Positions 1 through 64,000 of a stretch of DNA of 64,000 nt are shown here, in pieces. The notes under the pieces were generated by a model. It ran no database searches. It had not been told where the DNA came from and saw only the letters and a program-made list of their open reading frames with translations. Both the position numbers and the translations under genes were made by a program. The stretch is from Bythopirellula sp. (GTDB lineage Bacteria; Planctomycetota; Planctomycetia; Pirellulales; Lacipirellulaceae), in contig OZ244170.1 of assembly GCA_965216565.1 (NCBI GenBank), positions 1 through 64,000 on the forward strand. Reading direction: 5' to 3'. Each line of letters starts with the position of its first letter. The first letter of the stretch is position 1.

Positions 1-1
1 C

Positions 2-124
2 GGCGGTTGCTGCGAAGCTTCCTGCGGTTGTGCCGATAGCTGCTGCAACGGTGGCGGATGCTGCGAAGCTAGCTGTGGCTGTGCCAACAGCTGCTGCGAG
101 CCATCCTGCGGTTGTGCAGGCTAG
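2..124 (+). CDS. 3' end of a Cys-rich repeat protein (partial, starts before window)
   Basis: Frame 2 reads GGCCEASCGCADSCCNGGGCCEASCGCANSCCEPSCGCAG-TAG (14 Cys in 40 aa, repeated CCE(A/P)SCGCA); followed by a terminator. Not in ORF track. Confidence 0.85.
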   Translation, partial: GGCCEASCGCADSCCNGGGCCEASCGCANSCCEPSCGCAG

Positions 125-189
125 TTGATTGGCTCAGCAGTTGAGCAACGACGCTGGGACACAGAGTCCCACAAGAAGCTAGACACAAG

Positions 190-226
190 ACGGTCCCTGG
201 TGAAGCTTGCCAGGGACCGTTTTTTT
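190..226 (+). terminator. Rho-independent terminator
   Basis: 11-bp stem ACGGTCCCTGG/CCAGGGACCGT followed by a T run. Confidence 0.85.
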
Positions 227-403
227 GTTGCGCTCACAGTCTCCGTACCGACCTACTTCCAATCGTGAATAAAGAATCAGCCGCAATACCACGGACTACT
301 CGCCACGGCGAACATTGGAAGACCGACCGCCCACGTTTGACGCTCGCCCCTTAGCAGGTTACCATCGCTGGCTCTTCTAGCCCTTTTCTTTGCCTAGTGA
401 ACG

Positions 404-2080
404 ATGTCCAAAGCCAAGCCCAATTCCGAGACGGAAAGCCGCCAGCCATTTAAGCTACATTGGTACGCTATCCTAGCGCTGGTGTTTGCCGTGAGTCTTG
501 CCATCCGGATCAACGGGGTCTTTACTTTCGGCTTTGGCCACGACGGGCCCGATAGTTTTCGCGTGATCAACTTCGACGAGGCAGGCGGTTGCCGAGACCT
601 CTTAGGGGGCCGTAACTATAACACGTTTGTCGGTTACCAGATTCTCGCGATTCAGAAGCTCATGGGCGAGGGTCCCGAGCCTAAGCACTTTGTGACTCGG
701 CAGTATCCGAATGCCTGGCGTTCCTTTTGCCACAGCAAGGCATCAATCATCCTGCATCGAATCTATTCGGCGGTCACGGGTTCGCTCTCGGTCGTGTTGT
801 TAGGCGTCCTTGCGCTATTTATGTGGCCGGCGCGACCGCAGATTGCCTGGACAGCGTGTGCGTTATTGGGATTCTCAAACCTACACGTAGCCCATTCTTC
901 GCACTTTGGCACGGTCGACGCGCCGCAGCTCTTTTTCATGGGGCTGTTGACCACGACATTGGCCTATGCGATCGTCTCTGGCAAAAAATGGCCGCTGTGG
1001 ATTAGTCCGCTGCTCCTTGTTGCGGCTGTTTTAACTAAGACGAACGTCTTTATGGTCTTGGCCTTCTTGCCGCTATTGCCGAGCCTAAAACTCGAAAAAT
1101 ATTGGATGCATTACGCCATGGCCCTGCTCGGTCTGTTTTTTCTTGTAGTGGCAATGGTTGGCTTAGATTGGCTTTCCGACGCAGTTGCTCAACGCAAGGG
1201 AATGCTCTGGGGGCCCGAGACGCGTCCGAACTTTGGTACCGGCTACGGCCATATCGGGACTTGGCGACGGTGGATTCGCAACGCCATTAACTTGCCTGTG
1301 GTGCATATCGTGGGCATCGGTTTGCCGGCATTTACTGCCGCAGTTTATGGGTTGAAGCTGGCGTGGAATTCACGGACAGAAGACAAGCAGCGTTGGCGTC
1401 TATGGATGTTGCAGGCTCCCGCGGTGGCTTACTTTGCGTACATGCTGCTGCTCGCGCCGCCTACGTACTACCGCTACTATCTGCCGCTGTTTCCGACCGT
1501 CGCCTTACTGGCGGCCTACGGCTTTTGGGAAAGTCGCTGGTCCGCTTACAAAATAGCCGTAGGTCTATTCGTGCTTTATCCGGCGCTGTTGATGGTGGAT
1601 TCCGAATACAACTACGCCAACGATCCGCGCAATCGAGTTGCGAAATGGATCGATACGACACCCAACGGAAGAGATTCCAAAATCATGGCCACGTATTATC
1701 ATGGCCTGCCGTCGGATGTGAAAATTGCTTCCTTCACTTACGTACCTCAGCGGGAAACTGATGCGCTGGATATGTACGAAAAGTATGGGGCCACATTCCT
1801 AAAACAAGCCGAATACCTGATCATGAACGAGAGTTGGTACGACACGGCCTTCTGCAATGAGCTGAACGGACCCTTCGGGCTATGGCCGGAATGGTGCATC
1901 AAAACGACGGAACAATCAGCACGCATCTATCGCAAGATCATTTCTGGTGAAGAGCCGGCTCTGGAGTTGGAAGAGGCCTTCACGCTCACGCACTTCACGC
2001 CTGAGATGCTGGTGCATCGATTCTTCTACGGCTCGTTTCCGCTATTCGCCAGCGATGTGATGATTTATCGCATCAAATAG
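404..2080 (+). CDS. Multi-pass membrane glycosyltransferase, GT-C fold (PMT/ArnT-like)
   Basis: Many TM segments, acidic NFDE motif after first TM, SHFGTVD, YYRYYLPLFP loop, soluble C-terminal domain. Confidence 0.7.
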   Translation: MSKAKPNSETESRQPFKLHWYAILALVFAVSLAIRINGVFTFGFGHDGPDSFRVINFDEAGGCRDLLGGRNYNTFVGYQILAIQKLMGEGPEPKHFVTRQYPNAWRSFCHSKASIILHRIYSAVTGSLSVVLLGVLALFMWPARPQIAWTACALLGFSNLHVAHSSHFGTVDAPQLFFMGLLTTTLAYAIVSGKKWPLWISPLLLVAAVLTKTNVFMVLAFLPLLPSLKLEKYWMHYAMALLGLFFLVVAMVGLDWLSDAVAQRKGMLWGPETRPNFGTGYGHIGTWRRWIRNAINLPVVHIVGIGLPAFTAAVYGLKLAWNSRTEDKQRWRLWMLQAPAVAYFAYMLLLAPPTYYRYYLPLFPTVALLAAYGFWESRWSAYKIAVGLFVLYPALLMVDSEYNYANDPRNRVAKWIDTTPNGRDSKIMATYYHGLPSDVKIASFTYVPQRETDALDMYEKYGATFLKQAEYLIMNESWYDTAFCNELNGPFGLWPEWCIKTTEQSARIYRKIISGEEPALELEEAFTLTHFTPEMLVHRFFYGSFPLFASDVMIYRIK

Positions 2081-2243
2081 CGACTCCCGAGGCCCCAACA
2101 ACCTGTGCAATCGCGCCAGTCCGTCGGTTGTTTGACGCTAAGAAGGTGCCTAGGTACGATCAGGGGACAGGAGCCGGATTAGTGCCCTTAGTTCTTACGA
2201 CTTCTAGCGTTAGGAATCGAAGAAAAGCAACTTCTCCATAAGT

Positions 2244-2277
2244 CCCTCGCCCCCGCGGGGAGAGGCTAGGTGAGGGG
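2244..2277. repeat. CCCTC...GAGGG palindromic repeat (family B)
   Basis: CCCTCGCCCCCGCGGGGAGAGGCTAGGTGAGGGG; related copies at 5768, 20714, 29741. Confidence 0.65.
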
Positions 2278-2378
2278 CATCAAGAAGTACGGAAGTTACT
2301 TTTCCTCGGTTCCGTGTCGACGTAATCCGTCGGACACGCCAAAACAAATGCCGCGTTAACTTGCAGCAACGAGAATTC

Positions 2379-3395
2379 ATGTCCATCGTGAGCGAACCTA
2401 GCGAAACCAGCGAGGACCGTGTGGCCCAAGGGCTACACCTCCTGGTGGCGATGCCTGCGCTGAACGAGGCGGCCACTATTGTGAAGGTCATCGAGTCGAT
2501 TCCGCGTTCGATCGAGGGTGTCTCTCGAATCGATGTGCTTGTAGTGAACGACGGCAGCACCGACCAAACCGCTGAGTTGTCAACTGAGGCAGGGGCTCAT
2601 GTTCTTACTCATCCAGAAAGCCAAGGAGTAGGAGCCGCTTTTCACACGGCGCTGGCCTACGCAGTCGACCAGCATGTCGACCTGTTGGTGACCATCGACT
2701 CCGACGGACAATTCAACCCCGCCGACATTCCCAAACTTACCGAGCCGGTAATCCGGGGCGAAGCCGATTTTGCCACCGCTTCGCGATTTATGGATCCGGA
2801 ACTGGTCCCCGAGATGCCTTGGATCAAAAAGTGGGGCAATCGGCAGATGAGTCGCCTGATCTCCCGACTCACCGGGCTCAAGTTTCACGATGTCTCCTGT
2901 GGGATGCGCTGCTATGGCAAGCGGGCCCTAGTGAACCTTAACCCCCTCGGAACGTTTACTTACACGCAAGAAGTGTTCTTGAACTTGGCCTTTAAGAAAA
3001 TGCGACTTGTCGAAGTGCCTGTGGTTGTGCGCGGCGTTCGCGAAGTTGGCAAGAGTCGGGTAGCCTCGAATCTGTGGAACTACGGCATCAACACGTCGAA
3101 GATTATTTTCAGGGCCTACCGCGACTTTCACCCACTGAAGTTTTTCGGTGGGCTGGCATTGTTGCTGGGCATCCCAGCATTTTTGTTGGCGGGGTTTCTT
3201 GCGATTCATTATTTCCGGACAGAAATGTTCACTCCACACAAATGGGCCGGCTTCACCTCTGGCATACTATTCGGCCTCAGCCTGATTTTGCTGGTCATGG
3301 GCATCCTGGGCGATATGCTGCATCGACATCGAGTTTATCTAGAAGAGCTACTTGCCCGAGCACGGACGATAGAATCAAAGGATTCAGAAGAATAA
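2379..3395 (+). CDS. GT2 glycosyltransferase, polyprenol-phosphate glycosyltransferase (DPM1/GtrB-like) with two C-terminal TM helices
   Basis: MPALNE, VNDGSTD, IDSDGQF, HDVSCGMR motifs; ATG at 2379 preferred over TTG 2361. Confidence 0.85.
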   Translation: MSIVSEPSETSEDRVAQGLHLLVAMPALNEAATIVKVIESIPRSIEGVSRIDVLVVNDGSTDQTAELSTEAGAHVLTHPESQGVGAAFHTALAYAVDQHVDLLVTIDSDGQFNPADIPKLTEPVIRGEADFATASRFMDPELVPEMPWIKKWGNRQMSRLISRLTGLKFHDVSCGMRCYGKRALVNLNPLGTFTYTQEVFLNLAFKKMRLVEVPVVVRGVREVGKSRVASNLWNYGINTSKIIFRAYRDFHPLKFFGGLALLLGIPAFLLAGFLAIHYFRTEMFTPHKWAGFTSGILFGLSLILLVMGILGDMLHRHRVYLEELLARARTIESKDSEE

Positions 3396-3444
3396 CGGAT
3401 CGCAGTTCGCAACGGTCGCTACCGCACTTAGGAAAGACGTTGAA

Positions 3445-4551
3445 ATGAGTTCTCGAATTCCAATTAGTGTGCCAGATCTTTCGGGTCGCGAAGCCGAGTA
3501 CCTGCAGGAGTGCATTAGTACCGGTTGGGTTTCGTCGATCGGTCCGTTCGTGGAACGCTTCGAAACAGAGTTCGCTCAGTTCTGCAATCAACCGCACGGC
3601 GTCTCGCTCAACTCAGGCACCGCGGCGATCCATTTGGCCATTCGCGTGCTGGACGTCGGGCCGGGCGACGAGGTGATTATCCCTGCGGTGACGTTTGCCT
3701 CGGTCGTCAATTGCGTGCTCTACCAAGGTGCCACGCCGGTGTTCGTCGACTGCAAGGCCGACGACTGGAACATCGATCCAGCCGGGGTAGAAAGTGCCAT
3801 CACCAGCAAAACCAAGGCGATTATGCCCGTGCATCTGTACGGCTTGCCTTGCGATATCAAACGCATCGTCGAAATTGCCAACAGCGCTAACTTGCCGGTG
3901 GTCGAAGACTGTGCCGAGGCGCACGGCGCGGAGCGGGACTCACAAATCGTGGGCAGCTTTGGCACGATCGGCTGCTTTAGTTTCTACGGCAACAAAATAA
4001 TCACCACCGGCGAGGGTGGGATGTGCGTAACGAGTGACGAATCGCTCGACCGCCGCATGCGAGTTCTCCGCGATCACGGCATGAACAAGTCGCGCCGCTA
4101 TTGGCACGACGACGTAGGCTACAACTACCGCATGACCAATCTTCAGGCAGCCGTCGGGTGTGCCCAGCTAGAGCGGATGGACGAATTCCTTGAGCGAAAA
4201 CGGTGGATTGCCGAGCAGTACCGTCAACGCCTGTGCGAAACAGATCTGGAACTGCCTGCTGAAGATGCCGATGCGAAAAATGTCTATTGGCTCTATACCG
4301 TGCTGCTTTCCAAAAAACATAATGCAGAGGACCGCGACAACTTGATCGGTTCGCTCAACGAACAAGGGATCGACACGCGACCGTTTTTCTATGCCCTGCA
4401 CACGATGCCACCTTACCAGCAGTACGCACGCTCGCTGCCTCACGCGGAATCGATCGCCCAGAGGGGTATCACTTTGCCCTCGTTCCATACCATTAGCGAA
4501 GCGGAAATCGATCGAGTCTCAGACGCAATCACCCAATGGCTCGCGCGGTGA
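3445..4551 (+). CDS. DegT/DnrJ/EryC1/StrS sugar aminotransferase (perosamine-synthase-like)
   Basis: NSGTAA, VEDCAEAHGA, SFYGNKIITTGEGG (PLP lysine), GYNYRMTNLQAA. Confidence 0.92.
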   Translation: MSSRIPISVPDLSGREAEYLQECISTGWVSSIGPFVERFETEFAQFCNQPHGVSLNSGTAAIHLAIRVLDVGPGDEVIIPAVTFASVVNCVLYQGATPVFVDCKADDWNIDPAGVESAITSKTKAIMPVHLYGLPCDIKRIVEIANSANLPVVEDCAEAHGAERDSQIVGSFGTIGCFSFYGNKIITTGEGGMCVTSDESLDRRMRVLRDHGMNKSRRYWHDDVGYNYRMTNLQAAVGCAQLERMDEFLERKRWIAEQYRQRLCETDLELPAEDADAKNVYWLYTVLLSKKHNAEDRDNLIGSLNEQGIDTRPFFYALHTMPPYQQYARSLPHAESIAQRGITLPSFHTISEAEIDRVSDAITQWLAR

Positions 4552-5753
4552 TGAGAATCAGGCTGATCGTAACCGATCTCAGCAATACCCGGATCGGCGG
4601 TATCTCGCGCGTGGCGACCGAGGTCGGCCGCAACCTGGTCGAACTGGGGCACGATGTCACGGCCTGCCTGCTGCAGCGCGAGGGTTGCCAGGCGGTCCCC
4701 GAGTTCGCGGGGATCAAGATCGAGTACATCGAACCGTTCCGCAGCGTCAATCCAGATTACCCGGTCGTGGAGTTCAGCCGACGCGCCTTTCGACAAGCCG
4801 TGGCGGATGCCGAACAAAAAGAGATCGACGTCATCCAGACGTTCAACCTCAACTGTATTGGATTGCCAAAATTCCAGCGACAGCTCCAAGCGGCTGGTGT
4901 GCCCGTAGCCATGTCGTGTTACGAAACAATCGGCATGGATGTCGCCGCTAAGCTGAACGAGTTCCGGTCGCTCCCCTCATTAAAGACACTGGCACAGATT
5001 CTTGGCGAGACGTATTTGATGACTATGCACGAGCGTCGCTACATAAAGCTCGCCGACGCGATTATTACGGAAGACGCAAATACACTTAGTGCGCTGGAGA
5101 GGATGGGAATCGATCGAGACAAAGTCACCCTCATCCCTAGCGGTGTTGATGTCGAGCAAGCGCAGCGAACAACGGCTCCAGAGATCGAAACTCCTTGGTC
5201 GCAGGGTGGTCCGGTGGTGGGCTACATCGGCCGAGTCGATCCCCGCAAGGGGGTCCAGTACTTGATTCAGACGATGACCCAGGTGCAGCAGAAGTTTCCC
5301 AGTGCACAACTCGTGTTGGTGGGGGGCAGTCGCCACGGGTACGATGCGGTCATTCGACAGATGATCGAAAAGCTAGGCCTGGGTGGCAGCGTCCATGTGC
5401 TGGGGCGGGTCGAGGGTGACATTTTGCCTTACTACAAACTGATGGACCGAATCGTCATTCCCTCGCTTTCCGAAGGCATTCCTATCACGCTGGGCGAAGC
5501 CATGGCCTCCGAAGTGCCGGTCGTCATTACAAAACTGCCCGGGGTGGTTCCGTTCGTGCAGCCAGCCGACTTGGTCCACTGGGCAGAGTTGGGCTCCGCC
5601 GACAGCTTAGCCACGGCGATCGTCCAGTCGCTAGAAGACGAGAATTCAAGCCAGCGCGCAACTCGGGCGTTGGAGTTTATCCAACAATACACCTGGCGAG
5701 CAGTCGCCGAACGACACGCAGACGTTTACCAAAACCTAGTACAAATGAATTAG
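4551..5753 (+). CDS. GT4 family glycosyltransferase
   Basis: IGGIS N-terminal motif, GRVDPRKG, SEGIPITLGEAMA (EX7E); start overlaps upstream stop (TGATG). Confidence 0.9.
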   Translation: MRIRLIVTDLSNTRIGGISRVATEVGRNLVELGHDVTACLLQREGCQAVPEFAGIKIEYIEPFRSVNPDYPVVEFSRRAFRQAVADAEQKEIDVIQTFNLNCIGLPKFQRQLQAAGVPVAMSCYETIGMDVAAKLNEFRSLPSLKTLAQILGETYLMTMHERRYIKLADAIITEDANTLSALERMGIDRDKVTLIPSGVDVEQAQRTTAPEIETPWSQGGPVVGYIGRVDPRKGVQYLIQTMTQVQQKFPSAQLVLVGGSRHGYDAVIRQMIEKLGLGGSVHVLGRVEGDILPYYKLMDRIVIPSLSEGIPITLGEAMASEVPVVITKLPGVVPFVQPADLVHWAELGSADSLATAIVQSLEDENSSQRATRALEFIQQYTWRAVAERHADVYQNLVQMN

Positions 5754-5767
5754 CGACCGCCTCTCAT

Positions 5768-5807
5768 CCCCCTCCCCCGTCTGCGGGGGAGGGGCTAGGG
5801 GAGGGGG
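5768..5807. repeat. Family B palindromic repeat
   Basis: CCCCCTCCCCCG-TCTG-CGGGGGAGGGG then CTAGGGGAGGGGG. Confidence 0.65.
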
Positions 5808-5877
5808 TTTTCGAGCAAGCGAAAAACATCGCCACATTTCCCGGAACAGAATCGGCACCGACAACTCATCCTTCCTC

Positions 5878-6810
5878 ATGTGTAAACCAAACTTCTTCAT
5901 CGTCGGCGCAGCAAAGAGTGGTACCACGTCGCTCTACGAATACTTGCGCCAATTCCCGGAAGTGTTTCTTCCCGACGTGAAAGAACCTGTCTACTTTGGT
6001 AGCGACTTGGAATTTGACAAACGGCTATGCGCTCGCAAGACCATCCACAACTTGGAAGAGTATCTCAAGCTCTACGCAAACGCCGACAAGTATCCGCTGC
6101 GGGGCGATGCCACGGTGTGGTATCTCTATTCCAAGACGGCAGCCCGTGAAATCTATGAGTTCGATCCACAGGCCAAAATCGTAATTCTGCTCCGCAATCC
6201 CGTGGATGTCATGCCGGCGTTGCATAGCGAGTTTCTTTGGGACTGCAACGAAGATATCCCAGACTTTGCCGAAGCCATCAAAGCCCAGGATGCCCGACGA
6301 CGTGGCGAACGGCTGGGCCCCACAACGCACTTCCCGCAGGGCTTACTATACGAAGAGGTCGTGTCGTTTGCCGATCAAGTAGAACGGTATTTTCAAGTGT
6401 TTGGCAAAGAGAACGTGCACGTCGTGGTTTTGGATGACGTCATCCAATCCACCGCCGACACCTATCGCGGTGTGGCCGATTACCTGGGGTTAGATCCCAG
6501 TTTCCAACCGGAGCTTGGCCACTACAATGCCCGCAAGCCGACTCAGTTGCGTCGCATCAATCAATTCTTTGCCGCTCGTCCCGGCCTGCGTCGGCTACTG
6601 TTCAGCAACATCCTTTCTCAAACAGCCAAGCGTTACGCCATCGAAGTGGCAACTCGGCTATTGGGACCTAAGAACGGGGCGAAAAAGAAAATCGACCCCG
6701 AGCTCCGCCGCGAGTTACAAGCTCGACTGCGTAGCGACGTCGAGCGATTGGGCGAACTGCTAGATCGCGATCTCTCGCATTGGTGTGACGAGCCTCAATC
6801 GACATCGTAG
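5878..6810 (+). CDS. PAPS-dependent sulfotransferase
   Basis: PNFFIVGAAKSGTTSL (5'-PSB loop), KEPVYF, LRNPVD. Confidence 0.9.
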   Translation: MCKPNFFIVGAAKSGTTSLYEYLRQFPEVFLPDVKEPVYFGSDLEFDKRLCARKTIHNLEEYLKLYANADKYPLRGDATVWYLYSKTAAREIYEFDPQAKIVILLRNPVDVMPALHSEFLWDCNEDIPDFAEAIKAQDARRRGERLGPTTHFPQGLLYEEVVSFADQVERYFQVFGKENVHVVVLDDVIQSTADTYRGVADYLGLDPSFQPELGHYNARKPTQLRRINQFFAARPGLRRLLFSNILSQTAKRYAIEVATRLLGPKNGAKKKIDPELRRELQARLRSDVERLGELLDRDLSHWCDEPQSTS

Positions 6811-7595
6811 CCATACTCGCTCATCAACTCGCCGCAGTGCTGGTAAACGAAGTCGCGGTTCTCCTGGCTCCAATCCTGCCAAAGATCGATCTCCTGGCTC
6901 TGGCTGGCATTCACCTTTTTCTGCAGCATCGTATCGAGCTTGCCCGGCCGTTCTTTCAGCTTTAGCCAGTCGGCAAGTTGTCGGATGCCGGTGCCATCGG
7001 TTTGGAACAAATCTTCAAATTTTTCCCTGCGGGTCGGTAGCTCCGTTTCCGCAGCCGATTGTTGGATGTGTCGATTGATTGTGGCCCAATACCAGGCAAT
7101 GCGTTCCACGTGTGACATTTGATTCCAAGTCCTCGTGGGATTGGCATCGATCAATTCCGGCTTGATGATCCAGTTGGGCCAAAAGCTGGAAAGGACCCAC
7201 TTTATCCCGCGCTGCGAACGGAAATTGAGCGCGGAGCGAATCATCGTCCGCGGATCGCGAACCACATGCAGCAGGTGCGGCTGCGAAAAGACCTCGGGCA
7301 AAACGTCGACAAAACCATACAGAAAGGGATTCGATTCCACATAGGTCCCGGTCGATAGGTCTCCCACGATCGTGCGACGCGAGCTAGCGAGTAGCGAGCT
7401 GAGCTGCTCCTTCGACTTCCGACCCGCGAGCCGCGCCGTCGAAGCCATCCGCAATTGTCGCGAAGGTTTTGGTTCGTGCAGTGCGGTCACATCCTCAAAG
7501 CAGTCACTTAGATACCGGGCAATCGCCTTTGTGCCGGTACGTCCTGTGGAGACTACAAATGCCGTCGTGTTTAAATTGGAATTGAGTAATGCCAT
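6795..7595 (-). CDS. Sulfotransferase family protein
   Basis: STGRTGT P-loop, HEP, VVRDPR; overlaps the convergent gene by 16 bp. Confidence 0.8.
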   Translation of the reverse strand: MALLNSNLNTTAFVVSTGRTGTKAIARYLSDCFEDVTALHEPKPSRQLRMASTARLAGRKSKEQLSSLLASSRRTIVGDLSTGTYVESNPFLYGFVDVLPEVFSQPHLLHVVRDPRTMIRSALNFRSQRGIKWVLSSFWPNWIIKPELIDANPTRTWNQMSHVERIAWYWATINRHIQQSAAETELPTRREKFEDLFQTDGTGIRQLADWLKLKERPGKLDTMLQKKVNASQSQEIDLWQDWSQENRDFVYQHCGELMSEYGYDVD

Positions 7596-7706
7596 CAAAA
7601 ACTACTTCGTCGTTTGCCTTGGAACCGTTGCTTCTCGTGAAGGAGGCATGCTACCATACCCCACCGCTGCGTCATAGCAAACATCAGACGCCAACGAGAA
7701 CCACAC

Positions 7707-8384
7707 ATGAAATCGCAAGTCGAGCTGTTGGAGCTACACGGGGAGGAGTATGTCGACTCCTACGGCGATCATTCGATGTCTCGGTTAACCAGATTGCTGC
7801 CCTTCATCGAATTGCAAACCACAGATCAAGTGGTTGATTTCGCCTGTGGCAATGGCATGCTGATGGATTTGGTCGCTCCGCAGGTCGATCACTACGTGGG
7901 AATCGACTTCTCGCAGCCCTTTATCGAAGCGGCTCGCGATCGTCAGCAGCGGCTCGCCATCGAGAATGCAGAATTCGTTTGTGCAGACCTTGTCGAGTTT
8001 TGCGGTGAGAACCGACAACGCTTCGACGCCGCGTTTGCCCTAGACCTCTCTCAGCACGTCTACGATACCCAGTGGCTGGAGATTTTGACTAGCATCCGTA
8101 GCAGCCTGAAACCCGCCGGGAAATTCTACATGCACACGCCCAATGCGGAATTTGTCCTGGAGATTCTCAAGAATAAAAACATCGGGCTGAAACAACTGCC
8201 GCAGCACGTCGCACCGCGCACGCCGAAGCAATGTCAGGCACTGATAGAACAAGCCGGCTTCCGCGACGCTACCGTCAGGCTTGTGCCGCATTACAACGTG
8301 CTCCGCTTCTTGCATCCCGCCTCGTACTTGCCGATGTTTGGAAAGTACCTGAAAGCGAGGATCTTCATCGAGGCAGTGGCCTAA
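7707..8384 (+). CDS. Class I SAM-dependent methyltransferase
   Basis: VDFACGNG motif I, GIDFS, LKPAGKF. Confidence 0.88.
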   Translation: MKSQVELLELHGEEYVDSYGDHSMSRLTRLLPFIELQTTDQVVDFACGNGMLMDLVAPQVDHYVGIDFSQPFIEAARDRQQRLAIENAEFVCADLVEFCGENRQRFDAAFALDLSQHVYDTQWLEILTSIRSSLKPAGKFYMHTPNAEFVLEILKNKNIGLKQLPQHVAPRTPKQCQALIEQAGFRDATVRLVPHYNVLRFLHPASYLPMFGKYLKARIFIEAVA

Positions 8385-8406
8385 GAGCCCAGTTGCAACA
8401 TACCTC

Positions 8407-8486
8407 TGAGCCGACGGCGCTAGCCGCGGGTCTACCCAGATTGAACGTCGATACTGATTTAACCCGCGGCTAGCGCCGTCGGCTCA
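8407..8486. repeat. REP-like inverted pair (family A)
   Basis: 25-bp arms TGAGCCGACGGCGCTAGCCGCGGGT / ACCCGCGGCTAGCGCCGTCGGCTCA; copies at 20931 and 26512. Confidence 0.9.
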
Positions 8487-8518
8487 TTCAATATCAGAGC
8501 TAGGTTATAGAACTGGCT

Positions 8519-9385
8519 CTAAGATACCTCGGCCGGCTCGCTCGGTTGGTAGTCGAATTCCTTCATCCGCGCGCCGCAAATATCTTCGATCTTCGCGAGA
8601 TTCTCGGCACCGAAGAATTCGTGCCAGGTGATCTTGCGGTTTCCCTTGGGTTGATACTGGATGTCTAACCAGGGGGTGATGTCGTTGTCGTGAGGAAGTC
8701 CCAACTGTTTGGCAAGGTCGATCAACTCTTGCTGCTTGTTCTTGCAGAATGTTTCGTACTTCACCAATTGCATCTGCTCGCGGTTTTCCAGATAGATGTC
8801 GGCCGCACGATTCCAACGGTGCGCCAATTGTTCGATGTAAGACTCGCACTCGATGCCCATCCAGCGATTGTCGAACGCCACTTGCCAGGCTCCGCCAATG
8901 GGAAGATTGCGGAAACTGCGATCGGTATCGCCGGGCAGATCGAGACGGTTGAGCAGGCTGCGGATATTGTCGCGTGGATCGCGCAGAATCATCACAAATG
9001 GCGACTCGGGGAAGTAATCCCGCACGAGGTCGAACAAGAACAGGTGCTGATTGAACTTGATAATCGGCCGCGAGAAATCAACGCGGTTCTTTTCGATGAA
9101 CTCCTCGAGAGGCATCTCCCCCGAACGAACCTGCGGGAACATGGGCCGATAGAGCTCTCGTTTCACACCCATCGATACCGGCAACCCGGAAAGCCTGCCG
9201 AGCAACCCCGCGATGGCGGTCGTCCCTGATTTGTGATTCCCCAGCAAAAAGACTGGTCGCTCAGCAACGCGTGCCGAGGTGAAGTTCCGCATGCCAAAAT
9301 CAAGGATCTCGAAGGCAGTCGACTTTACCGACCTTGGCAACCAGGGTGCTACCTTCACCAACAAGGGACGAGCAGAAATGGGCAT
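8519..9385 (-). CDS. Sulfotransferase family protein
   Basis: GNHKSGTT, LRDPRDN, VKYE motifs. Confidence 0.82.
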   Translation of the reverse strand: MPISARPLLVKVAPWLPRSVKSTAFEILDFGMRNFTSARVAERPVFLLGNHKSGTTAIAGLLGRLSGLPVSMGVKRELYRPMFPQVRSGEMPLEEFIEKNRVDFSRPIIKFNQHLFLFDLVRDYFPESPFVMILRDPRDNIRSLLNRLDLPGDTDRSFRNLPIGGAWQVAFDNRWMGIECESYIEQLAHRWNRAADIYLENREQMQLVKYETFCKNKQQELIDLAKQLGLPHDNDITPWLDIQYQPKGNRKITWHEFFGAENLAKIEDICGARMKEFDYQPSEPAEVS

Positions 9386-9499
9386 GACGATAATTGATCA
9401 CAGTGGATGCGGTGACGGAATAAACCATCATATACTGCCCGCCCAGTAAGCGTAAGCAAAAACAGGTTTGGCTTGCAGGCTGCCCGGCTCCCAGCAGGG

Positions 9500-10129
9500 C
9501 TACTCTTTGAGCACCATGTCGATGCACATCACCGCGGCAAGGATCAGCTTTCGCAACGGTCCGTCCGAAGGCAAAGTAGGATCGATTTGCAACACGTAGT
9601 TGTCGGCCGAGGTGAACAGTTCCTTGCTCATGCCAGCCCATTTCTTGCTGACTTTGGCCAGTTCGGTGGTGCCGGTGCGGAAGCTGAACTCCCAACTGGT
9701 CCATTTGCCTTTGAGCTCGCAGAGCGGCTGATCGGTTGGATCCAGCACAGAGAAGGCACCGCCAATGGAAAACAACTTCTGTTTGAAACCGCCAATGAGC
9801 TGGTTGTCCGCGTCGTAGACCTCGACCTTCGAGAGAAAAAGCGAAACACCGCGACGGATGGTCACGAGCACTTCGCCTTCGGGTGTGCGAATTTCAATCT
9901 CGAATGGCGTATAGCGCTTGTAATCCGTGAACCGAAGCATTTTGGTGAACAACCCAAGATTGTCTTCGCGGCATTCAAGAATCTCTTCGCCCGTTTCTGG
10001 ATCGTAGATGTCATAATTGTTGGCTGCCTTGAACATGCCAACATGTTCTTTCACCAAGAATGAATTTCTCGCTAGCAAATCAGACATATCCTGCGCGTCC
10101 AGTACTTCGGGTTCCAGTATGGCTTCCAT
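9500..10129 (-). CDS. Scramblase/LURP-one-related protein
   Basis: Beta-rich pattern IGGFKQKLFS, LKGKW, ELFTSADNY and C-terminal LILAAVMCID helix; start may be a downstream Met. Confidence 0.75.
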   Translation of the reverse strand: MEAILEPEVLDAQDMSDLLARNSFLVKEHVGMFKAANNYDIYDPETGEEILECREDNLGLFTKMLRFTDYKRYTPFEIEIRTPEGEVLVTIRRGVSLFLSKVEVYDADNQLIGGFKQKLFSIGGAFSVLDPTDQPLCELKGKWTSWEFSFRTGTTELAKVSKKWAGMSKELFTSADNYVLQIDPTLPSDGPLRKLILAAVMCIDMVLKE

Positions 10130-10331
10130 CGTTGATACTCCCCAATAAGATAGCGCGGCCGGTAGACTTACACCATTGGTGAGGAATGCTTCAGACTTAC
10201 CTCACACTTAAAATCTAGTATCCGAGTGCAAAATAGCCAGAAAAACTTGGCCCATGGCTAGATCTTGAAGCTGCGCATCCGGCAAGATTGGTGCCATCCC
10301 GTCAGGATCGGCCCGACAAGCTGGAGAACCG

Positions 10332-12290
10332 CTACTCGTCGTCCTCACGCAAATTGGCAAGCACGCTGTAGTCTTCCAACGTCGACGTGTCGCCGACGGT
10401 TTCTTTACCGGCAGCAATATCTTTGAGAAGCCTCCGCATGATTTTGCCGCTGCGTGTTTTCGGCAGGGCTCCCGTAAAACGAATGTCATCGGGTTGGGCG
10501 AGTGCTCCAATCTCCTTGCGAACATGTTGCTTGAGAGCTTGCCGCAGGTCGTCGCTCGGTTCGGTATCTTTGACCGTGACGAACACGGCCACCGCTTCGC
10601 CCTTGAGATCATCGGGCCGACCCACCGCCGCGGCCTCGGCCACGTTGGGATGCGAGACCAGCGCGCTTTCAATTTCAATCGTGCTGAGGCGATGACCGGA
10701 GACATTCAGCACATCGTCGATGCGGCCCATAATCCAGTAGTAGCCATCGTCGTCGCAACGGGCATTGTCGCCTGCTAGATACTTGCCTGGAACCTTGCTC
10801 CAGTAAACTTCTTGGTAGCGTTCATCATCGCCCCAGATGCCGCGCAGCATGCCTGGCCAAGGATGGGCGATGGTGAGCATGCCACCTTGATTGGTCGCCA
10901 CTGACTCGCCTTCTTCGTCGACGATTTCTGGAATAATCCCAGGCAGCGGTTTGGTGCAACTGCCGGGCTTGGTGGGAATTGCTCCCGGCAAGGGGCTCAT
11001 CATGATGCCGCCGGTCTCGGTTTGCCACCAGGTGTCGACAATCGGACAGTGCTCGCCGCCGATTTTCTGGTGGTACCACATCCACGCCTCGGGATTGATC
11101 CCTTCGCCAACGGTCCCCAAAAGTCGCAAACTGGATAGGTCGTGCTTGTCCACATGCTCGTCGCCCCACTTGATGAACGCGCGGATTGCTGTGGGGGCCG
11201 TGTAGAACGTAGTGATCTTGTACTTTTCTACGAGCTGCCAGAAGCGAGATTCATCGGGGAAATTCGGCGCCCCTTCGTACATCACACAGGTCGCCCCCGC
11301 TGAGAGCGGTCCATACACAATGTAAGTGTGCCCAGTGATCCAGCCGCAGTCAGCCGTGCACCAGTAGATGTCGTCGTCCCGATGATCGAAGACCCACTGA
11401 AAAGTTTTCTTGGCATAGAGGTTGTAACCGGCGGTAGTATGTTTGATGCCTTTAGGTTTCCCGGTCGATCCGCTGGTGTAAAGGATGAACAGCGGCGATT
11501 CGCTATCGAGCGGCTCGGCGGGGCAATCGCTCGACGCCTCGGCCATTAGCTCGTGCCACCAATGGTCACGTCCATCTTGCATCTCGATCGCCTCGTTCAC
11601 ACGGTCCAATACAATACAATGCTCGACCGAGGGAGACTTGCTCAGAGCTTTGTCTACTGTGTGCTTTAAAGGCAACGCTTTGCCGCGCCGCCAGCCGGCA
11701 TCGGCAGTGAGTTGCAACTTCGCATTGGCGTCGTTATTGCGATCCGCAATCGCCTCTGCCGAGAAACCGGCAAAAATAACCGAATGCACGGCCCCAATGC
11801 GAGCACAAGCCAACATAGCAATGGCCAACTCCGGCACCATGGGCATGTAGATCGAAACGACATCGCCCTCGCCGATGCCCAGCTTCTTCATACAATTGGC
11901 AAACTTGCACACCTCGGCGTGTAGCTCCGAGTAGGTGAGCGTCCGTTCGTCGCCGGGCTCGCCTTCCCAAATAATCGCCGTCCGATCTCCATGACCCGCT
12001 TCGATATTGCGATCGAGGCAGTTATAGCTGACGTTGGTTTTGCCACCGACAAACCACTTGGCGAACGGTTCATTCCACTCCAGTGCGTCGGTGAAGGGCT
12101 CGAACCAGTGCAGTTCTTCCTTGGCCAATTCGGCCCAGAAGGCAGGTGGATCGGACTTTGCTCGATCCCAGAGTTGCTGATACTCGTCAAGCGACTTGAT
12201 GCGACTCTGGGCAGCGAATTCTGCCGAGGGAGGGAACAAGCGTTCCTCTTGCATCACGGTATCGATTTGTCCACCAGAATTGGTCGCCAT
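10332..12290 (-). CDS. acs: Acetyl-CoA synthetase (acetate--CoA ligase)
   Basis: [51 protein letters not shown] upstream of ATG 12290. Confidence 0.97.
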
Positions 12291-12438
12291 CAACAAGTCC
12301 TCCATCCAACCGAAAACGAGAAAAGCACGCCAAGCCCCGATTCTACTGGGTTCAGCGTGCTCTACAAGTTGGTAGGTTCTACGCAGAGGACTCTACGCAT
12401 TGCGAAGAATGCTTAGAGTGAGCTAGCTTTGAGCTTTG

Positions 12439-13656
12439 CTAGACAGACTCGGAAAGCGCCTCTTCCGCAGCCGCGTCGGCCATGTCGAGCGTGAACTCGG
12501 CGTCGAGTTCCACGTCGTCGGCTGTCGCCACCTCGGGGCATTCGAGCGTCACGCCAAAGGGGCTTTCATCAGCAGGTCGGTCGCCGAAGCTAATGCCCAG
12601 GGCCCGAGCGGCTTGGACGGCGGAGCCATTCTGGTCGACCTGACGCAAATGATTCACTGCTTCCATGATCGGCACACTGCCCACCTCAGGGGGTTGGTAG
12701 CAGGCCATTTCGCCGAATCGATTTTCAACGATCAGCCGCACGGCATGGGCACCATATTGGGTTGCGAGCACGCGATCGAACGTTGTCGGTGCACCACCAC
12801 GTTGGAGATGGCCTAGCACTGCCGTGCGAGTCTCACGGTGCAATCGATTCTCGATCTCCGCGGCCACGAGTTGCCCGATGCCGCCTAGCTTAGCCTGCGC
12901 TCCATGTTGTTGTTCGGCGACAAGTCCTCCGTCGGGAAGCTCAGCCCCCTCGGCAACAACGACCAAGGTAAATTTCTTGCCTTTGCTCTCGCGATCGAGA
13001 ATCTTATGGCAAACGTTTTCAAATGACCAAGGAATCTCTGGAATGAGAATCACATCGCCCCCGCCGCCAATGCCCGCGTGTAAGGCAATCCAGCCAGCGT
13101 GGCGTCCCATGACTTCCAGCACCATGATGCGTTCATGACTGGCAGCCGTGGTGTGTAGCCGGTCCAGGGCGTTCGTGGCACACTCTACCGCGCTATCGAA
13201 TCCAAAGGTAAACGCGGTTGCGGAAAGATCGTTGTCGATCGTCTTCGGCACGCCCACCACGGGAATACCTTGTTCGTGAAACTGCTGCGCGACCGCCAGT
13301 GAGCCGTCGCCACCGACGCAGATCAATCCTTCGATACCCAACTGATCCACGGTGTGCTTCACACCGTCGAGCAATTCGGGGTCGAGTTCCACGCGATCGG
13401 AAACACCCACAGTCGCGGCAAAGCGGCCTTTGTTCGTGGAGCCAAGGATGGTTCCACCTTGGTTCAGGATGCCCGAAGTGTTTTTTGGTGTCAGCGTGAT
13501 GTAACGGACTGGATCGTACAGTCCCTCGTACCCTTTGAGAAAACCAATGCAATCGTAACCCAACTGCCACGAGGTTTTCACCGCCCCACGAATCACGGCG
13601 TTAAGTCCCGGGCAATCGCCCCCACTAGTGAGAATTCCGATTCGCTTACTGGCCAT
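12439..13656 (-). CDS. pfkA: 6-phosphofructokinase
   Basis: TSGGDCPGLN, GGDGS, PKTIDND, EVMGRHAG, LGHLQRGG. Confidence 0.95.
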   Translation of the reverse strand: MASKRIGILTSGGDCPGLNAVIRGAVKTSWQLGYDCIGFLKGYEGLYDPVRYITLTPKNTSGILNQGGTILGSTNKGRFAATVGVSDRVELDPELLDGVKHTVDQLGIEGLICVGGDGSLAVAQQFHEQGIPVVGVPKTIDNDLSATAFTFGFDSAVECATNALDRLHTTAASHERIMVLEVMGRHAGWIALHAGIGGGGDVILIPEIPWSFENVCHKILDRESKGKKFTLVVVAEGAELPDGGLVAEQQHGAQAKLGGIGQLVAAEIENRLHRETRTAVLGHLQRGGAPTTFDRVLATQYGAHAVRLIVENRFGEMACYQPPEVGSVPIMEAVNHLRQVDQNGSAVQAARALGISFGDRPADESPFGVTLECPEVATADDVELDAEFTLDMADAAAEEALSESV

Positions 13657-13826
13657 CTGTTGGGTCCTTGTATCTTCGTGAGTTGGATGCTGTGAGAGTT
13701 CACGCCGCGGCTAGGAATGAAGCCTTGGTGTCTACAAAGATACGTTGTGATTCGGGCAGACCGAGCTTCGATCTAGAATGTGTTAGGCCCTACAATCAGT
13801 ACAGCCAGTGTAGGCTGAAGCATTTC

Positions 13827-14594
13827 CTAGCTTCTACCGAACCATCGCCGAGAGGTAAGCCTAAGCAGCGTCGAGAGCTTTCCCAGAATTTCACCGAAGC
13901 CGATTTTCGATGCGCCGCGCACTCGATCAGTGAAGCAGATGGGGACCTCGGCAAAGCGTGCATCCTGTCGGTGCAAAAGCCATACGATCTCTTCAAGGAA
14001 AGAATACCCACTCGACTGAATAGCCGTCGGGCCCAGTTGGGCGAGCGTGGCCATATCGTAGAGCCGAAAGTTGCCGCTGCTGTCGCTGACGGGAAGGCGC
14101 AGCAGATTTCTGGAGAGCCAATTGTTCGCACGGCTCGCGAGGCGACGTTGCCACGACCAACCCTCGATGCTGCCGCCCGGACAATAGCGGGAACCGATCA
14201 CGATGTCGGCTTCCGACGACGCGGCGACCATCTCGGGGAGCGCAGCGGGCGGGTGACTCCAGTCGGCATCCAAGGTAATCAGTTGTTGGTAGTCGCGCTG
14301 CGTGGCCCAGTCGATCGCCGCCTGCAACGCCGAGCCCAAGCCGAGCTTACCCTCGCGACAAAGGACGGAAAACCAATCAGCCGTCGGCTCAAATTCCTGG
14401 CACCACCTGCCCGTGCCATCAGGAGAGTTGTCATCGATCACCAGCACATGCGCTGCAGGAAGCTCACGGTGAATCGCTTCGACAAGGCTAGGTAGATTGT
14501 CGATTTCGTTATACGTGGCGATAGCGATGAGGCGGGAGGCTTCAGGCGGCAGGCTGGAAGAACGGTGTTCGGAAGAGAGAACTTTCTCTGACAA
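13827..14594 (-). CDS. Polyprenol monophosphomannose synthase-like GT2
   Basis: ATYNEIDN, DDNSPDGT, GKLGLGSA, LDADWSH, IGSRY. Confidence 0.88.
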   Translation of the reverse strand: MSEKVLSSEHRSSSLPPEASRLIAIATYNEIDNLPSLVEAIHRELPAAHVLVIDDNSPDGTGRWCQEFEPTADWFSVLCREGKLGLGSALQAAIDWATQRDYQQLITLDADWSHPPAALPEMVAASSEADIVIGSRYCPGGSIEGWSWQRRLASRANNWLSRNLLRLPVSDSSGNFRLYDMATLAQLGPTAIQSSGYSFLEEIVWLLHRQDARFAEVPICFTDRVRGASKIGFGEILGKLSTLLRLTSRRWFGRS

Positions 14595-14602
14595 GATTCT
14601 TT

Positions 14603-14635
14603 CCCCTAGTCCCAGCCCCTAGCTCCTAGCCACTA
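14603..14635. repeat. Degenerate heptamer tandem repeat (CCCCTAG-like)
   Basis: CCCCTAG TCCCAG CCCCTAG CTCCTAG CCACTA; reverse-complement-like copy after parB at about 58481-58515. Confidence 0.55.
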
Positions 14636-14638
14636 CAC

Positions 14639-15583
14639 TTACCGAAACAATCGGCTCACCGATTCGTTTCGATGAATGCGTTTGATCGCTTCTCCAAGCA
14701 ACGGGGCGATCGTCAATACCTTGGTTTGGGGCAATAACTGATCTTCAGTCAGCGGAATCGAATCGGTGCAAACGATGCTGTGCAGATTGGCATCGCTGAG
14801 CCGTTGGACAGCGGGGCCGCATAGCACCGCGTGGGTTGTGGCCACGTGAATTTCACGCGCACCGTGGTCGTGCAGGAGCTTAGCTGCTCCCGCAATCGAG
14901 CCTGCCGTGGAAATCATGTCGTCGAACATCAGCACAATCTTGTTTTCCACCGGTCCGCCGATCACGTTCTCCTGGATGGTGCTGCTGGCGCTCGTGCGGC
15001 GTTTGTCGATAATGGCCACCGTCCCGCCCAAACGCTTCGCATGGCCCAATGCCCGTTTGATGCTGCCTTCGTCGGGACTGACGATCACGATGTCTTCGGT
15101 CGCCAGATTGAGCCCCAAGAAATGCTCGTTCAATACGGGGGCGGCATAGAGATGGTCGACCGGGACGTCGAAGAAACCCTGGATTTGTGCCGCGTGCAAA
15201 TCCATGGCCAGCACGCGGTCGGCGCCAGCCAGGGTGATCATGTTAGCCACCAGCTTGGCCGTGATGGGAGTTCGGCCTTCGTCCTTGCGATCTTGTCGGG
15301 CATAGCCAAAGTAAGGGATCACGGCCGTCACCCGTTCCGCACTGGCCCGCTTACAGCTATCGATCATTACCAACAGCTCCATCAGCGTTTCGTTCGCGGG
15401 GGGGCAGGTGGGTTGGATCAGGTAGACATCGCGACCGCGAACATCTTCTTCGATCTTGCAGGAAGTCTCTCCGTCGGGAAACGTGCCGAGTGTGATCTGG
15501 CCCAGTTCCACACCTAGATATTTGGCTATATTCTCGCTCAATCTAGGATTGGCGTTGCCACTGAAGAGTTTAAAGTCGTTCAT
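14639..15583 (-). CDS. prs: Ribose-phosphate pyrophosphokinase
   Basis: FPDGE, PYFGYARQDRK, DLHAAQIQGFF, DDMISTAGS. Confidence 0.97.
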   Translation of the reverse strand: MNDFKLFSGNANPRLSENIAKYLGVELGQITLGTFPDGETSCKIEEDVRGRDVYLIQPTCPPANETLMELLVMIDSCKRASAERVTAVIPYFGYARQDRKDEGRTPITAKLVANMITLAGADRVLAMDLHAAQIQGFFDVPVDHLYAAPVLNEHFLGLNLATEDIVIVSPDEGSIKRALGHAKRLGGTVAIIDKRRTSASSTIQENVIGGPVENKIVLMFDDMISTAGSIAGAAKLLHDHGAREIHVATTHAVLCGPAVQRLSDANLHSIVCTDSIPLTEDQLLPQTKVLTIAPLLGEAIKRIHRNESVSRLFR

Positions 15584-15708
15584 GTTAGATCCAGGGTATC
15601 GCTCGCCTACAAACTAGACTCTTTGTTATTGCAAAAGTTCGCCAGGGCAGCCATGAGCAAAATGGAATTTTCTTGCAATGGATCTACTTAAGCGGTTTCC
15701 AAATAGAG

Positions 15709-15767
15709 GTAGCTGGATTCGCAAGAATTCAGTAATCGCAGATCTGAATTCTTGCGAATCCAGCTAC
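15709..15767. repeat. GTAG-type REP inverted pair (family E)
   Basis: Perfect 24-bp arms GTAGCTGGATTCGCAAGAATTCAG / CTGAATTCTTGCGAATCCAGCTAC; identical single arm at 35825-35848. Confidence 0.9.
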
Positions 15768-15795
15768 GATCAGGCGCGAATTTTTGCAAAACACG

Positions 15796-16575
15796 CTATT
15801 GGCTTGAAGACTGCTTCTCAAGCTCGGCTTCTACCCCAGCTAGATCGTCCATGCTATTGATACTCAAGGCTTCGCACTCGTCTAGCACAGCTAACGCCTC
15901 GACGTGCTTGCCACTGGTCAACAGCACCGCTGGGCAGTCGGTGATGTAGTATTCCCCCTGCGCGTTGTCGTCTGTCAAACGATCTAGAGACGCAAGCAAC
16001 TCGGCAGCATCGAAGACATACGTACTAACGTTGATTTCTCGAATCTTGCGCTGTAAATCGGTCGCATCCTTTTCTTCAACAATGCCGACAAACTTGCCAG
16101 CATCGTCACGAACTACGCGGCCGAAACCGGTTGGATCATCCCGCTCGACAGTGCCTAACAGACAAGCTGCCTGATCTCGCTGGAAAGTATCGATCAATTT
16201 CCGTACCGAGCTAGTCTGTAGCATGGGCGAATCGCCCGTCACTATCAAAACCGGCCCCGAATGGGCGGCCAATTGCTCGCGACACATCATCACGGCGTGG
16301 CCGGTGCCCAGTTGTTCGTGTTGCTCGGCGTATTCGATGGCTGGCTCACCGGCGAGTTCCTCCCGCACGAGGTCGGCCTTGTACCCGACGACCACGACAA
16401 TTTTCTCAACGCCAGCCGCTTGCAGGGCGTCGATCACATAGCGAATCATCGGTCGGCCCGCCACCGGCACCAGCACCTTGGGCAGATCCGATTTCATCCG
16501 AGTCCCTTTTCCAGCGGCCAGCACAATAGCGAGGGCAGGGCGGTTCGATTCTTTGGAATTCATGCGTTCATACAT
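15796..16575 (-). CDS. GlmU-like nucleotidyltransferase, N-terminal uridyltransferase domain only
   Basis: LAAGKGTRMKSDLPKVL, QLGTGHA, GDSP, IVEEKDA, NAQGEYYITD; stops at 259 aa with no hexapeptide domain; upstream of prs. Confidence 0.88.
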   Translation of the reverse strand: MYERMNSKESNRPALAIVLAAGKGTRMKSDLPKVLVPVAGRPMIRYVIDALQAAGVEKIVVVVGYKADLVREELAGEPAIEYAEQHEQLGTGHAVMMCREQLAAHSGPVLIVTGDSPMLQTSSVRKLIDTFQRDQAACLLGTVERDDPTGFGRVVRDDAGKFVGIVEEKDATDLQRKIREINVSTYVFDAAELLASLDRLTDDNAQGEYYITDCPAVLLTSGKHVEALAVLDECEALSINSMDDLAGVEAELEKQSSSQ

Positions 16576-16668
16576 TTACGGTTGGAGGTCAATTCTCAGC
16601 AAGAGTATCTTGTCAAGATTCGCAAGCGCTGGCTATGGGGCTAAACAGTTCTCTGAAAAATGAGCTGG

Positions 16669-16854
16669 AAATGGGGACTGGCTCGTGATCGCAAGCTGTC
16701 GATTAGCCATTGGTTAGGCTCAACAGCGATCCCGTGCCTGTCCCCTTTTCAAGCGGTGCCTTGGTGCTCCGTCAAAAAAGGGGACAGGCACGACGACGCG
16801 GCGGATGCTGGAATTCAGACCGGTCTTGTGCGTCGAGCCAGTCCCCCTTTTGAC
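16669..16854. repeat. Two tandem IR units (family F)
   Basis: GGGGACTGGCTC...GTGCCTGTCCCCTTTT followed by AAAAGGGGACAGGCAC...GAGCCAGTCCCCCTTTT. Confidence 0.8.
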
Positions 16855-16875
16855 TTCTGAATTAGCTTTCTGATA

Positions 16876-17220
16876 TCACTCAATCAGCTCAAGGTCCTCA
16901 TCACTACGCGCCCATACAAGTGCAACGTAGGCGGAATACGCATTAAAGACCGCTCTAGCCAGCAAATGAAGCGAATACCCGTTGAGCAACATCCCCAGGA
17001 CCCCCACAACACTTAGCAGTATATTGACGATTGCAAAAATGTAGCCAGCAGGAATCAAGCGGAACCACATCCCCAGTGCAGCGAATCCGGTAACACTGCT
17101 AGCCACGACGTACCAGGGTACGTAGCCTAGATCAATGGCCACCCAGATACTAAGCGGAATGGCGGCGATCCAGAGACAAGTCACAATGGCTGCATCGAGT
17201 CCCGGATACTTGAATTGCAT
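16876..17220 (-). CDS. Hypothetical small membrane protein (about 4 TM)
   Basis: 114-aa hydrophobic ORF with GAGG RBS; no recognised family. Confidence 0.65.
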   Translation of the reverse strand: MQFKYPGLDAAIVTCLWIAAIPLSIWVAIDLGYVPWYVVASSVTGFAALGMWFRLIPAGYIFAIVNILLSVVGVLGMLLNGYSLHLLARAVFNAYSAYVALVWARSDEDLELIE

Positions 17221-17569
17221 TGCGTTACCTCAATCTGGTCAGATCCAAAGGCCACCTCGTGGGTAGTCCAATCATATGGATTTCGGTACTACTGCACTAT
17301 GCGGGTCAGGTTCTAATTGTGGGTGGCTGGGGTCGAACGAAGTGAGCCCCCAGCCACCTCAGACCCAGCCCCTCGAGATCCGAAGTGGACTATTAGCCGG
17401 CTTTCAAAGCCACTTCCGCCCGGGTTGCTACTGCTTTAGAATACAAGATTCGCGATTTTCAGTTCTTCGTGCCCCCCGAGCCCGCTCCCCAGGACCTCTT
17501 GTGAGTCCCTCCGTTATCGAAGCCCTTTCTCACCCGCCATCCTCCCACGCCGAGCCCAAGAGCCCTATC

Positions 17570-18463
17570 TTGCAAGATGCGATCGAAAAAGCCGATGTCT
17601 TGATCGAGGCGATGGGCTGGATTCGCGAATTTCGCGACAAGATTACCGTCATCAAGCTCGGTGGCAGTGTGATGGAAAATCCGGAAGCGCTGCGGCATCT
17701 GCTCGTGGACATTGTGTTCATGGAAACGGTTGGAATGAAGCCGATTGTCGTGCACGGTGGCGGGGCGGCGATTAGTCGGGCGATGGCCGATGCCAAGATC
17801 GAACCGCAATTTATTCAGGGGCGTCGCTATACGGACGATGCCACACTGACGATCGTGGAGAAGGTTTTGGCAGGTGAGGTGAACGAGATGATTGCCAGCC
17901 GTATCGAAGAGTTCGGCGGTCGGGCGATGCCGCTAAACTTTACCGGCGAAACGAACAACAACGTGCTATTCGGCGAGCCTTTGCAGCTGAAAGACGAAGC
18001 AGGTCAGCCAGTCGATTTAGGCTCGGTAGGCACCGTGACGCGCGTCGATCGACTGACGCTCGATAATCTCACCTACGCCGGCCAGGTGCCGGTGATCCCC
18101 TCCATGTGCGAAACCGAGTCGGGCGCGCGGCTCAACGTCAATGCCGATACGGCCGCCCAGGCGGTCGCCCAAGCGGTAGGAGCCGAAAAGCTGATTTTCC
18201 TTAGCGATATCAACGGCGTCCGCCTCGACAAGAACGATCCCGATACCCTGATCGATACGCTTCGCGCTTCTCAGGCACGCAAGCTGATCGCCGATGGGCA
18301 CATCGATGCGGGCATGATTCCCAAAGTCGAAGCCTGTTTAGATACCCTCAGCAAAGGCGTCGGAAAGATTCACATTATTGACGGTCGCTTGCGGCACTCC
18401 CTGCTCTTGGAAATCTACACCAATCAAGGTGTTGGCACCCAAATTCTCCCCGAACCGGCATAA
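17570..18463 (+). CDS. argB: Acetylglutamate kinase
   Basis: [29 protein letters not shown]; start uncertain (TTG 17570 or GTG 17501; ORF-track 17276 too long). Confidence 0.95.
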
Positions 18464-18485
18464 CTGCCGCACTGTCTTGCCTCTC

Positions 18486-19661
18486 ATGTCACCAGAAACT
18501 GCCAAATTATTCGACGATTATGTTATCCCCAATTACGGTCGGTTCCCGGTCACGTTAGTACGTGGCGAAGGTTCCTGGGTTTGGGACGATGAGGGGAAAC
18601 GCTATCTCGATTTCTTCCCCGGCTGGGGCTGCAATCTGTTGGGGCATTGTCCGCCGAAAGTGGTCAAGGCGGTGCAAGAACAAGTTGCCCGTTTGATCCA
18701 TGTGCCCAATACCTGGCATGTGGAATCGCAGGGCCAGTGGGCCAAACTGCTCAGCGAGCGAAGCTTCGGAGGGCAGGCATTTTTCTGTAACTCTGGCGCG
18801 GAGGCCAACGAAGGGGCCATCAAGCTCGCAAGGCTTCACACGCCACCTGGCCGTTTCAAAATTATTACGTTTGAGGGCGGTTTTCATGGTCGGACTTATG
18901 CCGCCACTAGCGCCACTGCCCAACCCAAGTATCACCAAGACATCGGCCCGTTGGTGCCTGGGTTCGACTATGCTCCGTTCGGAGACCTCGCTGCAGTCGA
19001 GGCATTGATCGACGACGAAACCGCAGCGATCATGGTTGAGCCGATCCAGGGCGAAGGGGGAATCCGACTACCGCCCGAGGGCTTTCTACCAGGCCTCAGA
19101 AAACTGGCCGACGAGAACGAACTCCTCTTAATCTTCGACGAAGTGCAGGCCGGCACCGGGCGAACGGGCAAGTGGTTTGCTCATCAGAACTATGGCGTCG
19201 AACCCGACATCATGACGCTGGCCAAAAGTCTTTGCGGCGGTGTGGCTGGGGCGGCATTACTGGCCCGTAAAGAAATCGCCCCCAGCTTGCGTCCCGGGAT
19301 GCATGCCGCCACATTTGGTGGCAACCCAATCGCCGCCGTGGCTGGTATCGCCACGCTGGAAACTATCGAAGAGCAAGGGCTACTCGACAGAGGATTACAA
19401 CTCGGCGAGGCGTTTCGAGCCGAGCTCGAACCGTTAGTCGACGAATTGCCATGCGTCAAAGAGGTTCGCATCTCTGGTGTGATGATTGGCATCGAACTAA
19501 GCATCGATGGTGGCCCCCTCGTACAACAGGCGATGGACCGGGGGCTATTAATTAATTGCACGCAAGGCAACGTCTTACGTCTGCTTCCTGCCTTGACTCT
19601 GACGGATGAGGAGTTGGCCGAAGGATGCGAGATTATCAAGCAACTACTCAGAGAAATCTGA
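18486..19661 (+). CDS. argD: Acetylornithine aminotransferase
   Basis: [38 protein letters not shown]; between argB and argF. Confidence 0.95.
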
Positions 19662-19750
19662 ATCAACTAGAGCGAGTTTCAATATTCCCAGAGCCAGCGC
19701 CGCGAGCCGCGGGTGGCGTAGGGGGAAAACTCAATTCGAGGTAGCCAAGT

Positions 19751-20668
19751 ATGAAACACCTGCTTCAAGTTTCCGATCTCACGCGAGAGGAGATCCTGCG
19801 AATCTTTACACTAACCGAAGACTTGAAAACCAAGCATGCCGCGGACGATCGCGAAGCTCTGTTGCCGGGTCGAGTGATGGCGTTGATTTTCGAGAAGCCA
19901 TCGCTCCGCACACGCGTCAGCTTTCAGTCGGGCATGGCCCATCTGGGTGGTACTAGCATGATGTTGGGCGACGATGTGGGCTTCGGCAAACGGGAACGAG
20001 TGGATGACTTCACGCGCGTGTTGAGCAAATATGTCGACGTGATCGTATTTCGGTCCAAGCAGCACGCCACGGTCGAAAGTGTCGCGCAGCATGCTACCTG
20101 TCCGGTAATTAACGGTCTCACCGAACTATCCCATCCCTGCCAGGCCTTAGCCGATCTGTATACGATCAGCGAAAACGTCGAGTCGTTGGAAGGTGCCAAG
20201 GTCGCATGGATTGGCGATGCCAATAATGTGGCCCGGAGCCTGGCAGTCGGTTGCGGGCTGCTCGGCGTGGAGTTCACCGCGGCGACGCCACCGGGCTATG
20301 AGTTTCCGACCGAGTTCGTTGACGGACTGCGGAAGCTCTGCCCTCAGGTGAAGTTCCAGGCTACGAACGACCCCAAGGAAGCCGTGTCGGGCGCGGCCGC
20401 CGTTTACACGGACGTTTGGGCGAGCATGGGACAGGAGGCCGAGCAGCAGCAACGCAAACAAGACTTTGCTCCTTACCAGGTGAACGGCGCTTTGATGGCC
20501 GCAGCCCCCTCGGAGGCAATCTTCATGCACTGCTTGCCGGCTAAACGCGGCGAAGAAGTCACCGACGAAGTGATGGACAGCCCCAACAGCGTGATCGTCG
20601 AACAAGCGGCGAATCGGATGCACGTGCAAAAAGGTGTTCTAGTCTGGCTGTTAGCCGCACAAAGTTAG
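19751..20668 (+). CDS. argF: Ornithine carbamoyltransferase
   Basis: FEKPSLRTR, HPCQALAD, TDVWASMG, HCLPA. Confidence 0.96.
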   Translation: MKHLLQVSDLTREEILRIFTLTEDLKTKHAADDREALLPGRVMALIFEKPSLRTRVSFQSGMAHLGGTSMMLGDDVGFGKRERVDDFTRVLSKYVDVIVFRSKQHATVESVAQHATCPVINGLTELSHPCQALADLYTISENVESLEGAKVAWIGDANNVARSLAVGCGLLGVEFTAATPPGYEFPTEFVDGLRKLCPQVKFQATNDPKEAVSGAAAVYTDVWASMGQEAEQQQRKQDFAPYQVNGALMAAAPSEAIFMHCLPAKRGEEVTDEVMDSPNSVIVEQAANRMHVQKGVLVWLLAAQS

Positions 20669-20713
20669 GCAGCATTAATCATCTTTGTTATTGGCAGAGT
20701 TCGGCATGAGTAG

Positions 20714-20805
20714 CTCCCTTCCCATCAAGGGGAGGGCCGGGGAGGGGGGCTGAGGTTTTGCTGACTCCGGCACCCCTCCCTGACCCTCCCCATCGAGGGG
20801 AGGGA
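20714..20805. repeat. Family B inverted pair
   Basis: CTCCCTTCCCATCAAGGGGAGGGCCGGGGAGGGG ... CCCCTCCCTGACCCTCCCCATCGAGGGGAGGGA. Confidence 0.75.
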
Positions 20806-20882
20806 ACTTTCTTAAGATCAACTGCGGATAAATCAACAAGAACTAATCGAGAGTGAGATCTATTCATGAACGCAAAGCGTTC

Positions 20883-21064
20883 TGTCATTCCGAGGTCCGC
20901 CGAGGAATCTAGATGCTGTTTCAAAATCAATGAGCCGAACGCGCTAGCGTCGGGTAGCATCAGAATAACACCTAGACTTACGCTACCCGCGGCTAGCGCC
21001 GTCGGCTCACATAGAACGGTTCTCGGTTTTTGAAAAGGTTCTAGCCAGATCCCTCGGGATGACA
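20883..21064. repeat. Nested inverted repeats: TGTCATTCCGAGG...CCTCGGGATGACA enclosing a family A pair (20931-21009)
   Basis: Outer 13-bp IR with one mismatch, middle TAGA..TTTCAAAA/TTTTGAAA..TCTA IR, inner family A arms. Confidence 0.75.
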
Positions 21065-21149
21065 CAGCTACTGATTTCAATCAATTAAAGAATGTGAATC
21101 TCTAAAATGCACAAGTCACCTCCTTATGACTCGAGAGTGAGACCTTCCC

Positions 21150-21917
21150 ATGGATGCCAAGCACGATGAACCCAGACACGATAAACCCAGGCACGATGGC
21201 CGCAGTCCCGATGCGCTTCGCCACTTCAAGCTAGAACGCGACGTCCCCGGGGCAGCGCCGGGACGCGTGATGGTTAGCGCTGGAAACACCATCGTATGGT
21301 GTACGGCTAGTGTGGAAGAAGATGTGCCACCGTGGTTGATCGGAAAAGGTAAGGGTTGGGTGACGGCGGAATACAACATGCTCCCGGGCAGCACGTCGCC
21401 CCGTAAACGCCGCGACCGCGGCGTGAAACTCGACGGCCGTACCTCTGAGATTCAACGACTCATCGGCCGTAGTCTGCGGGCGGTAGTCGACTTGAATGCG
21501 ATTGGCGAACGTACCATCACCATCGATTGCGATGTCCTGCAAGCCGATGGAGGAACCCGCACCGCCAGTATCAGTGGCGCGTTTGTCGCTTTGGTAGACG
21601 CCCTGCGTTCGATCGACGACCCGGCAATTGCCCAAGCCAAGCCCTTGGTGGACACCGTTGCGGCAGTCAGTGTTGGCGTTGTGGAAGGACAGGTCCTGCT
21701 TGATCTTGACTACTACGAAGACGTGCGGGCCGATGTGGACATGAACGTGGTAATGACCGGCGCAGGCAATTTCGTGGAGGTCCAGGGATCTGGCGAAGAG
21801 GCGACGTTCAATGAAAAGCAACTCTTCGAGTTGATTGCCCACGCACGTATCGGCACAGAGAGTTTGACCAGCGCGCAGAAAGACGCTCTAGGCAATGAAT
21901 GGCCCATGCCGGCTTAG
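21150..21917 (+). CDS. rph: Ribonuclease PH
   Basis: GWVTAEYNMLP, GRTSEIQRLIGRSLR, DCDVLQADGGTRTASI, DMNVVM. Confidence 0.97.
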   Translation: MDAKHDEPRHDKPRHDGRSPDALRHFKLERDVPGAAPGRVMVSAGNTIVWCTASVEEDVPPWLIGKGKGWVTAEYNMLPGSTSPRKRRDRGVKLDGRTSEIQRLIGRSLRAVVDLNAIGERTITIDCDVLQADGGTRTASISGAFVALVDALRSIDDPAIAQAKPLVDTVAAVSVGVVEGQVLLDLDYYEDVRADVDMNVVMTGAGNFVEVQGSGEEATFNEKQLFELIAHARIGTESLTSAQKDALGNEWPMPA

Positions 21918-21943
21918 GCTGACAAACACAAGTTTGCGGGGAA

Positions 21944-24900
21944 CTAGATTCCGCCGCCACCGCCGCCTAAACCGCCGCCGCCACCGCCGAGACCTCCACC
22001 AAGACCACCTCCCCCACCGCCATTGGCCGATTGGGCCTGACCAGCAAAGGTAAACGTGGTGACGTCGCCGATGCCTGTGAAGGATGGCGAGGTCGAGATG
22101 CGGACATACCGCCGGTCAGCCGACACGACGCCCGTTGCGATCATCTGAGTACCGGCCGGGAGGGTGATAATAATTGGTTGGAAGCCAACAGCTCCACCAC
22201 CGCCCAGGGCCAGACGTCGTCTGAGGCGATCGGTTGGGGTCAGCCCAGTGGCTGCCGTTGGATCGCTGAAGTCTGAGATTTGCTGTGCCAACGCAGCCCG
22301 ACTAATTGCTTCCTGTCGCTGAATGGCGACTTGCAATTGCTGTTCTTTCAAAGGCTGCTCGCGACGACCCTCGGGCAATTCGAAAGCCACGACTGCATCT
22401 TCATTGTCGAAGATTTCGATGCGCTGTCGTTCGTGACGTTGCTCGTCGGTGCCATAGCCGGTGTAGACGTCGACGGTCACCTTATCGGCAACAACATCGC
22501 CCCAGATTTTTCGCAGCCGAACCTGATACTTGCCGGGGAACGCTTTCGTACACACATAGTGCTCGCTGAGACCTTCGCTATTCTGCTTCTGCTCGCTGGC
22601 GTAGGAATCGCCAATCGCAACGCCGCCCGCTGTCGAGCGAGGTTGTTGCAGGGAACAGATGCTGCCACCGGGCTCTTCGACCACTAGATCAACGTCTGCT
22701 TCGCCGGCCCAGGAAACTTTGACAATCACGTCCCGAGCCATCGCTCGCTTTATTTCTTCCTGGTAAGCAGCGTAGGCCTCGGTTTGGCCAGAAGCCTGGA
22801 GCTCTTCCAGCGTCGCTTCGGCCACACGTCGAGCGGTGTTGTAGATCTCATGCTGATCTCGGGGCCAAGCGTGGGAAAGAATACCCACAGTCGACCAGCG
22901 AATGCCAGCGGCGTGTTCAGCCCGTTGCGAGGCTCGTAGCGCCAGGGCATAGGCTTCCCAGTGCAATGGGGAAAGCTTGATGACTTGCTGGTACACATCC
23001 ACGGCCCGATTATCCAGACCAAGATGAGACAAGTACTGAGCAATCAACATTAGCTCGTCTGGCGATTTGCTGAAATCGCACGCAGACATGATGGCACGTT
23101 CGATTTGACTGTCGTCTTCGCCCTCGAGCTGCATCGCAATGCCCAGGGTCTCGTACATCCACGATTGGGACTGGCCATGTCGCAGGGCAGCCTGGATGAG
23201 CGAAATAGTTTGCCGTGTGTCACGCTTCTTCATCAACTTCCGCACGCTTTCGCGGACCGCAGCTGGGTCGAGCGTCCCGCCGGCAAATCGCTTGTTCCAA
23301 TCGACGTCGGCACCAGCAGAATGTTGCGACGAAGCCGACTTCGCTTCAGCAGCTTCTGGTTCGTTGATTTCCGTAGCGGACGAGGCTGGCTCGTCGTTGA
23401 TCTTCAGGACTGGTTTCGCAGTTGGAGCCGCTTGCTGGACGTCGTCAGCAACGTTGAAGAAACCGCCGCCGCCACCGCCCTGGCCACCACCGCCGCCGCC
23501 AAAGCCGCCGCCGCCACCTCCACCGAGGCCGCCACCGCCGCCACCGCCAAGACCACCGCCGCCACCGCCACCACCACCAAGGCCGCCGCCGCCACCGGCG
23601 CCACCGACAATGCCGAGGTTTTCAACAGGTAGAACGAGGTCGGCTACAGGGTAGACCTTCACCTTGAGTGTCGCATTGGCCCGATCTTCGGTCGTGATCA
23701 ACAGCACTTCTTCGTCAATGACGTAAGTCAGATCTTCAACACCCGGCTGCTTGAGCATCAAGTTCAAAGCAGAACGTAGCGTCACGTTGCGGATATTCAC
23801 TGTGATTTCGGTATCGGGACTCAACGCCACTTCATCCAGAGCTGCTAGATCCAAGATGATTGGAATGTCGTAGTCTTCCTGCAAGATATTCAGAATTTCG
23901 TTCAGCGGCAGTTCCGTGAAATCAAGCGGCGCCTTCAGCGGCTGGCGAAGGGCAGATTGGATCCGCTCTTCCGAGTCGCTGCTACTGCTAAGATCTACCG
24001 AAGCGTACTTCTTACGTCGATTGGTGAGATCCTGCCAAACCTCGGCATCTGGATAGATGATTGGTGGATTGTCAGGGAATGGAATCGCCGACAGTTGGAT
24101 CTGATACATCGTATCGAAGAAACCCTTCCACCGTGCCGCACGGGCAACTTGTTGTAGATAATCGTTACGCTTCGCTTGTGCCCAAATTCCAGCGACGCGG
24201 GGGGCAACACCGTCAGGGTCCAACTGCTCAGCAACAAAGGCTACTTCCTGGGCTTCCAGGTAACGTTGCTCTTCGATCAGCGCTTCAAAACGCTCCAGTA
24301 GTTGGTCTTCTTTGTCGATTCGTCGCATGAGATCTGCATTGAGCATCTTGCGTTCTCGGATCGCAGCCAGTTCTTCTTCACGGAGCCGATCGAGTTCGTC
24401 CTTGAGCGATGCTTGATAATGGGCTTCTCGCAGGGACGTTTGCAATTTGCTGATAAGCTCGGCACGTTTGGTGGCGTCCAGGTCGGGAGCCCGCTTCACG
24501 CTCTCCAGCGAAAGCTTGAGATCTTGGATGGCCGATTCAGGGTCGGTCGACATCAAGGTGCGGGCATCGATCGTTGCGTTCTCCACTTCCTTGGCGAGCA
24601 ATTCAGCCACGACGCGGCGTTCCTGCTCGACTTGGTCTAGTAGCAAACCACCACTGGCGGTCGCTTCTAGAAGGCCGTCGTCCGCTACGCCGACTTCTTC
24701 GGGCATGATGAGACGAACATCACCCTCGGGCACCACAAATTCTTCGACGACAACATTTTGAACAGTCTTGGCCCGTACATTACCGGGATCGGCCCGCAAC
24801 ACGGTTTGAGCAATCTGCCCGGCCGAGCGTCGATCGCCAGTGGCATAGGCCCGTTCGGCGAGCGAGGTGAGTCGGTCCATGCGGGCGCCAACTAGTCGAG

Positions 24901-26002
24901 CTGTTTCTGCCAATCCCGCCGAACCAACAGTTGGCAGCGAAAGGCCTTCGTCGACGCTAGCTAGATTGACGACTTCGGTCAGATAAGAATTGTCTTCTTT
25001 GGCTTCGGCAGCGTCGGCCGACCAGCTCTGCTCGGTCGCACCATAGTGGCCCTGGGCAACTAGTTCGACGGAGACCGAGTTGGTCAAATCTTCAGGCGTG
25101 ACACCTACTAGAATTGTGTCGCGGTCCGCTCGCAATGGCGGCACGGTTGCGGGATAGGTTTGTCCCAAGGCAGGGTCCAATTCCACTGAGGTAGGCCAAA
25201 GCACGGTCGCTCGGCTCCACTCTGCCAGCGCCTTGCCGGCAAGCTGCGCGTTCCGCAAACTCTCGGCTGGAGCAGGCTGCGAAGATTCGCCGTCGGAATC
25301 TTCCGACCAAGTCAGCGGCGGCTGCACATACAGGTTTCCACCCGTCTGATTGGCCAGAATGGCCAGCAACTGCGAATCGGTCTTCGGGCCAATCGCATGG
25401 CTAGTGACGCTTACTCGGTTTTTCTTCAGTTTTCCGACGAGCTTGTTGAGTGTGGGGGTATCGAGCAGGTTCGCGACGCTCACGCCATCGCCGATGTAGA
25501 CGATACTTCGTTGGTCGGCGTTGGAACTGGCCAGCGCTTCGGAAGCCGCACTCAATGCCGCGTCCATATCAGTCGAGCCCAGCGGAACAATGTTGCGGAT
25601 GCCTGTCGATGCTTTGGCTAGGGCACGGCTATCACCGGCCAGCCAGGAGTCAGTTGTTGGCCGCACATCTAGATCGACGCCCCAAACTTGCACTTGATCG
25701 GCGGGACGCAGATTCGAGAGCAGTGTTTCCAAGGCAGCTAGCGCGACTTCGCGGAACGGACCTTGTTGGCTTGCCGAGGTATCCACCATGACGACAAGTG
25801 CCGTCGAACTGGTTTCTGGCTCAGCAACCTCTGGCATCAGACTTAATGCATAGTATGTCTGGCCATCTTGCGAGAATGTCTCTAATTGCGACGCATCAGC
25901 TGCCGTGGCTTGGTGAGCCAAACAAGACGTAGCGAGAATGACAATTGCAGCCAGAGAAACAATTCTAGATAGTGCTGACGCAACCCAATGATGAATACGC
26001 AT
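21944..26002 (-). CDS. Large secreted VWA-domain protein with secretin-N-like segment, poly-Gly linker and TPR-like helices
   Basis: Signal-peptide-like N-terminus, MIDAS-like DTSAS and YIGDG, LRSALNLML...LLITT...KVYPVADLV segment, C-terminal VVSADRRYVR; GGGAG RBS before ATG 26002. Confidence 0.75.
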   Translation of the reverse strand: MRIHHWVASALSRIVSLAAIVILATSCLAHQATAADASQLETFSQDGQTYYALSLMPEVAEPETSSTALVVMVDTSASQQGPFREVALAALETLLSNLRPADQVQVWGVDLDVRPTTDSWLAGDSRALAKASTGIRNIVPLGSTDMDAALSAASEALASSNADQRSIVYIGDGVSVANLLDTPTLNKLVGKLKKNRVSVTSHAIGPKTDSQLLAILANQTGGNLYVQPPLTWSEDSDGESSQPAPAESLRNAQLAGKALAEWSRATVLWPTSVELDPALGQTYPATVPPLRADRDTILVGVTPEDLTNSVSVELVAQGHYGATEQSWSADAAEAKEDNSYLTEVVNLASVDEGLSLPTVGSAGLAETARLVGARMDRLTSLAERAYATGDRRSAGQIAQTVLRADPGNVRAKTVQNVVVEEFVVPEGDVRLIMPEEVGVADDGLLEATASGGLLLDQVEQERRVVAELLAKEVENATIDARTLMSTDPESAIQDLKLSLESVKRAPDLDATKRAELISKLQTSLREAHYQASLKDELDRLREEELAAIRERKMLNADLMRRIDKEDQLLERFEALIEEQRYLEAQEVAFVAEQLDPDGVAPRVAGIWAQAKRNDYLQQVARAARWKGFFDTMYQIQLSAIPFPDNPPIIYPDAEVWQDLTNRRKKYASVDLSSSSDSEERIQSALRQPLKAPLDFTELPLNEILNILQEDYDIPIILDLAALDEVALSPDTEITVNIRNVTLRSALNLMLKQPGVEDLTYVIDEEVLLITTEDRANATLKVKVYPVADLVLPVENLGIVGGAGGGGGLGGGGGGGGGLGGGGGGGLGGGGGGGFGGGGGGQGGGGGGFFNVADDVQQAAPTAKPVLKINDEPASSATEINEPEAAEAKSASSQHSAGADVDWNKRFAGGTLDPAAVRESVRKLMKKRDTRQTISLIQAALRHGQSQSWMYETLGIAMQLEGEDDSQIERAIMSACDFSKSPDELMLIAQYLSHLGLDNRAVDVYQQVIKLSPLHWEAYALALRASQRAEHAAGIRWSTVGILSHAWPRDQHEIYNTARRVAEATLEELQASGQTEAYAAYQEEIKRAMARDVIVKVSWAGEADVDLVVEEPGGSICSLQQPRSTAGGVAIGDSYASEQKQNSEGLSEHYVCTKAFPGKYQVRLRKIWGDVVADKVTVDVYTGYGTDEQRHERQRIEIFDNEDAVVAFELPEGRREQPLKEQQLQVAIQRQEAISRAALAQQISDFSDPTAATGLTPTDRLRRRLALGGGGAVGFQPIIITLPAGTQMIATGVVSADRRYVRISTSPSFTGIGDVTTFTFAGQAQSANGGGGGGLGGGLGGGGGGLGGGGGGI

Positions 26003-26511
26003 ACAAGCGCTCCCTGTGTGTGCCGCCATAGCGGCGTCGAATTCTGTTCCGGAAACTGGGGTCCCGCAGCGCGGAGCTGTCGCCTCGCGAGCCTGAGAAT
26101 CCCTAGACCTCACCGTATTTACTTATTTTAGGCAGTTATTCAGAGCGCTGCCACAAGAAAGTAGCTCGTTTCAGCGGCAAAAACAATTCAATAGCCCCAC
26201 TGACTCCACCTGCAGGACTTTCGGGTATTGCCCATCCAGGGGGTGTTTTTTTGACTGCTATTCCAGTGTTTGCGGCAGCACCAATGCCACCGATGCGGTC
26301 CGAGGTGTTGCGCATCGGCCACACCCGCCGCTAAGCTGACCTTCCGATTGGTCCGGTTGTAGCGACAGAACCGCTCTCGAACCTCCCCAGACTCTGGCAG
26401 TCCTCCCTGTATTCAAAATGCCCCCTAAGCCATACTGAGGACTTGGAACAAGGACGGGACTGCTTGAGGTGACTGCAATTTCCTGAAATATCCTACCTGA
26501 AACACCCTATA

Positions 26512-26591
26512 TGAGCCGACGGCGCTAGCCGCGGGTAGCCTAAGACCACGTAATTTATCGAAGGCTACCCGCGGCTAGCGCCGTCGGCTCA
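26512..26591. repeat. Family A inverted pair
   Basis: 30-bp perfect arms TGAGCCGACGGCGCTAGCCGCGGGTAGCCT / AGGCTACCCGCGGCTAGCGCCGTCGGCTCA. Confidence 0.9.
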
Positions 26592-26678
26592 AGAGTCTCG
26601 AGATATAGTCGAATTGGTTCGTCCTCCTTCCTGGACTCTTCAACGATCAAGATCTAGAAGCGCAACAAGAAAATCGAA

Positions 26679-28616
26679 GTGATCGCAGCCGAATCAAACT
26701 TTCCTCTGTTTTTTGCACAATTGGCAGCCGACGCTGGTCAGTTGAGTTCTGATGGCTGGATTGCTCTGGGCACGACCATTGCGGTGTTCGCACTGATGCA
26801 GTGGCGACGGGCCGTTTCTGTCGACTTATTGTTTCTCGGCGGACTCGTGGTTGTCACGATCACGGGTGTTCTCGAAACTCCCCAAGCGCTGGCGGGCTTC
26901 TCGAACAAAGCAGTCATCCTTATTGGTGCACTGTTTGCCGCCTCAGCGGGATTACGCACGACAGGCGTTCTCGATTGGATTGGCAATCGCTTACTGGGCA
27001 AAGCCACGACCGAGCGCGGCGCGTTGATCCGATTAACTGCCGTCGCCCCCGTGTCGGCCTTCGTGCTGAACACCCCGTTGGTCGCGATGCTTGCTCCCGT
27101 GGTGGTCGATTGGTGCCGCCAACGCAATATTTCCCCATCGCGAATGTTGATGCCGCTCAGCTATCTCACGATTTTGGGTGGAGTCTGCACCCTGATTGGC
27201 ACCAGTACGACCCTGGTGATCAACGGCAAGCTGGCCGCGTTGTATCGGGCACATATAGACGACGATCCCGAGTTGGCCGCGCGTATTGGCGAGTTGACTT
27301 TCTTTGAAATTACCGGCGTCGGTGTGCCCATGGCATGCATTGGCGTGGGGTATCTGTTGCTGTTCGCTCTGCGGAGGCTTCCCGATCGTTCCGAGCTTAT
27401 GGAGCAATTCGACCAACGGCGGCGCGAATATCTGGTTGAAATGCATGTGGAAAACAACTGCCCCCTGATTGGCAAAACCGTTCAGGACGCCGGCCTGCGA
27501 AATCTGCCGGGGCTATTCCTCATTGAAATCGTTCGCGGCACCGACACCATCACACCGGTCACTCCCCGAGATAAGATTGCCCACGGCGACCATCTCGTCT
27601 TCACGGGAGTCGTGACAACCATTGCCGATCTGGAAAGGATTCCGGGGCTCGTGCCGGCGGCCGATTCGTCATTCGAATCAGTTCCCGCCGATCGGGTACG
27701 ACGTCAACTTACTGAAGTGGTGCTCTCGCGCACGTCGCCCATTATCGGCAAGACAGTTCGCGAGGCTGATTTTCGCAAGCAATACAATGCCGCAGTAGTA
27801 GCCGTGCACCGCAATGGCGAACGACTCACCAACAAGGTCGGCAATATCCGTCTGGAGTCTGGTGACACGCTCCTTCTGCAAACTCGCAACGAGTTTGTCG
27901 AAGCCTATCGCAACAGTCGCGAGTTCTACCTGGTCAGCCGCGTTGGCACTACGGCAGTCCGTCGCCACGATCGCGCCCTGGTGGCGGGCGTTATTTTCAT
28001 GGGGTTGATTCTCTGGCTCACGCTCTGCAGCTTGTGGCCAAACTGGATACCCTGGGGCAATTTGATGGATCCTCAGATCCACGCCATCGTCGCCATCGGT
28101 GCCGTGCTCGCCATGATCGTCACCCGCTGCATGACGATGGCCGAAGCCCGCGCGGCCATCGACTTGCACGTACTGCTGACCATCGGTGCGGCGCTAGGGT
28201 TGGGCGAAGCGCTCGACCGGAGCGGCGCTGCCGAATGGTTAGCGCACGCACTGGTCGACACAACGTCCGCCTTGGGAGTGATGCCCGCTTGGGAGCCTTA
28301 TGTGTTGCTCGCAGTTGTCTACCTAGTCTCGCAGCTCTTTACCGAAACCATTACGAACGTCGCGGTGGCGAGCATCATGTTGACGGTGGCCGTAAACGTT
28401 GCCCTCGTAGGCGAGTGCGACCCACGCCCGTTCATCATCGCCGTAACGCTGGCCGCCAGTCTCAGCTTCATCACGCCCATCGGTTATCAAACCAACTTGA
28501 TGGTCATGGGCCCGGGCGGTTACCGCCCTAGCGACTACTGGCACCTCGGCTGGCCACTGGCCCTGTTGATGACCATCTCGGCGATCGTGCTAATCCCGAT
28601 GCTGTTTCCGTTTTGA
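26679..28616 (+). CDS. SLC13/CitMHS-type permease with two TrkA-C domains
   Basis: LAGFSN, SAFVLNTP, LIGTSTTL, TPIGYQTNLMVMGPGGY, two internal soluble RCK-C-like repeats. Confidence 0.9.
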   Translation: MIAAESNFPLFFAQLAADAGQLSSDGWIALGTTIAVFALMQWRRAVSVDLLFLGGLVVVTITGVLETPQALAGFSNKAVILIGALFAASAGLRTTGVLDWIGNRLLGKATTERGALIRLTAVAPVSAFVLNTPLVAMLAPVVVDWCRQRNISPSRMLMPLSYLTILGGVCTLIGTSTTLVINGKLAALYRAHIDDDPELAARIGELTFFEITGVGVPMACIGVGYLLLFALRRLPDRSELMEQFDQRRREYLVEMHVENNCPLIGKTVQDAGLRNLPGLFLIEIVRGTDTITPVTPRDKIAHGDHLVFTGVVTTIADLERIPGLVPAADSSFESVPADRVRRQLTEVVLSRTSPIIGKTVREADFRKQYNAAVVAVHRNGERLTNKVGNIRLESGDTLLLQTRNEFVEAYRNSREFYLVSRVGTTAVRRHDRALVAGVIFMGLILWLTLCSLWPNWIPWGNLMDPQIHAIVAIGAVLAMIVTRCMTMAEARAAIDLHVLLTIGAALGLGEALDRSGAAEWLAHALVDTTSALGVMPAWEPYVLLAVVYLVSQLFTETITNVAVASIMLTVAVNVALVGECDPRPFIIAVTLAASLSFITPIGYQTNLMVMGPGGYRPSDYWHLGWPLALLMTISAIVLIPMLFPF

Positions 28617-28669
28617 ATGGGGACGTAGCGTTAGGATTGGTGCTTTGCCAATGAAGAACGCGTAGACGT

Positions 28670-28756
28670 GCAGGGTGGTGCCGTTAGGCCCACCGGGAGA
28701 GAGATTTTAGCATCGGCCCCTTCGGTGTGCCGCCGCTTTGATATGGCACATTCCAA
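28670..28756. repeat. GTAG-type REP heterodimer (family D), degenerate
   Basis: Matches 34523-34609 and the reverse complement of 45123-45210. Confidence 0.8.
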
Positions 28757-28894
28757 GCACTTATTTGAAAATAGTCTGCCCAATAAGTTGCAACGGGCAA
28801 TGGAGATAGCTAGGCTTAATTTGTTGGAAGATTCCAATTCTAATAGTAACTGAAAGACCAGAACTAACGCAAAGCCGCTACGAATCGATGCACA

Positions 28895-29740
28895 ATGACG
28901 TCTGCAGGGCGTCAGGAGTGTATGATTCGTAGCGGCTTTTTTTGGGGGATCACCGTGATTGCAGCTAGATGCTATTTGTTAAATCTGTTCGCTGTTTTTT
29001 TCACGCTTTGCTTGCTCTTAATGACTCCTAAGAGCGCACAGGGAAAATCAGTTCAGTTTCAAACGAATGTCGGCAACTTTAGAGTCATCCTAAACCCGAC
29101 TAACAACTCTAACTTACTGCAGTACGTCGAAAACTTTCTGGCTTATGTAGAGAGTGGTCGATATGACAATACAATCATCCATCGGGCTGACGAACTTCTT
29201 GGGAATCCGTCACCCGGAGAATTTGTGGTCCAATGGGGCAGTTTCGTTGCTGACATAACAAAAACCGATCAATTAGGGAGAGACGGTTTCTCAGAAATCG
29301 AAACTTTTGATCCCTTGATCATCGATGCCGACAATGATGGCGAAGTAGATTTTGACACGAGTGGCTTAACCAATTCAGTTGGCACTGTTGCTTTCGCCTT
29401 AACCAGTAATATTAACTCTGCTACAAGTAGCATCTATGTGAACTTAAGCAACAATACGTTCCTAGACTCCGTGGGGTATGTTCCATTCGCAGTCATCGAA
29501 GACCTAACTGTCATAAACACCGTTGCTAACCTCCCAACCGAGGATTTCAGGGCATTGGTTGAGGAAGGTAGATTCAATCTCTCGTATTCCGACGTTCCGA
29601 TCGTAGGACAGGATAATTTTGTTATCGTTTCGCGAGCAATAGTCATTCCCGAACCGGGCACGACGATTTTGTTAATCTTTGCAACGCTATGCTTTGCTAT
29701 ATTTGACCGCAGAGAGAAAGTAGTGGAAAGAATCCATTAG
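28895..29740 (+). CDS. Cyclophilin-like peptidylprolyl isomerase with C-terminal PEP-CTERM sorting signal
   Basis: VENFLAYVESGRYDNTIIHR, FVVQWG, GTVAFA, NSATSSIYVNLSNNTFLD; IPEP + TM + RREK; start uncertain. Confidence 0.82.
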   Translation: MTSAGRQECMIRSGFFWGITVIAARCYLLNLFAVFFTLCLLLMTPKSAQGKSVQFQTNVGNFRVILNPTNNSNLLQYVENFLAYVESGRYDNTIIHRADELLGNPSPGEFVVQWGSFVADITKTDQLGRDGFSEIETFDPLIIDADNDGEVDFDTSGLTNSVGTVAFALTSNINSATSSIYVNLSNNTFLDSVGYVPFAVIEDLTVINTVANLPTEDFRALVEEGRFNLSYSDVPIVGQDNFVIVSRAIVIPEPGTTILLIFATLCFAIFDRREKVVERIH

Positions 29741-29842
29741 CCCCCACTCCCGTCCGCGTGGGAGGCAGAAGGGAAGGGGCTTTTAAAATTCCAAAACGCC
29801 CATCTTGAGTTTCTCCGCGTCCTCTGTGTCCTCTGCGGTAAA
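29741..29842. repeat. Degenerate family B repeat plus 9-mer tandem repeat (CCTCTGCGT-like)
   Basis: CCCCCACTCCCG...GGGAGG...GGGAAGGGG; TCTCCGCGT CCTCTGTGT CCTCTGCGG TAAA at 29812-29842. Confidence 0.55.
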
Positions 29843-29998
29843 TCTTTCCCAGTGACGATCTCTCTCCTGCCGTGCTGTCTGTAGTCGATTTGGCCTATCC
29901 GCCCTTGCCTGAACGATGCCAATGGGCAAGGATCATAGGACAAGTAGGGTTTCCCCAGAGACTGTCTATACAGTTGATTCTAGAAATATGAGCTAGCC

Positions 29999-31144
29999 AT
30001 GAATCGAACCTCCTTCACATGCATCCTTTGTCTCGTGGCCGGAGCGCTGCTCGGCCGGGTAATGATGGGCGATCGATCCGTGCCCAGCATCAGCTCGAGC
30101 GAGGCGACCGCCGCTCCTGGCGACTTCTGGGGCGATCAGCAGGATTCGCCGTTGGAAATGACCGCCGAAGAACGGACCAATATCTTGGTCTACGAACGCT
30201 CCAACCCCAGCGTGGTGAATATCAGCACCCGCACGGTTCGCATCGACGATTTCTTCCGCATGCAGCGCGAAGCAGAAGGCTCTGGCTCTGGGGCGATGAT
30301 CGATCGCGAGGGGCACGTTATCACCAACTTCCACGTCATCGAAGATGCCAGCCGGATCCAGGTGACGCTCGCCTCGAACGAAACCTTTCCTGCCGTGTTG
30401 GTGGGCAAAGATCGCGAGCAAGATATTGCAATTCTCAAAGTCGATGCTCCCCCGGAAAAGCTATATCCCATCACCATGGGACGCTCCGATAATCTTCGCG
30501 TAGGACAGCGCGTTTATGTTTTGGGCACTCCCTTCGGCTGGGGTGGTACGCTAACCACAGGCATCATCTCCAGCTTGAACCGCGATCTTCCCAGTCGTGT
30601 GCCCGGTCGCGACATGGAAGCACTCATCCAAACCGACGCGGCAATGAACCCTGGCAACTCGGGCGGGCCGTTGCTCGATTCTAATTCGCGGATGATTGGC
30701 ATGTGCGTGGCGATTGCTACTAAAACCGGTCAAAACGCTGGTGTGGGATTCGCCATTCCCATCGACCGCATCAAGCAAATGGTGCCCGAGCTCATTGATA
30801 ACGGCCGAATTGTGAAGGCGGATATCGGCGTCACGCACGTGATGGAAACCGAGACCGGTCTGGTCGTAGCACGTCTGGCACCAGGGGGCCCCGCCGAAAA
30901 GGCCGGCCTACAAGGTTTCCGCAAAGTGGTCCAACGTCGCCAACAGGGGCCGGTGGTCTACGAAACCGAGACGGTCGATCGCTCTCATGCAGACCGTATC
31001 TTGGCCGTCGAAGGCGAGCCGATGCGGACCGGCGTGCAGTTCCGCGATAAGATTTGGCAGTACCGCCCAGGGCAGGTTATTAAGCTGACTATTTTGAGAG
31101 ACGGGAGAAGACTGGAAGTTTCGGTAACTTTGGGTTCGAATTGA
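29999..31144 (+). CDS. HtrA/DegP-family serine protease with one PDZ domain
   Basis: GSGSG, TNFHV, DIAILK, QTDAAMNPGNSGGPL, GFAIP. Confidence 0.93.
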   Translation: MNRTSFTCILCLVAGALLGRVMMGDRSVPSISSSEATAAPGDFWGDQQDSPLEMTAEERTNILVYERSNPSVVNISTRTVRIDDFFRMQREAEGSGSGAMIDREGHVITNFHVIEDASRIQVTLASNETFPAVLVGKDREQDIAILKVDAPPEKLYPITMGRSDNLRVGQRVYVLGTPFGWGGTLTTGIISSLNRDLPSRVPGRDMEALIQTDAAMNPGNSGGPLLDSNSRMIGMCVAIATKTGQNAGVGFAIPIDRIKQMVPELIDNGRIVKADIGVTHVMETETGLVVARLAPGGPAEKAGLQGFRKVVQRRQQGPVVYETETVDRSHADRILAVEGEPMRTGVQFRDKIWQYRPGQVIKLTILRDGRRLEVSVTLGSN

Positions 31145-31577
31145 AACAAATATTCACCGAGTCCAGTCTCGACTCCTAAGTCGTTTATTCGCAGCTACTT
31201 CCTAAAATTGCCTACTGCAAATCGAAGACATGTGTCTATTTCTTGCCTTGAACCTTCAGGCTGAACCCGCACAATTTTCCCGAAAGACACGCTTTGGCCC
31301 GGGGGGCAGCGTTGCCCAGGCCATCTGCAATATGAAACGTCACCTACCGGAGACACGGGTCTCCCCCTTCCCACCGACTTTCCTGTCACCCATAAGCATT
31401 CGACGGACTTTGCTACCAGTCACCCACTGGAAATAGATCGACATCCTTGATCACCCCGTCCTTCGATTGCCCAAATCTTGCGAGCTTGCCACGGATAGCA
31501 TTCACAGCTTAGTTGCCTAAATGTGAGTTAGGGAGACTCAATTTCGGCGGCATCTCGCCCCAAAAAGGAGTTTGAAG

Positions 31578-32108
31578 ATGGTACATACACTGATTGCGGT
31601 TTTGGTCACTTTTGGAGCTGTACAAGCCTCACCCGTTTCGATGGAAACCGGCGGGGCCAAGTGGCAGTCCAACTACACCAAAGCCCTGGCAGCAACTCGC
31701 AAGAACGAGCGACCCTTGCTCGTGGTGCTCGACAAGCCAAACCAGCCCAAGCAAGCCTTGAAAGAAGAGCAATTGGACGTCAAAGGCGAGCAAGGCGAAT
31801 TGCTCGAGTCATATCAACTCTGCCACATCGATGCCAGCACCAAGCACGGCAAGAAAGTGGCCAGCGCCTTCCACGCCACCGAATTCCCATTCACGGCGAT
31901 TATCGACAAGAAGGGTGAGTTCGTACTGACCAAGAAAACGGGTCAGCTCACGGGCAAGCAGTGGGAGAAGACGCTCACCAAGTTCCAAGATGGTAAGCAA
32001 GAGCCGCAGACGTATAGCTCGTTCTACCGCGGCGATGTCGACACCGGCATCTCCGTCGGCAACACCGGCTGCAAAGCCTGCCAGCAACGAGCGATGCAGC
32101 AATACTAG
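31578..32108 (+). CDS. Hypothetical secreted protein, thioredoxin-like fold suspected
   Basis: AAGGAG RBS, signal peptide, WQSNYTKAL...RPLLVV, FPFTAIID; C-terminal CKAC. Confidence 0.75.
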   Translation: MVHTLIAVLVTFGAVQASPVSMETGGAKWQSNYTKALAATRKNERPLLVVLDKPNQPKQALKEEQLDVKGEQGELLESYQLCHIDASTKHGKKVASAFHATEFPFTAIIDKKGEFVLTKKTGQLTGKQWEKTLTKFQDGKQEPQTYSSFYRGDVDTGISVGNTGCKACQQRAMQQY

Positions 32109-32136
32109 GCTGCACTACCTAGCTAGAATCTGAGAC

Positions 32137-32169
32137 AAGCCTCGGGGCCCTTCGCTCCGGGGCTTTTTT
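32137..32169 (+). terminator. Rho-independent terminator
   Basis: AAGCCTCGGGGC...GCTCCGGGGCTT stem plus T run. Confidence 0.7.
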
Positions 32170-32520
32170 CGTCGACACTTATTCGAACTGCTTGGCGTTG
32201 CGTGGCAACGCGGCTAGCTCCGAACCTTTCTCTGTCTAGCGCTTCCTAAGAAAACTAAACAGCCGCGATGCGATGCATCGCCGGGGACCCATCACCAGCC
32301 CCGAAAAGAACCGCCAAAACAGCATTAATCCCGCCCCCAGCACCCCCCGACCCCAATTGCCACCCCCCGGGCACTTTGCTACGATGAGGGGCTTTCCTTG
32401 AGGGCTGCGCAAAGAGCTATCGGCGTCGATGGCCGTGCCCCCAGGTTCACAACTTTTTTTAGGTGGTCTCCCCCTGCGGCGAGCCGTTTCGCCAGCCACC
32501 AGATTTGGTTCTTTCATCCT

Positions 32521-34446
32521 ATGGTTAACCGTAACTTAATCCGCGAATTTGACGTCTCTGAAGAAGATTGGGAAGCAGCAGTTGGCTCGCTCACCGAAGA
32601 AGATACCAGTTGGCTAGATAGCCAATACGTAGATGTCAACGAAATAGTCGAAGGCAAAATCATTCGCGTCGACGACGAAATGGTCTTGGTCGACGTTGGT
32701 TATAAAAGTGAAGGCACGATTCCCCTCAACGAGTGGGACGAAGACGAAGAGCAGCCCGAGGTGGGCCAAACGATTCGCGTGCTGATCGAAGATGTCGAAG
32801 ACACTCAAGGCCGACTCGATGATCGCGGAATGATCGTTCTTAGCAAACGCAAGGCTGAGAAGATCGAAAAGTGGATGAAGGTCATGGAGACCGTTCACGA
32901 GGGCGACGTCGTTTCCGGCGAAGTCACTCGCAAGATCAAGGGTGGATTGCTGGTCGACATTGGCGTCAACGTCTTCCTGCCAGCCAGCCAGGTCGATATC
33001 CGTCGGCCGCACGACATTGGCGAATACATCGGCAAAACCATCGAGTGCATGGTGCTGAAAATCGACGACGCCCGCCGCAACATTGTGGTCAGCCGTCGCA
33101 GCATGATCGAAGCCCAACGAGCTGAGCGCAAGAGCGAATTGCTCAAGGATCTGGAAGTGGGCCAACTTCGCAAGGGTGTCGTCAAGAATATCGCCGACTT
33201 CGGCGCGTTCGTCGACCTTGGCGGAATCGACGGCTTGCTGCATATCACCGATATGAGTTGGGGCCGTATCAACCATCCTTCGGAGATGGTGAAGATCGAT
33301 GACGAGCTGGAAGTGCAGATCCTGCACATCGACTACGAGAAAGAAAAGATTGCTCTGGGACTGAAGCAAAAGTCGAAGAGCCCATGGGAAAACGTGGCCG
33401 AGAAGTACCCGGTCAATTCCACTGTGAAGGGTACGGTTGTCAACGTGATGAGCTACGGTGCCTTTGTCAAACTGGAGGACGGCATCGAGGGTCTGGTCCA
33501 CATCAGCGAGATGTCTTGGACCAAGCGTATCAGCCATCCCAGCGAGCTTGTATCGATCGACGACGAGATCGACGTTGTCGTTCTGCGGATCGACGAGCAG
33601 AAGCAGGAAGTCTCGCTCGGCATGAAGCAAGCCCAAGACAATCCTTGGGAAAAAGTTGCCGATCGCTATCCGCTTGAGAGCCTGGTCAAAGGTAAGGTTC
33701 GCAACCTTACCAATTACGGGGCGTTTATCGAGATCGAAGAAGGAATTGATGGCCTGCTCCATGTGAGCGACATGTCGTGGACTCGCAAAATCAGCCACCC
33801 CAGCGAAGTGGTCGAGAAGAGCCAGGAGATCGAGTGCAAGGTGCTCTCGGTCGATCAGGAACGTCGCCGCATCGCCTTGGGTCTCAAGCAGATGGACGAA
33901 GATCCCTGGGCCACAGACATCCCCAATCGCTACCAACAGGGTCAGCTTGTCGCAGGCAAAGTCACCAAGATCACCAACTTTGGCGTGTTCGTGGGACTAG
34001 AAGACGGATTGGAAGGCCTCCTGCATATTTCAGAGTTGGCCGACCACAAGGTCGAGAATCCACAGGACGTTGTCAACGTAGGCGACGACATCGAAGTGAA
34101 GATCCTTCGCGTCGATTCCGAGGAACGCAAAATTGGTCTCTCGCGTAAGCGAGTCGAATGGGCCGAGGAAGACGAAGCGGCTGCTGCCGAAGCGGAAGCA
34201 GCCGAGTCGGCGTCCCGCACCGATTCTGGCGACCTGAAGGGTGGTATTGGCTCGGACAGCGGTCCGTTGTTCAAGAGTGCAGCCACCGAAGCACCCACCG
34301 AGGAAGCAACCGAGAAAGCAACTGAGGCCCCTGCCGAAGAAGCCAACTCGGAAGCGGAGCCAGAACAGGCCGAACAATCCGAAGACTCGGCAGAGGCCGC
34401 ACCTGAGGAATCAGCTGAGGCCGAAACGGAAGAGAAAGACGCCTAG
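32521..34446 (+). CDS. rpsA: 30S ribosomal protein S1
   Basis: Six S1 repeats (GAFVDLGGIDGLLHITDMSW etc.), acidic Ala/Glu tail; ATG 32521. Confidence 0.97.
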   Translation: MVNRNLIREFDVSEEDWEAAVGSLTEEDTSWLDSQYVDVNEIVEGKIIRVDDEMVLVDVGYKSEGTIPLNEWDEDEEQPEVGQTIRVLIEDVEDTQGRLDDRGMIVLSKRKAEKIEKWMKVMETVHEGDVVSGEVTRKIKGGLLVDIGVNVFLPASQVDIRRPHDIGEYIGKTIECMVLKIDDARRNIVVSRRSMIEAQRAERKSELLKDLEVGQLRKGVVKNIADFGAFVDLGGIDGLLHITDMSWGRINHPSEMVKIDDELEVQILHIDYEKEKIALGLKQKSKSPWENVAEKYPVNSTVKGTVVNVMSYGAFVKLEDGIEGLVHISEMSWTKRISHPSELVSIDDEIDVVVLRIDEQKQEVSLGMKQAQDNPWEKVADRYPLESLVKGKVRNLTNYGAFIEIEEGIDGLLHVSDMSWTRKISHPSEVVEKSQEIECKVLSVDQERRRIALGLKQMDEDPWATDIPNRYQQGQLVAGKVTKITNFGVFVGLEDGLEGLLHISELADHKVENPQDVVNVGDDIEVKILRVDSEERKIGLSRKRVEWAEEDEAAAAEAEAAESASRTDSGDLKGGIGSDSGPLFKSAATEAPTEEATEKATEAPAEEANSEAEPEQAEQSEDSAEAAPEESAEAETEEKDA

Positions 34447-34475
34447 GCTTCACATCAAGAGAATGAAACACTCCT

Positions 34476-34509
34476 AAGGGGTGGGTGCCCAGCGCCCACC
34501 TCTTTTTTT
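34476..34509 (+). terminator. Rho-independent terminator after rpsA
   Basis: AAGGGGTGGGTGC-CCA-GCGCCCACCTCTT then T run. Confidence 0.8.
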
Positions 34510-34522
34510 ATTGCAATTTTCC

Positions 34523-34609
34523 GTAGGGTGGCGCCGCTAGGCCCACCGACAGTGAAGGTGCTGAATCGACCCTTTCGGTGTGCCGTCGCGTTGCTTTGGC
34601 ACACCCTAC
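34523..34609. repeat. GTAG-type REP heterodimer (family D)
   Basis: GTAGGGTGGCGCCGCTAGGCCCACCG ... CGGTGTGCC...GGCACACCCTAC. Confidence 0.85.
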
Positions 34610-34902
34610 GCCCCATTTGCCAGGCGAATCTCGCGATCGTTTGAACGATTGCCCCTTCGATCGCTACTTCCCGCGCTTCGCGCACATTCGTCTCACGGCG
34701 TTACATTTTGCCTGCCCTGCAGGGTTTGCTAGCGGGCCGTCGATAGTCTTTTTAACGGGACATGCGAGTGCTAAGGGTCTAGCCGAGCATTTCTTCAGAA
34801 ACGAAAAACAACCCGAAGTCAGGCATGGATTGCCGGTCGTCGGCGCTCACCAGCGCAATAGCACGACACTTCCGCCCAGCAATACGATCGGCAAGAACAA
34901 CC

Positions 34903-35760
34903 ATGGCTACGACAACCAAGAAGCGGAAATCCGGTTCCGCGGTACAAACACCGCTTGAGACCTACCTCCGTGAGATCAACGAAACCGCACTCTTAAACGC
35001 GGACGAAGAGCGTGAACTAGCGGTTCGAATTGGAAATGGCGACTTAGCCGCTCGCGATCGGATGGTCCGCGCCAATCTGCGCTTGGTGGTAAACATTGCC
35101 CGCGGCTATTCCGGCAAAGGTTTGAGCCTGCAGGACCTGATTGAAGAGGGAAATCTAGGTCTTTTGCGTGCCGTCGAAGGCTTCGATCCCGGCGTGGGCA
35201 CCCGGTTCAGTACCTATGCGAGTTACTGGATCAAACAATCGATCAAGCGGGCACTCATCAACACCGGCAAAACAATCCGCATCCCCGCCTACATGGTCGA
35301 GTTGCTTTCCAAGTGGCGTCGTGCCACCTCGCGATTAACCGAAGAGCTGGATCGCACCCCGACGCCCGAAGAGATCGCCCGCGTACTGGGTCTGCCCAAG
35401 AAGAAGCTACCGATCATCAAAAAGGCGATCAAAATCTACAACGCCACGCCGCAGACTGACCAAACCGAAGCCGGTTGGACGCTGGGCGACATGGTGATGG
35501 ACGAACGTCAGCAAAGCCCCGACGACGCCCTGGTCGAGAGCGACAGCCTCAAGCATGTCATGAACATGCTCCACACGATGGACGAGCGCGAAGCGACTGT
35601 GCTGAAAATGCGGTTTGGACTGGATAATCAACAACCGCGGACCCTCAAAGAAATCGGCGAAACTTTGGGCCTCACCCGCGAGCGCGTCCGCCAAATCGAG
35701 ACCGAAGCGCTCAATAAAATGGCCGAAAGCATGGAAGATCCCCGCGATCGGCTCATGTAA
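34903..35760 (+). CDS. Sigma-70 family RNA polymerase sigma factor (RpoD/RpoS-like, lacks region 1.1)
   Basis: YLREI, ANLRLVVNIA, DLIEEGNLGL, RFSTYASYWI, TLKEIG..LGLTRERVRQIE. Confidence 0.95.
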   Translation: MATTTKKRKSGSAVQTPLETYLREINETALLNADEERELAVRIGNGDLAARDRMVRANLRLVVNIARGYSGKGLSLQDLIEEGNLGLLRAVEGFDPGVGTRFSTYASYWIKQSIKRALINTGKTIRIPAYMVELLSKWRRATSRLTEELDRTPTPEEIARVLGLPKKKLPIIKKAIKIYNATPQTDQTEAGWTLGDMVMDERQQSPDDALVESDSLKHVMNMLHTMDEREATVLKMRFGLDNQQPRTLKEIGETLGLTRERVRQIETEALNKMAESMEDPRDRLM

Positions 35761-35824
35761 TGTTTGAAGTGAGAATTCTGATGTTTGAAGTTTGAAGTAT
35801 CTACTTCAATACTCAAACTCTTAC

Positions 35825-35848
35825 GTAGCTGGATTCGCAAGAATTCAG
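35825..35848. repeat. Single family E REP arm within heptamer-repeat DNA
   Basis: GTAGCTGGATTCGCAAGAATTCAG identical to 15709-15732. Confidence 0.85.
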
Positions 35849-36022
35849 AGTCTCTCACTTGCGCAGCGAGCCGTGGCGTCCCCGCTCACGGCAATTCCAA
35901 ACCCTTTTCTAGTGGATTCTCCGCACTCTATCTGCCTAGGATAGAAGTAGGAACTCTCAAGTGTGGAGTGTGAATGATCGACTTCAACACTCAAACTTCC
36001 TACTTCAAAATTCTGAGCAGCT

Positions 36023-36352
36023 ATGCGACATCTTTTAATAACAATTTGCTTAGTGCTTTGCCTATCCGGTAATTTGGCACTAGCGGGCGAAGGCGGCCCC
36101 ACCTACCAGCGCAACCGATCTCACGGAAATCGCGGCTTTCATGGCGGCGGATTCTATGGCCAACCCAACTTTGGTTACGGGGGCTACGGCGGATTCTTTG
36201 CACCGCCGATCGTAGTCGGCAGCTATTACCAACGACCCTATCCCTCGCACTTCGACTACTTCCGCCTCAGGCAGCGCAACTTCGACGCCGCACCGCACGC
36301 TGGCTGTCCGACTTGCGGAGCGGCGGAAGTTCCCGTCGAGGTGAATCCGTAG
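36023..36352 (+). CDS. Hypothetical small secreted Gly/Tyr/Phe-rich protein
   Basis: Signal-peptide-like N-terminus, GFHGGGFYG/GYGGYGG, YQRPYP, C-terminal CPTC. Confidence 0.7.
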   Translation: MRHLLITICLVLCLSGNLALAGEGGPTYQRNRSHGNRGFHGGGFYGQPNFGYGGYGGFFAPPIVVGSYYQRPYPSHFDYFRLRQRNFDAAPHAGCPTCGAAEVPVEVNP

Positions 36353-36508
36353 TAAAGAAACTTCTTGGATTCGTGCAAGAACGCACTCTGGGGAGATTCG
36401 GCTTAAAGAAGTAAGTTTCCACCTCGAAGAGTCTTACCGAGTGTGGAAACCGTCTGCACCGCAGGCTCAGGAATGAATCGAAATTGCCTTAGCGTTTCAC
36501 GGCGGTGA

Positions 36509-36706
36509 ATTCCCCAACGGGGATAGAGACCGTAGCCCAGGGTTGCGGCGCAGCCGCTACCCTGGGTTGAAGAAGCATCATTCCTACCCTGAAAGGGTTG
36601 TACACAGAGTGCAACCCTTACAGGGTAAGTGTTTTTGCACACCAACACCCAGGGTAGATCGTTTCACGATCAACCCTGGGCTAATGAGTACAACGCCTTC
36701 GGCGTA
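36509..36706. mobile_element. About 200-bp multi-hairpin MITE-like element (family C)
   Basis: CCCC(N)GGGG end, AGCCCAGGGTTG-hairpin-TACCCTGGG, TACCCTGAAAGGGTTG, mirrored on the right; second copy at 44957-45122. Confidence 0.75.
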
Positions 36707-36842
36707 ACATGGGGTTGAACAATTCAAAAGCAGCCTCAACTTCATCGGCTTGGGCAGGCTAGAGACGGGCTTAAGATCAACCAGAAGTTTACATCGATTC
36801 GGCTGATTCTCGTTCTGAGATTCCAGCGGAGAGGTGAACCAC

Positions 36843-38345
36843 CTACGCCGTTTTTGTCCTCGTCATCCAAGTCGCGACCACCCCCGCCAGCAAACTCGCC
36901 GCGAACGAGGGCGCCAATTCCTCCAGTTTGGCAAACTCCACACCAAACTCTCCCAGTTGCGGCACGACGAATTTGAAGAACGGCACGCCCAGCATGCCCA
37001 CCACCAGCGACGCCATCGCACCGGCCACGTTGTAGCGAGGCCATAGCAGACAGAGGATCATCATCGGGCAGAACGTGGCGGTGATGCCCGACCAGCCGAA
37101 AATCACGTACCAAAACACCGTGCGATCGGGCGAAGCAACCGCCACCGTCAGGGCAATCACCAGAGCCACGCCGGCCAGGGCGACGGTCACCCAGCGGGAC
37201 AATCGTGTCAGCCGCTCCTCACTCAGCGTGGGACGATAGGTCTGCTGATACAAATCACGGGTGAGCGAACTGGCCGCCACAATCAACAGCGAATCGATCG
37301 TCGACATAATTGCCGCCAACACCGCAGCGATGTAGATGCCGACGATAAACGCAGGAAACACCTCCGCCACCAATTGTGGCAACACGTCTTCGCCCCCGGG
37401 GCCCAGCACCTTGGCCAGCGGAGTTTCTCTTGGCACCAATAGGCTACGTCCCACCATTCCCGCTGCCACAGCCGATACGTCGGTCAGCAAAGTGAACAAG
37501 ATCGCAACCCACCGACCCGCGGCAATCTCGTTTTCGTCTCGCAATGAAATGAAACGCACAAAGATCTGTGGCGAACCCAAAAAGCCCAAGCCGATGGCCA
37601 CATAGCTGACGATCACCAACACGTTGGAAAGCGACCATCCCCCCGCGCCCGCCCAACTGAGCAGGGCCGCATCTTGCAAGCGCAACGCCTCGGCCAGGGA
37701 CGTATCCCCCGGCAAAGCCATCCACCCGGCAATCGGCAACGCCACCAAACCCAACAACATCAGCGAGCCCTGGAACACATCCGACCAGGCTACCGCCGTG
37801 AACCCTCCCGTCGTTGTGTAGGCCACGACGATGGCAAAGCCGACGAGCGCTCCCACGAAGTAGTTCCAATCGAGAAAGGTGGCGAACGCCTTGCCGGTGG
37901 CGTCGATTTGAGCGCTGACGTAGATCGTCACAAACAGACTCAAGGCAATCGCGGCCGTGATTCTCAATCGCACCACCGCTGCCCGGGCACCCTCGCTTCC
38001 GGAGAATCGGCTGCCCAGGTAATCGATCACCGTAATCGATTCGTAGCGATCGGTCGCCGCCTTGAACGGTCGGGCCAGCACGAACCAGGCGAGGCCCACA
38101 CCCAGCAACTCACCCACCACCACCCACATGGCCCGCAACCCCACCGCGGCACCCAACCCGGTGAGCCCCAATAGCAGCCACGCCGATTCCCCCGTCGCCC
38201 GCGAAGAGAACGCCACAACCCAATAGTTGAGCCGCTTACCGCTGACGAAATAATCGCTAATGCTGTGAACACGTCGGGCAGCCACGATCCCGATGACGAC
38301 CAGTATTCCGAAATAGACCAGGATCGTCGCGTAGCGGATAAGCAT
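36843..38345 (-). CDS. putP: Sodium/proline symporter (SSS family)
   Basis: SSRATGESAWLLLGL, GGFTAVAWSDVFQG, LGFLGSPQIFVRF, AAIMSTIDS. Confidence 0.85.
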   Translation of the reverse strand: MLIRYATILVYFGILVVIGIVAARRVHSISDYFVSGKRLNYWVVAFSSRATGESAWLLLGLTGLGAAVGLRAMWVVVGELLGVGLAWFVLARPFKAATDRYESITVIDYLGSRFSGSEGARAAVVRLRITAAIALSLFVTIYVSAQIDATGKAFATFLDWNYFVGALVGFAIVVAYTTTGGFTAVAWSDVFQGSLMLLGLVALPIAGWMALPGDTSLAEALRLQDAALLSWAGAGGWSLSNVLVIVSYVAIGLGFLGSPQIFVRFISLRDENEIAAGRWVAILFTLLTDVSAVAAGMVGRSLLVPRETPLAKVLGPGGEDVLPQLVAEVFPAFIVGIYIAAVLAAIMSTIDSLLIVAASSLTRDLYQQTYRPTLSEERLTRLSRWVTVALAGVALVIALTVAVASPDRTVFWYVIFGWSGITATFCPMMILCLLWPRYNVAGAMASLVVGMLGVPFFKFVVPQLGEFGVEFAKLEELAPSFAASLLAGVVATWMTRTKTA

Positions 38346-38424
38346 AGAGGCTCGTTGGGTGTTCGACCGCAGGAAGCTCCCGACCATCTTAGGCAGAAGG
38401 TAACCCAGCGCCTACGCGAATCGA

Positions 38425-41220
38425 TTACCTGCGTCGCCACCTACCCGCATAACTAGATACAGCAATGAATAGCAACATCGAACTCGGCTCGGGAACTGCA
38501 GCCGCCGTGGCGGTCCCTGCCATCGTGCCGTAGTTGTTCTCCCAGTCGCTAAGCAGACCAACAGTTGGATCTTGTTGCCAGAGCAAGAAATCGAGACCAT
38601 CAACATCGCCATCTACGTCAAAATCGCCGGCTAGCGCGACCAGCAGCGAAACACCGTCTGATTGGTAGTCTAACACCCACTGCAATCCTCCCGTTAGTGA
38701 TGGCAACTGCAGATCGTCAAATTTGCCTTGGAGATCATTGGCGGCGAGAATGTCGAACTGGTCACCCACCTCGGGCATGTATCCATTAATCAAATTTACA
38801 TCGAGCGTTCCGCCTAGCGACAGGACGTCCGCGACGGCCAATTGATCATGTTCGCTACCGGGCAATAGCCCGCCGATCTCAACTTCCAGGCTAGCCCCTG
38901 ATCCGAAAAACAGGTCTCCCGCAAAGGGGACAGCGGCCGGACTCGAGCCAGGAAAATATCCGCCCTCCATCTGAACCAGACCGGTGCCGGTGAAGGGGCC
39001 GGGGCCAATGACATCGCCAAAGAAAACCGTGGTGCTGTTGCCGCTAGTGCGAATTTCATCGCCATCGTGAGCCACATCGTCGTAGAAAGTCGCAGTGCCG
39101 GCTCCGCTGACGAGAATCTCGCCGACCCCGCCAGACATGGTGACCACGCCAAACACGTCTGTTAATCCAGCTGAAAACAATACTTGTCCGGCATTCGTCA
39201 AACCACCAGTATACAATGCCCCGCGACCAACAATCTCGCCACTTGGTCCATTGCTGAGAGTCGAATTCACTTCCAGCGTTCCTCCTTGCAGCACTATTCG
39301 CCCCTCATTGGCGGCTGAGACGCTTGCAAGTGTCAGTGTATGACCAGCAGTGGCGCGCAGTTCGCCTGCCAGATCCTTAACATCTCCTTCAAGGCGTCCA
39401 TCTCCACGCACAATTCCACCTGCAGGGACTGAAATGCCATTGAGTGCCGAGATAACCGCGCCCCCGGTGAGGCTTAATGTACTAGTCCCCGCGCCACCGC
39501 CGATGGAGAGTTCATTGACGTTACGAACCGATGCCGCACCGGTGGCAGTAACTGTTGCCGATGTTTCGAGGTACACCTGCATCACCTGATCGGGCAGGAC
39601 GCCTTGGTTCCAGGTGCTGGCGGAATCCCAGTCGCCGCCGCCCGTCTGAGCATGTTCGCGAATAATTCGGACATAGATTTCGTTCACACCATCCGTATCT
39701 TGATCGGCATAGTAAAGAACTTTCCGGCCATCGGGGCTGATCTCAAAATCGGAAACACTCCCCCCGGCAACTAGCGAACCGTTGATTTTCACCGGCGTTC
39801 CCCCTTCGCTGGGCACAATATAGAGTTCGTTCGCCCCATCCGTTTCTTGGTCGGCATAGTAAACCACGCGGCTGGAATCGGGATTGTGTTCAAAGAAGGT
39901 AACGTTCCCGCCTGCGGTCAGAGAGGCGTTCAGTTTGGTGGGCACACCGCCCGCCGTGGGAACGCTATAGAGTTCAAACGTCCCGTCCGTTTCCTGGTCG
40001 GCTCGGTAAGTAACTCGACTGGAATCGGGAGAAAATTGTATTGACGATACGTTGCCACCGGAAACGAGTGGGCCATTGAGCTTAACCTGCGTCCCTCCCG
40101 CGATCGGCACACTATAGAGCTCCAAGTTGTTTAGAGTTCCATCATCGATGTAATACACCACCCGACTACTATCGGGAGAAATCTGAGGATTATAGACATC
40201 GCCACCACCTAGTGAACCGTTAAGTTTGAGAGGCGTCCCTCCAGCAAGTGGAACGCTGTAGAGTTCGGAGACATCGTTTGTATCTTGATCCCCGTAATAA
40301 ACAACGCGACTGGAATCGGCACTTATCAGAAAGGAAGAAATATCACCGCCGATGGCAGGCGTCGTGTTGAGCTTGACCGGAACACCCCCAGTCACAGGAA
40401 CGCTGTAGATTTCGGTGACGTTGTCCGAATCCTGATCGGCCCTGTAAACCACGCGGCTAGAGTCTGAACTTAACAGGCTGAAGTTGACATCGCCTCCCGG
40501 CGTAATTGCTCCATTGAGCTTGACGGGCGTTCCGCCAGTGAGAGGAACGCTATAGATTTCGTCCTGGTCGTTTACATCTTGGTCGGCATGGTAAATGACA
40601 TAGCTAGAATCGGGTGTTATTAGTAGCCGATCTTCATCGACCGCGCCGCCGGCGACAAGCGTGTCGTTGAGCTTGATAGGCGTACCGCCGCTAGCGGGAA
40701 CGCTGTAGAGATTGTAGACAAACGATGCATTGGGATCGCCAAGATAGATAACCTGACTCGAGTCAGGGCTAAAATGTATCCCATCCGTGAGTACCCCTGC
40801 AAACATCCCTGATACATTGCTGAGATTGACCGGAGTCCCTCCCGTGGTTGGTACCGTGAAGAGGTCGAATTCAAACTGTTCGTTCTGACTGGCTACATAA
40901 GAAACTCGTGAGGAATCGGGACTATACACATAAGTACGTTCAGCGACGCTACTGTTCGCTACCAGGGGCCCGTTGAGTTTAGTGGGCGTTCCTCCACCGG
41001 AGGGCACGCTATACAGTTCATATACAGAGGGCGTATCTTGATCGACCCGATAGATTACGTTTGCCGAGTCGGGGCTGAACCAGTTGGGGACCGTAACGTC
41101 AAAGAATGAACCAGGGGCGAGCGGGCCATTGAGCTTAATCGGGTCGGCCCCTTGCGATTGCTTCGCGACCAAGACCGATAAACAAAGCAGGACAACAAGT
41201 CTCAATCCGCAGCGAAGCAT
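38425..41220 (-). CDS. Secreted repeat protein: ten about 49-aa beta-propeller-like repeats, beta-strand passenger-like region, dockerin-like motif, PEP-CTERM
   Basis: Repeat PxKLNG.L..GG.V....SPDSSRVVY.ADQ.TD...ELYSVP..GG; GDFDVDGDVDGLDFLLWQ; VPEPSS + hydrophobic + RWRRR. Confidence 0.88.
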   Translation of the reverse strand: MLRCGLRLVVLLCLSVLVAKQSQGADPIKLNGPLAPGSFFDVTVPNWFSPDSANVIYRVDQDTPSVYELYSVPSGGGTPTKLNGPLVANSSVAERTYVYSPDSSRVSYVASQNEQFEFDLFTVPTTGGTPVNLSNVSGMFAGVLTDGIHFSPDSSQVIYLGDPNASFVYNLYSVPASGGTPIKLNDTLVAGGAVDEDRLLITPDSSYVIYHADQDVNDQDEIYSVPLTGGTPVKLNGAITPGGDVNFSLLSSDSSRVVYRADQDSDNVTEIYSVPVTGGVPVKLNTTPAIGGDISSFLISADSSRVVYYGDQDTNDVSELYSVPLAGGTPLKLNGSLGGGDVYNPQISPDSSRVVYYIDDGTLNNLELYSVPIAGGTQVKLNGPLVSGGNVSSIQFSPDSSRVTYRADQETDGTFELYSVPTAGGVPTKLNASLTAGGNVTFFEHNPDSSRVVYYADQETDGANELYIVPSEGGTPVKINGSLVAGGSVSDFEISPDGRKVLYYADQDTDGVNEIYVRIIREHAQTGGGDWDSASTWNQGVLPDQVMQVYLETSATVTATGAASVRNVNELSIGGGAGTSTLSLTGGAVISALNGISVPAGGIVRGDGRLEGDVKDLAGELRATAGHTLTLASVSAANEGRIVLQGGTLEVNSTLSNGPSGEIVGRGALYTGGLTNAGQVLFSAGLTDVFGVVTMSGGVGEILVSGAGTATFYDDVAHDGDEIRTSGNSTTVFFGDVIGPGPFTGTGLVQMEGGYFPGSSPAAVPFAGDLFFGSGASLEVEIGGLLPGSEHDQLAVADVLSLGGTLDVNLINGYMPEVGDQFDILAANDLQGKFDDLQLPSLTGGLQWVLDYQSDGVSLLVALAGDFDVDGDVDGLDFLLWQQDPTVGLLSDWENNYGTMAGTATAAAVPEPSSMLLFIAVSSYAGRWRRR

Positions 41221-41706
41221 CGCACACCTTCCCTTTCCGCATATTTGGGTTGGTCGTTTGGCAGAAGATGCTGCTGATTATAACAATCTCCAGTACCGTG
41301 AAGGACAATGTTTTTTCTCGGGACTCCCCTGATTCGTACCCTTCCCAATAGAAGCGGGGATGTTCTAATTTTCCCGCCGAAGCTGTCTCCGATAGTTCTG
41401 CTCGCCTTGGCAAGATTTCACTAGGCAGAACATCTCCAGTTCCTCACAGAAAACCTAGAGCCATCCCTTCGTTTCGGTCAGCCCGTCGAGGAGAATCAAA
41501 GGGCGAGAACAAAGCGATCAATCACATTCCCACCCAGTTGTCCCGCACCAACGCTTGCGGTTTCGCGCCCGCCACCGAAACCTGAGCAACACGCAGCGCG
41601 TCCTCAGACTTCAGAAAAAAACGCTTTCGGGGTTTCGATAATTACACAAGATGTTGTGTGACAGATTTCGGGCGACACAACCGGTTCCAAGCCCCTCTAC
41701 AGAGGC

Positions 41707-44700
41707 CTAGCGATTGAAGCCCATGCTGAAGCTGAAGACCTGGCGATCATCGAAGTCGGCGTGATTCACCGCCCAGGCAAAGTCGAGTGCAATCGGAGCA
41801 GGTCCCATCGCCGGCACGGTAATCCGCAGACCCACACCCGGGGCGACGCGGAAGTCGTTGATCTCCACATCTTGTTCCACCGTACCAAAGTCGCAGAACA
41901 CCACGCCATGCAGCATGTCATCGGCAGTAATGGGGAACAGATACTGCGCCGAATTCAGCCATTGGAAATGACCACCCACCTCCGCACCCATATCAACGGG
42001 CGAAGCACCTCGGAAGTCGAATCCACGCAGGGTTGAAAATCCACCCGCGAAAAAGTGCTCGTAAACAGGTGTTTGCGTACCCGAATAGCCAATATTGGTA
42101 GCCAAGCTAAGTACGTGTCGACCCGAGTGATCGGGACGTTCGCGAATCAGATAGTAAGTCCGGCCATCGATCATAACGCGTGGGTAATCAAAGGTTCCAA
42201 TCACCTGCTCGCCGGAAACCTCTAAATAGTGCCCCTGCGTGGGCAGGAATGTGCTGTCCCGCGTATCATTGATCACAGCCAGTTTGAACCCGTGCAGCGA
42301 GTTATCCCCTAGTGCTTCCGCCAAATCTGCAACTTGAACAGCTCCACCACCATCAAAAGCCAATGGAGCATCGCTAATGTTGACGTTCTCTCCGCGATAG
42401 GTGAACACGGTCGAAACGTCGCGTTCTACCCACTTGTAGCCAAGGGCTGCTCGTCCGCCGAGTCGTTGTTCGTCCCAATCCCGGAAGCGACGGTCGAAAT
42501 ACGAACCACCCAGGCTCAAACTGACCGGACTATCAAATAGATAGGGTTCCGTAAAGCTGACGAGATATCGATTCACCTGGCTACCGGGCGACGCATCGAC
42601 TCGGAAACGTTGGCCCGCACCACGCCAGGCAGTACCATTACGAAAATCTTCGAAGCTCTGTGGCGGACGTCGCCAGTCGAAGTTGCGTTCGTCCAAAACA
42701 ATATTACCAACAACGCCGGCATCGGAGTTCACACCGACTCCCAGCATCAATCGCCCTGTTTGCGTCTCTTGGCCATCAAAGAAAATGTCGACCGTTTGTT
42801 CAGGGTAAGGCTGACCGGGCAGGCCAAAGTGACCGTTGGGGAAGTACTGATACCCGGGTACCGTGTTGGCTGGATAACCCAAGACCGGTCCATACCCGCC
42901 CGCTGGTGGCGGAATACTCTCTGAATACTGCGCCTGCTGAACACCGGGTTGCGGTGCATAGGTAGGACCTGATCCAGCGGTCGGTTGGACAGCAACGGGT
43001 CGCGTAGTGGGCCCTGTCGCTCCAACTAAAGTCCCCCCATAGGCAGGATTAGTCGTGCCTGTCGTTAGGCCAGAATAGGCATTATTCACTTGCCCAGGAG
43101 CAGGGCTCTGGCCACGGATAACCACTTCATCTGAAGCCGTTGCCGGAGTCTCCGATTGTTTTATCTCCTCAGCCTCTAGCCAACGCTCGTAATGCTCGAC
43201 GTTATCGCATTGGATGTGCACTTCCATCCCGTCATTGGACATCGTCTCGTAGGCAGATCGCGGTTTGCCCATACTGGGCGGAGCCAGTACGGGTGGTCCT
43301 AGATCGTCAGGGCTCTGCCCCTGGATTTTCCGTTCTCGGCTAGCCGTCCGACGACCCGGTGGCGAGGCAATTCCGAAATCTGAATCGTCCGGAATCCGAT
43401 AGGAGATCTTCGGTTTCACTCCCGTAGCGGGATCGCTATGGAACAGACTGCTGGCCATTAAACGTCGTTCACTGGCCTTAAGCTCGCGAATATCCATGAT
43501 GTCGCCAGGGCGCAGTGTCATGCGATTGAGCGCGGTCTGGATACGCGTGTGCGGATTATCGCCACCAATGTGAACAAAAATCCTTCCCACTCGAAATTGC
43601 TCACCCTCATCAATGTGGTACAGCAGATCGAGCTCGCCAGGCTCCTCTAGAAACACCGGTTCCGGGCGGACATCGGCAAATACATAGCCGTGGCTGCCGT
43701 AGAGTTCTTGCACCCAAAGGCGATCGCGTTGGACTTTGCTTTGCTCGAAGGGTTGCCCGGCGTTTAGCTTAGCGGCTTCGGCCATGGCCTCGGGCTCAAA
43801 CTTCGTGTTTCCCAGGAAACGCACACTGCGAACCTTGTAGCGGGGACCCTCATCAATGACAAACGTAAGATTAACCCAGTTGCCTTTCTCGTTGAAATCA
43901 ATTTTCCGGCTGACTTTAGCTTGAAAAAAGCCGAAGGCTCGGTAGTAGGCCGTAAGTTGCTCGACGTCAGTTTTCAGTTGATTTCGATCCAAATAACCCT
44001 TGATCAACTTAACAATTGGGGGCTTTGACTTGATGACAGTTTTTAAGCGACCATCGCTAACGAAATTGTTACCGACGAAATCTACATCCCATACTTTCTG
44101 AGAAACGCCTTCGTTAATTAGATAGACGATCCCCTGGTCGGTAGGCTTTGAGCCTTCCAAGATAGTTACTTGGGCCTTGTTGTAGCCACGGGAGACGTAG
44201 TACTCCTTGATCTTGCGTCTACCCTCTTCCACCGCGTAGGGATCCACAGCTCCACCATCTTTCAGGCCGGTTTCCTTTTTGAGGGTCTTGTCTTTGACTT
44301 TCTCGTTGCCCAAGTAGTTGATGTAGCGAATGGTTGGTCGCTCAACGACTTGGAAAATAACGATCCGACCTTGTGCGGTAGCCTCGTACAAGGGCTTCAC
44401 GTCGACAAACCAGCCCAAGTTCGCTAGGCGACGAACGTCGCTTTCCACGAGATGTTTGTCAAACGGGCGACCCACTCGCGTGTTTAGCTGGTCGGCCACT
44501 TGGGATGCAGAAATTGTGTCGTTACCGAGAATGCGAATCTCAGAAACCAATTGCTCAGGGGGTACCTGCTGCTCGGGCGCAGGCAATGGTTCCGCAGCAA
44601 CTACGCACGTCGATGTTCCGCGGAATAGCCCGAAAGCTAATAGCAGACCGACCAGGCACAGCCCGCGCCATCGTTGCGTTAGAGTCTCTGAAAAATACAT
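41707..44700 (-). CDS. bamA: Outer membrane protein assembly factor BamA-family protein
   Basis: POTRA repeats, ETQTGRL, SFTEPYLF, FFAGGFSTLRGF, GPAPIALDFA, C-terminal FSMGF; start uncertain. Confidence 0.9.
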   Translation of the reverse strand: MYFSETLTQRWRGLCLVGLLLAFGLFRGTSTCVVAAEPLPAPEQQVPPEQLVSEIRILGNDTISASQVADQLNTRVGRPFDKHLVESDVRRLANLGWFVDVKPLYEATAQGRIVIFQVVERPTIRYINYLGNEKVKDKTLKKETGLKDGGAVDPYAVEEGRRKIKEYYVSRGYNKAQVTILEGSKPTDQGIVYLINEGVSQKVWDVDFVGNNFVSDGRLKTVIKSKPPIVKLIKGYLDRNQLKTDVEQLTAYYRAFGFFQAKVSRKIDFNEKGNWVNLTFVIDEGPRYKVRSVRFLGNTKFEPEAMAEAAKLNAGQPFEQSKVQRDRLWVQELYGSHGYVFADVRPEPVFLEEPGELDLLYHIDEGEQFRVGRIFVHIGGDNPHTRIQTALNRMTLRPGDIMDIRELKASERRLMASSLFHSDPATGVKPKISYRIPDDSDFGIASPPGRRTASRERKIQGQSPDDLGPPVLAPPSMGKPRSAYETMSNDGMEVHIQCDNVEHYERWLEAEEIKQSETPATASDEVVIRGQSPAPGQVNNAYSGLTTGTTNPAYGGTLVGATGPTTRPVAVQPTAGSGPTYAPQPGVQQAQYSESIPPPAGGYGPVLGYPANTVPGYQYFPNGHFGLPGQPYPEQTVDIFFDGQETQTGRLMLGVGVNSDAGVVGNIVLDERNFDWRRPPQSFEDFRNGTAWRGAGQRFRVDASPGSQVNRYLVSFTEPYLFDSPVSLSLGGSYFDRRFRDWDEQRLGGRAALGYKWVERDVSTVFTYRGENVNISDAPLAFDGGGAVQVADLAEALGDNSLHGFKLAVINDTRDSTFLPTQGHYLEVSGEQVIGTFDYPRVMIDGRTYYLIRERPDHSGRHVLSLATNIGYSGTQTPVYEHFFAGGFSTLRGFDFRGASPVDMGAEVGGHFQWLNSAQYLFPITADDMLHGVVFCDFGTVEQDVEINDFRVAPGVGLRITVPAMGPAPIALDFAWAVNHADFDDRQVFSFSMGFNR

Positions 44701-44956
44701 AGGTGCCGGTAGTATCGTGAGTTGAGAAGAGAGTATCGGGACCAATCGGTGGACTTCTTCCACAGATCTGCCACTGTTTGGCCGCGAAGAAATAGCCGAT
44801 TGGCGAAGCCTCGGCAAGGCGAGTTCCCATTCGGCGTGTGGCTCGCCTTACAGAACTAGGGAATTCGACACGCCAGTGCTGCTAGCAGTTCTTGCGGATG
44901 AGGAACTAGAGGCTGGATAGATTGATTGGATGTTGACTCAGCGTTTTAGCCTACGC

Positions 44957-45122
44957 ATTCCCCGAAGGGGATAAATACCGTAGCCCAGGGTTGATCGCGA
45001 AGCGATCTACCCTGGGTGCAAACCGACATCATCTCTACCCTGAAAGGGTTGTACATTTTGTTAAACCCTTTCAGGGTAAATTTCTTAACCTTCATCTACC
45101 CAGGGTAGCGGCTGCGCAGCAA
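44957..45122. mobile_element. Family C element, right end truncated
   Basis: Same modules as 36509-36706; breaks off at GCAGCAA where a family D repeat begins. Confidence 0.75.
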
Positions 45123-45210
45123 GTAGGGTGTGCCATAGCAAGGCGGCGGCACACCGAAGGGGTCAATGTCATATATCTCACTCTCGGTGGGCCTGACGGC
45201 ACCACCCTAC
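45123..45210. repeat. Family D REP heterodimer (reverse orientation)
   Basis: GTAGGGTGTGCC...GGCACACCG ... CGGTGGGCCTGACGGCACCACCCTAC. Confidence 0.85.
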
Positions 45211-45256
45211 GACAGCTAACTTGCCTTTGCCTCGGCTTCATTGGCCAATCACGAGT

Positions 45257-46693
45257 CTAGAAGTCCGGCGTACCGTAGGTCTCGAATTCCGCATATGGTT
45301 TCTGGGCGAAGTTGCGGAAGCGGGTGAAATCGTGCAGCCAAGTGAGTTTGACGTCGCCCGTGGGGCCGTTGCGTTGTTTGCGGACGAGCAAATCGGCCTC
45401 GCCGCGGACGCGTTCGCGATCTTCGTCGTTTGATTGGTAGTATTCTTCGCGATGGACGAACATCACGACGTCGGCGTCCTGCTCGATTGCCCCCGACTCA
45501 CGCAGGTGACTGAGTTGTGGCTTGTTGTCTCGCGTGGCCTCTACCTGTCGGTTCAATTGAGCCAGGCAAAGAACGGGGACTTCCAACTCGCGTGCAAGGC
45601 CCTTTAGCCGCCGAGCAATCTTGGCAACTTGTTCCTGGCGGGGGTCACGGGCATTATCGGGTTCGATCAGCTGCAAGTAATCGATTACTATCAGGCCGAG
45701 GTTTTCTCGCCTCTTGAGTCGTCGAGCATTCGCACTGATTTCGGTCATTGTGCGGCTAGGAGAATCGTCGATATAGAGTGGCGATTTGCTCAGTTCCACG
45801 GAGGCTTGGACTAGCTTTTGCCTTTCCTCGGACGTTATCGTACCGTTGCGGAGCCGATGGCCGTTCACTTCGGCCACACTGCAGAGCAGGCGATCGACTA
45901 GTTCCAGCGAGGACATTTCGAGGCTGACAAACAGCACCGGCACTTGCAATTGCATGATAATGTGTTCGGCAATGTTCATTGCCAACGCGGTTTTGCCCAT
46001 ACTCGGCCGCGCGGCCAAAATCGTGAGTTCCGAGTTTTGCAATCCACCAGTGAGTTGGTCGTAGTCCTCAAACCCAGTTTCCAGGCCAGCAAAAGCATGG
46101 TGCTGCTCCATCCTGGCATCGATTCGATCCATGGCGTCTTGGAGGACATCGCTGACGGCATTGACTTCACCACCGCCACGCGATTCTAAGATGCCAAAGA
46201 TCTTTTCCTCGGCACGACTCAGCATCTGGCGGGCATCGCTGCCTGATTCGTATGCATCGTGCAGAATGTCTGTACCGGCCAGAATAAGTGACCGGAGCGT
46301 AGCTTTTTCTGCCACCAGACGAGCGTAGTGTTCGGCGTGGGCCGCGGTAGATACTTGTTGCCCAACTTCGGCAATATAGGCGGACCCACCAATGGCTTCG
46401 AACTTATCCGCTTTGCGAAGTCTATCAATGAGCAGCATGACGTCGATTTGTTGCCCATCGTCGTGCATGCCCAGCAGGTGTTCGAAAAGAGTTCGATTTG
46501 CCTGATTGTAGAAATCGTGGGGTCGCAGAATGAGGGCTACTTCGTCGAATACTTCCGGCAAGAGCAGGATGCTTCCCAATACAGACTTTTCGGCGTCTGC
46601 GTGCTGAGGGAGTTGCCTGTCGCTCGGACGGTTCGATTTGCCGCGAGAAGAAGAATCAGAAGCTTCGGACGGAAAGTTGTCGATCGTCGACAT
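45257..46693 (-). CDS. dnaB: Replicative DNA helicase
   Basis: AARPSMGKT, VIDYLQL, AQLNR, LRESGAIEQDAD, KQRNGPTG; no intein. Confidence 0.97.
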   Translation of the reverse strand: MSTIDNFPSEASDSSSRGKSNRPSDRQLPQHADAEKSVLGSILLLPEVFDEVALILRPHDFYNQANRTLFEHLLGMHDDGQQIDVMLLIDRLRKADKFEAIGGSAYIAEVGQQVSTAAHAEHYARLVAEKATLRSLILAGTDILHDAYESGSDARQMLSRAEEKIFGILESRGGGEVNAVSDVLQDAMDRIDARMEQHHAFAGLETGFEDYDQLTGGLQNSELTILAARPSMGKTALAMNIAEHIIMQLQVPVLFVSLEMSSLELVDRLLCSVAEVNGHRLRNGTITSEERQKLVQASVELSKSPLYIDDSPSRTMTEISANARRLKRRENLGLIVIDYLQLIEPDNARDPRQEQVAKIARRLKGLARELEVPVLCLAQLNRQVEATRDNKPQLSHLRESGAIEQDADVVMFVHREEYYQSNDEDRERVRGEADLLVRKQRNGPTGDVKLTWLHDFTRFRNFAQKPYAEFETYGTPDF

Positions 46694-46825
46694 CGGCTGG
46701 TCGCTCCATCTAACTAAGAATAGCGTCTCACCGCGGCGAGACTCCTGGCAGTAGATAAACCACTCGAATCAGTTTGCCGCCCTACGTCATGCGACAATTG
46801 CCCGTCGATAACAAGTTCGCGACAA

Positions 46826-47362
46826 TTACTCTTCGTCGCCACCGGTAGTTGGCACAACCCAAACCTTCAATTCGCCGTCGACTTCACTCGATAGACGGAA
46901 TTTGACAGTATAGAGTCCAAGTTCCTTGAGCACGCCTTCCAGGCGAATCTGATCGGCTGCCAAAGAGATGTCGCTTTTCTTCAAAGCGGCCACAATCTCT
47001 GGAGCACCAACGCTGCCGTAGAGATGGCCATCCTCGGTTGCGTTGGCCTCGATAGTGATGCTTTGCTTGGCGATTTCAGCAGCAAATTTGCGGAGATCTG
47101 CTTGGGCGGCTTTCTCCAATTCTTGGAGCTTCACACGATGCTTTTCGACCATACGTTTATGGTGGTCGGTAGCAAAGGTGGCCATTCCCTGTGGCAGGAG
47201 ATAGTTGTAAGCATAGCCTGGCTTAACTTCGACAACATCGCCTTGCTTGCCTAGATCTTCGACACTGTGGATCAACAGCAATTCAATCCCACCTTGAGGA
47301 CCGCGAGGCAGTCGCTTGAACTTGTGGGCACGGCGTTTGAGCTTCTTTTGTTTCGTTGTCAT
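46826..47362 (-). CDS. rplI: 50S ribosomal protein L9
   Basis: LGKQGDVVEVKPGYAYNYLLP, LYGSV; basic N-terminal extension. Confidence 0.96.
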   Translation of the reverse strand: MTTKQKKLKRRAHKFKRLPRGPQGGIELLLIHSVEDLGKQGDVVEVKPGYAYNYLLPQGMATFATDHHKRMVEKHRVKLQELEKAAQADLRKFAAEIAKQSITIEANATEDGHLYGSVGAPEIVAALKKSDISLAADQIRLEGVLKELGLYTVKFRLSSEVDGELKVWVVPTTGGDEE

Positions 47363-47438
47363 GGCAAACTATCGGACGTTTGAAGTAATGATTAAATGAA
47401 ATGTGCTTAGATGGCTCACTATTTGGCTAGCCACTCTA

Positions 47439-47888
47439 TTAAAACGGAATTTCGTCGTTGGGTGGCATAGACGCAGGTGCATTCGACTGGGCACCACTGT
47501 AGTGTGGGGCTTGGCCTTGGGAATCGCCACCGCGATTTCCGCCTCCTCCTCCGCCCCCGCCACCACGAGCACCTACCATCTGCATGCGTTCTCCTACCAC
47601 CTTAAGTTTAGAGAACTTCTGGCCCTCTTTTTCCCAGGTGTCGAGCTTCAAGCGACCTTCGATGAGCACAGGCGAGCCCTTGCTGAGGTACTCGTTTGCA
47701 ATCTCTGCAGTTCGGCCCCAAAGAGTGACGTCGACAAACGTCGCCTCGTCGACCCATTGGTCGCCACGCTTAACGCGATCGTTCACAGCCAAGCCGATAT
47801 CGGAAACTGCCGTGCCGCTAGGAATGTAGCGTAGCTCTGGGTCTCTGGTGAGATTCCCCATCAGTACAACGCGGTTGAAGCTGGCCAT
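47439..47888 (-). CDS. ssb: Single-stranded DNA-binding protein
   Basis: [16 protein letters not shown], Gly-rich linker, C-terminal DEIPF. Confidence 0.97.
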
Positions 47889-48069
47889 GCTACGACTCCT
47901 TTGCTTGCGATATTTATCAAATCTTCTCGGGATACAGTTGAGGCTCACACCCGGGCTTGCCTACTGAACGCTTGTACCGTAGATTAACAAACCTGGATAG
48001 AACTGGCAATCATCGGGTCGAGAAGATTGACGAACTCCTAGAAACCAACGAAATACTGGATGCTGAAAC

Positions 48070-48504
48070 TTAGGTGGCCGAAGCCTCGACGGCCTCAGTG
48101 ACAGTCTCCGCCGAGGCGGACTCTTTCGGGCTTCCATTTGTTTCTTCGGGAGCAGGCGCCTCGACCGAGTTTCCTTTGGCGTGTTCCAGAATTGGCTCGA
48201 CCAGGCTATCGGGCAAGCGAATGAATAGGTGGCGCATCACGCCATCTTTCAATTCAAACTGGCGGTTGAGCTCACCGATGCTGGAAGTTGGGCCTCGGAA
48301 GTACATAATCCAATAAGAGCCTTTTCGTTGGCCATTAATTGGATATGCCAGTCGTCGTTCTTCCCACAAGCGGCTCACCTCGACCTGACCGCCAGCGCCT
48401 TCGATGATGGAAGACAAATCGCTGGGCAAACCATCACGGTCGCGTGCCAGACGATTTGAGTCCAAAATGAACATACCTTCGTAAACTGCCAAGTTACCTG
48501 CCAA
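48070..48504 (-). CDS. rpsF: 30S ribosomal protein S6
   Basis: YEGMFIL, WEERRLAYPI, VMRHL; upstream of ssb. Confidence 0.95.
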   Translation of the reverse strand: MAGNLAVYEGMFILDSNRLARDRDGLPSDLSSIIEGAGGQVEVSRLWEERRLAYPINGQRKGSYWIMYFRGPTSSIGELNRQFELKDGVMRHLFIRLPDSLVEPILEHAKGNSVEAPAPEETNGSPKESASAETVTEAVEASAT

Positions 48505-48621
48505 AACAAAGCTCCAATAATTAGGTGAAAGCCAACTACATGTGTGTATCCGAGGTACCCGAAGGAACCCGGTTGCTAATTACAATTTCTCTGCACTAAC
48601 AGCGAGATCTACCAGCGAGAT

Positions 48622-49218
48622 CTATTTGCCGGCAGACCCCTCGTCCGCTAAACCGCTCCTACCATTGTACTTATTCATGGCATCTTGGATACCAGCGGTA
48701 ATCCAGGCCTCAATCGCGTCGCAACTAAGCTTGCGACAGCGTTCCGCAGTCTCTTTCTCACTGGCGGCAAACTTCCCCAACACGAAATCAGGGGCGTGCC
48801 AACGCTCCGGCACAGGGCCAATCCCGAATCTCAGTCGAGGGAACTCGTTGGTACCAATCTGCCGAATGGTATCCGCAAGTCCCTTTTGTCCGCCGTCTGA
48901 ACCACCAGCACGGAGCCGAATGGTACCAAGATCTAAATTAAAATCGTCGCAAACTAAGAGCAGATCCGAGGCCTCTACTTTGTAGAAATCTCGAGCCAAC
49001 TGGACGCTGCGACCGCTGAGGTTCATGAATGTTTGTGGCTTGATCAGCAAAGTGCGCTCGGAGCCAATCACACATTCCTGAACTAACGCTTCAAACTTCG
49101 ACCTGGCTGTCGGCAAGGCATGCCGATTGGCCAAGGCGTCAATTACCTCAAAACCTATGTTATGTCGTGTCTGTTCGTATTTCTTGCCGGGATTACCAAG
49201 GCCGACGATTAGTTTCAT
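48622..49218 (-). CDS. pth: Peptidyl-tRNA hydrolase
   Basis: GLGNPG, TRHNIGF, KPQTFMNLSG, RLRFGIG. Confidence 0.97.
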   Translation of the reverse strand: MKLIVGLGNPGKKYEQTRHNIGFEVIDALANRHALPTARSKFEALVQECVIGSERTLLIKPQTFMNLSGRSVQLARDFYKVEASDLLLVCDDFNLDLGTIRLRAGGSDGGQKGLADTIRQIGTNEFPRLRFGIGPVPERWHAPDFVLGKFAASEKETAERCRKLSCDAIEAWITAGIQDAMNKYNGRSGLADEGSAGK

Positions 49219-49271
49219 GGAAGTTCAGACTCTGGAGGCGTTAAACTTGCAGTCGGGCTGACTCCAAATGC

Positions 49272-49919
49272 TCAATCGCCACTCTTCTCCTCATCTTCAC
49301 CGCCACTCTCCTCGCCGTCTTTGCCGATGACTTCAGGCTCGATGCCACCTTCTGCTACCTCGTCTTCCTCGGGCTCAACGGTCTTCTCAACGCATTGTAC
49401 TACTGTTGTATCCGATTCGAGCAATACCTTGGCGCTGGAAGGCAATCCCTCAATGTCTGAAACCTTAAGGGCATCCCCAAGATGTAGCTCGTTGATGTTT
49501 ACTTCTAAGTGTTCTGGAATCTGAGAGGGTGATGTTTCGATTTCGATTTCGTGAAACAAGGTTTCGACGACTCCGCCTTCAGATTCTCCAGGTGCGATTC
49601 CATGGAGATTCAAAGGAATTTCGACGGTCACACGGTCGGAAGCATCAACCCGTAAAAGATCAACGTGGAGAATGTGCTGTTGGAACGTATCCCATTGGAT
49701 ATCTTGCAACAGAGCCTGCCCCTTTGCGTCGCCTTTGAGGTCGACAACTTGAGCACCATGTCGCAAGCTGGATTCCAGCTGTTCGGCAGAAATGGAGAGG
49801 CTCAGGGTCTCTTCACCGTGCCCATAAAGGACTGCGGGAAGCTTACCTGCTAGCCGCATGCGACGATTGCGCAGTTTGCCGCTTTCCTTCCGTACCGCAA
49901 CTTCTAACTGATCCGACAT
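49272..49919 (-). CDS. rplY: 50S ribosomal protein L25 (Ctc form)
   Basis: GKLPAVLYG, ILHVDL, C-terminal domain IPEHLEV, EPEVI. Confidence 0.95.
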   Translation of the reverse strand: MSDQLEVAVRKESGKLRNRRMRLAGKLPAVLYGHGEETLSLSISAEQLESSLRHGAQVVDLKGDAKGQALLQDIQWDTFQQHILHVDLLRVDASDRVTVEIPLNLHGIAPGESEGGVVETLFHEIEIETSPSQIPEHLEVNINELHLGDALKVSDIEGLPSSAKVLLESDTTVVQCVEKTVEPEEDEVAEGGIEPEVIGKDGEESGGEDEEKSGD

Positions 49920-50163
49920 TCTTGACCTCGAAAAAAGAACTCTTCGCCCAGCGAAGGTGACCGATGGGACGGTTCCCTCCGTGGTGTGGATTGCAATTTT
50001 GAAACCTTCAATTCTCCCCGATTCAACTGGGATTTCAAGCCCTGAATGCCCGAGCTGGACTTATTTCCTTGGGCCGAGAATCTTGCCTATTCGGTGAGAC
50101 CGTTAGGCGGCGTGTCCACAGAGCCCGGTGGATTAGGCGGGCATGGTAAACAGAGTATGGCGG

Positions 50164-50847
50164 CTAGCGGGGGATCGTCGCCAAGCCGAGCCAGTCCCAG
50201 GGCGTTTTGCGGGCTTCCATCTGGAGGCCGTCTTCCGCCCAGGGATAATGGATCCGCTCAATAGAATTCACCGTCGCCCCTACTTTTTGTAGGATCTTGC
50301 GGAGTTCCGGGTGTCGGTAGTGTTTTTGCAAAGTATCGGTGCGCCGGATAAGGTCTTCATCGCCGAGGTCGTCTGAGTTGGAGATCTCTGCGACGTAGTG
50401 GGCCGATTCCGTGGAGGGGACCACCACCAAAATGGTCCCCCCAGTCCGGGCGAGACCCGCCAGACTCTTCCACTGCCTGTCACGCAAATCAGCGTCTGGA
50501 GACGTGATAACATTCAAGCAGACTACCAGATGTCCGATTGGACCAATCGCATCGGCAGCATCCTCGAGCGCCAAAGTCTGCCACGTTGCATGGCTCAACT
50601 TCCGGCATCGGCTGCGAGCTCGACGAACCATATCGGCGGCGAAGTCGAATCCCACGACGCGGCCAAACTGCTCGCCAAACATTCGCGTAAAGGTGCCGAT
50701 TCCGCAGCCGGCGTCAACGAGTGTCTGCTTTCGGGTGGGGGCAAGCTGCTGGATGATCTTCGCAACCTGATCGGGACTGGTCGATGTAATATCGCAGACC
50801 GCGTCTTCAAAGTCAGAAGCCAATTCGTTCCATGCGCCCTTGCTCAT
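50164..50847 (-). CDS. Class I SAM-dependent methyltransferase
   Basis: VDAGCGIG, GFDFA. Confidence 0.82.
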   Translation of the reverse strand: MSKGAWNELASDFEDAVCDITSTSPDQVAKIIQQLAPTRKQTLVDAGCGIGTFTRMFGEQFGRVVGFDFAADMVRRARSRCRKLSHATWQTLALEDAADAIGPIGHLVVCLNVITSPDADLRDRQWKSLAGLARTGGTILVVVPSTESAHYVAEISNSDDLGDEDLIRRTDTLQKHYRHPELRKILQKVGATVNSIERIHYPWAEDGLQMEARKTPWDWLGLATIPR

Positions 50848-50954
50848 GGCGAATCCTCAGGGTGGAGAATATTGCCAGCGTAATTCCGCAGGCCAATATA
50901 TCACCCCAGCCTCGGCCAAGAGAACCCTGGCCGAGAATACAGGAGAGAGTCTTA

Positions 50955-52490
50955 TTACGAAACGCTTCGAGCCGGCTCTTGTCGGGCTTCAAGCGAACTG
51001 AAGAGTTGCCGAAAATTGGTGCCTTCGACTAACTCGGCGCGAGAAGGACGTTCGTCTTCTACGATAAGCAGATCTCCAGGCGTCGTCGGCAAGACTGCCT
51101 GGTCCACTTGTTCCTGCAGGTCTTCCTCTGGGTCGAGTTCTGTATCGAACTCGTCAAATTGGATTGAATCTGAGTGGATTGATTCTGAGGAGAATGTCGT
51201 TTCAACACGTGACTGCCCAGTCTCTGCCTCTGCCAAATAGGAGCTGGCAATATCTTTGAGCTCACCAGCAAATGCGGTATCGAGCCGATTGATGACTTGA
51301 GGTGCAGAGGCAAGCAAAGCACTTTCAAATTCCACATAGCGGTCGGCTACGACTTCTTCCTGGCCAAATTGCTCGGCAAATGGGTCATGAGCCACTTCTG
51401 TGGGACGCCCTTTGGTGTTAAAAGGTTCCTCAGTTTCTGCCGAACTGACGGTAAGCTCCACGGCATTCACTCCGCTTTCGTAGATCCCTTCGACGACTTC
51501 ATACCCTTCGGCAAAATCGAATTCAGCGACAGCATCGCGGTTCATCGGGATTGAGGCTGGAACCTCGTCGGCTTCCGGCTTGGTCTCATCCTCGTGCGAG
51601 GAGGGGCTATCGAGTTCGCCGAATTCAACGGCTCCCTCAAAGCAGTGCGACTCGGCCTTCGGTTCGTGCCAAGGCGCGGGTAACTGCTGCAGGTCGGACC
51701 AACCCTGCTGAACCTTCTCGCGACAAATGGGCATGTCGTCATTTGATTGAGCAGTCCACACAATCTGGTCGCCAAGCTGGTTGATCAGTCGGGGTAGTCC
51801 ATCGGTGGCAGCGAAGATGGCTTCCAATCCGTCTTTGGTGAAGAGCGTCTCCGGCTGCAATCCGACCGCGGCAGATTGAGCACGGACATACTGGAACGTT
51901 TCTTCGCGACCCATTGCGGACAGGTAGCAACGCGAAGAAAGCCGTTGGCTAAAGCCAGCGAGACTTGGTTCGGCGAAAGTTTCTTCCAGGCCCGATCCGC
52001 CGGCCATGACCAAACTGATGAGCAACTCTCCCTGGTGCGAGGTGTTGGTGAGCATCCTGAGTTCGGATAACAATCGTGACGGTAGTGCGTCGGACTCGTC
52101 GACCAAGAGCAGCAATTTGCGAACCTTGCCCTCGGAGGGCTGCAAATAGCTCAGCAGTGTGAGCCGCATTTCTCCCTCATCGAGACCTTCATAAGGAATC
52201 TCCAACTCGAAGAGAATGGATTGCAGCAATGCGCGACGCGTGCATATTTGCCCACCCAGCAGTGGAATGATCTTCATCTGCTCGGCAAATTGCTTGGCTA
52301 GCACATCCAGCAGCAGTGTCTTACCCGTTCCAGCAGAACCTATTAATAGGGCCGGTCCCTCACCCCGGACAATCGAGCGGCTCAAACGTTGGCGGGCCTC
52401 TTCGGCGACTGCTGAAGGAAAATATCGATTTGCGTCAGGGGCGGCAACAAAGGGACGAGGTATGGAATCTGGCACGTTGATATCCGACAT
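50955..52490 (-). CDS. ExeA/GspA-like AAA ATPase with long acidic C-terminal region
   Basis: GSAGTGKT Walker A, LLVDES Walker B, GLPRLINQL. Confidence 0.85.
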   Translation of the reverse strand: MSDINVPDSIPRPFVAAPDANRYFPSAVAEEARQRLSRSIVRGEGPALLIGSAGTGKTLLLDVLAKQFAEQMKIIPLLGGQICTRRALLQSILFELEIPYEGLDEGEMRLTLLSYLQPSEGKVRKLLLLVDESDALPSRLLSELRMLTNTSHQGELLISLVMAGGSGLEETFAEPSLAGFSQRLSSRCYLSAMGREETFQYVRAQSAAVGLQPETLFTKDGLEAIFAATDGLPRLINQLGDQIVWTAQSNDDMPICREKVQQGWSDLQQLPAPWHEPKAESHCFEGAVEFGELDSPSSHEDETKPEADEVPASIPMNRDAVAEFDFAEGYEVVEGIYESGVNAVELTVSSAETEEPFNTKGRPTEVAHDPFAEQFGQEEVVADRYVEFESALLASAPQVINRLDTAFAGELKDIASSYLAEAETGQSRVETTFSSESIHSDSIQFDEFDTELDPEEDLQEQVDQAVLPTTPGDLLIVEDERPSRAELVEGTNFRQLFSSLEARQEPARSVS

Positions 52491-52741
52491 TGGAGAAAAC
52501 TCCTAAAAATCGCCAGGTTGGCACGAAGGCCGATCACTCTGTAGTTTCCAGCGCGGACGTTCATCCACACCGAAGGCGATCGGCAGCTATCGCATCTCAT
52601 CGGCAAGGTTCACTAAATCGCTCCAGGTCGGTCGCCAAATTCTGCGCCGTTTGACACACACCGGAACTCAGAAACAATACATACATCCCAGTCCGGAAAC
52701 TTTCGCAAATTTTCTGTGCGAGAAAGGTTCAAGTTCACTAC

Positions 52742-53407
52742 GTGTTTCAAGTCAAACTCTGTGGAATCACTCGAACGGAAGATGCCTGCGCCGCGGTAGA
52801 CGCCGGTGCCGATGCAATCGGGTTGAATTTCTATGCCAAGAGTTCACGGTACATCGACCCCCAGCATGCGGCGGACATGGTAGATGAGCTAAATACTCGG
52901 CCCGACTTGGTCGGAGTATTCGTCAATTCGCCAATTGATAAAATCTTGCAGATTGCCAACCAAGCCAAACTCACTACTATCCAATTGCATGGCGATGAGT
53001 CTCCGGATCTGTTAGCTAAGGTTCCAAATTCATATAAGGTAGTTTGTGCAAGACGCATGGATGACCGTGGATTGGCTCCGATTGCTGAGTACATCCAGAA
53101 CAGCGATGCGGCAGGACGGATGCCCGACGCGGTGCTTGTAGATGCCTATTCACCTGGGCAATATGGCGGCACAGGCGAAACGGTCTCCTGGACGGGATTG
53201 GCGGACTATCGCAAGTGGTTGGGCGATGTGCCGTTGATTCTTGCTGGAGGACTGACTCCTGAGAACGTTTCGGAAGCCATCCGCACCGTTCGTCCCTATG
53301 GAGTGGATGTCGCTAGCGGAGTAGAAATTTCGCCCGGTGTGAAATGTCCCCAGAAGATGCGGTTATTCGTAGACAACGCGAAATCAGCCTTTGAATCCAT
53401 CACCTAG
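52742..53407 (+). CDS. trpF: Phosphoribosylanthranilate isomerase
   Basis: VKLCGIT, QLHGDE, GGTGET, LAGGLTPENV, DVASGVE. Confidence 0.96.
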   Translation: MFQVKLCGITRTEDACAAVDAGADAIGLNFYAKSSRYIDPQHAADMVDELNTRPDLVGVFVNSPIDKILQIANQAKLTTIQLHGDESPDLLAKVPNSYKVVCARRMDDRGLAPIAEYIQNSDAAGRMPDAVLVDAYSPGQYGGTGETVSWTGLADYRKWLGDVPLILAGGLTPENVSEAIRTVRPYGVDVASGVEISPGVKCPQKMRLFVDNAKSAFESIT

Positions 53408-53605
53408 CCGGAGGCAAACCTGCCTCCGGAGCACGACAGACCGCGTGGCGGTCCGGCTATAAGTATATGCCCCTCAAAATGCCCTAGGCTTGGCGTGAAC
53501 CACCCCGCCAGCTACACTCGTTATAGATGTTAAAACCCTCAAAATCGGCCTCCGTGGCAGTCGCCAGCCGGTGTTCATGATTTTTTCTTAGAAGGAGTTT
53601 CCCTC

Positions 53606-54958
53606 GTGGCCCAAGTAACGACACAGCTTCCCTACAAAGTTCTCGACTGCGGAGAACAAGAATTCGAACGATTGGCCGAGTGGGGCCGGAAGGAAATCGA
53701 CCTGGCCGAGAATGAAATGCCCGGTCTGATGGCACTGCGGGAAAAATACGGCGATAGCAAACCGCTAGCAGGAGCACGAATCGCCGGTTGTTTACACATG
53801 ACTATCCAAACCGCGGTGCTCATTGAGACACTGGTCGATCTTGGAGCGGAAGTGACCTGGAGTAGCTGCAACATTTTCAGCACCCAGGACCACGCAGCCT
53901 GTGCCATCGCCAAGGCTGGAATTCCCGTTTACGCCTGGAAGGGCATGAGCGAAGAGGAATTCGATTGGTGCATCGAGCAAACGCTCAGTTTCCCCTCTGG
54001 CGAACCGCTAAACTTGATTCTCGACGACGGCGGGGACCTCACCGCGATGGTCCACGACAAATTCCCTGAGATGCTCGAGCACATCAAAGGTCTTTCCGAA
54101 GAGACCACCACAGGTGTTCATCGCTTATACCAAATGCACGAAAATGGTGAGCTCAAGGTGCCTGCCATCAACGTGAATGACTCGGTGACCAAGAGCAAGT
54201 TTGACAATCTCTATGGTTGCCGCGAGTCCTTGGCCGATGGCATCAAGCGGGCTACCGACGTGATGGTCGCAGGCAAGGTCGTCGTCATCGCCGGTTACGG
54301 AGACGTTGGCAAGGGCTGTGCCCAGTCGATGCGTGGCTTGGGTGCTCGGGTAATTCTCACCGAGATCGACCCTATCCTCGCTCTCCAAGCTGCGATGGAA
54401 GGCTTTGAGATCACTACGATGGAAGACGCCGTGGCCGAGGGAGATATCTTCGTCACGACTACAGGCAACCGCGACATCATCACCGGCGAACATATGTCGA
54501 AGATGAAGAACGATGCCATCGTCTGCAACATCGGTCACTTCGATTTAGAGATCGACATGGCCTGGCTCAATGGCGAGGTGGAAGCCGGCCGCGTCAAAGC
54601 GGACCGCGTGAAGCCTGCCGAAGTTGGTGCAATGGACAAGTACACCTTTGCCGATGGCCATTCGATCCTGATCTTGGCAGAGGGGCGTCTGGTAAATCTT
54701 GGGTGTGCCACGGGTCATCCTTCGTTCGTAATGAGTACTTCGTTCACCAACCAGGTACTGGCCCAGTTGGCCTTGTGGAACGAGACCGATAACTTCCCAC
54801 TCGGCGTGCACGTATTGCCCAAGGAGTTGGATGAGGAAGTCGCGAGGCTGCATCTTGAGAAGTTGGGCGTGAAGCTCACGAAGATGTCGAAGGCCCAAAG
54901 CGATTACGTGGGTATCCCCATCGAAGGGCCCTATAAGCCTGAGTACTATCGATACTAG
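53606..54958 (+). CDS. ahcY: Adenosylhomocysteinase
   Basis: [56 protein letters not shown]. Confidence 0.98.
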
Positions 54959-54993
54959 GCGGAGCGGGAAATTCTAGAAGACTGAGTTCAGAG

Positions 54994-55023
54994 AAACCGC
55001 CGTCAGCAGACGGCGGTTTTTTT
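54994..55023 (+). terminator. Rho-independent terminator after ahcY
   Basis: AAACCGCCGTC-AGCA-GACGGCGGTTT plus T run. Confidence 0.88.
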
Positions 55024-55092
55024 ATGCGCCGACTTCGCCTAAACTGTCGGCATCTAGTCCATGAACCCCGCCCCCAGACCCCCGATCTCTCT

Positions 55093-56454
55093 ATGCCCAC
55101 CATCAGTGCTTTCCGCGGAATCCGTTACGACTTGGGCCATGTTGGCTCGCTCTCGAATGTTATTGCCCCTCCATACGATGTGATTGATGCCGAGTTGCTA
55201 GACGAACTCTATGCCAAGCACGAGAATAATTGCACGCGGTTGATACTTGGTAAGGACGAATCTGGCGACGACGATTCAAACAATCGCTATACCCGCGCGG
55301 CCAAGCACCTCCGCGGTTGGCTCCGTGAAGGAATCCTTTTCTCTGAAAGCGATCCAGCGGTTTACGTCTACCACCAGGAATTCACTGACGCCGGCCAGAC
55401 CTATACGCGACGTGGATTTATGAGCCGGGTGCGGTTAGAGCCATTCGGCGAGGGCGACATCCATCCCCATGAAGAGACCCACTCCGGTGCGAAGGCCGAC
55501 CGGCTTAAGCTGTGGCAAAACTGCAAAGCGAACATGAGCCAGATCTTCGGCTTGTACCCCGACGCTGAGAATGTGGCTCAACAATTACTCGATCAGGCGA
55601 TCGTCGGCCAGACTCCTATCGAGGCCACCGACCACCTCGGAATCCTGCACCGTATTTGGCCGGTGACGGATATTGATGTCATTCAACAGGTCACGGCGGC
55701 CATGGGTGGCAAGCCCGTTTACATTGCCGACGGGCACCATCGCTACGAGACCGCCTGCAACTACCGCGACGAGCTGGCCGCCAAGATGAAAGCCGAAGGC
55801 CAGGAACTGGACGAACAACATCCGGCCAACTTCGTACTAATGATGTGCGTGTCGATGAGCGATCCGGGCATGATCGTCCTTCCCACTCACCGGCTCTTCC
55901 GGGGCTTGCCGGCGATGACCTCGGAAGAACTCTGCGGAAAACTTGGAGACCACTTCGAGACCAAGCCCGCAGGAGAGGGCCCCGACCTGGCTCCTAGTCT
56001 CTGGGAAGAGATTGAGACCGAGGACGACCAAGGCACTCTGGCACTGTATACGGCGGAAGACGGCCAATGGACGATGGCCCGCCTCACCGATGCCGGTCGA
56101 GAGAAAATGGCTCAGGTGGCAGACGATCATTGCGAGGCCTGGCAGGGCTTAGGAGTGAGTTTGCTTCATCGTTTGATTGGCGACACTCTACTCGACGCCG
56201 CCAATCTGCCCGCTCCCAAATACGTCAGGTCCATCGAAGAAGTCGTCGAAGGTCTCAAATCTGGCGACTCGGTTGGGCGCGATCACACGGGCCAAATGGC
56301 GAGTGGCGGCCGATTCGAGTTGGCTGCCTTGGTCATGCCGGCGACGCTAGAACACATCCGCCAAATCTCCAACGCCGCCGAGCGGATGCCCGCCAAAAGC
56401 ACCTACTTCTATCCCAAGCTCCTCAGCGGCCTGGTCTTTAACCCCCTTGAATAG
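55093..56454 (+). CDS. DUF1015 family protein
   Basis: APPYDVI, PHEET, YIADGHHRYETA, ILPTHR-like motif, MPAKSTYFYPKLLSG. Confidence 0.9.
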   Translation: MPTISAFRGIRYDLGHVGSLSNVIAPPYDVIDAELLDELYAKHENNCTRLILGKDESGDDDSNNRYTRAAKHLRGWLREGILFSESDPAVYVYHQEFTDAGQTYTRRGFMSRVRLEPFGEGDIHPHEETHSGAKADRLKLWQNCKANMSQIFGLYPDAENVAQQLLDQAIVGQTPIEATDHLGILHRIWPVTDIDVIQQVTAAMGGKPVYIADGHHRYETACNYRDELAAKMKAEGQELDEQHPANFVLMMCVSMSDPGMIVLPTHRLFRGLPAMTSEELCGKLGDHFETKPAGEGPDLAPSLWEEIETEDDQGTLALYTAEDGQWTMARLTDAGREKMAQVADDHCEAWQGLGVSLLHRLIGDTLLDAANLPAPKYVRSIEEVVEGLKSGDSVGRDHTGQMASGGRFELAALVMPATLEHIRQISNAAERMPAKSTYFYPKLLSGLVFNPLE

Positions 56455-56541
56455 CACGGGCCGCAAACGCTTCAGCGTTCCGGAAATTCGATTCGACGTG
56501 GGGTGCACTCGGCGACTGAAGTCACCCTCGCCGACCGATAC

Positions 56542-56639
56542 CGTTTCACGTGAAACTCAATGGGTAAACTGCGCCGTCCTGGTGATGTGCATGTTTCACG
56601 TGAAACGGGGTGAGTCTAACGATCGTTTCACGTGGAACG
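56542..56639. promoter_or_regulatory. Three parS centromere sites
   Basis: CGTTTCACGTGAAACT (56542-56557), TGTTTCACGTGAAACG (56592-56607), CGTTTCACGTGGAACG (56624-56639) match TGTTNCACGTGAAACA; directly upstream of parA. Confidence 0.93.
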
Positions 56640-56717
56640 GGGTGTTGTTTGGGTGCTGGCCGATAACATTCTCGGAGCCATTCCCCTGTCCGCAAGTCGC
56701 ATTCTGAAATTCTCTTT

Positions 56718-57464
56718 ATGGGCCGAGTCATCTGCGTAGCCAATCAGAAGGGGGGCGTCGGCAAGACGACCACGGCGCTCAACCTTGCCGCGCTCTTGGC
56801 AATGGCGGGACGACGCACGTTGCTGGTAGATCTCGATCCCCAGTGTAACGCCACCTCGGGATTGGGCCACTCGCCTTCCGACCGACACGCCCTGATCGAC
56901 AACCGCCCGCTGCGGGAATCGTTCGTCGAAACGGCCCAAGCGAATCTGTCGCTGCTCCCCGGCTCGCGTAGTTTTCAGGATGTCGACACGTTGGCCAACT
57001 CTAGCGATTCGCAAGCCGTGATGCTAGCAACCCATCTCTCCGGAAGTTTGGGTTCGTTCGATACGGTGCTGATCGATTGCCCACCTTCCCTAGGTCAGCT
57101 CACTCGCACAGCACTCGCTAGTGCTAGCGAAGTGCTGATGCCAATTCAATGCGAGTATTTCGCTATGGAAGGGCTCACTCAAATGATCGAGGTAATCCGG
57201 CAGGTGATCGACCAGCCGAATAGCCGATTAAAATTTGGTGGCATCCTGCTCACGATGTACGACGCCACGTTGGAACTCACTGCCGAGGTGGATCGGGAAG
57301 TTCGCGATTTCTTCGGAGAGATTGTTTTCGAAAATGTCATCCCACGCGACGTAGCTGTGTCGGAAGCACCGAGTCATGGAAGCTCGGTGGTCGACTACGC
57401 CCCGCGATCCCGCGGAGCCCGCGCGTACGTGGAACTTTGCCAGGAGGTGCTAGAGCGTGTCTAG
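56718..57464 (+). CDS. parA: Chromosome partitioning ATPase ParA/Soj
   Basis: NQKGGVGKTT, DLDPQCN, IDCPPSLG, QCEYFAMEG, SEAPSHG. Confidence 0.96.
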   Translation: MGRVICVANQKGGVGKTTTALNLAALLAMAGRRTLLVDLDPQCNATSGLGHSPSDRHALIDNRPLRESFVETAQANLSLLPGSRSFQDVDTLANSSDSQAVMLATHLSGSLGSFDTVLIDCPPSLGQLTRTALASASEVLMPIQCEYFAMEGLTQMIEVIRQVIDQPNSRLKFGGILLTMYDATLELTAEVDREVRDFFGEIVFENVIPRDVAVSEAPSHGSSVVDYAPRSRGARAYVELCQEVLERV

Positions 57465-58479
57465 GGGCAACAATAGTAAAGAGCGACGTTTGGGCCGAGG
57501 TTTAGAAGCATTACTTGGACGATCAAATGACGAGCCTGTCGAGCAGGAAGCCGTCATTGAGATCGAAGAGTCGGAAGCGGAAACGCCTCAGACTTTGTCA
57601 ATTTACGAAGAGGATGCTTCAGCAGTCTCTCGAAGCGATGACGGCCAGCAATGGATCGAGTTGGGCTCGATTGACCGCAATCCCCATCAGCCTCGCAAGC
57701 ACTTCGACGAGTCGGAGATTGCCGACTTATGCGATAGCATTCGCAACCACGGCATACTGCAGCCGATCGTGGTGCGGCCCGCAGGCGATCGGTTTCAGAT
57801 CATTGCCGGTGAACGCCGATTTCGTGCCGCTCAGATGGCGAGCTGGGAAAGCGTGCCGGTGCAGCTCCGCGAGGTAACGGACCGACAGATGGCTGAACTG
57901 GCCATCGTGGAAAATGTCCAACGTAAGGATCTCAATCCTTTGGAAAAGGGGGCATCGTTCCAACGCTATTTGCAAGAGTATGGCTGTACCCAAGAAGAGC
58001 TCGCCACTCGAGTGAATATCGATCGATCAACCGTCGCCAATCTCATCCGATTGTTGGAGCTTCCCGAGGCTGTGAAGCAAATGATTTCCGATGGCAAGAT
58101 TGCTCAAGGGCATGCCCGGGCACTATTGCCACTGGGTGATGAAAAAGAACAATGCGAATTTGCCAAACGAGTCAGTGGCGAGTCTCTCTCCGTCCGGGCA
58201 ACCGAGCAAATGGTCCAGGGCCACATCCATCGAGCAGATGGCGAGCCTTTTTCTGTGATTGATAGCGAGGGCAATTCGCGGCCTGCGAAGACCCGTCCGA
58301 GCGAGCATCTGGCTCAAATGGAGGAGCAGCTTCGCCTCGCTTTGGGGACCAAGGTCGATCTCAAACAGACGGCCAAGGGCAAGGGCCGGATCACGATTCA
58401 CTTCAAGAATCACGCCGAATTCGACCGCTTACGCGCGATCCTCACTGGCGAGGAAGAGTCCTTGAAAGAAGCGACGTAG
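57457..58479 (+). CDS. parB: Chromosome partitioning protein ParB/Spo0J
   Basis: LGRGLEAL, NPHQPRK, IAGERRFRA, ENVQRKDLNPLE, HTH region; AGGAGG RBS. Confidence 0.96.
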   Translation: MSRGNNSKERRLGRGLEALLGRSNDEPVEQEAVIEIEESEAETPQTLSIYEEDASAVSRSDDGQQWIELGSIDRNPHQPRKHFDESEIADLCDSIRNHGILQPIVVRPAGDRFQIIAGERRFRAAQMASWESVPVQLREVTDRQMAELAIVENVQRKDLNPLEKGASFQRYLQEYGCTQEELATRVNIDRSTVANLIRLLELPEAVKQMISDGKIAQGHARALLPLGDEKEQCEFAKRVSGESLSVRATEQMVQGHIHRADGEPFSVIDSEGNSRPAKTRPSEHLAQMEEQLRLALGTKVDLKQTAKGKGRITIHFKNHAEFDRLRAILTGEEESLKEAT

Positions 58480-58598
58480 TAGTGAGGGGCTAGAGGCTGG
58501 GGGCTAGGGACTAGTAAGAATACTATACATAAGTATAGTAACTGACCTTGGCTCCAGCGGTTACCATCTATCGAAAGCTATTAGTTAATAGCATCAAG

Positions 58599-58662
58599 CG
58601 GGGCGTGGCGCAGCCTAGTAGCGCGGTCGCCGCGGCGACAGGTCGCACGTCCGAATCATGAC
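58599..58662 (+). pseudogene. tRNA-Pro-derived copy (5' portion) with anticodon arm replaced by GTCGCCGCGGCGAC
   Basis: First 27 nt match the tRNA at 26 positions; then a 14-bp palindrome; then AGGTCGCACGTCCGAATC; 3' acceptor strand lost. Confidence 0.85.
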
Positions 58663-58694
58663 ATTACTGAATAACTAAATAATCCAAAAAATCT

Positions 58695-58768
58695 CGGGGC
58701 GTGGCGCAGCCTGGTAGCGCGACTGGTTTGGGACCAGTAGGTCGCACGTTCGAATCGTGTCGCCCCGA
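58695..58768 (+). tRNA. tRNA-Pro(TGG), CCA not encoded
   Basis: Acceptor CGGGGCG/CGCCCCG, D arm GCGC/GCGC, anticodon arm ACTGG-TTTGGGA-CCAGT, T arm GCACG-TTCGAAT-CGTGT, discriminator A. Confidence 0.97.
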
Positions 58769-58772
58769 CTTC

Positions 58773-59021
58773 ATGTTCTACGTCTACGTGCTTCGAAGCG
58801 AGAAGACGGGTCGATTCTACACGGGATCATGTGGCGATCTGGATGATCGATTGCACCGCCACAACTGTGGCTACTCGAAAGCCACCAAACACGGGATTCC
58901 TTAGCAGCTCCTCTACTCTGAGGAATTTCAAACTCGTTCTGAGGCCGTTCAGCGTGAAATGTATTTCAAGAGCGGGACTGGTAGAGAAAAGCTGAAGTCT
59001 CTCATCGAGAATCTATCCTAG
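58773..59021 (+). pseudogene. Small GIY-YIG nuclease gene with one in-frame TAG (58902-58904)
   Basis: MFYVYVLRSEKTGRFYTGSCGDLDDRLHRHNCGYSKATKHGIP*QLLYSEEFQTRSEAVQREMYFKSGTGREKLKSLIENLS: YVY...YTG, RL..HN, A..RE motifs; stop sits where a Trp (PW.L.Y.E) is expected. Confidence 0.88.
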
Positions 59022-59060
59022 TAGCCTCTTACATGGATGACACACGGGTAGAACAGTGTT

Positions 59061-59113
59061 GTAGCGCGGTCGCCGCGGCGACAGGTCGCACGGCGCGAAT
59101 CGTGTCGCCCCGA
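59061..59113 (+). pseudogene. tRNA-Pro-derived copy (3' portion) with the same palindrome replacing the anticodon arm
   Basis: GTAGCGCG GTCGCCGCGGCGAC AGGTCGCACG GCGCGAAT CGTGTCGCCCCGA. Confidence 0.88.
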
Positions 59114-59131
59114 CCTTTTGTAGAGCCGGAA

Positions 59132-61045
59132 TCAAACTGGCTCGGCTGGCCGTGTTTGTAGGTCGACCATCTCTCGGTAGTCTCCCCCGGTTTGCATGAG
59201 AGCGTCGTGTGTGCCGACTTCGACGATTTTTCCGTCTCGTAAGACTACAATCCGATCGGCATGGGCGATGGTGCTAAGTCGATGGGCAATGATAAAGCAG
59301 GTTCGGCCGTTGACGAGCATCTGTAAACTGGCCTGGATCATTCGTTCGCTCTCGGTATCGAGATTACTGGTGGCTTCGTCCATAATCAGAATTTGCGGAT
59401 CGGCCAAGACCGCGCGGGCAATTGCCAGGCGCTGCCGTTGTCCGCCGCTCAGTCTTACGCCTCGTTCGCCAATTACCGTTTCGAAACCGTTCGGCAACGT
59501 CTCGATAAACTCCGTGGCATTGGCCACATCAGCCGCGGTTCGAATGTCGTCGAGGGTGGCACTGCGATCTGCATAACCAATGTTGGCTGCGACGGTGCCG
59601 TCAAAGAGAAAAACATCTTGTTCCACAATTCCGATCAAACGGCGATAACTCTCCAAATCGTACACCCGTAGTTCATTGCCATCGAGTGATATCCGGCCTT
59701 CGATTGGATCGTAGAAGCGGGCGATCAGGTTGCAGAGAGTCGTCTTGCCTGCGCCACTGGGACCCACCAATGCGATTGTTTCCCCGGGTGCGACCGTCAG
59801 CGAAAAATCCTGCAATGCCGGCCGATCCGCATTGGGATAGGAAAAGGTGACATCCTCGAATTCAAACTTGCCTACGAACCGTTCTTTGCTGGCCTTGATA
59901 GTTGGAGTGTCGGTGTCCAATTCTCTTGGTTCTTGAAGCAAATCGAGAACCCGATCGAATCCGGATAAGCTATTTTGAAACGCAGCAGCGCTCTGAGCCA
60001 GAACGGCAAGGGGGGCGAGCAGCATCAGCAAATACACGAGAAACATCATCAGTTCGCCGAGCGTTAGGTTCCCTTCCAAAACTCGCCAACCGCCGTAGAG
60101 CAATAGAGCCGCGGAGGCCAGGGGAACGAGGGTTTCCCAGACGATTTCTACGATTCGCATCCACCACCAGGCATACAACTCTTGTCGGCCCATAAGATGG
60201 TTGCCACGCATAATGCGGTTCGACTCGGCCTGTTGCCGACTGAACGCCCGAACGACTCGCGAACCCCCGAATGCTTCGGTCGCTAAGGCATCGACTTCTT
60301 CACGTTGTGCGCGGACTCTGCGGAATTGTGGTCGGATTCGGCCAATCCAAGTGCGGTGGGAGATATACACGAGCGGCACAAGGACGAGTGCCCCCAACAG
60401 CAACCGCCAATCGACCCAAGCCAAAACCACCATGCTGCCCAGGAGCTGGATCACCGCTCTCCAAGGATTGTAGAGCAAGCCGAAAACCAGATCCCCGACG
60501 CTACCTGCGTCTTGGCGCAAGATGCTCGCGGCTCCCCCCGACTTGAGTTCTTGCATCCGATGCAATGGCAATCGCAGTGCCTGGTTGATGACCCTCCGGC
60601 GAACAGACATCTGCAGGAGCTTGGTCACTCGCGTCGCGTGCCATCGGCCCCAAACACGCAGGGTGATTTGAATGACCGAAACCGTCAGCACGCCTCCGCA
60701 AATCCAAAGCAACAGGGGCCAGGGATCGCTTGGTACCCAGTCAGGCACGTATTCGGGCAGCGGTTCAGTTCCTAAGACGTTGTCGACAACAAACTTGGTT
60801 GCTGCCGGTGGCAAGAGCGATAAGACAGTCGCCACAGTCAGCGTTCCAAGCGAGAATGCGAGGCTTGCCCAATGCCCCCGCGAGAGCTGGAAGAAGCTGC
60901 GGATCAATTCGATTGCAGAACGTTCGCGCCCTCTCCGCTTTTCTGTCGTGCCATGCGGATGTGCAGGGCCATCGCTGCCTGTCCGAAATTCTTCCTTATA
61001 GTTTTCAAACCGTCTGCGAGATGGTTCGTTGATTCTGCTCGCCAA
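59132..61045 (-). CDS. ABC exporter, fused permease/ATP-binding protein
   Basis: N-terminal TM domain, GPSGAGKT, LSGGQRQR, MDEATS, IAHRLST. Confidence 0.94.
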   Translation of the reverse strand: MASRINEPSRRRFENYKEEFRTGSDGPAHPHGTTEKRRGRERSAIELIRSFFQLSRGHWASLAFSLGTLTVATVLSLLPPAATKFVVDNVLGTEPLPEYVPDWVPSDPWPLLLWICGGVLTVSVIQITLRVWGRWHATRVTKLLQMSVRRRVINQALRLPLHRMQELKSGGAASILRQDAGSVGDLVFGLLYNPWRAVIQLLGSMVVLAWVDWRLLLGALVLVPLVYISHRTWIGRIRPQFRRVRAQREEVDALATEAFGGSRVVRAFSRQQAESNRIMRGNHLMGRQELYAWWWMRIVEIVWETLVPLASAALLLYGGWRVLEGNLTLGELMMFLVYLLMLLAPLAVLAQSAAAFQNSLSGFDRVLDLLQEPRELDTDTPTIKASKERFVGKFEFEDVTFSYPNADRPALQDFSLTVAPGETIALVGPSGAGKTTLCNLIARFYDPIEGRISLDGNELRVYDLESYRRLIGIVEQDVFLFDGTVAANIGYADRSATLDDIRTAADVANATEFIETLPNGFETVIGERGVRLSGGQRQRLAIARAVLADPQILIMDEATSNLDTESERMIQASLQMLVNGRTCFIIAHRLSTIAHADRIVVLRDGKIVEVGTHDALMQTGGDYREMVDLQTRPAEPV

Positions 61046-61334
61046 AGTGCCTCTCCCATGTTCTGTGCTGCTCGTAGCTGAATAGTCATTCTAGGCATCT
61101 CGATTTGGAAAGGCATTCCCGGAAACTTCTGACGTTCCATACTCCCAGTCCTGGAACTTCCGATATTCCGATGCAATTTCACCCAGATTCCGCACCGGTA
61201 CCGCCTTCGTGGAAGCGAATCCGGCCTGACGTCTTTCATAAGTTCTAGATCCCATTTGTCCTTGTTTTACAGATAATTGAGAGCAAGCAAACGTTTCGGA
61301 TTAGGGTGACAATCAGATTTTCTTGTAGAATTAT

Positions 61335-61362
61335 TTGACATAAACAGACAGGTCTGTATATT
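61335..61362 (+). promoter_or_regulatory. Sigma-70 promoter with overlapping palindromic operator
   Basis: TTGACA (61335-61340), TATATT (61357-61362), palindrome ACAGAC-AG-GTCTGT (61344-61357); ATG 6 nt after the -10 element. Confidence 0.75.
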
Positions 61363-61368
61363 TCGGGT

Positions 61369-61944
61369 ATGAGCAAGTCAAAATTGAAAACCTCTGCCGC
61401 TAGAGACCGAATCATCGAAACTGCCGAGCGCCTGTTCTACGACGAGGGCATTCGGGCGGTTGGCATTGATCGCATCGTTGACGAGGCCAATGTCGCAAAA
61501 ATGACTCTCTACAATCACTTCAAATCTAAGGATGATTTAGTACTGGCTGTTCTTGAGTACCGAGAGGAACAAGTTACTGAGATGTTTGAGAAACGTCTGG
61601 GCAAAAAGATTGGTAAGGGATGCGATCCGCTAGAGGCGTTTTTCGAGGTACTCAAGGAGTGGTTCGAGAATCCCGGCTTTCGCGGCTGCTCTTTCATCAA
61701 TGCATCGGTGGAGTTGGCCGACCCGACTCACCAGGCTTCACAATTTGCAGCAGCTCATAAGCAACGGTTTCAAAAGATGATTGCTCAGGTACTTAAACAG
61801 GGTGGCTATGCCAAGGCCACGAGTCTCGCTCCGGTGATCAGCATGCTTGTTGAGGGAGCGATCGTAACGGCAGTGATGCAGCAGTCATCCAAGTCAGCGA
61901 GCGTTGCGCGTAGAGCAGCTTTGTCCCTTGCCAACCAAACCTAA
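61369..61944 (+). CDS. TetR/AcrR family transcriptional regulator
   Basis: GIRAVGIDRIVDEANVAKMTLYNHFKSKDDL HTH; RGCSFIN. Confidence 0.94.
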   Translation: MSKSKLKTSAARDRIIETAERLFYDEGIRAVGIDRIVDEANVAKMTLYNHFKSKDDLVLAVLEYREEQVTEMFEKRLGKKIGKGCDPLEAFFEVLKEWFENPGFRGCSFINASVELADPTHQASQFAAAHKQRFQKMIAQVLKQGGYAKATSLAPVISMLVEGAIVTAVMQQSSKSASVARRAALSLANQT

Positions 61945-61986
61945 TGGAGGGCCTCAGCGATAAGTTTTTTTTGCGAGTAGAGATAG

Positions 61987-62000
61987 ACAGACCAGTCTGT
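61987..62000. promoter_or_regulatory. Second copy of putative TetR operator
   Basis: ACAGAC-CA-GTCTGT upstream of the hydrolase gene. Confidence 0.7.
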
Positions 62001-62067
62001 TTATGAAGCGCCCGCGCATGGGGCTACTAAAAGACACGACAAACACAATCACAATTGGAGTACTAAA

Positions 62068-63033
62068 ATGAACGCACTTGCAATCGGTATCAAAACAACG
62101 GTCCTCGTATTTCTTTTGAACTTAATGACGGCAAATTCCGTGGGTTTGGCAGACGAGCATCAGCATATCGCCTATAAGTCGGTCACGGTTGAAGATATCG
62201 AGTTGTTTTATCGCGAGGCTGGTCCTCGAGATGCTCCGACGGTGTTATTGTTGCACGGATTTCCAACCTCATCGCACATGTTCCGCGACCTCATTCCGAT
62301 ACTCGCCCGTAAGTATCATGTTGTCGCGCCAGATTATCCAGGTTTCGGGTACAGCTCAGCTCCCAGCGTCGAAGAATTTGACTACACCTTCGACCATCTC
62401 GGGAGCATCATCGAGAGTTTTACTGAGAAAATTGGTTTGAAAAAGTATTCACTTTATCTCATGGATTATGGGGCACCGATCGGTTTTCGACTGGCTGCCA
62501 AGCATCCAGATCGTGTGGAAACGCTAATTATTCAGAACGGCAATGCCTATGACGAAGGCATAGATAACGACTTCTGGAAACCCATCAAAGAGTATTGGAA
62601 AAATCGGTCTGAAGAAAATGGTAACCAGCTAAGAAACCTGTTGACGGTTGACGCAACGAAATGGCAATACACCCATGGTGTGCGCGACGTAGGTGTGATT
62701 AGTCCCGACACTTGGAATCACGTTCAACCCCTACTTGACCGCGGCGGCAACCAGGAGATCCAGTTGGCACTTTTTTATAGTTACGGCAGCAATCCACCGC
62801 TCTATCCTGAATGGCAAGAGTACTTTCGTCGCTTCCAGCCGCCAACGCTTATCGTGTGGGGCAAGAACGACGCCATCTTTCCGGTCGCGGGAGCTCATCC
62901 CTATAGGCGAGATCTGACTGATGTAGAATTGCATCTCTTCGATACAGGACACTTTGCACTAGAAGAGGATGGAGCGGAAATCGCCGCTCGAATGACAGAC
63001 TTCCTCGATAGAAAAACTGCGATCGCCGACTAG
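62068..63033 (+). CDS. Alpha/beta hydrolase (epoxide hydrolase/haloalkane dehalogenase-like)
   Basis: LLHGFP, PDYPGFG, MDYGAP (Asp nucleophile), WGKND, GHFALE. Confidence 0.9.
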
Positions 63034-63042
63034 TGCCTTCCT

Positions 63043-63078
63043 AGCAGCGTACCCTGTAGGCTAGGGTACGCTGCTTTT
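63043..63078 (+). terminator. Hairpin with short T run between hydrolase and DUF1348 genes
   Basis: 13-bp stem AGCAGCGTACCCT/AGGGTACGCTGCT then TTT. Confidence 0.55.
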
Positions 63079-63127
63079 AGTCCGCTGAACCAGGACTTTT
63101 CTTCTTGAACTTTGAAGGGATAAAACA

Positions 63128-63598
63128 ATGCCCAGCCCTAGAGATCTCAAACCTCCATTCACGCTCGAAACCGCCACCGCTAAAGTACGGGCAGCAGAAG
63201 ATGCGTGGAATTCGCGCGATCCACTGCTGGTTGCGCGTGCTTACTCCGAGACGTCTGAATGGCGTAACCGAAGTCAGTTTCTCAAAGGACGCGAACAGAT
63301 TCGCGAATTCTTGAAAGATAAGTGGTCCAAGGAACTCGACTATCGGCTTACCAAATCTCTGTGGACCTTTTCCGAGAACCGGATCGCAGTGCGATTTCAG
63401 TATGAATATCATGATGAAGGTGGCAATTGGTTTAGAGCCTACGGGAATGAATTATGGCAATTCGATGACCAAGGTCTGATGGAGCGACGCGAAGCGAGTA
63501 TCAACGATGTCCCGATTAACGAGAAGGAGCGGAAATTCAAATGGCCGGCTCCTGGTCCGCGACCATCGGAGGATCAGGGCATACCATCGCTTCAGTAG
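63128..63598 (+). CDS. DUF1348 / NTF2-like (SnoaL fold) protein
   Basis: [55 protein letters not shown]. Confidence 0.9.
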
Positions 63599-63632
63599 AT
63601 TCAGGTCCGTGGCGCCTAATAGGAATTGATAA

Positions 63633-64000
63633 ATGACTACCCACTCCAGTGACATTGCATTTACTGACTCGGTCAAGAAGATCCAGACCGCGAAGGGCTC
63701 ACGCGAAAGTTACGCCAAGGTGGAAGAGGGCAGGGGGTGGGCAACGGAAGTCACCTCTGAACTTGCCGCCTTCCTCGCTGAATTGGACATGTTTTATCTC
63801 GGGACGGCCAATGCAGCAGGTCAGCCCTATATCCAATATCGTGGCGGTGCTCCCGGTTTTCTGAGAATTATCGACAAGCAGACATTGGGGTTTGCAGATT
63901 TCGGAGGCAACCGTCAGTACATTACGCTCGGCAACCTGGCTGAGAATTCGAAGGCGTTCATCTTCTTGATGGACTATGCGAATCAACGGCGCATCAAGCT
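63633..64000 (+). CDS. Pyridoxamine 5'-phosphate oxidase family FMN-binding protein (partial, runs off window)
   Basis: MTTHSSDIAFTDSVKKIQTAKGSR...FYLGTANAAGQPYIQYRGGAPGF...FADFGGNRQYITLGNL; not in ORF track. Confidence 0.88.
   Translation, partial: MTTHSSDIAFTDSVKKIQTAKGSRESYAKVEEGRGWATEVTSELAAFLAELDMFYLGTANAAGQPYIQYRGGAPGFLRIIDKQTLGFADFGGNRQYITLGNLAENSKAFIFLMDYANQRRIK

What the first reader, a model, noticed from the sequence alone, without database searches (positions are those of the whole stretch)
58599..59113. Candidate undescribed mini-element: tRNA-Pro plus GIY-YIG nuclease bracketed by two anticodon-less tRNA copies
Seen: order is [tRNA 5' copy]-[intact tRNA-Pro(TGG)]-[82-codon GIY-YIG gene]-[tRNA 3' copy]. 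The flanking copies share an identical 32-bp direct repeat, GTAGCGCGGTCGCCGCGGCGACAGGTCGCACG (58618-58649 and 59061-59092). The left copy keeps the tRNA 5' end and the right keeps the 3' end, as attL/attR do. Recombination between them would excise 443 bp carrying tRNA and nuclease and leave one full-length anticodon-less tRNA-like sequence. No integrase or transposase is nearby. Known: GIY-YIG domains serve as homing endonucleases and as the endonuclease of Penelope-like elements; tRNA genes are common integration targets. Inference: a minimal selfish element in which a stand-alone GIY-YIG nuclease targets or duplicates tRNA loci. I know of no formal description but cannot search the literature.
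Basis: partly seen in the sequence, partly recalled or inferred. Interest (0 to 1): 0.9.

Follow-up and report, generated by a model that had tools for sequence, protein, structure and literature searches.

The report
Dead tRNA-docked nuclease-hairpin cassette
A tiny, here broken, DNA-cutting gene sits right behind a working proline tRNA gene and is flanked by partial tRNA copies whose anticodon arm is swapped for a DNA hairpin, a layout shared by relatives in many bacterial groups that looks like a selfish mini-element docking at tRNA genes.

Summary
In both flanking copies a 14-nt perfect palindrome replaces the tRNA-Pro anticodon arm (positions 27-43). The GIY-YIG gene is broken here (TAG at codon 44). 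The layout is a family trait: 64 of 79 homologue loci from named genomes have a tRNA within 250 bp, all on the same strand (chance 0.4%), with 27 tRNA types. Close relatives show a ~315-bp unit: ORF, a stop codon that is the tRNA D-loop TAG (32 of 45), hairpin, tRNA 3' half. It docks behind an intact tRNA and can form arrays of diverged units. The matching unit here is 345 bp. Most likely mechanism (inferred): the nuclease nicks single-stranded DNA at its hairpin and host recombination uses the tRNA homology. It would work like Ssn/NTS but is not an Ssn member (tree, no SRM motif). Seven literature searches found no description. This scan had already noted the same family on other DNA (8 earlier notes).

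The parts
58599..58660 (+). Left patched tRNA-Pro copy: positions 1-26, hairpin, positions 44-63; one change from the resident tRNA allele in 1-26
58626..58639 (.). 14-nt perfect palindrome replacing the anticodon arm (left)
58661..58694 (+). AT-rich spacer (21% GC) between left copy and tRNA
58695..58769 (+). Intact tRNA-Pro(TGG), the only one with this anticodon in the genome
58773..59021 (+). Single-domain GIY-YIG gene (Slx1/UPF0213-like, 82 codons), broken by an in-frame TAG at codon 44 before the conserved Glu62
59022..59060 (+). Short spacer between ORF stop and right copy; absent in most close relatives, where the stop codon is the D-loop TAG of the right copy
59061..59114 (+). Right patched tRNA-Pro copy: D-loop remnant, hairpin, positions 44-74 with an altered T loop
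59069..59082 (.). 14-nt perfect palindrome replacing the anticodon arm (right)
58770..59114 (+). Inferred mobile unit (345 bp): spacer, ORF, D-loop remnant, hairpin, tRNA 3' half
   Evidence: D3 spacing 345

Best explanation
This is a dead copy of a selfish mini-cassette made of a ~80-residue Slx1/UPF0213-type GIY-YIG nuclease gene and its own GC-rich DNA hairpin, docked at a tRNA gene. SHOWN: the gene sits on the tRNA strand next to an intact tRNA; partial copies of that tRNA carry the hairpin in place of an arm, most often the anticodon arm; in the closest relatives the unit is spacer-ORF-D-loop TAG (used as stop codon)-hairpin-tRNA 3' half, about 315 bp, sometimes in arrays of diverged units; its distribution is patchy; this copy has a premature stop. 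INFERRED: the nuclease binds its hairpin in single-stranded DNA and nicks beside it, as SsnA does at NTS. Having no ligase activity, it relies on host recombination. The hairpin-patched 3' half acts as an attP-like handle: a crossover in positions 44-76 places the unit behind the resident tRNA, which stays intact, and the tRNA promoter transcribes the gene. Nicks at hairpins also seed local duplications (the left copy) and hairpin patches in other stem-loops. Patched copies have no anticodon, so they cost the host little and remain as scars after the nuclease dies or is deleted.
For: tRNA within 250 bp in 64 of 79 genome loci, all same strand, 27 tRNA types; 54 of 60 with full flanks; 65 of 80 metagenome loci; chance 0.36%. 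62 of 81 tRNA-adjacent loci have partial copies, and 84 of 182 broken ends abut a hairpin versus 4.3% in shuffles. The 26|44 junction occurs 17 times, in Pro, His, Ala and Ser copies with four hairpin types. Of 52 tRNA-Pro+ORF units, 45 have the 14-mer downstream; in 32 of the 45 the stop codon is the D-loop TAG; the 3' half equals the resident tRNA in 25 of 45, while the 7 nt 5' of the hairpin differ in 17 of 45, seven of them matching another locus's tRNA allele. Tandem units are 315-317 bp, 74-92% identical within an array; one unit type is first in L390/L396 and second in L394. One nuclease clade with one hairpin sits at tRNA-Pro TGG, CGG and GGG. 20 of 24 congener tRNA-Pro(TGG) loci are plain. 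The 14-mer is dispersed in some relatives (G030 8, G061 40, G111 24; control at most 4). Family under purifying selection: pN 0.25, pS 0.78, pN<pS in 190 of 190 pairs. SsnA biochemistry from PMC11893778.
Against: No cleavage, binding, circle or transfer event was observed; all mechanistic steps are inferred. No exact empty allele of the parB-to-ABC interval was found, because the ABC gene was not seen beside parB or the tRNA in the congener loci. On the tree, hairpin class tracks the nuclease no better than tRNA type or host phylum: 12, 20 and 19 changes versus 23, 32 and 27 shuffled, 47 rows. The genome richest in the 14-mer (G061) gave only distant nuclease hits of 36-38%, so the pairing may not be exclusive. 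Many metagenome loci are close kin and could be chimeric assemblies. The origin of left copies is not explained by the 3'-half crossover alone. 6 of 60 full-flank loci have no tRNA nearby.
Confidence: 0.6

Rival explanations
1. SegB-like homing: the nuclease cuts a conserved motif of intact tRNA genes in double-stranded DNA, and repair from a carrier copies the gene in; hairpins are repair scars or resistant sites.
For: SegB is a free-standing GIY-YIG in a tRNA cluster that recognises a T-arm motif (PMC2330249 abstract) and drives tRNA-segB tandem amplification (PMC13096335 passages). T-arm patches occur in this family.
Against: An intact tRNA stays beside the gene in most loci. The protein is a bare 80-residue domain closest to UPF0213/Slx1, not I-TevI, with no extra domain to read a 27-bp site. 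The hairpin also occurs away from tRNAs. No close relatives were found in phages.
Confidence: 0.15
2. Domesticated host function: the nuclease-hairpin pair restricts incoming single-stranded DNA or mobile elements at tRNA integration hot spots, and the copies are decoys.
For: Purifying selection. SsnA lowers integration of NTS-bearing DNA (PMC11893778). tRNA 3' halves are common integrase targets (established knowledge).
Against: The nuclease is absent from 23 of 24 congener tRNA-Pro(TGG) loci. Both tRNA-linked copies in this genome are broken. Arrays of diverged and partly broken units fit selfish turnover.
Confidence: 0.12
3. One reading: a 443-bp attL/attR-type circle carrying tRNA plus nuclease excises between the two 32-bp repeats.
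For: The repeats are identical, direct and 443 bp apart; the outer ends join to a full-length anticodon-less sequence. As a donor-side intermediate such a piece is not excluded.
Against: Excision removes the only tRNA-Pro(UGG). No lone patched copy occurs in 24 congener loci. Many relatives lack the left copy yet keep the right-hand unit. No recombinase was seen nearby.
Confidence: 0.07
4. A REP-associated tyrosine transposase acting in trans moves the hairpin, and the GIY-YIG gene is a passenger.
For: The patched copies begin with the GTAG tetranucleotide that tags one REP superfamily (PMC3733652 passages). The genome has 7 Y1_Tnp matches. The hairpin is dispersed like a REP in relatives.
Against: None of the 7 Y1 loci has this hairpin in its flanks. 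The GTAG here is the tRNA D loop, and dispersed copies have other flanks. Hairpin type follows the GIY-YIG tree better than chance.
Confidence: 0.06

Closest known systems
Ssn nucleases (cd10448) with NTS/SRM hairpins (PMC11893778)
   Same: Small single-domain GIY-YIG gene flanked by cognate GC-rich hairpins; the hairpins also disperse through the genome; the authors liken NTS-ssnA-NTS to a mobile element. Some family hairpins have the same TCCCGC..GCGGGA core as NTS.
   Different: Separate clade; 30-34% identity to NTS-flanked proteins, which have a C-terminal extension that this family lacks; no SRM in the flanks (1 of 117 loci); docked at tRNA genes with arm-patched copies, whereas 'tRNA' does not occur in the paper's main text.
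SegB, free-standing GIY-YIG homing endonuclease of T4/T6 (PMC2330249, PMC13096335)
   Same: GIY-YIG gene beside tRNA genes; spreads or amplifies with them by recombination.
   Different: SegB is a phage enzyme cutting a 27-bp double-stranded site. This family is chromosomal, Slx1-like and minimal, and comes with hairpin-patched tRNA copies.
REP/REPIN elements and RAYT transposases (PMC3733652)
   Same: Short palindromes coupled to a nuclease gene and dispersed between genes.
   Different: The partner is a hydrolytic GIY-YIG, not an HUH/Y1 enzyme; the hairpins replace tRNA arms.
Integrase-driven elements that insert in tRNA 3' ends (established knowledge)
   Same: The resident tRNA is left intact and a duplicate 3' half marks the far end.
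   Different: No integrase; about 0.3 kb; the duplicate carries a hairpin and a D-loop remnant that serves as the stop codon.
Prokaryotic Slx1-like / UPF0213 proteins (PDB 1zg2, 1ywl; PMC1564403)
   Same: Best sequence and fold matches; minimal GIY-YIG domain.
   Different: The passages read describe them as probable repair nucleases with no tRNA-gene or hairpin link.

Membership tests
GIY-YIG superfamily (Slx1/UPF0213-like branch) | PF01541 domain with catalytic Tyr, Arg, His, Glu and the GIY-YIG fold | tested here: met
   PF01541 51.8 bits, cut-off 22.6; Y16, G18, R26, E62 invariant in 45 homologues; model of intact homologue L002 at pLDDT 94, best hits 1zg2 and Slx1. The window copy is truncated at codon 44.
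Ssn (cd10448) | Single-domain GIY-YIG of about 100 residues | tested here: met
   82 codons, one domain
Ssn (cd10448) | Falls in the Ssn clade | tested here: not met
   Six NTS-flanked proteins plus L018, L019, L022 form a 100/99 clade that excludes the query group; forcing them together gives p-AU 0.036, a weak rejection (48 rows, 92 columns). The NTS-flanked proteins stand in for Ssn; CDD itself could not be run.
Ssn (cd10448) | SRM motif within 500 bp of the gene | tested here: not met
   0 matches in the window flanks; 1 of 117 family loci
Ssn (cd10448) | Binds and cuts single-stranded DNA beside its hairpin | not testable with these tools
   needs biochemistry
Free-standing homing endonuclease (SegB type) | Gene absent from cognate empty alleles in relatives | tested here: met
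   23 of 24 congener tRNA-Pro(TGG) loci lack the gene
Free-standing homing endonuclease (SegB type) | Carrier allele lacks or alters the target | tested here: inconclusive
   The intact tRNA is kept beside the gene; the true target is unknown
Free-standing homing endonuclease (SegB type) | Separate DNA-binding region for a long double-stranded site | tested here: not met
   The 80-residue model has only the catalytic domain; TIGR01453 18.4 bits, cut-off 56
Integrase-type att element | Site-specific recombinase encoded in the element | tested here: not met
   The only ORF is the GIY-YIG gene
Integrase-type att element | Excision restores a functional tRNA gene | tested here: inconclusive
   Not met for the 443-bp unit; met on paper for the 345-bp unit, given a crossover in the tRNA-identical 3' end; no excision seen
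REPtron (RAYT + REP) | Y1/HUH transposase gene flanked by the repeat | tested here: not met
   7 Y1_Tnp matches, none flanked by this hairpin

The most novel reading that the evidence does not exclude
A widespread, undescribed class of the smallest autonomous mobile cassettes (about 315 bp). A Slx1-like GIY-YIG nuclease and its cognate hairpin use tRNA sequence at once as docking homology, promoter source and stop codon. They move with no transposase or integrase, build shuffled cassette arrays, retarget across tRNA types and phyla, and swap their hairpin into stem-loops of folded single-stranded DNA; related branches sit inside 23S rRNA and RNase P RNA genes.
Probability: 0.4. Interest if true: 0.85.

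Novelty: new variant of a known kind. Interest (0 to 1): 0.66.

Why it matters
If right, a very common class of 'GIY-YIG hypothetical proteins' in Planctomycetota, Bacteroidota, Patescibacteria and other phyla are selfish tRNA-docked cassettes rather than repair enzymes. That would explain recurrent tRNA pseudogene debris in these genomes. It extends the Ssn concept to a second GIY-YIG branch and supplies many natural nuclease-hairpin pairs, each with a predicted substrate. It also makes testable how a purely hydrolytic nuclease can spread itself and a short palindrome, an open point for Ssn and REP-type repeats. This particular copy is a relic, so its value is as a pointer to intact relatives.

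Tried and rejected
Translations were one base out of frame and were repeated. The pattern was one base short: it missed the window itself and its counts are not used, only its loci. A scan with alignment A2 failed for lack of a conserved block. Viral contigs: 11 pattern hits, none confirmed. Phage and plasmid collections gave only weak matches of 35-50% identity, E 6e-5 or worse. Sequencing runs: no RNA holder listed. In run X5 contigs cover both flanks but not 58794-59077; no contig joins across, so this is not used as evidence for an empty allele. A tRNA-mimic RNA reading was rejected: the copies fold no better than shuffles (z -0.2), Rfam finds only the intact tRNA, and each copy lacks one acceptor strand. 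Stop-codon recoding was rejected: TAG ends 886 of 2,170 long ORFs, no CUA-anticodon tRNA is called, and 62 of 80 relatives have TGG at that codon. No sigma-70 consensus promoter was found. The 138-row careful tree did not finish; the quick tree was used. Dropped before counts: L091, L027, L030 as duplicates; L008 (frameshift) from trees; L020, L024, L026 (no profile hit). In one search, 8 of 56 patches are native T arms and 2 of 34 loci rest on these alone. In the phylum set (17 of 29) L079 is a patched copy miscalled as a tRNA. Look-ups of earlier findings by sequence and by place gave nothing.

Full report
1. Observation. The window is the first 64 kb of a single 5.21-Mb contig, from a planctomycete by inference from its relatives. 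Between parB (57457-58479) and a convergent ABC-transporter gene (59132-61045; both named by eye) lie four parts: a left partial tRNA copy (58599-58660), an intact tRNA-Pro(TGG) (58695-58769), an 82-codon ORF starting 3 nt after it (58773-59021), and a right partial copy (59061-59114). The 32-bp repeat and its 443-bp spacing are as stated. Alignment shows that in both copies the 17-nt anticodon stem-loop (positions 27-43) is replaced by the perfect palindrome GTCGCCGCGGCGAC. It occurs exactly twice in the genome, against 0.12-0.14 expected. The ORF has a TAG at codon 44. Read through with X it matches PF01541. Relatives have Trp there (TGG in 62 of 80), and TAG is the commonest stop in this genome, so the gene is a pseudogene cut before Glu62. 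Contigs of run X4 (possibly the source) agree at every base; contigs from two other studies carry the left copy.

2. It is a family. In 120 genomes of the same family, 26 (including this one) match the protein. The seven closest loci (57-71% identity) all lie just behind a tRNA-Pro and carry patched copies with the same palindrome. A scan of named genomes kept the best 80 of 232 relatives; one duplicate was dropped. Of the 79, 64 have a tRNA within 250 bp, all on the gene's strand (40 upstream, 22 downstream, 2 between tandem genes), covering 27 tRNA types; 54 of 60 with full flanks do. A random segment of this genome would do so 0.36% of the time. The phylum sample gave 17 of 29 (one is a miscall), and the best 80 of 328 metagenome relatives gave 65 of 80. 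Hosts include Bacteroidota, Patescibacteria groups, Omnitrophota, Acidobacteriota, Chloroflexota and others. Among 81 tRNA-adjacent loci outside the query's closest group, 62 have a partial copy of at least 11 exact bases and 45 have a hairpin at a broken end; 84 of 182 broken ends abut a hairpin, versus 4.3% after shuffling. A strict two-sided parse found patches in 34 of 91 loci (2 rest on native T arms only). The commonest junction is 26|44 (17 patches; Pro, His, Ala, Ser; four hairpin types), then 28|35, 24|35 and 49|58. These loci are not all independent.

3. The unit. Among 52 distinct tRNA-Pro+ORF units, 45 have the palindrome (up to 2 mismatches) after the gene. In 32 of these the ORF's stop codon is the TAG of the copy's D loop (positions 20-22). 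The copy's 3' half is identical to the resident tRNA in 25 of 45. The 7 nt between ORF and hairpin differ from the resident tRNA in 17 of 45, seven times matching an allele found at another locus. This is what a crossover in positions 44-76 predicts: the 5' remnant travels with the gene, the 3' end is the host's. Ten of the 52 loci hold more than one gene; repeat units are 315-317 bp. Units in one array are 74-92% identical, while one unit type is 99-100% identical between L390, L394 and L396 but in different array positions. That suggests serial docking or shuffling, with the caveat of chimeric metagenome assembly. The equivalent unit in the window is 345 bp.

4. Congeners. Of 24 congener tRNA-Pro(TGG) loci, 20 are plain, 1 (G030) has an intact nuclease with patched copies, and 3 have a patched left copy but no nuclease. 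Where intact enough to compare, left copies match the resident tRNA allele (0-1 changes in L031-L033), so they are made locally. The exact 14-mer occurs in 5 of 26 congeners, four of them the ones with patched copies. It is dispersed in some relatives (G030 8, G034 6, G061 40, G111 24, G067 23; control at most 4), often with oriented flanks. In this genome, one-mismatch variants sit inside the loop of another GC-rich repeat at three places. A second, decayed GIY-YIG gene follows tRNA-Asn at genome position 3190820.

5. The protein. The model of intact homologue L002 (pLDDT 94) is a bare GIY-YIG domain whose best matches are UPF0213 (1zg2) and Slx1. The family is under purifying selection (pN 0.25, pS 0.78, near saturation). 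The query group (8 rows, 93/93 support) shares one hairpin across three tRNA-Pro anticodons. Hairpin class, tRNA type and phylum all cluster on the tree more than shuffled labels do, so co-evolution of hairpin and nuclease is suggested but not isolated. Six GIY-YIG genes found beside NTS motifs were used as stand-ins for Ssn. They form a separate 100/99 clade, a joint clade is weakly rejected (p-AU 0.036), and SRM motifs are absent from the window's flanks and from 116 of 117 family loci.

6. Mechanism. I commit (0.6) to an Ssn-like mode in a different GIY-YIG branch. SsnA binds its hairpin only as single-stranded DNA and cuts a few bases 5' of it (PMC11893778). A nick beside the hairpin here would fall inside tRNA-derived sequence, giving ends that host recombination can pair with a tRNA gene. 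Docking through the 3' half leaves the resident tRNA whole. The mirror layout, with patched 5' copy, gene and then intact tRNA, is seen in the 'downstream' loci and fits docking through the 5' half; the left copy here may be a scar of that kind or a local duplication. The recurrent 26|44 junction could reflect cutting at the base of the arm or inheritance through the conserved D-loop and variable-loop sequences; I cannot separate these. None of these steps is shown. Rivals are SegB-like homing (0.15), a domesticated restriction role (0.12), the 443-bp circle (0.07) and a RAYT in trans (0.06).

7. Literature. Seven full-text searches found no description of GIY-YIG genes with hairpin-patched tRNA copies; the library lacks most subscription papers. 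PMC11893778: I read parts 1-3 of 11, the Discussion and term passages; 'tRNA' occurs 0 times in its main text; I did not see its supplements, which list homologues and flanks and may bear on membership. PMC1564403, PMC13096335, PMC3733652: passages only. PMC2330249: abstract and outline. Earlier notes of this scan describe the same family on other genomes. They gave me the Ssn and SegB leads and are not independent evidence.

8. Verdict. Real, and a broken member of a widespread family that I could not find in print. Class: new variant of a known kind (single-domain GIY-YIG with cognate hairpin). Interest 0.66.

Noticed in passing
genome G000:C1:3190820-3191060 (L464), outside the window: A second, decayed GIY-YIG gene (frameshifts, no start codon) begins right after tRNA-Asn(GTT); no partial tRNA copies remain.
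   Followed up: partly
genome G000:C1:3743963, 4174047, 4174867 (L246, L247): One-mismatch variants of the 14-mer are nested in the loop of a different GC-rich intergenic hairpin repeat; two of them face each other 820 bp apart.
   Followed up: partly
L086 and L087 (gene near 1500-1730 in gene orientation): Related GIY-YIG genes lie inside 23S rRNA genes; in L086 the gene sits between inverted repeats, like an intervening sequence.
   Followed up: partly
L074:1183-1891: A related GIY-YIG gene lies inside an RNase P RNA gene.
   Followed up: partly
L150, L152, L164: Related genes follow a tmRNA (L150) or a group I intron with tRNA 3' sequence behind it (L152, L164).
   Followed up: no
L072, L076, L081, L085: Related GIY-YIG genes appear to interrupt protein-coding genes; L076 is bounded by short terminal inverted repeats, like a miniature insertion sequence.
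   Followed up: no
L416, L417, L421, L422, L425 downstream of the ORF: Patched copies carry a second hairpin in the T loop; in L416 and L417 it is of a different sequence family.
   Followed up: no
L004, L010, L151 upstream of the tRNA: The left patched copy is amplified to three tandem units.
   Followed up: no
L032, L035, L044, L050, L055 downstream of tRNA-Pro(TGG): Several congeners share a similar sequence right after this tRNA, in some followed by an ORF that looks like an integrase N-terminus (label recalled, not scanned), so the site is also used by integrative elements.
   Followed up: no
window 58486-58512: Short purine-rich 7-mer repeats directly after the parB stop, on the way to the left copy.
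   Followed up: no
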